Source: Acidimicrobiales bacterium
GTDB taxonomy: Bacteria; Actinomycetota; Acidimicrobiia; Acidimicrobiales; Iamiaceae
NCBI GenBank assembly: GCA_038241315.1
Contig: JBBRFU010000027.1
Location: 1 to 24,000 of the forward strand
Direction of reading: 5' to 3'
DNA length: 24,000 nucleotides
The notes under the pieces: generated by a model
Told to the model about the DNA's origin: nothing
The model's input: only the letters and a program-made list of their open reading frames with translations
Databases searched by the model: none
In this document: positions 1 to 24,000 of the stretch, one piece after another
Position numbering within the stretch: the first letter of the stretch is position 1
How the letters are laid out: each line of letters begins with the position of its first letter
Translations under genes and position numbers: made by a program

Positions 1-396
1 CCGGGCCGCTCGGGCCCGTTCGCCTCCGGCGATCAGACCTGCCGCTCGGTTGCGGCCCGTCGTCCAGCGCGGACGGTTGCTCAGGCGGATGACCGGTCGA
101 ACACGGCGAACACGGCGATGACCATCGTGCGGTGGCCGGGCTTCAGGCCCGGCCACCGTCGCGCCTGGCGTGGGGACGGGGCGTTTCGGGGTCGGGGCAT
201 CGTGGTGCCAGCGTGCTCAGGCGACCGGAGTAGCTCGGGAACCGGCGGGGCCCAGGGGTGGGGGGCGTCCGTACCGGGTACGGCTCGGGTCGTGACCGAG
301 CCGGGGACCGACGTGGATGCAGGGGCGCGTGCTGCCGCCGCGGACGGGACCTGTCCGTGCGGGGGGCCGGGGAGGCCACCGTGGCGTGAGCGAGAC

Positions 397-648
397 GTGC
401 CCCTGAGCCCGGCGTCGGTGGTGGCGGGGCTCGTGGTGGTGGCGTTCGGCGTGCTCGCCGCGGTGGCGAGCCTCCGGCCGTGGGTGGGCCCGGCCGTGAT
501 CGGCGTGTGGCTGGCCTGCAGCGTCGGGGCCGGGACCTGGCTCTGGCGATCGGGCCATCGCGGTGGTTGCTGGCTGGGCCGCACCCTGTGGACCGGCCTC
601 GCGGTGCTCGGCTTCCCCCTCCGCGTGGTGGTCGGCCTGCCCTTCTGA
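397..648 (+). CDS. hypothetical small integral membrane protein (start uncertain)
   Basis: This frame is open from the window edge through 648. Only the last ~84 codons (from GTG 397) show strong G/C at codon position 3. They translate to three hydrophobic helices (VVAGLVVVAFGVLAAVA, AVIGVWLACSVGAGTWLW, LWTGLAVLGFPLRVVVGL). The part upstream of 397 is R/G/P-rich and looks non-coding. No family recognised. Confidence 0.3.
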   Translation: MPLSPASVVAGLVVVAFGVLAAVASLRPWVGPAVIGVWLACSVGAGTWLWRSGHRGGCWLGRTLWTGLAVLGFPLRVVVGLPF

Positions 649-750
649 ACGCCCGCGCCCACGAGCTCGCCGTGCTTCCCGCCGTGGTGGTCGGTGGGGT
701 GCCCGGTGGCTCGGGGGAACCGAGGCGACCGTTCGTCGCCGGCCGGAGGA

Positions 751-1110
751 TCAGGGGCGGTCGGGGAGGTCGACCACGGTGCCGGTGGCGGCGTCGGTGA
801 GGCGGTCGACGTCGGGGCCCACCGTCACGGTGGCCTCGGTGGTGCAGCGCCCCACGCGGGGTCGGCCCCAGGCGGTCACGAGCGGCTCGCCGTCGGGGCC
901 GCCGGTGGGCGCCACCTCGAGCGAGCGCAGGTCGGCGCACTCGAAGGTGACCACGACCCGGCCGGGTCCGTCCCAGCGGGTGGACTCGATCGCCAGGGCG
1001 GTGCGGCCCTCGTCGGGCCCGCACGCGGTGGCCAGCGCGAGGAGCGCCCCGGCCACGGCTGCGGCCGCGGCCGCCGAGGGGAGCCGGGTGCGGCGCGGCG
1101 GCGGGATCAC
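751..1110 (-). CDS. putative secreted lipoprotein, function unknown
   Basis: Last 119 codons of the 751..2220 minus ORF, with an internal GTG at 1110..1108. The N-terminus RRTRLPSAAAAAAVAGALLALATAC has a charged n-region, a hydrophobic core and a lipobox-like LATAC. The mature part is beta-rich with paired Cys. The rest of the long ORF is antisense to the SDR gene. Confidence 0.55.
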   Translation of the reverse strand: MIPPPRRTRLPSAAAAAAVAGALLALATACGPDEGRTALAIESTRWDGPGRVVVTFECADLRSLEVAPTGGPDGEPLVTAWGRPRVGRCTTEATVTVGPDVDRLTDAATGTVVDLPDRP

Positions 1111-1194
1111 CGGCCCAGGGTACGGCGCCGCCGGGTGCGCCCCGAGCACCCGGCGCGGGTCCGCCGTGCGCTCGCTGCGCCTGCGCCGGGCCTG

Positions 1195-1300
1195 CCCCGA
1201 GGACCGATCGGGTCCTGCGCCGAGCCCGCCCCCGAGGACCCAGCTCGGGTCCGCCGTGCCTCCGCCGGACCCGGCCCGAGGACCGAGCTCCCCTCGGCCG
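1195..1300. repeat. three spaced copies of CCCGAGGACC, each with a short GC hairpin, in a 327-bp divergent intergenic region
   Basis: CCCCGAGGACC occurs at 1195..1205 and 1230..1240, and CCCGAGGACC at 1275..1284. Hairpins: AGGACC-GATCG-GGTCCT (1200..1216) and GGACCC-AGCTC-GGGTCC (1236..1252). CGGGTCCGCCGTGC also occurs twice (near 1156 and near 1246). Confidence 0.6.
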
Positions 1301-1437
1301 GGCGCCCCTCGATCGGTCCCGGCAGGGCGATCCCCTGGGGCGTCGATCCGCCACCTGACCCGAGGGTCAAGTCGGTCTAGGGTCGCGCCCTGGGACCGGA
1401 CGAACCCGTCGAACCGGTCGATCGAAGGGGACGCGCG

Positions 1438-2304
1438 TTGGACGAGCTGTCGGGCAAGGTCGCGGTGGTCACCGGAGCGGCATCGGGCATCGGGCTGGCC
1501 CTGAGCCGGGCCTTCGCCGCCGAAGGCATGCGGGTGGTGCTGGCCGACATCGAGGCCGACGCCCTCGACGCGGCCGTCGCCGGGCTGCCCGAGGGCACCG
1601 AGTCGCTCGCCGTGGTGTGCGACGTGAGCGACGCGGCCCAGGTCGACCACCTGCGCGATCTCGCCGTCGAGCGGTTCGGGACGGTCCACGTGGTGTGCAA
1701 CAACGCCGGCGTGTCCGCCGGCGGCCCGGTGTGGGAGCACTCGCTCGACGACTGGAACTGGGTGATGGGCGTCAACCTGTGGGGCGTCGTCCACGGCATC
1801 CGGGCCTTCACGCCGCTGATGCTGGCCCAGGGTGAGGGCCACATCGTGAACACCGCCTCCATGGCCGGCCTCACCTCGGCCCCCTTCATGGGGATCTACA
1901 ACGTCACCAAGCACGCCGTGGTCACCCTCTCCGAGACGCTGTGGGCCGACCTCCAACTGGCCGGCGCCCCCGGCATCGGGGTGTCGGTGCTGTGCCCGGG
2001 CTGGGTCCAGACCCGCATCCACGAGGCGCATCGCAACCGACCCGACGGCAGCGAGGTCCAGGCGGACGACGCCGAGGAGGCAGACGCCACCGAGGGGGCG
2101 GAGGGCCCCGGGTTCGCCGAGGTGGTCGGGGCCCTGATCGCCACCGGCCTCGATCCGGCCCACGTGGCCGAGCTGGTGCTCGACGCGATCCGCACCCGGC
2201 GGTTCTACATCCTCACCCACCCCGAGTGGCGCCCGATGATCAGTGGGCGCACGGATCGCATCGTGGCCGGTGAGGACCCCCTGATCGCCTCGTTGCCCTC
2301 GTAG
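1438..2304 (+). CDS. short-chain dehydrogenase/reductase (SDR) family oxidoreductase
   Basis: TTG start. Classical SDR motifs are present: TGAASGIG (cofactor-binding TGxxxGxG), NNAG, and the catalytic Y-x3-K in YNVTKHAV. The 288-aa length is typical. Confidence 0.93.
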   Translation: MDELSGKVAVVTGAASGIGLALSRAFAAEGMRVVLADIEADALDAAVAGLPEGTESLAVVCDVSDAAQVDHLRDLAVERFGTVHVVCNNAGVSAGGPVWEHSLDDWNWVMGVNLWGVVHGIRAFTPLMLAQGEGHIVNTASMAGLTSAPFMGIYNVTKHAVVTLSETLWADLQLAGAPGIGVSVLCPGWVQTRIHEAHRNRPDGSEVQADDAEEADATEGAEGPGFAEVVGALIATGLDPAHVAELVLDAIRTRRFYILTHPEWRPMISGRTDRIVAGEDPLIASLPS

Positions 2305-2339
2305 CGCCGCGGTCCGGGCCGTTCCCCCGGGGTGCCCGG

Positions 2340-2369
2340 GTGCTCAGGTGCTCAGTGCTCAGTGCTCAG
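2340..2369. repeat. tandem (G)TGCTCAG x4 microrepeat in a convergent gene junction
   Basis: GTGCTCAG GTGCTCAG TGCTCAG TGCTCAG read directly. On the minus strand this is CTGAGCA(C) x4. The first TGA is the stop codon of the 2366..3037 gene. Confidence 0.85.
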
Positions 2370-3037
2370 GTGCCGGCCAGGGTGGGGTCGGGGTCGACCT
2401 CGGGGTCGATCGCCGGATCGAACCCCGGTGGGTGGCCGAGGTCGAGCCGCTCCAACCAGAACTGGGCGTTGGGTCCCACGGTGGCCGCGAAGAGCAGGGT
2501 GCCCACGCCGACCGTGCCGCCCAGCAGCCAGCCGAGGGCCAACGCCACCAGCTCGATGCCGGTGCGCACCGATCGGATCGACGGGCCGCGCTGGGCGAGG
2601 CCGGTCATGATGCCGTCGCGGGGGCCGGGCCCGAGACGGGCGCCGATGTAGAGGCCGATCCCCGGCCCCACCAGCGCCAGGCCGCCGACGAGCAGGGCGA
2701 CCCGGGTGGGGAGGGCGTCGGTGTCGGGGAGGATCGGCAGCACCAGGTCGATCACGGTCCCGATGAGGAGGGCGTTGGAGACGGTGCCGATGCCCACCCG
2801 CTCGCGCAGCGGGATCCAGGCGAGCAGCACCACGAAGCCGAGCAGCGTGGTGACCAGGCCGATGGGCAGGTCGACGCGGTCGGCGAGACCCTCGTGGAGG
2901 ACGTTCCAGGGATCGAGCCCGAGCCCCGCGGCGAGGATCAGCGAGAACGCCACCCCGCACAGCACCAGGCCGGCCAGCAGCCGCGGCAACCGGCGCTGCA
3001 CCTCGGGCCAGGGTGGGGCGACGAACAGGGCGGGCAC
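2366..3037 (-). CDS. YczE-like (COG2364-type) integral membrane protein
   Basis: GTG start, 223 aa. The protein has two internally repeated halves with LGLDPWNVLHEGL and GPGPRDGIMTGL motifs plus multiple TM helices. From memory, this is characteristic of the YczE/YitT-like membrane protein family. Confidence 0.75.
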   Translation of the reverse strand: MPALFVAPPWPEVQRRLPRLLAGLVLCGVAFSLILAAGLGLDPWNVLHEGLADRVDLPIGLVTTLLGFVVLLAWIPLRERVGIGTVSNALLIGTVIDLVLPILPDTDALPTRVALLVGGLALVGPGIGLYIGARLGPGPRDGIMTGLAQRGPSIRSVRTGIELVALALGWLLGGTVGVGTLLFAATVGPNAQFWLERLDLGHPPGFDPAIDPEVDPDPTLAGT

Positions 3038-3057
3038 GGCGGTCGACGCTACCGGTG

Positions 3058-3078
3058 GGTGGCGGTTCCCCCGCCACC
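3058..3078 (-). terminator. GC-rich hairpin between the DsbA-like gene and the YczE-like gene (possible intrinsic terminator without U-tract)
   Basis: GGTGGCGG-TTCCC-CCGCCACC forms a perfect 8-bp stem with a 5-nt loop, ~77 nt downstream of the DsbA-family stop on the minus strand. No T/U run follows. Confidence 0.3.
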
Positions 3079-3083
3079 GGTAT

Positions 3084-3144
3084 CGGTCACCCGGCGGTCA
3101 CCGGTCACCCGGGTCCACGGGTACCCGCGACCACTGGTCACCCG
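3084..3144. repeat. cluster of four GGTCACC heptamers upstream of the YczE-like gene
   Basis: CGGTCACCC 3084..3092, CGGTCACCG 3095..3103, CGGTCACCC 3102..3110, TGGTCACCC 3136..3144. Each core is a GGTNACC-type palindrome. Confidence 0.6.
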
Positions 3145-3154
3145 CGGCCACGGG

Positions 3155-3868
3155 TCAGCCGGTGGGCAGGTCGCAGCCGTCGGGGCCGCAGGCGTCCACG
3201 TCGTCGGCCCCGACCACGGTGGTGATCTGCGGTGCCCGCGCCGCCCACGCCTGGCGCAGCACGTCGAGGAGGGTCTCGGCCGGCTGGGCGCCCGAGACGG
3301 CGAGGCGCTGGTCGGCCACGAAGAAGGGCACGCCGCTGATGCCGATCTCCCGGGCGGTGGCCAGGTCCTGGCGGACCTCGGCGGCGAAGGCGTCACCCAC
3401 GAGCACGGCCTCCACCTCCTCGGGGTCCAGGCCGACGTCGACGGCGGCCTTGCGCAGCGTGTCGTGCTCGCCGATGGGCTGGCCGTCGGTGAAGTAGGCG
3501 CGGCCGAGTCGGTGCTTGAGCGCCACCTGGAGGTCCCGCCGGAGGGCGAGGTGCAGGAGGCGGTGGGCGTCGAAGGTGTTCCCGCCGATGGCCTGCTCGA
3601 AGCGGAAGTCGATGCCCCGCTCGGCGCCCAGGGTCACGATGCGGTCCTGGCTCTCCCGGATCGCCTCTACCGTGGTGCCGTACTTCTGGGCCAGTCGCTC
3701 CACCACCGGTTGGTCGTCGCGCCGGGGCGCGCCGGGGTCCAGCTGGAACGCGTGCAGGACCACCTCGACCTCGTCGGCGTGCTCGAACTCGGCCAGGGCG
3801 GCGTCGAGGTTGGCCAACCCCACGTAGCACCAGGGGCACACCACGTCGGACCACACATCGACCTGCAT
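3155..3868 (-). CDS. DsbA-family thiol:disulfide oxidoreductase (FrnE-like)
   Basis: ATG start. The N-terminal VVCPWCY contains a CxxC active site in a thioredoxin-fold context. Length and the GISGVPFFV motif are typical of DsbA/FrnE-like proteins. Confidence 0.9.
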   Translation of the reverse strand: MQVDVWSDVVCPWCYVGLANLDAALAEFEHADEVEVVLHAFQLDPGAPRRDDQPVVERLAQKYGTTVEAIRESQDRIVTLGAERGIDFRFEQAIGGNTFDAHRLLHLALRRDLQVALKHRLGRAYFTDGQPIGEHDTLRKAAVDVGLDPEEVEAVLVGDAFAAEVRQDLATAREIGISGVPFFVADQRLAVSGAQPAETLLDVLRQAWAARAPQITTVVGADDVDACGPDGCDLPTG

Positions 3869-4011
3869 CGCTGACCAGCTTCCTCGTCGGGGGCCCGGTC
3901 CAACGCCTCGGCCCGTCCCGGTGTTCCCCGGCGGCCGGGCGCCGTCTGGCGCAGCCCGGCGGGTGAGGCCGACGGGGCCACGTTGTCGTACCCCCTCGGC
4001 AGGATGCCCCC

Positions 4012-4590
4012 ATGCTCCTCGCCACGAGATGCCCCGGCTGCGGCCGCGCCGGGCCGGCCCCCTGCGCGCCGTGCGTGGCCGCCATGGCGCCGGCCGCGCC
4101 GGTGCCCGTCCCGCCGACGTTCGACCGCTGCCGGGCGCTGCTGGCCTACGACGGCGCGGCGCGCGAGGTGGTCGCCCAGCTCAAGTACCGCAACGCCCGG
4201 GCGCCGGCGGCGTGGCTCGGCCGAGGCCTCGCCGGGCTGGTGCGCCCCGGGGAGGTGGAGCTGGTCACGTGGGCCCCCACCACCGACCTTCGCCGCCGGC
4301 GCCGCGGCTTCGACCACGCCGAGCTGCTGGCTCGGCGGCTGGCGGGGGAGCTCGGCCTGCCCTGCCGCTCCCTGCTGGTTCGGGCGCCGGGCCCGCCCCA
4401 GACGGGCCGGACCCTGCTCGAGCGCCGCCGGGGCCCGTCGTTCGTGCCCACCAACCGCCTCGACGGCCGCCGGCTCGCCGTGGTCGACGACGTGATCACC
4501 ACCGGCGCCACCCTCGACGCCGCCGGCCGTGCCCTCCGCGCCGCCGGCGCCGCCCACCTGGTCGGCCTCGCCGCCGCCCACCCCCGCTAG
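4012..4590 (+). CDS. comFC: ComF-family protein (phosphoribosyltransferase-like, ComFC type)
   Basis: ATG preceded by AGGA. There is an N-terminal Cys-rich zinc-finger-like CPGCG...CAPC and a PRTase motif VVDDVITTGAT near the C-terminus. It sits in the conserved position upstream of hpf/secA. Confidence 0.88.
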   Translation: MLLATRCPGCGRAGPAPCAPCVAAMAPAAPVPVPPTFDRCRALLAYDGAAREVVAQLKYRNARAPAAWLGRGLAGLVRPGEVELVTWAPTTDLRRRRRGFDHAELLARRLAGELGLPCRSLLVRAPGPPQTGRTLLERRRGPSFVPTNRLDGRRLAVVDDVITTGATLDAAGRALRAAGAAHLVGLAAAHPR

Positions 4591-4835
4591 TGCCCTGACC
4601 GCGAACGTCGGTGGGGCCGCGTCCACCACCGGTTCACCGCCCTGCGCCACGTCGCTCTCGAAGGCACCGATCAACCCACCCACGCCGAACAGGCCCAGAT
4701 GATCCGCCGCTCCATCGCCTGGCTCACAATGTCGCAGTTGAAGAGCGCTACGAGACGCCGACGTGGTCCAGCGGGCCTCCGCTCAGCAAGGCACAGGACA
4801 CCTCTACCCGGAGTGGGATGCGAGACCGCCGTCCG

Positions 4836-5213
4836 TCACCGGAGGCGCTCGAGGGCCTGCGCCAGGGACTGCTGGGCAGCGGCCTCATCGACGCCGAGCT
4901 GTCGGGCGATCACGGCCAGCGCGTCGGCGGCCTGATGCAGATCGGTGAGGTCCGGCGTTCTCGCCCCCGTCGCCGGCCGGGCGCGCACGAACGTGCCCGC
5001 TCGACCGCGGCTCTCCACGACCCCGTCTGCCTCGAGCAGCTCGTAGGCCCGCTCGACCGTGCCCTTGGAGAGGCCGAGGTCCGAGGCAAGCTGGCGGATG
5101 GTGGGCAGCCGGGTGCCGGCGCCTGTTTGTCCGCTGACGGCCAGGCGCGCCACCTGGGCGCGGATCTGCTCGTAGACGGGCAGGGGCAGGGCGGGGTCGA
5201 CGCGGAGGAGCAC
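4836..5213 (-). CDS. GntR-family transcriptional regulator, short YtrA-like type (copy 1)
   Basis: Internal GTG at 5213..5211, 2 nt after the TGA of the upstream membrane-protein gene. The winged-HTH signature is PVYEQI...TRLPTIRQLASDLGLSKGTVERAYELLEADGVVESRGRAGTFV. Only ~45 residues follow the DNA-binding domain. A paralog lies at 11138..11542. Confidence 0.85.
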   Translation of the reverse strand: MLLRVDPALPLPVYEQIRAQVARLAVSGQTGAGTRLPTIRQLASDLGLSKGTVERAYELLEADGVVESRGRAGTFVRARPATGARTPDLTDLHQAADALAVIARQLGVDEAAAQQSLAQALERLR

Positions 5214-5215
5214 GG

Positions 5216-6211
5216 TCAGCCCGTTTCCCGGGCGAAGACCACCAGGGCCATCATCGCCAGGCACAGCCCGATCACCCCGAGCGCCCACCAGACCAGGTGC
5301 GAGCGGCGCCCACCGACCGCGTCGAGGTGGAGCGGGGTCAGCCCGAACGAGCGATTCGTCCACCACCAGATGCAGCCCGCGCAGAACAGGGCGATCGAGC
5401 CGAGCCAGGCGACCACCGAGACGACCTGCGTGGCTCGGGGCAGGTCGGGACCGGAAGCCACGACGGCAGACCACTGTGCCGAGATCGCCAGAGCGCCGAG
5501 TGTCACCATCGGCCGTGACGTGCCCGCCGACGTCGCCATGCGCCGCACCTCGTCGTCGGCCGCGGCGAGCGCTGCCGGCACCACCGGCCGAGGGCGCAGT
5601 GCGATGCGGCGGACGGCCCAGTGCCGCACCACCGCCAGCACGACGACGGCGATCCCGAGGGCGATCACGCGCGCGAGGTGCTCGCCCGTCACGGCCGACC
5701 CGACCACGCCCGCCGCCGCCAGGACCAGGAGCACCCGCTCCCGCCGATCGGCGCTCCGGTCGCGATACGCAGCGGGGTCCCGCACCTCGAGCGAAGCCGT
5801 GCGGGGACCCGGGTGCCGCACCCGGAACGCCTCGGCGAGGATCGAGCCGCCGATCGATCCAGCGAGGCCGATCGAGGCGAACAGAAGCAGGTTCAGCTCG
5901 ACCCCGCTCCGGCCGACGGCGTCGGCCGCCACCAGATAGGCCGACATGAGGATGAGGCCGACGATGGCCCCGGAGCGTCGGAATCGTTGCGAACGGTCGA
6001 TGAACCGGCCGACGAGCTGGTCACGCCCCGACGGCGTACCGGGCCCCGGGAACGCTGGGACAGGTCGACTCATGATCACGGCCACCAGCCCGATCCCGAA
6101 CACGGCAGCGACGAAGATGGCGATCAGGCGCACGGCGGATCGATCAGGGTCGACGTCAGCGTGGTGGCTGCGGGAGTGGTGTTGCTTGACTGTCCCATTG
6201 TCATAGGACAA
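5216..6211 (-). CDS. polytopic membrane protein of unknown family (copy 1), co-transcribed with the GntR regulator
   Basis: 331-aa ORF with multiple hydrophobic helices and high GC3. It is paralogous to 11539..12480 (shared TASLxxR...Y and LAADDxVR segments). The start is ambiguous: TTG 6211 lies inside the palindromic region, and the alternative is in-frame GTG 6133. Confidence 0.72.
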   Translation of the reverse strand: MSYDNGTVKQHHSRSHHADVDPDRSAVRLIAIFVAAVFGIGLVAVIMSRPVPAFPGPGTPSGRDQLVGRFIDRSQRFRRSGAIVGLILMSAYLVAADAVGRSGVELNLLLFASIGLAGSIGGSILAEAFRVRHPGPRTASLEVRDPAAYRDRSADRRERVLLVLAAAGVVGSAVTGEHLARVIALGIAVVVLAVVRHWAVRRIALRPRPVVPAALAAADDEVRRMATSAGTSRPMVTLGALAISAQWSAVVASGPDLPRATQVVSVVAWLGSIALFCAGCIWWWTNRSFGLTPLHLDAVGGRRSHLVWWALGVIGLCLAMMALVVFARETG

Positions 6212-6236
6212 TATGACAATGTGCCCTCGATCGCAA
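6186..6236. promoter_or_regulatory. AT-rich palindromic operator candidate overlapping divergent sigma70-like promoters (cassette 1)
   Basis: A perfect 9-bp inverted repeat, CATTGTCAT (6196..6204) / ATGACAATG (6213..6221), is separated by 8 bp. Plus strand: TTGACT (6186..6191), 17 nt, CAATAT (6209..6214), then GTG 6221. Minus strand: TTGCGA (6236..6231), 17 nt, TATTGT (6213..6208). The island stands out in GC-rich DNA. Confidence 0.5.
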
Positions 6237-6823
6237 CCCCCGATCCCTCTGTCGATGGTGCCCTCCTCGACGAGCTGGTGCCCCCGTCGGGGCCGAGATG
6301 GAGGCGGACGATCCTCTGGTTGGCCTTTCTGGGGCTGGTCGGCGCCTTCACCTGGGCGGTCACCACTGGGACCGCGATCCCGCAGGTCGATACCAACGTC
6401 CAGATGTGGGGCGGAGCCGGACCTGTCGGGATCACGTCATCCATCACCAACACCTCACCGGTCGCCATCGAGCTGGTCGGCGGGCCGCACCCGCGTCCCG
6501 GCCTCACCTCGCTCGGCTATACGACCGGCTCACTCACCACCGAGGACATGGTGCCGGTCAAGGCCCCCTCCGACCCGTTCCCGCTGCGCCTCGGCCCCAA
6601 CGAGAGCATCGACCTGACTGCGTGGTACCGCGTCGACGACTGCGACGCCGTGCTCGCCATCGTCCCCGGCGACGATCAGATAGACATTCAGGTCCGCATC
6701 GCCTCGGGCCCGGCGTCGTGGTTCACCGCCGAACGCTCGATCGATGCCCGCCCCCTGACAACGGCCACCGACGAGCCGACGTCCTGGCCTGCGGCCGTCG
6801 CCCGGTTCCCCTGCCCGAGCTGA
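6221..6823 (+). CDS. single-pass membrane protein with beta-rich extracytoplasmic domain, unknown family (copy 1)
   Basis: Last 200 codons of the 5621..6823 ORF, starting from GTG 6221. There is an N-terminal tail, one TM helix (ILWLAFLGLVGAFTWAV), then a beta-rich domain. It is paralogous to 10503..11141: shared L(L/V)DE-x5-GPR-x-R before the TM helix and PF-x20-C in the ectodomain. The upstream part of the ORF is antisense to the membrane-protein gene. Confidence 0.65.
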   Translation: MPSIATPDPSVDGALLDELVPPSGPRWRRTILWLAFLGLVGAFTWAVTTGTAIPQVDTNVQMWGGAGPVGITSSITNTSPVAIELVGGPHPRPGLTSLGYTTGSLTTEDMVPVKAPSDPFPLRLGPNESIDLTAWYRVDDCDAVLAIVPGDDQIDIQVRIASGPASWFTAERSIDARPLTTATDEPTSWPAAVARFPCPS

Positions 6824-6961
6824 CCTGGTCGCCCTCGACCCCTCGGTCATCGCGCGGGGGGACTCCACGGACGGCCTTCTGAGAAGCAGTCCGGAGCAAC
6901 GGTGATGGTGAGCTCGGACGAGGAGACCGGCACGTCAGGGGTACCGATCTACGCGGCTGCG

Positions 6962-7426
6962 CTACCAGTCGACCGCTTCCAGGTCTGTCGTCCACTGGAT
7001 GCCGGCCCACTCGCTGACGGCGTCGGTCGACCCCACCATCACCGCCGAGTGACGCTGCGACGCCGTGGGGATCTCGACCCGCCGAAGACCGTCCTCGGAA
7101 CGGCACGAACCGGTGGCCTCCGTGGCCGCGATGCAGACCGTCACCGCCGGCAGGGGTTGTCGGTCGGATGCGGTCTTGATGAAGTCGAGCGTGAGGTCGG
7201 ACGTCTGGCGATCGGTGCTGCCTCCAGCCGACAGGTAGCGCCAGCCCTTTGGCAGGGTCACCGGCGCGAGGGTCGTCGGCGCCTCGCGTCCCCACCCGTC
7301 CTGCACCGCACGCACCTGTGCCTCGAGCACCGCAGACGACGACTCGTCCGCAGGGTCGGAGCTGCACGCCGCGATCAGCACCAGCGCCGACGCCGCGCCT
7401 GCCCATCTCGTCCGCCGGCTCGCCAT
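6962..7426 (-). CDS. putative lipoprotein, function unknown
   Basis: Internal ATG at 7426..7424 with AGGA ~9 nt upstream. The signal MASRRTRWAGAASALVLIAAC carries the classical lipobox LIAAC. 154 aa. The longer 227-aa ORF prefix is P/R-rich and implausible. Confidence 0.7.
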   Translation of the reverse strand: MASRRTRWAGAASALVLIAACSSDPADESSSAVLEAQVRAVQDGWGREAPTTLAPVTLPKGWRYLSAGGSTDRQTSDLTLDFIKTASDRQPLPAVTVCIAATEATGSCRSEDGLRRVEIPTASQRHSAVMVGSTDAVSEWAGIQWTTDLEAVDW

Positions 7427-7536
7427 CCGCACATCCTGCCGCGTTCCAGAGGGTCCGGGACGCTTCCGGAGCGAGAGGAAGATCGGGCCGCGGGGAAGTG
7501 CCGCAGGGGCGCCCCCACGTCGCACCTCTCCCGGCG

Positions 7537-8706
7537 TCAGGGGGCGCCGCCGGTGGGTGGGTCGGTGCGGCCGGGGCGTTGGCGGTTGTGGGTGGGGCAG
7601 AGGAGGCGGCCGTTGTCTTGGCTGGTGGGGCCGCCGTCGGTCCATTCGATGATGTGGTCGACGTGGCAGTGCTCGGCGGGGACGCGGCAGCCGGGGTGGG
7701 TGCAGTGGCGGTCGCGGAGCTCGATGGCTCGGCGAAGGGCGCCGGTGAAGCAGCGTTGCTCGGAGACGTCGATGACCCTCGACGGGGTGTCGAACACGAC
7801 GCGTTCGATGTCGGCCTCGTCGAGGACCGAGGCGACCTGGCCGGGGGTGAGGACGGTGCCGTCGGCGAGCTCGCAGACGCGTCCTTTGAAGGTCTCGTAA
7901 CCGACGAGGACCGAGAGCAGGACCCGGCCCTTGCGGGCGTCGGGGGGCATGGCGGCGGAGCGGCGGGCCATCTCGACCATGGCCGCGGCGCGACGTCGCT
8001 CGGCGCTGCGGGCCAGGTCCGACGCGGTGGCGGCGTCGCCGAGCCGTTCACGAGCCTCGGCCCAGTCGGCTCGGAACAGCTCCTGTTCGAGGCGGAGCAG
8101 CTCGTTGCGGTAGATGGCGCCGCCGACGGTGTCGAGCAGGGCGCGGACGTCGACCCGGTCGCCGAGGGTGGTCACGGCTCTCGCGAAGCACTTCCCGTCC
8201 TTGCGGCGGGCCCGGTCCTCGCTGGCCTGGTCGTCAGCGGCGTTGGTCCACTGCTTGACGATCCGGGCGAAGTCGTCGTGGTGGAGCTGTCGGCCCGACT
8301 CGACGAGGTGCGCCTCGCCCTCGGCGAAGGCGGCCTCGTTCGGGGGCCGGTTCGCCCGGCACAGGGCGTCGACGGCGTCGATCGAGAGCTCCCCGGCCTC
8401 GAACGCCGCTCGGGTGAGGGGCATGGTGCGCAGCCTGCGGGCCCGGCGCACCTCGGCGCCGGCCCGCTCGGGCGCGCACCGTGCCTCGCGGGCCAGGCGC
8501 GCCGCGCCGGAGCGGGAACGGTCCTGGGCCCACACCGTGCGGGCATCCCACACCGACACGAACCGGGCCCGGGCCGCGGCGAGGCGAGCCTCGAGGCGGG
8601 CCATCTCGACCACGACCTCGTGCAGCGAGGCGTCGTCGAGGTCGCCCGGCTCGGTGGCCAGCAGTGCGTCGATCGCCGCCGCGACCTGCATCTCCATGCC
8701 TTCCAT
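7537..8706 (-). CDS. DUF222-domain HNH endonuclease (13E12-repeat-like family)
   Basis: ATG at 8706 (MEGMEMQVAAAIDAL...). The N-terminal DUF222-like helical region is followed by a C-terminal HNH motif, HCTHPGC...HCHVDHIIEW...GPT...N...LCPTHN. Only the last 389 codons of the 818-aa track ORF look coding. Confidence 0.9.
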   Translation of the reverse strand: MEGMEMQVAAAIDALLATEPGDLDDASLHEVVVEMARLEARLAAARARFVSVWDARTVWAQDRSRSGAARLAREARCAPERAGAEVRRARRLRTMPLTRAAFEAGELSIDAVDALCRANRPPNEAAFAEGEAHLVESGRQLHHDDFARIVKQWTNAADDQASEDRARRKDGKCFARAVTTLGDRVDVRALLDTVGGAIYRNELLRLEQELFRADWAEARERLGDAATASDLARSAERRRAAAMVEMARRSAAMPPDARKGRVLLSVLVGYETFKGRVCELADGTVLTPGQVASVLDEADIERVVFDTPSRVIDVSEQRCFTGALRRAIELRDRHCTHPGCRVPAEHCHVDHIIEWTDGGPTSQDNGRLLCPTHNRQRPGRTDPPTGGAP

Positions 8707-8874
8707 CGTACACCAGTTCGATCCGAGATGCGACGAAGAAGTAGCGGACGCCGTCCGCCCGTTCGGCTCCCGATGCCCCCAGTCCGCCGGAGTCGCCGCC
8801 TGGCCTCGTGACCGACGGGTGCTCGGCCGGCCGAGCCGCCCCACCAGCGTCGCGCTCGTCGGAGACCTCCGCTC

Positions 8875-8939
8875 CCGGCCGGCCGGCCGGCCGCGTCGCG
8901 ACTCCTCGTCCGCTCGTCCTCTCGTCCGTCCGTCCGTCC
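8875..8939. repeat. simple-sequence repeats: (CCGG)x4.5 and CTCGTCC x3 merging into (GTCC)x4
   Basis: CCGGCCGGCCGGCCGGCCG at 8875..8893. CTCGTCC at 8905, 8913 and 8921, then GTCCGTCCGTCCGTCC at 8924..8939. All lie inside the 420-bp non-coding spacer between the HNH gene and hpf. Confidence 0.8.
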
Positions 8940-9126
8940 GCCTGGCGGCCGCGTCGTCGGTCGAGCCGGCCGTCGCCCGGTCGACAGACGGGCCCAGCCG
9001 CGGCACTCGACGGGCCTCCCACCTGCGGCGTGGACGTGCCAGCACACTCCGCGGCGAACCGGACACATGGACCTCCGGGGCGGGTCTACGATCCGAAGGA
9101 CATCCCCCAACAGGAGGTCCCATCCG

Positions 9127-9720
9127 GTGCAGGTCACGGTCAGTCGTCGCCACACGGAGGTCTCCGAGAGTCTGCGGGTCATGGCCGAGGAGAAGATCGG
9201 GCGGCTCGCCCGCTTCGTCGACGGCCTGGACCACGCAGAGGTCCACTTCTCGGAGCACAAGAACCCGCGCATCGCCGACAAGGAGGTGTGCGAGGTCACG
9301 ATCGAGGGCCACGGTCACCACGTGCGGTGCAAGGTCCAGGCCCCCGACGGGTTCCAGGCGGTCGACAAGGCCTACGACAAGCTGGAGCACCAGCTCCACA
9401 AGCTCAAGACGAAGCTGCGCCAGCGCTACCAGGGGGCGCCGAAGGCCAAGAAGGGCGTCGACAGCCTCGGCGCCGTGGTGGCCCCGCCCGAGGTGACGCC
9501 CGAGGTGGCGGTCGACGACGAGTCGCTCGACGCCGGCGGGCCCCAGATCGTGAAGTCGAAGCGCTTCGCCATGTTCCCGATGAGCGCCGAGGAGGCGGTG
9601 GAGCGCATGGAGCTCATCGGCCACGGCTTCTTCTTCTTCACCCACATCGAGACCTCTCGTGCCGCGGTCGTGTACCGCCGCGACGACGGCCAGGTCGGCC
9701 TCATCGACGAAGCCGACTGA
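9127..9720 (+). CDS. hpf: ribosome hibernation promoting factor, long form
   Basis: GTG 9127 lies 9 nt after a perfect AGGAGG (9112..9117). The N-terminal S30AE/RaiA domain begins VQVTVSRRHTEVSESLR. The C-terminal dimerisation domain is KSKRFAMFPMSAEEAVERMELIGHGFFFF...VVYRRDDGQVGLI. Confidence 0.92.
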   Translation: MQVTVSRRHTEVSESLRVMAEEKIGRLARFVDGLDHAEVHFSEHKNPRIADKEVCEVTIEGHGHHVRCKVQAPDGFQAVDKAYDKLEHQLHKLKTKLRQRYQGAPKAKKGVDSLGAVVAPPEVTPEVAVDDESLDAGGPQIVKSKRFAMFPMSAEEAVERMELIGHGFFFFTHIETSRAAVVYRRDDGQVGLIDEAD

Positions 9721-9727
9721 CGCGTCG

Positions 9728-10423
9728 TTGCCTCCCCCCAGCGACGTCCCCCCGAGGGGCGCCGTCCTCCGGGTGCTCGTCTGCGACGACCACGTGGTGT
9801 TCCGGCGTGGGCTCGGCCTCGTGCTCGAGGCCGAGCCGGACGTGGAGGTGGTGGGGGAGGCGGCCGACACCGCGGCCGCGATCGCGGCGGCAGCGTCGCT
9901 CCGTCCCGACGTGGTGCTGATGGACCTCCGGATGCCCGGCGGCGGCGGCCTCGAGGCCACCCGCCGCATCTGCGCCGACCGGCCGGAGACCAAGGTCGTC
10001 GTGTTGACGGTGAGCGACGACGACGAGGACCTCTTCGAGGCGGTGAAAGCCGGTGCGGTCGGCTACCTCCTCAAGGAGGTGTCGATCGAGGGCGTCGGCG
10101 ACGCGGTCCGCACCGTGGCCGCCGGCGAGAGCCTGCTGTCGCCGGCCATGACCGCCAAGCTCCTCGGGGGCTACGCCGCGCTGGCCAACCAGGCGGGCGG
10201 TCGGCGCGCCGGCGGCGCGATCGGCGCCCTCACCGAGCGCGAGCACCAGACGCTGCTCGGCCTGGCTCGCGGCCTCTCGAACCGGGCCATCGCCGCCGAG
10301 CTCGGCATCGCCGAGAACACCGTGAAGAACCACGTCCGCGGCGTGCTCGAGAAGCTCAAGGTCTCCAGCCGCACCGAGGCCGCCCTCTACGCCGTGCGCG
10401 AGGGCCTCACCGGCGAGGGCTGA
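9728..10423 (+). CDS. NarL/LuxR-family response regulator (no cognate kinase in window)
   Basis: The receiver domain has CDDH, the phospho-acceptor context VVLMDLRMPG, LTVS and GYLLK. The C-terminal LuxR HTH is LTEREHQTLLGLARGLSNRAIAAELGIAENTVKNHV. TTG 9728 was chosen so that beta-1 (LRVLVCDD) is included. GTG 9773 and GTG 9659 are alternatives. Confidence 0.88.
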   Translation: MPPPSDVPPRGAVLRVLVCDDHVVFRRGLGLVLEAEPDVEVVGEAADTAAAIAAAASLRPDVVLMDLRMPGGGGLEATRRICADRPETKVVVLTVSDDDEDLFEAVKAGAVGYLLKEVSIEGVGDAVRTVAAGESLLSPAMTAKLLGGYAALANQAGGRRAGGAIGALTEREHQTLLGLARGLSNRAIAAELGIAENTVKNHVRGVLEKLKVSSRTEAALYAVREGLTGEG

Positions 10424-10502
10424 CGACGCCGACGGGCCCCGCCGGCGCCGTCTCGGCCGGCCTCGCACCGTCTCGTGCCGGGCGCCCGTGGCGACGGGGT
10501 CC

Positions 10503-11141
10503 TCAGCAGTCGCTCTGGTCCAGGGCGAGATCGAGGGTCCGGGAGCGCCCGAGCGGGCCCTCGATCTCCAGGTGCAGCGTGCCGGGTGGGCTCGTGCAGG
10601 GGGTTCGGTGGAACACCAGCACCCGCTGGGACGCCTGGGGGTCGATGTCGACCGGGCGGAACGGGCGCAGCCCCGGCCCCGGCGCCCCGACGTCGTCGGC
10701 CCCGGCCGGGGCCCCGAGCGACCACAGGGGGCCCGACTCGGCGGTGGAGACGGCCAGGAAGAACCCCACGACCGGCTCCGCTCCGTCGTCGGGGGCGCCA
10801 GCGGTGAACGAGGCGTCGGTGAGCTCGAAGGTCGTCATCCCCTTGTTGTGGAGCTCGACCTCCAGGAAGGATCGGATGACCGTGGTCTCGCCGGTCTCGC
10901 CGGTCTCGCCGGTCTCGCCGGTGTCGCCGGTCTCGCCGGTCTCGCCGGGGAGCGAGCCCGAGCCGCCCACGCCCGAGGTGACCTCGACCCAGGGGTTGAC
11001 GGCGCCGGACACGCGGAGTGCGGTCAGGACGACGAGCACCGCCACGATGACCCCGACGAAGCGGGCGACCGGGTGCCGCGAGCGGGGGCCGAGCCGAGCC
11101 AGGGGCTCGTCGACGAGGGTGTCGCTGGGGGATGGGCTCAC
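10503..11141 (-). CDS. single-pass membrane protein with (GET)n linker and beta-rich ectodomain, unknown family (copy 2)
   Basis: GTG 11141 overlaps the TGA of the upstream GntR gene (GTGA). TM helix FVGVIVAVLVVLTAL, then a G-X-T repeat linker, then a beta-rich Cys-containing domain. Paralog of 6221..6823. Confidence 0.75.
   Translation of the reverse strand: MSPSPSDTLVDEPLARLGPRSRHPVARFVGVIVAVLVVLTALRVSGAVNPWVEVTSGVGGSGSLPGETGETGDTGETGETGETGETTVIRSFLEVELHNKGMTTFELTDASFTAGAPDDGAEPVVGFFLAVSTAESGPLWSLGAPAGADDVGAPGPGLRPFRPVDIDPQASQRVLVFHRTPCTSPPGTLHLEIEGPLGRSRTLDLALDQSDC
10884..10946. repeat. 9-bp tandem repeat GGTCTCGCC x7 (one GGTGTCGCC variant), in-frame, encoding GETGETGDTGETGETGETGET
   Basis: Seven contiguous copies read directly at 10884, 10893, 10902, 10911, 10920 (variant), 10929 and 10938. 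Confidence 0.95.
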
Positions 11142-11542
11142 GAGGACCTCCGGGTGCGGTCGATGTCGGGGTCGAGGGCGGCGAAGGCGGCGCGCACGGC
11201 GGCGACGGCGTCGTCGACCGTGAGGCCGCGGTGGGCGGCCTCCACCGCGAACGCGCTCGCCGTCGAACCGAGGTCGGCCGCGGCGGTCGCCCGGTCGGGC
11301 TCGTGACCCTCGGCCACGAACGTGCCGTGGCGGCCGCGGCTGGTCACCAGGCCCTCGAGCTCGAGCTCCCGGTAGGCCCGGGCCACGGTGTTGACCGCGA
11401 TGCCGAGGTCGTTGGCGAGGTGGCGGATGGTGGGCAGACGGGTGCCGGTGGCCAGCACCCCGCTGCGGACCATGGTGGCGAGCTGCTGTTGGATCTGGGC
11501 GTACGGCGGCGTGGCCGAGTGGGGGTCGACCCGGATGATCAC
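11138..11542 (-). CDS. GntR-family transcriptional regulator, short YtrA-like type (copy 2)
   Basis: GTG 11542 overlaps the TGA of the upstream membrane-protein gene (GTGA). The HTH is PPYAQI...TRLPTIRHLANDLGIAVNTVARAYRELELEGLVTSRGRHGTFV, followed by a short C-terminal tail. 134 aa. Confidence 0.85.
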   Translation of the reverse strand: MIIRVDPHSATPPYAQIQQQLATMVRSGVLATGTRLPTIRHLANDLGIAVNTVARAYRELELEGLVTSRGRHGTFVAEGHEPDRATAAADLGSTASAFAVEAAHRGLTVDDAVAAVRAAFAALDPDIDRTRRSS

Positions 11543-12456
11543 GTCGGCACCGGGTCGGGTGGCCGGTCGGCGAGATCGGACCGGCGCACCCGCCAGGCCC
11601 GGTAGGCGAAGGAGCGCCAGGAGAACAGGGCCAGGACCAGGAACGTGATCGGGAGGACCGAGAAGGCGCCGGGCACGTCGATCCAGGGCACCTCGATCAC
11701 CGCGGCGTGGTTGGCGAGGCCGAGGGTGCAGATCATGGCGGTCCCGGCCCCGGCCACCTGGTGGATGGCGCTCGTCCGTACGGCGTCGTCGGCGGCGAGC
11801 AGATCCGGTTCCAGCACCGCCTGGCGGCGACCGACGATGCGCTGCTCGGCCAGGGCGACGGCTGCGGCCACCAGCGCAGCGGCCAGCACGCGGCCACCGA
11901 GCGACGTCCACGACGGGAGGGGGAAGGTGTCCGGCGCCTCCGCGTGGGTGAGGGCCCGCATCGCGATCGTCGACCCCGCCATCAGCCCGAGCGCGCCGGC
12001 CGGCGCCCACCGGAGCCCGACCGGCAGGTAGTCGGCGAGGCGTCGGGGCGTGAGCGAGGCCGTCGCCGGCGCCGCAGGGGAGGGGGCCACCTGGTGCTGG
12101 GCCCAGAGCGCCCCGACCGCCCAGCCGCCGATCACCCAGGTCCACCACCCGGCGCCCGACGAGGTGTCGACGCCGAAGGCGCGGTCGACGACGTAGCCCA
12201 GGTACATGGCGCCGACGGCTCCGATGCCCCGACAGGTGATGGCGAGCGACACGTAGTAGCGGACGAGCGGGCGGGTCCGGGCCGTCAACCGCACGCCGTG
12301 CGACCGGGCCCAGGAGGTCACCTCGGCCGGCCGGTCGGCCCGGCGGGTGAGGAACGACACGAGCGCGAACGTCAGCAGCGCCCCCCACACCCCGATGCCG
12401 AGGAGCGCCCCGATCGGGTACCCCGCCACCTCACTGCTCGTCCCGATCGCCAGCAC
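11539..12456 (-). CDS. polytopic membrane protein of unknown family (copy 2)
   Basis: Multiple TM helices and high GC3. Paralog of 5216..6211. GTG 12456 is preferred because GGAGG (12469..12465) lies 8 nt upstream. ATG 12480 and the track start at 12522 are alternatives lying inside or beyond the palindrome. Confidence 0.72.
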   Translation of the reverse strand: MLAIGTSSEVAGYPIGALLGIGVWGALLTFALVSFLTRRADRPAEVTSWARSHGVRLTARTRPLVRYYVSLAITCRGIGAVGAMYLGYVVDRAFGVDTSSGAGWWTWVIGGWAVGALWAQHQVAPSPAAPATASLTPRRLADYLPVGLRWAPAGALGLMAGSTIAMRALTHAEAPDTFPLPSWTSLGGRVLAAALVAAAVALAEQRIVGRRQAVLEPDLLAADDAVRTSAIHQVAGAGTAMICTLGLANHAAVIEVPWIDVPGAFSVLPITFLVLALFSWRSFAYRAWRVRRSDLADRPPDPVPT

Positions 12457-12475
12457 CGACGCCGCCTCCCCACCG

Positions 12476-12505
12476 CTCATTGTGTCAATGCATTGATACA
12501 ATGAG
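12476..12505. promoter_or_regulatory. 30-bp near-perfect AT-rich palindrome (candidate GntR operator) containing divergent extended -10 elements (cassette 2 / secA upstream)
   Basis: CTCATTGTGTCAATG | CATTGATACAATGAG, with 14 of 15 arm positions complementary. Internally it reads as two CATTG-N3-CAATG units. TGATACAAT (12494..12502) faces secA on the plus strand. TGACACAAT (12487..12479) faces the membrane-protein operon on the minus strand. Confidence 0.55.
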
Positions 12506-12611
12506 ACAACGACACGCGTCAAGGGCCGAGCGTGGTGCTCGGGCGATCGTCCTGGCGCCCCGTCCGGGCCGACGACCGTTGGGGGGCGGGGGACCTACAC
12601 TCGCGAACCTC

Positions 12612-15329
<2,718 letters not shown>

Positions 15330-15371
15330 GCTGACGGCGCCAGGTGGGTTGGCGACGCCGCCTGAGCAGAC

Positions 15372-15395
15372 GGCGCCGCCTGAGCTGGCGGCGCC
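15372..15395 (+). terminator. GC hairpin downstream of secA (possible intrinsic terminator, no U-tract)
   Basis: GGCGCCGCC-TGAGCT-GGCGGCGCC forms a perfect 9-bp stem with a 6-nt loop, 43 nt after the secA stop. It is the third copy of a repeated GCC(A/G)CCTGAGC motif. Confidence 0.4.
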
Positions 15396-15503
15396 GCCCG
15401 GGGCGAGCGGGTGCCCCGGCGTTCAGGGAGCGGTCAGGAGCTCGGAACCCGACGCGCACCTCGGCGAAACCGGGCCGACCAGGGCCGCCCGTACGGTGAC
15501 GCC

Positions 15504-15713
15504 ATGACCGACGTGAGCAGGATCGACTCGCCCTGGAAGTGGGTCGAGGGCCACCTGGCCCGCCGCCCCCTCCTCCCCTCGGAGAAGCGGACCACGGTCG
15601 GCGGGGTGAAGCGGATGCTCCCCGCGGCTCGCGCCGACATGGGCATGCCCCGCCCCCTGCTGCCCTGGGTGAACCGGGCCGGCAACGACTGGCGGGGCAT
15701 CAAGCCGAGCTGA
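15504..15713 (+). CDS. hypothetical small Trp/Pro/Arg-rich protein (69 aa)
   Basis: ATG 15504. Codon position 3 is almost uniformly G/C across the ORF. The sequence MTDVSRIDSPWKWVEGHLARRPLLPSEKR...LLPWVNRAGNDWRGIKPS has no TM segment and matches no family I recognise. Confidence 0.45.
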   Translation: MTDVSRIDSPWKWVEGHLARRPLLPSEKRTTVGGVKRMLPAARADMGMPRPLLPWVNRAGNDWRGIKPS

Positions 15714-15760
15714 TGCCGACGGCCGGCCCGCGGGCCCGACCGGCGTTGTAGGGGCGCCGC

Positions 15761-17587
15761 TCAGGTCCGCCGGCGGCCGTCGGCCAGTCGGATCACCACG
15801 TCGGCCCGCTCCAGCACGCGCGGCCGGTGGCTGACGGCGAGGACGGTGAGGTCGCCGTCGGCGGCGGTGAAGAGCCCGTCCCACAGGCGGGTCTCGGTGG
15901 CCACGTCGAGCGCGCTCGAGAGGTCGTCGACCACGAGCAGCTCGGGCTCTCGGACGAAGGCGCGCGCCGCCGCCGCCCGCTGGATCTGGCCGCCGGAGAG
16001 CCGCACGCCCTTCGGGCCCACCATGGTCCGCCGCCCGTCGGGCAGGTCGTCGAGGTCGTCGTCGAGGCAGGCCAGCGTGAAGGCGCGGGCGAGGCCGGCC
16101 GGGTCCACCCCGAGCAGGACCGTGTCGGCGAGGGTCTCGGAGAACAGGCGGGGCACCTGGGGCACGTAGGCCACCCGGGGCGGCACGAGCACGGTGGACG
16201 GGTCGTCCACCTCCTCGTCGTTCCAGAGGATCGACCCGCCGGCCCGGGGCACCAGGCCGAGCACGGCTCGCAGCAGCACCGACTTGCCGGCGCCCACCGG
16301 CCCGGTGACCACCACGAGCTGGCCGCGACGCACGTCGAGGTCGACGCCCGCCACCTGATCGCCCTCGTCGAGGTGGACGCGCAGGCCGCGCACCGCCAGC
16401 CGCTCGAGGCGGACGGGCGCCGAGCGGCGGGTGCGGGGCTCGACGACGTCGTGGACGTAGGCCGGCGGGCCGTGGCGGAGGTGGGTGGTGACAGGGGCCG
16501 AGGCGCGATCGGCGTCGTGGTCGGCGATCAGGCGGCCGAGGCGGGCGGCCGACACCTCGGCCTGGCGCTGCCACGCCGACCACCGGGCCGTGATCCGGGG
16601 GAGCCCGGCCACGACGGTGGCGTAGGTGGTGAACAGGCCGATGTCGCCCACGCTGAGGTCGCCCCGGCGCAGGGCCGGCGCCGCCAGGAGGAGGGCCAGG
16701 CCCAGCCCGGCGTTGGCGGTGATGCCGCCGAGGACCTGGGACACCTGGGTGCCCACCTGGTCCCGCCGGGCATGGGCAGCGCGCACCCGGCCCAGCTCCT
16801 GGAAGCGGCCCAGCACGGCGGGCTCGGCGGCGGCCACCTTCACCGCCCCGATGGCGCCGAAGGCATCGCCGATGAAGCCGGTGACCCCGGCCGTGGCCTG
16901 GCGCTCGGCCATCCGCCATCGCCGCAGGCGGGAGGCGAGGACCTGGCCGATCCACAGCACCACGACCACCGGGAGGGCCATGGCGACCGCGGCCGGCGGC
17001 GAGATGAACGCCAGGACGGCGAGCCCGCCCAACGAGCCCAGGGTGGCGGCCACCAGGTCGAGCCAGACGTCGAGCACCTGGGCGATGTCGCGCGCGTCGT
17101 CGCGGAAGCGGCTGACGGCCTCGCCCGGCGAGCCGGGGAGGCGGTCGGTGACGGGGCCCGGGTCCTGGGCGAGGGAGCGCAGCACGTTGACCCGCGGGAC
17201 GGTGTGCCAGAACACGAAGGCGCCGTGCCACTGGATGATGGCCGGGAGGAGGACGAGCCAGCGGCCGACCTCGAGCCCGGCGAGCACGGCCACCACCGTC
17301 CAGATCCCCGACCCGTCGCCGGGCGGCAGGCGGTCGAGGACGCTGCGCAGCACCAACCCCGTGGCGAGGGGGAGGCAGAAGAACAGGCACCACATGGCCA
17401 CCGAGATGAGCCAGGCCTGCCGGTCGGCCCGCAGGATCCGCCACGCGAAGCGGAAGCTGCTCGCGGTCTCCGGGGCGGTGGCCGGGGCGGCGGTGCGGGC
17501 ACCGTTGGTCGGGGCGCCGGTGGTCCGCGCACCGGTGTCGGACGCGTCGGACGTCGCGGTCGGGGTGGCGGGGGTCGTCGAGGTCAC
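15761..17587 (-). CDS. ABC exporter, fused permease/ATPase subunit (degenerate Walker B half)
   Basis: Six-helix TMD plus NBD. Walker A is GPVGAGKS and the signature is LSGGQ. Walker B is LLVVDD followed by L, so Asp replaces the catalytic Glu. The H-loop is SHR. GTG 17587 overlaps the upstream stop (GTGA). There is a T/A/P-rich N-terminal extension. Confidence 0.92.
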   Translation of the reverse strand: MTSTTPATPTATSDASDTGARTTGAPTNGARTAAPATAPETASSFRFAWRILRADRQAWLISVAMWCLFFCLPLATGLVLRSVLDRLPPGDGSGIWTVVAVLAGLEVGRWLVLLPAIIQWHGAFVFWHTVPRVNVLRSLAQDPGPVTDRLPGSPGEAVSRFRDDARDIAQVLDVWLDLVAATLGSLGGLAVLAFISPPAAVAMALPVVVVLWIGQVLASRLRRWRMAERQATAGVTGFIGDAFGAIGAVKVAAAEPAVLGRFQELGRVRAAHARRDQVGTQVSQVLGGITANAGLGLALLLAAPALRRGDLSVGDIGLFTTYATVVAGLPRITARWSAWQRQAEVSAARLGRLIADHDADRASAPVTTHLRHGPPAYVHDVVEPRTRRSAPVRLERLAVRGLRVHLDEGDQVAGVDLDVRRGQLVVVTGPVGAGKSVLLRAVLGLVPRAGGSILWNDEEVDDPSTVLVPPRVAYVPQVPRLFSETLADTVLLGVDPAGLARAFTLACLDDDLDDLPDGRRTMVGPKGVRLSGGQIQRAAAARAFVREPELLVVDDLSSALDVATETRLWDGLFTAADGDLTVLAVSHRPRVLERADVVIRLADGRRRT

Positions 17588-19338
17588 GTCGTCACCTCGT
17601 CGACGGCCCGCCCGGCGGCGAGGAGGCCGTGGAACCGCGACGACGGGTCGGCGGCGAGCAGGGCGCGGTCCCGGTGCTCGACCACGCGCCCGTGGTCGAT
17701 CACGCAGATGTGGTCGACCCGGTCGAGGGTGGCCAGGCGGTGGGCGATGATGATCGCGGTCCGGCCGGCGAGGAGCCGGTCGGTGGCGACGGCCAGCCGG
17801 GCCTCGGTGGCGGGGTCGAGGCGGCTCGACGCCTCGTCGAGGATGACGACCGCCGGGTCGGCGAGCAGCACCCGCGCGAACGCGAGCAGCTGGCCCTCGC
17901 CGGCCGAGAGGTCGCCGTCGCCGTCGAGGTGCTCGTCCAGGCCGTCGGGCAGGGAGCGCAGCCAGCGCCCGAGGCCCACGTCGGCGACCACCTCCCGGAG
18001 CCGGTCGTCGTCGGCGCGCAGGGTGCCGAAGATGGTGAGGTTGTCGCGCAGCGACGCCCGGAACAGCTCGACCTCCTGGGTGACGATCCCGATCCGGCGG
18101 CGGAGGTCGGCCACCCGGAGCGTCCGGACGTCGCTACCGCCCACCAGCACCCGGCCGTCCTCGGTGTCCCACAGGCGGGCCACCAGCCGGCCGATGGTGG
18201 TCTTGCCCGACCCGGTCCGGCCCACGATGCCGAGCGTGGTGCCGGCGGGGACGAGCAGGTCGACGTCGTCGAGCACGGCGTGGCCGGTCCCGTAGCCGAA
18301 CGTGACCCCGCGCAGCTCCACCGTGAGCGGGCCCGGGGGCAGGTCGGCGCCGTCGCCGTCGGTGATGCGGGGCGAGGTGGCGAGCAACCGGGCGGCGCGG
18401 CTGGTGCCGGCCACCGCCTTCTGGGCCTCGGCGAGCTGCTCGGCCACGCGCCAGAGCGGGTCGCTCACCAGTTGGGAGAAGCGGAGCAGGGTGAGCACCG
18501 AGCCGACCGAGAGCTCGCCGCGCCGGCTGAGCCACACGCCCAGGGCCAAGGTGGCCACGCTGCCCGCCGCGAACACGGCCCCGGCGAGCGAGATGGAGCC
18601 GTCGCCGCGTGCGGCGGCCCGCCGCGCCGTCCGCCACCAGCCGGCCGAGTGCTGCTGGAGGCGGTGCTCGGCCCACCGCCCGGCGCCGTTGGCCCGGAGG
18701 TCCTCGAGCCCGCCGAGGCGCTCCTCCACGTCGCCGTAGAGCCGGCCCTGCACCTCGCGCTCCTCGTCGTAGAAGGGCACCGCCACACGGCGGAGGTGGA
18801 CCATGACCACGATCGCGGCCGCCACGGTGAGGGCGATGAGCGCGCTGGCCCGCCAGTCGATCAGGGCCGAGACCACGAGGACGCCGACCACCAAGATGGC
18901 GTTGCCCGCCAGTTGCAGGACGGCGGTCGACGAGAACCGGGTGACCGCATCGATGTCGCCGTCGATGCGCTCGATGAGCTGGCCGGGGCTGTGGTCGCCG
19001 TGCCAGTCGAGGTCGAGGGAGAGGGCATGGGCGCAGAGGTCGCTGCGCAGGTTGTTGCCGACCCGCCACGCCAGCCGGACCGAGAGCCAGGTGACCACCA
19101 GCTGGAGGCCGTCGCCGGTGAGCGTGGTCAGGAGGAAGGCGAGGGCGAGGCCGGCCAGGGCGGCGGAGGTGCCGCCGTCGAGGGCGGTGTCGACGAAGCG
19201 CCCCACGAGCACCGGTCCGGCCAGGGGCAGGACCATGGCCACGACGAGGATGCCCAGGAGCGCGAGGAGCTGGCGGCGCTCGGGGCGCAGGTAGGTCGCC
19301 AGGAGGCGGACGTCGGCGGGGGAGTCGGGGTGGGCCAT
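17584..19338 (-). CDS. ABC exporter, fused permease/ATPase subunit (canonical Walker B, degenerate signature)
   Basis: ATG 19338. TMD plus NBD, with Walker A GRTGSGKT, Q-loop VTQE, non-canonical signature LSAGEGQ, Walker B VVILDE and H-loop AHR. Confidence 0.92.
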   Translation of the reverse strand: MAHPDSPADVRLLATYLRPERRQLLALLGILVVAMVLPLAGPVLVGRFVDTALDGGTSAALAGLALAFLLTTLTGDGLQLVVTWLSVRLAWRVGNNLRSDLCAHALSLDLDWHGDHSPGQLIERIDGDIDAVTRFSSTAVLQLAGNAILVVGVLVVSALIDWRASALIALTVAAAIVVMVHLRRVAVPFYDEEREVQGRLYGDVEERLGGLEDLRANGAGRWAEHRLQQHSAGWWRTARRAAARGDGSISLAGAVFAAGSVATLALGVWLSRRGELSVGSVLTLLRFSQLVSDPLWRVAEQLAEAQKAVAGTSRAARLLATSPRITDGDGADLPPGPLTVELRGVTFGYGTGHAVLDDVDLLVPAGTTLGIVGRTGSGKTTIGRLVARLWDTEDGRVLVGGSDVRTLRVADLRRRIGIVTQEVELFRASLRDNLTIFGTLRADDDRLREVVADVGLGRWLRSLPDGLDEHLDGDGDLSAGEGQLLAFARVLLADPAVVILDEASSRLDPATEARLAVATDRLLAGRTAIIIAHRLATLDRVDHICVIDHGRVVEHRDRALLAADPSSRFHGLLAAGRAVDEVTT

Positions 19339-19491
19339 GGTGGGAGCGGCGCCGGGCGTCGGAGCCGGGCCGGCTCGTGGCGCGGCCCGCGGGCGCGCGG
19401 AGCCCGATCACGTTACGGACGCCGCCGCCCGGTCGACGAGCGATTTGCCCGGTGGGTGGCGGGCGGCCGCGGTCGCGGGGAGGATGCCCGG

Positions 19492-20013
19492 GTGGCGCAC
19501 CCCGAGCACGACCGGAGCACGTGGCGGATCCGACCGGCGGAGCCGGGCGACGTGGCGGCCATGGACCGGTTGATCCGGGCCCTGGCCGACTACGAGCGGG
19601 AGCCCGACGCGGTGGAGGCCACCGCCGACGACCTGGGCGACGCCCTGTTCGGCCCCGACCCCCGCGTCCACGCCCACGTGGCCGAGGTGGCCGTGGGCGA
19701 CGGGTGGGAGGTGGCGGGGATGGTCGTCTGGTTCGTCACGTACTCCACCTGGAAGGGACGACACGGGCTCTGGCTGGAGGACCTCTTCGTCGTCCCCGAG
19801 CATCGGCGACTCGGCCTCGGCCGGGCCCTGCTGGCCACGCTCGCCGGCGTGTGCGAGGAGCGGGGCTGGCCGCGCCTCGAGTGGTGGGTGCTCGACTGGA
19901 ACGCCCCGGCCCACCGCTTCTACGAGTCGCTCGGCGCCCGCGCCGAGGACGAGTGGACCACCTGGCGCCTCGATCGCGAGGCCCTCCGGGCCCTCGGCCG
20001 CCCACCCGCCTGA
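19492..20013 (+). CDS. GNAT-family N-acetyltransferase
   Basis: GTG 19492 lies 7 nt after GGGAGGA. The GNAT core is LWLEDLFVVPEHRRLGLGRALL (acetyl-CoA binding R-x-x-G-x-G/A) plus ...NAPAHRFYESLGA. Only the last 173 codons of the long 17629..20013 ORF look coding. Confidence 0.87.
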   Translation: MAHPEHDRSTWRIRPAEPGDVAAMDRLIRALADYEREPDAVEATADDLGDALFGPDPRVHAHVAEVAVGDGWEVAGMVVWFVTYSTWKGRHGLWLEDLFVVPEHRRLGLGRALLATLAGVCEERGWPRLEWWVLDWNAPAHRFYESLGARAEDEWTTWRLDREALRALGRPPA

Positions 20014-20020
20014 GCACCCG

Positions 20021-20060
20021 CGACCCCGACCGCTCCGCCACGGCCGAGCGGCCGGGGTCG
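20021..20060 (+). terminator. long GC hairpin after the GNAT gene
   Basis: CGACCCCGACCGCTC (20021..20035) pairs with GAGCGGCCGGGGTCG (20046..20060), giving a 15-bp stem with one mismatch and a 10-nt loop. It starts 8 nt after the stop codon and is followed by GTTCATCC. Confidence 0.5.
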
Positions 20061-20243
20061 GTTCATCCGAGTGCGGGCGCCACGGCTGTTCCGTGACTCG
20101 GGGGAACGGTGAGGGTGGGGTCCGTGGCCGCCCCGTCTCCCGGAGGCCGCGGGGCCCGGGTCGGTCGCCGAACGGGTGGTCGCGGCCCGGTGGGTGGCGC
20201 CGAGTTCCCACGGGGTGGGTGGCCGCGGGAGACTGGTCGGACC

Positions 20244-21356
20244 ATGCGAGATGTCAGTGACGAGATCAGCGCCCTCCGGAAGCGGCACGCCGAGGCGGCC
20301 ACCTACCTCCGGATCGACGAGCTGCGCGCCCGGCGGCCCCAGCTCGAGACCGAGGCGTCGCGCCCCGACCTCTGGGACGACGCCGACAAGGCCCGCCAGG
20401 TCACCGGTGAGCTGTCGTCGGTCACCGACGACCTCGAGGCCTACGACGCGCTCGGTGATCGGATCGACGACGTGGAGACCCTGGCCGACCTGGCGCGCGA
20501 GGAGCACGACGACTCCGTCGCCCAGGAGATCGAGGAGGCGCTCGCCGCCCTGGCCAAGGACTTCGGTTCGCTCGAGCTGCGGAGCCTCTTCACCGGCGAG
20601 CACGACGAGCTCGACGCCCTCTGCGAGGTGCAGTCCGGCGAGGGCGGCGCCGACGCCCAGGACTTCGCCAACATGCTCCTGCGCATGTACCTCCGGTGGG
20701 CCGAGCGCCGGGGCTTCGACGTGGAGCTCGACGAGGTGTCCGAAGGCTCCGAGGCCGGCATCTCGTCGGCCACCTTCATGGTGAAGGGCCGCTACGCCTA
20801 CGGCCTCCTGCGCTCCGAGCACGGGGTCCACCGCCTGGTGCGCATGAGCCCGTTCAACGCCCAGGGCAAGCGCCAGACCGCGTTCGCCGCCCTGAAGGTC
20901 ACGCCGTTCCTGGAGGACGTGCCCGACATCGTCATCGACGACAAGGACCTGCGCATCGACACCTACCGCTCCTCGGGTGCCGGTGGCCAGCACGTCAACG
21001 TGACGGACTCCGCGGTCCGCATCACCCACCTGCCCACCGGCACGGTGTCGTCGTGCCAGAACGAGCGCAGCCAGCACCAGAACAAGGACCGGGCCATGCA
21101 GGTCCTGAAGGCCAAGCTGGCCGAGCTGGAGCGCCAGAAGCGGGTGGCCGAGCTCGACGCCATCCGGGGCGTGCAGCACTCGGTGGGCTTCGGGTCCCAG
21201 ATCCGGTCCTACGTGCTGCAGCCGTACCAGATGGTCAAGGACCTTCGGTCCGAGCACGAGACCGGCAACGTCGACGGGGTGTTCGACGGTGCCCTCGACG
21301 ACTTCATGGAGGCGTTCCTCCGCTGGCAGCGGAGCGCCTCGCTCGCCGACGACTGA
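20244..21356 (+). CDS. prfB: peptide chain release factor 2
   Basis: ATG 20244. The SPF tripeptide (RMSPFNAQGKRQT) identifies RF2, and the GGQ motif is present (SSGAGGQHVN). It is a single uninterrupted ORF of 370 aa. Confidence 0.95.
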   Translation: MRDVSDEISALRKRHAEAATYLRIDELRARRPQLETEASRPDLWDDADKARQVTGELSSVTDDLEAYDALGDRIDDVETLADLAREEHDDSVAQEIEEALAALAKDFGSLELRSLFTGEHDELDALCEVQSGEGGADAQDFANMLLRMYLRWAERRGFDVELDEVSEGSEAGISSATFMVKGRYAYGLLRSEHGVHRLVRMSPFNAQGKRQTAFAALKVTPFLEDVPDIVIDDKDLRIDTYRSSGAGGQHVNVTDSAVRITHLPTGTVSSCQNERSQHQNKDRAMQVLKAKLAELERQKRVAELDAIRGVQHSVGFGSQIRSYVLQPYQMVKDLRSEHETGNVDGVFDGALDDFMEAFLRWQRSASLADD

Positions 21357-21471
21357 GGTCGCTGGGCGGTCGGAGTGCCACGGATCGCGGAGGGCGCGCT
21401 GGTAGCGTTGCTCCCTGGCACCGGGCACCTCTGTCCGCCCGATGCCGTCCGCCTCCCTGGGGTCGCCCTGC

Positions 21472-22149
<678 letters not shown>

Positions 22150-22167
22150 CCAGGAAGCACCCACCCC

Positions 22168-23064
22168 ATGGCCATCAACGGCAGCTACGTCCTCCGCGAG
22201 ACCACCGCGAACCTCACGCGCAACATCACCCTCACCCTGGCGTCGGTGCTCACCGTCTTCGTGTCGCTGGCCATCGTGGGCACCACGGTGCTCGTGATCC
22301 GGGGCGCCGAGAACATGACCCGCCAGTTCGAGGGCGGCGTGGAGTTCATCGTCTACGTCGAGCCCGACATCACCGAGGCCCAGCTCGCCGAGGTGCGCGC
22401 CGACCTGGAGGAGAACCCGCTGATCGAGCGGGCCACCTACGTCGACCGCGACGAGACCTTCGCGCTCTTCCAGGAGCTGTTCGAGGACAACGACGTCATC
22501 CTCGAGAACGTCCGCCCCACCGATCTGCCCACCAGCTTCAAGGTGGAGCCCAAGGACAAGAGCGCCGACAACGTCTCGGACCTGGCCACCTACTACCGGA
22601 AGCGCACCAACGTCTTCGAGGTCAGCGCGGCCACCGACGTGATCCGCGAGATGAAGGGCATGACCGACTTCGTCAGCCGTTCGCTCATGGGCTTCGCCAT
22701 CTTCTTGCTGGTGGCGTCGAGCCTGCTGATCCTCAACACCATCCGCACGGCCATGTTCGCCCGCCGCCGCGAGATCGAGGTCATGAAGCTGGTCGGCGCC
22801 ACCAACTGGTTCATCCGCGTGCCGTTCATGCTCGAGGGGCTGGTCCAGGGGTTGATCGGTGGCGTCCTGGCGGTGGGCTCGGTGTTCGTCATCCGCGGGT
22901 TGATCGACAACCAGCTGAACGAGACCTCGGGCCTCAACCTGCTCGAGTCGTTCTCCATCGGGTCAGAAGACGTGGTGCTGGCCTGCATCATCGTGATCTC
23001 GATCGCCATCGTGGTGAGCGTGATCAGCTCGGCCATCGCCACCCGCCGCTTCCTCGACGTCTGA
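22168..23064 (+). CDS. ftsX: cell division permease-like protein FtsX
   Basis: ATG 22168 is preceded by AGGAAG. The topology is TM1, a large extracellular loop, then three C-terminal TM helices. It contains the typical FtsX motif ...RREIEVMKLVGATNWFIRVPF. Confidence 0.93.
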   Translation: MAINGSYVLRETTANLTRNITLTLASVLTVFVSLAIVGTTVLVIRGAENMTRQFEGGVEFIVYVEPDITEAQLAEVRADLEENPLIERATYVDRDETFALFQELFEDNDVILENVRPTDLPTSFKVEPKDKSADNVSDLATYYRKRTNVFEVSAATDVIREMKGMTDFVSRSLMGFAIFLLVASSLLILNTIRTAMFARRREIEVMKLVGATNWFIRVPFMLEGLVQGLIGGVLAVGSVFVIRGLIDNQLNETSGLNLLESFSIGSEDVVLACIIVISIAIVVSVISSAIATRRFLDV

Positions 23065-23082
23065 TCGGCTCGATCGCCCCGG

Positions 23083-24000
23083 TCAGGGGTGCAGGGTGAC
23101 CGGCAGGCGGTCGTAGCCCCGCAGGACGATGCGGCCGTTGTGCGTCGCCTCGCCGGCGCGGGCCATGTCCGGGAAGCGGCGCACGAGCCGGCCGATGGCC
23201 TCCTGGCCCTCCAGGCGGGCCAGGGCGGCGCCGAGGCAGTGGTGGACACCGCTGCCGAACGACACGTGCTCGCGGGCATCGACCCGACCCAGGTCGAGCC
23301 GGTCGGCGGTCTCGCCGAACTTGCGGGGGTCGCGGTTGGCTGCGCCGAGCACCGTGGTGACGAACTGGCCGGGCTCGATGGTCCGGCCCCGGATCTCCAG
23401 GGTCTCGAGGGCGATGCGGCGGGAGAACTGGACGGGGCTGTCCCAGCGGAGCAGCTCCTCCACCGCGTTGGCGTCGAGCGAGGGGTCGGCCACCAGGCGG
23501 GCCAGCTGGTCGGGGTGGTCGAGCAGGGCGTTGGTGCCGTTGCCGATGAGGTTCACGGTGGTCTCGTGGCCCGCCAGGTACAGCAGGGTCACGTTGTCGA
23601 CGAGCTCGTCGTCGGACAGCACGTCGCCCTCGTCCTCGGCGGCGATGAGCGCGCTCAGCAGGTCGTCGTCGTGGCGACCGCGCTTCCACGCGATCGCGTC
23701 ACGCACCACGTCGCGCATGCGGTCCGACGCCTCGAAGATCGCCTCGGTGTGCTCGAGGGCCAGGATCGGGTCGAGGATCTGGGTGACGGTGTGCGACCAC
23801 GCCCGCAGCTGGGCCCGGTCGCCCTCGGGCATGCCCAGCATCTCCGAGATCACCGTGAAGGGGAGCGGGAAGGCGAGGTCGGCCACGAGGTCGACCGGCC
23901 CCTCGCGACCGTCGAGGTCGTCGAGGATCTCGTCGACCAGCTCGCCGGCCCGGTCGCGGATCCGCTCCACCGCCCGGGGGGTGAACGCCTTCGAGACCAG
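23083..24000 (-). CDS. cytochrome P450 (3' portion; gene continues beyond the window)
   Basis: Heme-binding loop FGSGVHHCLGAALA, ExxR motif EELLRW, and I-helix-like LLYLAGHETT. The frame stays open to position 24000 (…AFTPRAVERIRDRAG). Confidence 0.93.
   Translation of the reverse strand: MVSKAFTPRAVERIRDRAGELVDEILDDLDGREGPVDLVADLAFPLPFTVISEMLGMPEGDRAQLRAWSHTVTQILDPILALEHTEAIFEASDRMRDVVRDAIAWKRGRHDDDLLSALIAAEDEGDVLSDDELVDNVTLLYLAGHETTVNLIGNGTNALLDHPDQLARLVADPSLDANAVEELLRWDSPVQFSRRIALETLEIRGRTIEPGQFVTTVLGAANRDPRKFGETADRLDLGRVDAREHVSFGSGVHHCLGAALARLEGQEAIGRLVRRFPDMARAGEATHNGRIVLRGYDRLPVTLHP

Follow-up and report, generated by a model that had tools for sequence, protein, structure and literature searches.

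The DNA analysed here is a stretch of 24 kb (the window) in which two copies of a three-gene cassette were found, with 4 kb between them. Each copy encodes a mini-GntR regulator, a polytopic membrane protein (Mem) and a single-pass protein (SP). In copy 1, the genes of Mem1 (5216..6133, 305 aa) and GntR1 (4836..5213, 125 aa) are on the minus strand, the GTG of GntR1 being located 2 nt past the Mem1 stop at 5216, and SP1 (6221..6823, 200 aa) is encoded divergently on the plus strand. A predicted operator and divergent promoter block occupies positions 6186..6221. The three genes of copy 2 form one minus-strand operon in the order Mem2 (11539..12456, 305 aa), GntR2 (11138..11542, 134 aa) and SP2 (10503..11141, 212 aa), with a GTGA start/stop overlap at both junctions (Mem2/GntR2 and GntR2/SP2), and its predicted operator and promoter block was located at 12476..12522. 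A DUF222-HNH gene (7537-8697) lies between the copies. Rfam and tRNA scans of the window gave no matches.

The positions of GntR1 and SP1 agreed with those given in a previous reading of the same DNA (the sequence-only reading), which had described Mem1 as a protein of ~330 aa at 5216..6211. The multi-helix membrane ORF was recovered, but its start had to be moved to the GTG at 6133. The maximal ORF of Mem1, with 331 aa, reaches 6211; the TTG at this position was rejected as the start because it is inside the operator and the homologues begin 26 codons later. The GTG at 6133 was supported by an NCBI protein of 305 aa that is 100% identical to Mem1, and the 36 homologues obtained with a word index were mostly 300-308 aa long. 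Mem2 starts with the GTG at 12456, which has GGAGG ahead of it; its NCBI protein has 305 aa, and 11 homologues were obtained with the word index.

Proteins encoded by the cassettes

Among the cassette proteins, Pfam and NCBIfam matches were limited to the regulators. GntR1 and GntR2 matched profile positions 1-64 of PF00392 with 53.8 and 61.6 bits, respectively (cutoff 27). The best NCBIfam match of GntR1 was the Rv1152 family (NF053730), which aligned with both regulators over their full length at 85.3 bits (GntR1) and 108.8 bits (GntR2), below the curated equivalog cutoff of 170; PmtR also appeared among the NCBIfam matches of the GntRs. The short regulators nearest to GntR1 in PDB sequences were 6sbs, 4ham, 3tqn and 3neu, 6sbs being the second-best match (E = 6e-9), and the short YtrA-type regulators matched were 6sbs, 4ham, 3neu, 3by6 and 4r1h. 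In an alignment of 17 cassette GntRs, the wHTH (1-76) and two amphipathic segments were conserved, whereas the linker was variable. Each regulator thus combines a winged helix-turn-helix with no more than a short dimerisation tail. In the YtrA subfamily, proteins are ~120-130 aa long in total and the C-terminal domain is reduced to ~50 aa (two helices), and the predicted lengths of GntR1 (125 aa) and GntR2 (134 aa) would place them in this subfamily. ABC genes, among them the transporter that is typically co-encoded with YtrA, were absent in or beside both cassettes of the window and within the cassettes of all related loci checked. The cassettes match the atypical "membrane protein" subgroup of YtrA mentioned in PMC6746942.

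For Mem, hydrophobicity and the Lys/Arg counts of the loops indicated 7-8 transmembrane helices, about 8 in Mem1. The AlphaFold2 model of Mem1 was all-helical, with a mean pLDDT of 80, a pTM of 0.75 and a core pLDDT of >90. The invariant residues (R52, E101, R106, A113, L115, R118, Y123, P183, D193, D194 and R197) are located in Arg-rich cytoplasmic loops with 6-9 Lys/Arg, and the opposite loops comprise 3-12 residues. Mem also has a conserved GxxxG, and a Glu at the end of transmembrane helix 3. The Mem superfamily contains at least 1,286 clusters at 50% identity. No Pfam family was found for Mem1 or Mem2, and NCBIfam yielded two chance-level matches to Mem1 (E = 0.017 and 0.35), far under the cutoffs. 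A search of 50 diverse superfamily members gave no consistent family match, and the Mem profile had a single spurious match in PDB sequences (E = 0.013). When the Mem model was searched with Foldseek, the best PDB match had an E of 0.08, with TM ≤0.33, and no fold match was found in BFVD; the activity could therefore not be read from the structure. Mem1, Mem2, SP1 and SP2 had no match in PADLOC-DB at E up to 0.1, and PHROGs gave nothing specific for Mem and SP. The earlier statement that neither partner of the regulator could be assigned to a family thus held throughout these searches of Pfam, NCBIfam, PADLOC, PHROGs, PDB profiles and Foldseek against PDB and BFVD.

SP1 is identical to a 200-aa NCBI protein and has 12 further homologues. 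It comprises a cytoplasmic N-terminal tail (LDELVPPxGPRWRR), a single transmembrane helix and an ectodomain, an acidic beta sandwich in which two Cys are conserved. The AlphaFold2 model of SP1 (pLDDT 70) exhibited a helix at 26-50 followed by beta strands at 56-172, and a Foldseek search of it against the PDB returned generic Ig-like folds only. As modelled, SP has an N-in/C-out orientation, and its Ig-like ectodomain could form a disulfide. Both the ectodomain and the motif of the cytoplasmic tail were conserved among homologues. In SP2, a (Gly-Glu-Thr)x7 insert follows the transmembrane helix and corresponds to a tandem repeat at 10884-10948; the PHROG tail-fibre matches of SP2 were due only to this Gly-X-Y repeat and were discarded. 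Orthologues of SP2 were found downstream of GntR2-like genes in loci L009, L011, L012, L013, L015 and L016. The Mtb12_C domain (PF26580) was absent from SP1 and SP2 in the Pfam search; it is present in type-3 cassettes, where SP or the fusion protein carries it. The topology and the AlphaFold models support the description of the module as envelope-associated.

Predicted operators

The block of copy 1 (6186-6221, TTGACTGTCCCATTGTCATAGGACAATATGACAATG) contains four TGTC/GACA boxes at 8 bp spacing. It includes a perfect 10-nt inverted repeat (6196-6205/6212-6221) and a second, overlapping repeat, and this palindrome is situated between the divergent SP1 and Mem1-GntR1 units. By eye, a -35-like TTGACT (6186-6191) and a -10-like CAATAT (6209-6214) were observed with a 17-nt spacer, the latter ending 6 nt ahead of the SP1 GTG. 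The palindrome of copy 2, TTGTCTCATTGTATCAATGCATTGACACAATG at 12509-12478 (minus-strand reading), has 15-nt arms that are 93% complementary and is located ahead of the Mem2-GntR2-SP2 operon. It is overlapped by minus-strand hexamers found by eye, TTGACG (12522-12517) and TATCAA (12498-12493), with an 18-nt spacer. These hexamers are weak evidence, and a consensus promoter scan of both intergenic regions gave none over threshold. The pattern CATTGT-N14-ACAATG occurred at only 2 sites in the 24-kb window versus 0.06 expected, and both sites were at the cassette promoters.

The copy 1 block was nearly invariant in 10 type-1 loci in which the neighbouring intergenic DNA varies; the proteins of these loci are only 24-77% identical, and the operator position is the same. 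The matching operator type was also observed upstream of type-2/type-3 cassettes (L010, L011, L016, L024 and L026). Published YtrA motifs are extended palindromes in which GT/AC is distant from the centre (PMC4494728). The palindromes predicted as operators at the cassette promoters (6196-6221 and 12478-12509) agree with this form. The operator of S. acidocaldarius YtrA has a semi-palindromic core and flanking direct-repeat half-sites and lies over the transcription start (PMC6746942), a pattern that the predicted operators also fit in their core, their direct-repeat half-sites and their putative coverage of the transcription start. Judged from sequence, the AT-rich TTGTC/GACAA palindromes are the expected operators for YtrA-type mini-GntRs. 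The palindromes predicted as operators at both cassettes are new in this analysis, and the conserved palindromic predicted operator over the promoter of each copy backs the sequence-only reading in its view that the module is self-regulated.

Relationship of the copies and related loci

GntR1 and GntR2 shared 49% identity (BLASTP, E = 7e-28). Pairwise comparison gave an E of only 0.013 for Mem1 and Mem2, and was not significant for SP1 and SP2 (E = 0.23). When the family alignments were compared by hhalign, a probability of 97.8% (E = 1.2e-12, 165 columns) was obtained for Mem, and profile-profile comparison of the SP families gave 96.3% (E = 1.8e-9, 112 columns). The paralogy claimed for the three genes was thus significant in each, by BLASTP for GntR and by hhalign for Mem and SP. 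The shared motifs picked out by eye were present and fell in conserved aligned columns: TRLPTIR(Q/H)LA(S/N)DLG and SRGR(A/H)GTFV in GntR, TASL..R...(A/D)Y and LAADD(E/A)VR in Mem, and L(L/V)DE-x5-GPR-x-R and PF-x20-C in SP. A recent local duplication was rejected, as GntR1 was 65-83% identical to orthologues in other genomes and 49% to GntR2. By these comparisons, the copies are ancient paralogous subtypes, each with orthologues elsewhere in unrelated contexts. The module can be called duplicated in that all three pairs are homologous, but not in the sense of a local tandem event, because the copies are distinct, old subtypes with their own orthologues.

The GntR gene adjoins a Mem gene in 25/25 loci examined, and an SP partner was found wherever it could be assessed (21/21). 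The GntR-Mem gap was ≤2 nt, or replaced by a 4-nt overlap, in 12 of the 14 loci with both ends known; in L001 and L002, the tblastn matches of GntR and Mem were further apart. Three gene orders were observed overall, the third being GntR, Mem, SP. Co-localisation of the triad was kept in every related locus with enough sequence and the flanking genes differed each time, none being common to the window and the related loci. The flanks of the related loci were mostly housekeeping genes, and the neighbours of L019 were phage-like, with HTH and Peptidase_M78 genes among them. Two proteins, P0188 and P0202, are natural Mem-SP fusions; the C-terminal half of P0188 matched the SP2 profile with a probability of 95.9% (E = 5e-9).

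Possible function and alternatives

The pairing of YtrA-type GntRs with membrane protein genes has been recognised in actinomycetes and Sulfolobus but is uncharacterised (PMC6746942, citing Tsypik et al. 2016), and the kind of locus is therefore less novel than had been implied before. The YtrA-like subgroup of S. coelicolor SCO3812, encoded with membrane protein genes in place of ABC transporters and compared here by the summary of Tsypik et al. 2016 in PMC6746942, likewise has a 120-135-aa mini-GntR in an operon with a membrane protein in Actinomycetota, and the summary describes the function as "unclear". It makes no mention of an obligatory third gene such as SP, of Mem-SP fusions, of three different gene orders or of the operator predicted here. 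In S. acidocaldarius, YtrA (Saci_1850, Saci_2078; 6sbs) is an autorepressor of a membrane-protein operon with a very small regulon, its repression being confined to this operon and a single further gene for a membrane protein (PMC6746942). It differs in being archaeal, in its regulator-first order and in its 14-bp core, versus the 26-34-bp array here; a single-pass Ig-like partner was not reported (PMC6746942). As outlined in PMC12772383, B. subtilis ytrGABCDEF is also controlled by a YtrA-type autorepressor that has no evident ligand domain, and is an envelope/lipid II stress operon induced by lipid II cycle inhibitors. Its effector is an ABC transporter (plus the small membrane protein YtrG), whereas the cassettes here have no ABC genes.

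Our preferred interpretation, to which we assign a probability of roughly 0.45, is that the copies are each an autonomous envelope cassette under autorepression, in which Mem and SP would be the effector and would probably relay a signal to GntR. A GntR dimer or pair of dimers on the palindrome would block RNA polymerase, and the cassette would stay off. Mem and SP may form one membrane complex, because natural fusions of them exist, and this complex would do the actual work of the system, protecting the envelope or maintaining its homeostasis. As GntR lacks an effector domain, its release would most likely be triggered via the Mem-SP complex: the conserved cytoplasmic face of Mem might capture or inactivate GntR upon perturbation of the ectodomain or the membrane. 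This relay is modelled on the logic of SdpI and SdpR. B. subtilis SdpR is a small winged-helix autorepressor co-transcribed with the polytopic SdpI, which is both a protective effector and a signal transducer that sequesters SdpR at the membrane. The mechanism would be the same as proposed here, as a functional analogy only: SdpR is an ArsR-family protein and SdpI comes from another membrane family, whereas the cassette regulator is a GntR and Mem has no Pfam match, and no relationship of the cassette proteins to SdpR/SdpI was found in sequence or Pfam. We know of no sequestration of the YtrA regulators of ABC-transporter operons, which are most YtrA operons, and this counts against the relay. 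The operator variants differ between the copies, which therefore probably work as separate channels. A further proposal, considered unlikely, is that the Ig-like SP sensor and a Mem with a structured, Arg-rich cytoplasmic mini-domain act as a membrane-bound anti-repressor of the mini-GntR, which would be an undescribed route from the envelope to DNA.

It is also conceivable, though somewhat doubtful, that the cassette is a plain repressor and effector operon, in which Mem, with SP as an accessory, would be a small exporter, permease or immunity protein. GntR would then sense its cue directly, perhaps by binding a lipid or membrane-active peptide in the way that S. aureus PmtR binds PSMs, and no signalling by Mem would be involved. 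The PmtR match of the regulators, the conserved GxxxG of Mem and the Glu at the end of its transmembrane helix 3 are consistent with this, and no genuine GntR-Mem fusion was found: P0033, a candidate, was rejected since its contig is frameshifted and the Mem frame is broken into several frames. MmpS-MmpL is a precedent for the pairing of a polytopic transporter with a single-pass beta-sandwich protein, as the mycobacterial MmpR5(Rv0678)-MmpS5-MmpL5 system combines a small repressor, a single-pass beta-sandwich protein and a polytopic partner. The cassette resembles this system in component types, but its polytopic component MmpL is an RND transporter with 12 helices and ~950 aa and its repressor is of the MarR type, unlike Mem and GntR, and SP and Mem had no match to Pfam MmpS/MmpL. 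Most YtrA regulons do consist of a single transporter operon (PMC4494728); nevertheless, the invariant residues of Mem cluster in the cytoplasmic loops and not in the core of the helices, Mem has no fold or sequence likeness to any transporter, and the mini-GntR tail is considered too small for most ligands (PMC4494728, PMC6746942).

A three-component signalling system with SP as sensor, Mem as transducer and GntR as output, whose main targets would be elsewhere in the genome, appears quite unlikely. In this case, the cassette would serve regulation and would not itself be an effector. The proposal would suit a GntR without an effector domain, the conserved ectodomain and tail motif of SP, and paralogous cassettes with distinct operator variants, which are like paralogous signalling systems; but just two operators, both self-associated, were found within 24 kb, and the YtrA regulon of S. 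acidocaldarius is confined to membrane protein genes (PMC6746942). That a mobile element or an anti-phage defence island carries the cassettes as cargo would explain their varying contexts and the DUF222-HNH gene between the copies, and is in line with the unshared flanking genes and the phage-like neighbours of L019. Nevertheless, this is very improbable, given that PADLOC and PHROGs had no match for Mem and SP, that tblastn of one superfamily member against 72,556 PLSDB plasmids and the BFVD fold search yielded no match, that the window showed no integrase, tRNA or repeat boundary, and that housekeeping genes make up most flanks.

YtrA-type GntRs are linked to envelope and antibiotic stress in Bacillus and others, yet have almost no effector domain with which to sense. 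The window offers a clean, twice-repeated case with a defined predicted operator and an obligatory, sometimes fused membrane pair, and a family model is warranted for Mem, a large unannotated superfamily. If the membrane pair controls the repressor, this would be a new signalling arrangement; otherwise, it would still represent an envelope function that is widespread in an actinobacterial class that has been little studied. The anti-repressor route, if true, could explain signal reception by pocketless YtrA regulators, at least in Acidimicrobiia and related Actinomycetota, and could be general in view of the size of the Mem superfamily. The locus and protein titles of relatives named Aquihabitans, Iamiaceae, Acidimicrobiales and one "Actinomycetes bacterium" MAG, and the sole organism name in cluster look-ups of 20 superfamily members was Acidimicrobiales bacterium.

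Gene structure and gene orders of the two cassettes

In cassette 1, the mini-GntR regulator GntR1 (4836–5213, minus strand) and the divergent single-pass protein SP1 (6221–6823, plus strand) were located as the sequence-only reading had placed them, and the stop of the polytopic membrane protein Mem1 at 5216 indeed lay 2 nt before the GTG of GntR1. The ∼330-aa frame proposed for Mem1 exists as the maximal reading frame (331 aa), but its start was moved to GTG 6133, because the length is 300–308 aa in most homologues and in the NCBI protein of identical sequence. Cassette 2 was found to be one minus-strand operon in the order Mem2 (11539–12456, with GGAGG 8 nt ahead of GTG 12456), GntR2 (11138–11542) and SP2 (10503–11141), with GTGA overlaps at both junctions. 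Among the cassette proteins only the two regulators matched Pfam or NCBIfam (PF00392).

GntR1 and GntR2 were typical mini-GntRs: the wHTH is conserved, the linker varies, and two short C-terminal segments are conserved as well. Their PDB sequence neighbours included the short YtrA-type proteins 6sbs, 4ham and 3neu. Judged by sequence, both belong to the GntR family, and their length, domain layout and type of operator agree with the YtrA subfamily. They lacked the usual ABC transporter partner, and their best NCBIfam model, the Rv1152 family, scored below its cutoff.

Related loci came from scans of genomes and metagenomes and from exact-protein look-ups; tblastn together with ORF reading then located all six cassette proteins in these loci. 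Three architectures were observed among the loci compared. Type 1, with SP divergent from Mem-GntR, was represented by cassette 1 and by L001, L002, L005, L006, L019, L020, L021, L023 and L025, and partially by L003 and L004. Type 2, a Mem-GntR-SP operon, comprised cassette 2, L009, L011, L012, L013, L015 and L016, together with L010 and L014, which end inside GntR, and the P0156 locus, which is known without DNA. In type 3 GntR comes first, followed by Mem and SP in L026 and by a single Mem-SP fusion protein in L024 and the P0188 locus. GntR adjoined Mem in all 25 loci; where both ends were known from a gene table or sequence, the gap was at most 2 nt or a 4-nt overlap in 12 of 14 loci, the matches lying farther apart in L001 and L002. 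An SP-like gene was present in each of the 21 loci whose sequence permits judging. No flanking gene common to the window and any related locus was found.

The paralogy proposed for all three gene pairs was borne out. GntR1 and GntR2 were 49% identical (E 7e-28). Mem1 against Mem2 was marginal by BLASTP (E 0.013), and hhalign of the two family alignments (27 Mem1-type and 10 Mem2-type homologues) gave a probability of 97.8% (E 1.2e-12, 165 columns), with the motifs TASL..R..DY and AADDxVR, previously picked out by eye, in register. Pairwise comparison of SP1 and SP2 was not significant (E 0.23); their family profiles (15 SP1-type and 7 SP2-type sequences) matched at 96.3% (E 1.8e-9, 112 columns), which also aligned the PF-x20-C segment noted before. 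All three paralogies are thus real but old. GntR1 was 65–83% identical to type-1 orthologues and only 44–49% to type-2 proteins, so the window copies are distinct old subtypes; a recent local duplication was rejected on the same values.

Within SP2, a 9-nt tandem repeat lies at 10884–10948 (minus strand; 7.2 copies with 96% matches). It adds (Gly-Glu-Thr)x7 to the protein as a short collagen-like stalk that separates the transmembrane helix from the beta-sandwich. Such a repeat was carried by none of six aligned SP2-type orthologues, so the insert is lineage-specific, and it is possibly variable in length.

Predicted palindromic operators at the cassette promoters

An AT-rich palindrome was found at the promoter of each cassette, conspicuous in surrounding DNA of ∼73% GC (65–77% in the window). 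The cassette 1 operator block at 6186–6221, TTGACTGTCCCATTGTCATAGGACAATATGACAATG, contains a perfect 10-nt inverted repeat (6196–6205/6212–6221) and a second, overlapping repeat; read toward Mem1, it shows four TGTC/GACA boxes at a spacing of 8 bp. The cassette 2 palindrome (12478–12509; minus strand, TTGTCTCATTGTATCAATGCATTGACACAATG) has 15-nt arms that are 93% complementary. The pattern CATTGT-N14-ACAATG with at most 2 mismatches occurred exactly twice in 24 kb, both times at the cassette operators, against a chance expectation of 0.06. The type-1 block was near-invariant in ten loci, whereas the adjoining intergenic DNA and the proteins had diverged; L025 keeps the block although its Mem is only ∼24% identical to Mem1. 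The type-2 form recurred upstream of type-2 and type-3 cassettes. With a conserved predicted operator at each promoter, the earlier idea of self-regulation gained support. Published YtrA-type motifs are long palindromes in which GT/AC stands well away from the centre (PMC4494728), and the operator of the Sulfolobus acidocaldarius ytrA operon, with a core and flanking half-sites, spans the transcription start (PMC6746942); the cassette operators agree in form with both.

By eye, a –35-like TTGAC(T/G/C/A) lay 17–18 nt ahead of each operator, with a weak –10 inside it (CAATAT; TATCAA). SP1 would be leaderless, because its GTG lies 6 nt past the candidate –10 CAATAT. A consensus scan of the cassette promoter regions called neither promoter, so both assignments are tentative. 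The cassette 2 operator is just ∼100 nt from secA, from which divergent regulation of secA is conceivable. Between this operator and the secA start there is a GC-rich imperfect palindrome (12523–12570) whose overlapping 27-nt arms are 70% complementary.

The membrane partners and a proposed mechanism

The Mem1 model (36-sequence alignment; pLDDT 80, pTM 0.75, core >90) predicted an all-helical bundle whose long helices reach into the cytoplasm. Hydrophobicity and Lys/Arg counts placed loops 22–54, 101–133, 175–207 and 256–282 inside (7, 9, 6 and 3 Lys/Arg, respectively), and the opposite loops have just 3–12 residues. Nearly all residues invariant across the superfamily (G92, G96, E101, R106, A113-L115-R118, Y123, P183 and D193-D194-R197) were in or beside the predicted cytoplasmic loops. 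No relatives of Mem were found in Pfam or NCBIfam, even with 50 diverse members scanned, nor among PDB sequences, BFVD, PADLOC and PHROGs, nor by Foldseek against the PDB (best E 0.08, TM ≤0.33). An exhaustive profile search returned representatives of at least 1,286 clusters formed at 50% identity (E ≤1e-3; 823 at E ≤1e-10). The Mem superfamily is a large family absent from descriptions.

The SP1 model, of moderate quality (pLDDT 70), predicted a single transmembrane helix between a disordered N-tail, which carries the conserved motif LDELVPPxGPRWRR, and a beta-sandwich, for which Foldseek returned generic Ig-like domains only (ASH, MSP, GAE and PCuAC among them; TM ≤0.49). As had been anticipated, neither Mem nor SP could be assigned to a named family. 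The SP ectodomain is acidic with two conserved Cys, consistent with an extracytoplasmic, disulfide-bonded domain. The C-terminal half of P0188 (666 aa) matched the SP2 profile (95.9%, E 5e-9), and this natural Mem-SP fusion argues that Mem and SP work as a single complex. The predicted topologies fit, with the C-terminus of type-2/3 Mem and the N-terminus of SP both cytoplasmic.

In silico, a YtrA-type repressor was found whose own promoters are overlaid by a conserved palindrome; two membrane proteins accompany the repressor in all loci examined, in some of them as a fusion. The best reading, to which we give a probability of about 0.45, is an autorepressed envelope cassette in which Mem and SP form the working complex in the membrane and a signal is relayed to the repressor. 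By analogy with S. acidocaldarius YtrA (PMC6746942), GntR would block the promoter by occlusion. The conserved cytoplasmic face of Mem might capture GntR and thereby pass on a signal from the membrane or the ectodomain to this repressor, which has no effector domain. SdpI captures SdpR, and this capture of a repressor by a membrane protein served as the model. The idea of a relay was prompted by a GntR without a ligand domain, by conserved Mem residues on the cytoplasmic side and by the tight GntR-Mem adjacency kept in all three gene orders; it is the weakest step of the proposal. The main rival replaces it with direct sensing by GntR in an ordinary repressor-plus-effector operon, and we consider this somewhat less likely than the best reading. 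A cassette that serves purely for signalling, with its targets at a distance, is less likely than either. DUF222-HNH endonuclease genes are often taken to be mobile, and one lies between the cassettes (7537–8697, minus strand; PF02720, PF01844); that the cassettes are themselves mobile or defence cargo seems very improbable.

The closest described kind comprises the actinomycete YtrA subgroup of SCO3812, encoded with membrane proteins, and the Sulfolobus ytrA operon, both of unknown function (PMC6746942). Apparently new are an Ig-like single-pass partner that is obligatory, the fusion of Mem with SP, the permutation of the genes into three orders, an operator with 8-bp phasing that subtypes have in common, and the large extent of the Mem superfamily, which lacks annotation. 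The cassette is a solid, testable lead.

Variant loci and the setting of the window

Type-3 SP or Mem-SP fusion proteins carried an extra C-terminal Mtb12_C domain (PF26580; L026 3950–4870, L024 5658–5984, P0188 residues ∼560–666), named after a secreted mycobacterial antigen. A DUF3107 gene was beside both fusion loci (L024 3113–3346; P0188 locus); ArsA/ParA-like ATPase genes adjoined the P0188 locus, and just a small ParA-family ORF was downstream in L024. These common neighbours suggest that the fusion subtype, unlike types 1 and 2, holds a fixed chromosomal position in its own lineage. Several cassettes looked degraded, which may reflect sequencing errors or true decay: only Mem residues 171–268 are left in L004 (3394–4495), GntR of L005 (6873–7202) diverges past the wHTH and received no gene call, and Mem and SP of L023 (3910–5900) are interrupted by frameshifts. 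P0033, an apparent GntR-Mem fusion, was rejected as a spurious product of the L023 frameshifts.

The window derives from an uncultured Acidimicrobiales bacterium: its proteins were 100% identical to NCBI entries from a contig of 32.9 kb, with Aquihabitans and Iamiaceae MAGs as the nearest named relatives. Its backbone genes (3155–4590 and 9067–15329) encode a DsbA-like protein (3155–3868, minus strand), a ComF-like phosphoribosyltransferase directly before cassette 1 (4012–4590, plus), Hpf (9067–9720, plus), a NarL/LuxR-type response regulator before cassette 2 (9761–10423, plus) and, after it, SecA (from ∼12612, plus). Since comF, hpf and secA are neighbours in many Actinomycetota, both cassettes, the HNH gene and a small lipoprotein gene look like insertions into this conserved stretch. 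The lipoprotein gene (6962–7426, minus strand), convergent with SP1, encodes a predicted 154-aa product whose signal peptide ends in LIAAC; it had no Pfam match and was absent beside every related cassette checked. The over-long ORF of the DUF222-HNH gene (to 9993) overlaps hpf on the opposite strand.

Follow-up and report, generated by a model that had tools for sequence, protein, structure and literature searches.

A conserved module of a YtrA-type regulator and two membrane proteins behind a putative palindromic operator in an Acidimicrobiales bacterium

The window analysed here, a stretch of 24,000 nucleotides from an Acidimicrobiales bacterium, carries two copies of a gene set encoding a polytopic membrane protein (M), a small GntR-type regulator (G) and a single-pass membrane protein (S). 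Comparison with homologous loci identifies M-G-S as a real, widely conserved and uncharacterised module that lies behind a conserved palindrome, its putative operator. The reading of the module as a whole, namely an autorepressed YtrA-type operon with a membrane complex of M and S that may signal back to the repressor, has in our judgement an even chance of being correct.

Genes, junctions and translation of copy 2

The genes of the two copies, with the translation signals and the repeat of copy 2, are as follows.

12465..12471, minus strand: GGGGAGG, Shine-Dalgarno sequence for M2, 8 nt before GTG 12456 (sequence)
11539..12456, minus strand: M2, polytopic membrane protein of an uncharacterised family, 305 aa (open reading frame and GC3 of 0.93)
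11138..11542, minus strand: G2, predicted YtrA-type GntR repressor, 134 aa (PF00392)
11147..11151, minus strand: GGAGG, Shine-Dalgarno sequence for S2, within the 3' end of G2 (sequence and duplex energy)
10503..11141, minus strand: S2, single-pass membrane protein, 212 aa (GC3 of 0.95 and S-family HMM)
10884..10948, no strand: 9-bp tandem repeat, 7.2 copies, coding for the (GET)n stalk of S2 (96% matches)
5216..6133, minus strand: M1, distant paralogue of M2, about 305 aa from GTG 6133 (profile comparison)
4836..5213, minus strand: G1, paralogue of G2, 125 aa (50% identity)
6221..6823, plus strand: S1 (P0028), divergent single-pass paralogue of S2, 200 aa (profile-profile comparison)

Reading of the minus strand bore out the order M2, G2, S2 proposed in the initial annotation, together with its coordinates. 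M2 runs from GTG 12456 to TGA 11541..11539, G2 from GTG 11542 to TGA 11140..11138 and S2 from GTG 11141 to TGA 10505..10503. The two 4-nt GTGA overlaps are exactly as first described: the stop codon of M2 overlaps the start codon of G2 at 11542..11539, and the stop codon of G2 overlaps the start codon of S2 at 11141..11138. The three frames have a third-position GC content of 0.93-0.95, and a change of phase marks both junctions in the frame plot. Alternative starts for M2 are present at ATG 12480 and TTG 12522; GTG 12456 is the start used in the NCBI product and fits the N termini of homologues, and the resulting 305-aa protein is an exact match to the NCBI-derived protein P0001. The exact products of G2 (134 aa) and G1 are also present in the NCBI-derived collection, from which the exact 212-aa product of S2 is absent. 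Homologues were found for all three proteins, and M2, G2 and S2 are real genes. No AT-rich island is located inside any of them.

The proposal of a single operon with coupled translation is supported by the conserved overlaps, by the lack of a Shine-Dalgarno sequence in front of G and by the lack of any internal terminator or promoter match, with the qualification that S2 has a GGAGG of its own. The consensus scan of positions 10300..12700 found neither a sigma-70-type promoter nor a terminator; the -35 and -10 elements mentioned below were assigned by eye. Downstream of S2 no terminator was found, and the RNA folds no better than its shuffles (z=-0.8). At the M>G junction, Shine-Dalgarno pairing amounts to -3.0 kcal/mol in the window and to -4.1 kcal/mol as a family mean, neither above the background of -3.5 +/- 2.6 kcal/mol, which suggests that G is probably translated by ribosomes terminating on M. 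G is devoid of a Shine-Dalgarno sequence in most loci. The anti-Shine-Dalgarno duplex of S2, on the other hand, reaches -10.2 kcal/mol against the same background. Since G is the first gene of the G>M>S loci, its translation does not universally depend on M.

Protein families, gene orders and the putative operator

M2 is predicted to contain seven transmembrane helices, with its N terminus outside and its C terminus inside. This topology was derived from the positive-inside rule and from the helices of the AF2 model (pLDDT 89, pTM 0.86), not from a dedicated topology predictor. Neither Pfam nor NCBIfam returned a family match for M2 or M1, and Pfam searches with 26 M-family members at E<=0.1 gave nothing beyond single chance matches. 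No relative was detected in the PDB by sequence or by Foldseek, nor any similarity to a transporter or solved fold. M thus appears from these searches to be a new, uncharacterised membrane-protein family, which comprises 1538 clusters in a library of 1.84 billion proteins. The predicted topology places every invariant polar residue of M on the cytoplasmic side, and the outer loops vary; the conserved motifs are WARxHG, ASLxPRxLADYLP, AADDAIR and RAWRVRR. The PADLOC defence-system models contain no families for M2, M1, S2 or S1, and gave only weak generic HTH matches for G2.

G2 and G1 carry an N-terminal GntR winged helix-turn-helix domain (PF00392; 61.6 bits and E=5.5e-17 for G2, 53.8 bits for G1, cut-off 27), which ends near residue 78 and leaves 47-56 aa. 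With 134 and 125 aa, both have the size of YtrA-type proteins (~120-130 aa, with a C-terminal domain of ~50 aa). The closest solved relatives of G2 are the small YtrA-type proteins 4HAM, 6SBS, 3BY6 and 3NEU. The second best of them, 6SBS ('Regulatory protein'), is presumably YtrASa, and its sequence fits. Among NCBIfam models, NF053730 (Rv1152 family, equivalog) scores highest with G2 and G1, at 108.8 and 85.3 bits, both under the curated cut-off of 170 bits. G2 and G1 are accordingly assigned to the YtrA subfamily of the GntR family, whose members, G included, have no effector domain. PmtR, a relative of YtrA, probably binds peptide ligands directly, so a partner protein need not be strictly necessary. 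An ABC transporter gene, which is typical of YtrA operons and not obligatory, is missing from the G2 operon (no ABC_tran match). The ABC pair at 15761..19338 lies beyond secA and forms a unit of its own. This pair and the nearby LuxR response regulator were rejected as parts of the module, as these neighbours are not kept in other loci.

S2 consists of a short cytoplasmic HPVARF motif, one transmembrane helix, a (GET)7 stalk and a β-rich ectodomain with two conserved Cys residues. It matches the S-family HMM with E=4e-36; the invariant columns of the family are P, G, N, C, G and C. The (GET)n stalk is not present in the aligned S2 homologues. A word-indexed homology search with S2 gave no matches and missed S2 itself, probably because the GETGET repeat swamped it. 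The AF2 model of S1 (pLDDT 76), calculated with an alignment of its own subfamily, shows a transmembrane helix (residues 26-49) and a β-sandwich, and the fold of the S2 type is taken from this homologue. Foldseek searches with S1 yielded generic Ig-like matches only (E>=1.8e-3), and Pfam gave no match for S, MmpS (PF05423) included. Borderline matches of this generic kind were all that suggested a PCuAC copper chaperone or a pilin or archaellin; both identities were rejected, the metal motifs and the signal motifs, respectively, being absent.

Across genomes, M adjoins a YtrA-type GntR gene in every locus with intact flanks (38 GTDB loci and metagenome contigs). The junction between M and the next gene is RTGA (GTGA or ATGA) in 37 of 42 homologous loci; at intact G>S junctions the count is 13 of 15, the remaining two overlapping by 1 nt. 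These overlaps are kept among loci with only ~30% protein identity. Eighteen loci have the order M>G>S, 5 have an S that is divergent from M>G, and 16 have M>G without S; G>M>S and M>S>G also occur. In three proteins (P0106, P0133 and P0097) M and S are fused, with the GntR gene upstream and a 4-nt overlap, and these fusions agree with the predicted topology, in which the C terminus of M and the N terminus of S are both cytoplasmic. No M-G fusion was present among the best 150 M-family members, and a motif-based genome scan produced no Streptomyces locus. The module extends over Acidimicrobiia, Thermoleophilia and Dormibacteraeota, and each of the two architectures seen in the window is kept in several unrelated contexts. 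The recurring architectures, the additional orders and the M-S fusions support the earlier suggestion that linkage of the three genes is selected rather than accidental. The idea that the homologues never occur without each other holds for M, always found with G in loci with intact flanks; M>G does occur without S. Because S is missing from 16 loci that retain M>G, the surveyed loci point to M and G as the obligatory core and to S as a lineage-specific third partner, linked where present; the function of M and G, whatever it is, thus appears not to require S.

The putative regulatory sites of the two copies are listed below.

12478..12503, no strand: putative operator 2, CATTGT-N14-ACAATG palindrome, minus strand CATTGTATCAATGCATTGACACAATG (motif scan)
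12502..12509, no strand: extra direct half-site TTGTCTCA next to operator 2 (sequence)
12517..12522, minus strand: TTGACG, candidate -35-like hexamer 7 nt upstream of operator 2 (by eye)
6196..6221, no strand: putative operator 1, CATTGTCATA-N6-TATGACAATG (motif scan)
6186..6191, plus strand: TTGACT, candidate -35-like hexamer for S1 (alignment)

CATTGT-N14-ACAATG matches twice in the 24-kb window, compared to 0.01 expected matches, and the two putative operators are the only 30-nt windows in the 24 kb with a GC content of 40% or less. The operator lies upstream of M in nearly all loci, with position and sequence kept, and its conservation extends over Acidimicrobiia, Solirubrobacterales/Thermoleophilia, Dormibacteraeota and Streptosporangiaceae. 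Four operator types can be distinguished, each paired with a distinct HTH signature of G, so that the operator co-varies with the recognition helix. The TTGAC of the copy-2 hexamer is kept in the closest loci. Rfam gave no match. In YtrA motifs, GT and AC are located far from the centre (PMC4494728); a candidate long palindrome of this form precedes the operon of both copies. The YtrASa operator likewise has flanking half-sites (PMC6746942).

A possible signalling module and its alternatives

In the proposed mechanism, one promoter upstream of M2 would yield a single M2-G2-S2 transcript. A G2 dimer would bind CATTGT-N14-ACAATG and the adjoining direct half-site, overlapping the promoter, and thereby switch off its own operon. 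Ribosomes finishing M2 would re-initiate at the overlapping GTG of G2, and S2 would be initiated at its overlapping GTG behind its own GGAGG; M2, G2 and S2 would thus be made in a fixed ratio, and G beside the membrane. M, with seven helices and cytoplasmic motifs, and S, with one helix and an extracytoplasmic Ig-like domain, would assemble into a membrane complex. This complex would be both the regulated product and the partner that tells G to leave the DNA via the conserved cytoplasmic face of M, a role suggested by the absence of an effector domain from YtrA-type regulators. These steps differ in strength. Autorepression by G is very likely and an M-S complex is likely, re-initiation coupling of G is somewhat favoured, and the role of M-S as signal input to G is proposed tentatively, with rather less than an even chance. 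The further idea that M and S supply the sensory input missing from YtrA regulators without effector domain, with S as extracytoplasmic Ig-like co-receptor and M as seven-helix transducer of novel fold that holds or releases, on its conserved cytoplasmic face, a G delivered to it at the membrane by re-initiation, would seem unlikely.

Several known systems resemble parts of this arrangement. In the Bacillus subtilis YtrA/ytrGABCDEF system a small YtrA-subfamily GntR protein represses the operon that encodes it, ytrG, a gene for a small membrane protein, lies ahead of that for the repressor, and induction is coupled to events at the cell envelope and in the lipid II cycle, the inducing signal or ligand being unknown (PMC12772383, PMC6746942). 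However, the ytr operon encodes ABC transporter subunits, of which M2-G2-S2 has none, whereas the module described here has a seven-helix M without Pfam, NCBIfam or PDB relatives and, as third gene, one for a single-pass Ig-like protein. In Sulfolobus acidocaldarius, YtrASa is likewise a regulator in a membrane-protein operon with a very small regulon, and its semi-palindromic operator, with flanking direct half-sites, covers the transcription start (PMC6746942). That system is archaeal, with the regulator gene first, no S-type gene and a core motif of 14 bp instead of 26-30 bp. PMC6746942 summarises work by Tsypik et al. (2016) on a subgroup of actinomycete YtrA regulators, of unknown function, whose operons contain genes for membrane proteins and not for ABC transporters. 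The subgroup is further marked by a short α4 helix in the regulator. The pairing of a YtrA-like gene with a membrane-protein gene is also what we observe, in the form of the M>G overlap of the window and of more than 40 loci; the three-gene set, the M-S fusions and the operator do not figure in the summary of PMC6746942, and the membrane proteins are compared by description only. Mycobacterium tuberculosis Rv1152, with M. smegmatis MSMEG_5174, is of the YtrA type, gives its name to the NCBIfam family that scores highest with G2 and G1, and has been linked to vancomycin tolerance (PMC4923875). G2 and G1 nevertheless score below the cut-off of that model, and the neighbours of Rv1152 encode a deacetylase and an O-methyltransferase, with no membrane protein (PMC4923875).

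Outside the YtrA subfamily, M followed by the repressor gene G, with an operator overlapping the promoter, recalls BlaR1-BlaI and MecR1-MecI. In these autoregulated operons the membrane sensor gene comes first, the winged-helix repressor gene follows directly, the palindromic operator overlaps the promoter and the membrane protein controls the repressor. BlaR1 contains zinc-protease and penicillin-binding sensor domains, whereas M contains neither, and BlaI is not a GntR protein. No Peptidase_M56/HEXXH zinc-metalloprotease motif or domain and no penicillin-binding sensor domain was found in M2 or M1 with Pfam, PDB sequence searches or Foldseek, and the reading of M as a BlaR1-like protease was rejected. 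MmpS-MmpL with its local repressor provides another likeness, in which a dedicated repressor adjoins a polytopic protein and its small single-pass partner, the β-sandwich of which is extracytoplasmic. However, neither M to RND transporters nor S to MmpS shows sequence or Foldseek similarity, M has seven predicted helices instead of the 12 of an RND transporter, and the repressor family differs.

The main alternative, which we consider possible though short of an even chance, is that G is a local repressor that itself senses a small molecule, a peptide or a modification, and that M and S are both output: M a transporter or envelope-maintenance device and S its extracytoplasmic accessory, replacing the ABC transporter of classical YtrA operons, with overlaps that only ensure co-expression. 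The free gene order, G being first in the G>M>S loci, the lack of M-G fusions among the best 150 M-family members and the resemblance of the set to MmpL/MmpS with a repressor all agree with this. [quoted passage not shown] On the other hand, M has no detectable similarity to transporters or solved folds, its invariant polar residues are on the predicted cytoplasmic face and its outer loops vary, and the absence of a Shine-Dalgarno sequence from the M>G junction is conserved; G lacks an effector domain, and for none of the YtrA-type regulators is a ligand or an input mechanism known (PMC6746942).

If M and S did provide the sensory input, the module would represent a new kind of transmembrane signalling device. 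If they were mere cargo, it would still be a defined autoregulated envelope module, widespread in the three lineages named above. Actinobacteria and Firmicutes contain YtrA-type GntR regulators in abundance, and these respond to cell-envelope stress. In either case M, never apart from a GntR gene in the loci examined, makes the module a concrete and well conserved candidate partner for a YtrA regulator, with ready-made putative operators and a pair of presumably insulated paralogous copies in one genome, through which the question of what controls a YtrA regulator becomes directly testable.

It is very unlikely that the GTGA overlaps are an incidental by-product of tight packing in a high-GC genome, devoid of regulatory significance and between genes that could be translated independently. 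Overlaps of four nucleotides are more common in prokaryotes than any other class, and S2 has its strong Shine-Dalgarno sequence; against this, RTGA is kept at ~30% protein identity whichever gene follows M, and G is without a Shine-Dalgarno sequence in most loci. A lone GTGA overlap is frequent in a genome of 73% GC, and the window holds a further 4-nt overlap at 17584..17587, between the ABC genes.

Copy 1 and its relation to copy 2

As the coordinates confirm, S1 is divergent from the M1/G1 pair in copy 1. G1 starts 2 nt past the M1 stop codon, and the homologues of M1 are called at 308 aa. G1 and G2 share 50% identity (E=5e-28). BLASTP found no significant match between M1 and M2 or between S1 and S2 (E=0.07 for the S pair), and these relations are visible only by profiles. 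M1 matches the M profile with hhalign (96% probability, E=4e-9) and with hmmsearch (6e-11), and jackhmmer seeded with M1 recovered the whole M family. The S1-type and S2-type profiles align over 149 colinear columns (95.3% probability, E=2.2e-8), and S1 retains all six invariant S columns. The earlier statement that the same three families occur in two architectures is thereby borne out for G, M and S. That copy 1 is merely an analogue, with a divergent single-pass gene unrelated to S2 and an architecture shared by a coincidence of adjoining membrane genes, is extremely unlikely: the BLASTP result, the failure of hmmsearch and jackhmmer to link S1 with S2 and a probability of only 76% for a single S sequence against the profile speak in its favour, but the profile-profile match and the invariant columns oppose it, as do locus L035 of Streptosporangium, in which a clear S member (E=1e-13) is divergent from M>G, and the divergent order kept with an invariant shared operator in L041, L042 and L045.

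The putative operator 1 is located within the 87-bp divergent intergenic region between M1 and S1 and abuts the S1 start codon. It belongs to a 40-bp block with two variable positions among L041, L042, L044 and L045, the flanks of which have diverged. CAATAT follows the TTGACT hexamer at a distance of 17 nt and ends 6 nt short of the S1 start codon; this short distance suggests that S1 is probably leaderless.

Organization of the two module copies

The two copies of the module comprise the genes and sites listed below, where M is the polytopic membrane protein, G the YtrA-type GntR regulator and S the single-pass protein.

GTG 12456 to TGA 11541..11539, minus strand: M2, ORF of 305 aa
GTG 11542 to TGA 11140..11138, minus strand: G2, ORF of 134 aa
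GTG 11141 to TGA 10505..10503, minus strand: S2, ORF of 212 aa
8 nt upstream of GTG 12456, minus strand: GGGGAGG, Shine-Dalgarno sequence of M2
12478..12503: operator 2, CATTGT-N14-ACAATG
5216..6133, minus strand: M1 (copy 1)
4836..5213, minus strand: G1 (copy 1), 125 aa, starting 2 nt past the M1 stop
6221..6823, plus strand: S1 (copy 1), divergent from M1/G1
6196..6221: operator 1, CATTGT-N14-ACAATG

The sequence and its coordinates bear out both layouts described in the initial annotation: copy 2 reads M2, G2, S2 on the minus strand, with GTGA overlaps at 11542..11539 and 11141..11138, and S1 is divergent from the M1/G1 pair in copy 1. The window has a GC content of 73%; third-position GC is 0.93–0.95 in the M2, G2 and S2 frames, and the phase shifts in the frame plot coincide exactly with both GTGA junctions. 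NCBI-derived proteins are identical to M2 (305 aa from GTG 12456) and G2 (134 aa). The alternative M2 starts ATG 12480 and TTG 12522 lie within the operator and the −35-like hexamer, respectively, so that GTG 12456 is the likely start. The exact 212-aa S2 is absent from a 15-billion-protein collection that does include M2, G2, G1 and S1, all from one NCBI contig; the source record may lack an annotation for S2 or give it another start.

The same three families do occur in both copies, as had been proposed, but as distant paralogues. G1 and G2 are related by BLASTP (50% identity, E=5e-28). BLASTP detected no relation between M1 and M2, but M1 matches the M profile (96% probability, E=4e-9; hmmsearch 6e-11), and jackhmmer started from M1 recovered the entire M family. 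Neither BLASTP nor HMMER connected S1 to S2, but S1 keeps all six invariant S columns, and the S1-type and S2-type subfamily profiles align over 149 columns (95.3% probability, E=2.2e-8).

Internal terminators between M2, G2 and S2, which would speak against a single operon, were looked for, and a consensus scan called no promoter-like or terminator-like site inside the operon. The −35 and −10 elements are accordingly putative. Coupled translation was assessed from the anti-Shine-Dalgarno pairing energy of the 18 nt preceding each start (background −3.5 ± 2.6 kcal/mol). At the M>G junction the pairing is at background level (−3.0 kcal/mol in the window, family mean −4.1). G therefore lacks its own ribosome-binding site and is probably served by ribosomes terminating on M, in agreement with the coupling first proposed; coupling of G synthesis to M is, on this reading, rather likely. 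S has both the overlap and its own ribosome-binding site (GGAGG 11151..11147; −10.2 kcal/mol, family mean −7.5). Two ABC transporter genes on the minus strand (15761..17587 and 17584..19338) also overlap by 4 nt, at 17584..17587, a sign that overlaps of this kind are common here.

Operators and their probable regulators

The window contains exactly two matches to the palindrome CATTGT-N14-ACAATG, against 0.01 expected. Only two 30-nt stretches in the 24 kb have a GC content ≤40% (6185..6214 and 12472..12501), and each coincides with the operator/promoter region of one module copy. The copy 2 layout, TTGACG-N7-TTGTCTCA-TTGTATCA-ATGCAT-TGACACAA, combines the palindrome with an additional direct half-site, and the closest loci have the same layout upstream of M (TTGAC-N7-8-TTGTnTCATTGTAnnAnTnnnTTGAnACAAAGGAG-N5-8-ATG/GTG). 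The window operators resemble those of YtrA regulators, in which GT and AC are distant from the centre (PMC4494728) and additional half-sites are adjacent (PMC6746942). Operator 2 lies in the divergent intergenic region 12457..12611 shared with secA (start ~12612), with ~109 bp between it and that start codon; secA is not conserved as a neighbour at other loci.

Related palindromes are found in other clades, for example TTGCAATGTAnC...ATTGATACAAT, and the loci with the order G>M>S carry CATTGTCTCAATG-N8-CATTGAGACAATG. At L001, L010-L015, L018, L020, L023-L030 and L039, the right operator half TACAAT is located 7–9 nt before the M start without a Shine-Dalgarno sequence, so that the M mRNA there is probably leaderless; the window's clade instead carries an AAGGAG leader, with TTGAC at a greater distance upstream. 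Copy-1-type loci share a 40-bp block, TTGACT-N17-CAATAT-N6-start, with two variable positions only and diverged flanks. This near-invariance argues for one operator in the divergent M1/S1 region; S1 is probably leaderless.

Recognition-region signature of G at each type of locus
W2-type loci: IRHLAxDLGxAxNTV
TTGCAATGTA...GATACAAT group: IRQLAxDLGLAGGTVA
G>M>S loci: ATNTVQ
Copy-1-type loci: SKGTVE

Each operator type is paired with its own signature. This co-variation is the best indirect evidence that G binds the predicted operators, and it suggests that copies 1 and 2 are insulated from each other.

G2 and G1 both match the GntR winged helix-turn-helix domain PF00392 in a Pfam scan, and their closest solved relatives are the small YtrA-type proteins 4HAM, 6SBS, 3BY6 and 3NEU. 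The top NCBIfam model is the Rv1152 family, with scores under its cut-off. Apart from the usual ABC partner, G shows the features expected of a YtrA-subfamily regulator.

Homologous loci, the membrane protein and its single-pass partner

M2 and M1 have no match in Pfam, NCBIfam, PADLOC or PDB sequences. The M model is confident (pLDDT 89, pTM 0.86) and contains seven long helices; in a Foldseek search against the PDB alone, the best hit had E=1.4 and TM-scores were <0.3. The positive-inside rule would place the N terminus outside and the C terminus inside. With this topology every strongly conserved motif (WARxHGLxLTxxNRP, ASLxPRxLADYLP, RPQPxxxPxLVAADDAIRxxxxH, RAWRVRR) would be cytoplasmic and the outer loops variable. 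An exhaustive profile search returned 1538 clusters at E≤1e-3, of which 320 reach E≤1e-30, making M a sizeable unnamed family.

Scanning one genome per species with the motif AADDA[IV]R, a single seed that under-samples distant members, yielded 38 loci, mostly from Acidimicrobiales MAGs (Microthrixaceae, Iamiaceae/Aquihabitans), the remainder from Solirubrobacterales/Thermoleophilia, Candidatus Dormibacteraeota, Streptosporangium and Planotetraspora; several contain frameshifts. Further loci came from metagenome contigs.

Gene orders among the loci
M>G>S: 17 loci and window copy 2
S divergent from M>G: Streptosporangium L035; L041; L042 (L043 and L044 from other samples); L045; window copy 1
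G>M>S: L016, L019, L021, L047
M>S>G: L034
M>G, no S detectable within 6 kb: 16 loci, mainly Solirubrobacterales/Thermoleophilia and Dormibacteraeota

The survey thus recovered four orders of the three genes, besides an M-S fusion, and linkage is kept through these rearrangements, as expected had it been selected. The loci with divergent S differ from one another in their flanking genes. The M stop tetranucleotide is GTGA or ATGA in 37/42 loci regardless of the next gene; the G>S junction is likewise RTGA in 13 of the 15 intact colinear loci, with a 1-nt overlap in the other two. A YtrA-type GntR adjoins M wherever the flank is present. The proposal that the three genes travel together therefore stands for M and G, which form the obligatory core, and for S where it occurs; in this comparison S is best described as a lineage-specific partner, missing from 16 loci and linked wherever present. 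In P0078, P0087 and L047 2000..3085, M carries an N-terminal extension of ~60 aa with two additional hydrophobic helices; these members lie in G>M>S operons with 4-nt overlaps at both junctions.

S2 begins with a short segment containing the conserved motif HPV(R/A)RF, followed by a single hydrophobic helix and a domain rich in beta structure that has an invariant Asn and two invariant Cys in the alignment. The S1 model (pLDDT 76) has a TM helix at residues 26-49 and a beta-sandwich, matched structurally by generic Ig-like folds only (E≥1.8e-3). The (GET)7 stalk joining the S2 TM helix to the ectodomain is encoded by a 9-bp tandem repeat at 10884..10948 (GGTCTCGCC, 7.2 copies, 96% matches), which is absent from all homologues and could change length in frame by slippage.

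M is fused to an S-like half in the library proteins P0106, P0133 and P0097 (566-666 aa) and at L046 603..2573. The S HMM matches P0106 and P0133 at residues ~353-525 (E=1e-13 to 1e-11) and, with the first half of S only, P0097 at ~373-447 (E ~1e-7). A GntR gene with a 4-nt overlap directly precedes P0106 and P0133. Such a fusion fits the predicted topology, which puts the C terminus of M and the N terminus of S on the cytoplasmic side. M and S probably form a complex. The long fusions and the S-like proteins of L016, L021 and L047 have an extra C-terminal extracytoplasmic domain, assigned to Mtb12_C in precomputed Pfam hits and not recovered by our own Pfam scan.

Regulatory models and genomic context

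G very probably represses transcription of its own operon, to judge from the operators, and the module resembles the YtrA autoregulatory operons B. subtilis ytrGABCDEF and the Sulfolobus operon of YtrASa and a membrane protein. Ribosomes finishing M would go on to translate G, placing its synthesis at the membrane. We tentatively propose that M and S would be both regulated product and input partner of G, since YtrA proteins have no effector domain or known ligand (PMC6746942), M conservation is predicted to be cytoplasmic, M and G are never separated, and G would be synthesized on the M transcript, at the membrane. The main rival, in which M and S are simply the regulated output of G, is the default for YtrA operons and fits the free gene order and the loci with G as first gene; we regard it, too, as falling short of an even chance. 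BlaR1/BlaI, MmpS/MmpL and known defence systems were ruled out, with no support from Pfam, Foldseek or PADLOC.

Links between YtrA regulators and membrane proteins are known in general. Tsypik et al. reportedly noted in 2016 an actinomycete subgroup 'YtrA with membrane proteins', to which the module may belong. The M and S families, the M-S fusion, the four gene orders, the operator types and the M>G junction without a Shine-Dalgarno sequence are undescribed, as far as checked. A divergent regulated pair is reported to be very rare in YtrA regulons (PMC4494728).

A DUF222/HNH endonuclease gene (7537..8850, minus strand) lies between module copy 1 and hpf, preceded by a region with no clear coding frame (6850..7530). 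The usual actinobacterial neighbourhood is comF-hpf-secA, which therefore seems to be interrupted here by both modules, the HNH gene and a LuxR-type response regulator (9659..10423).
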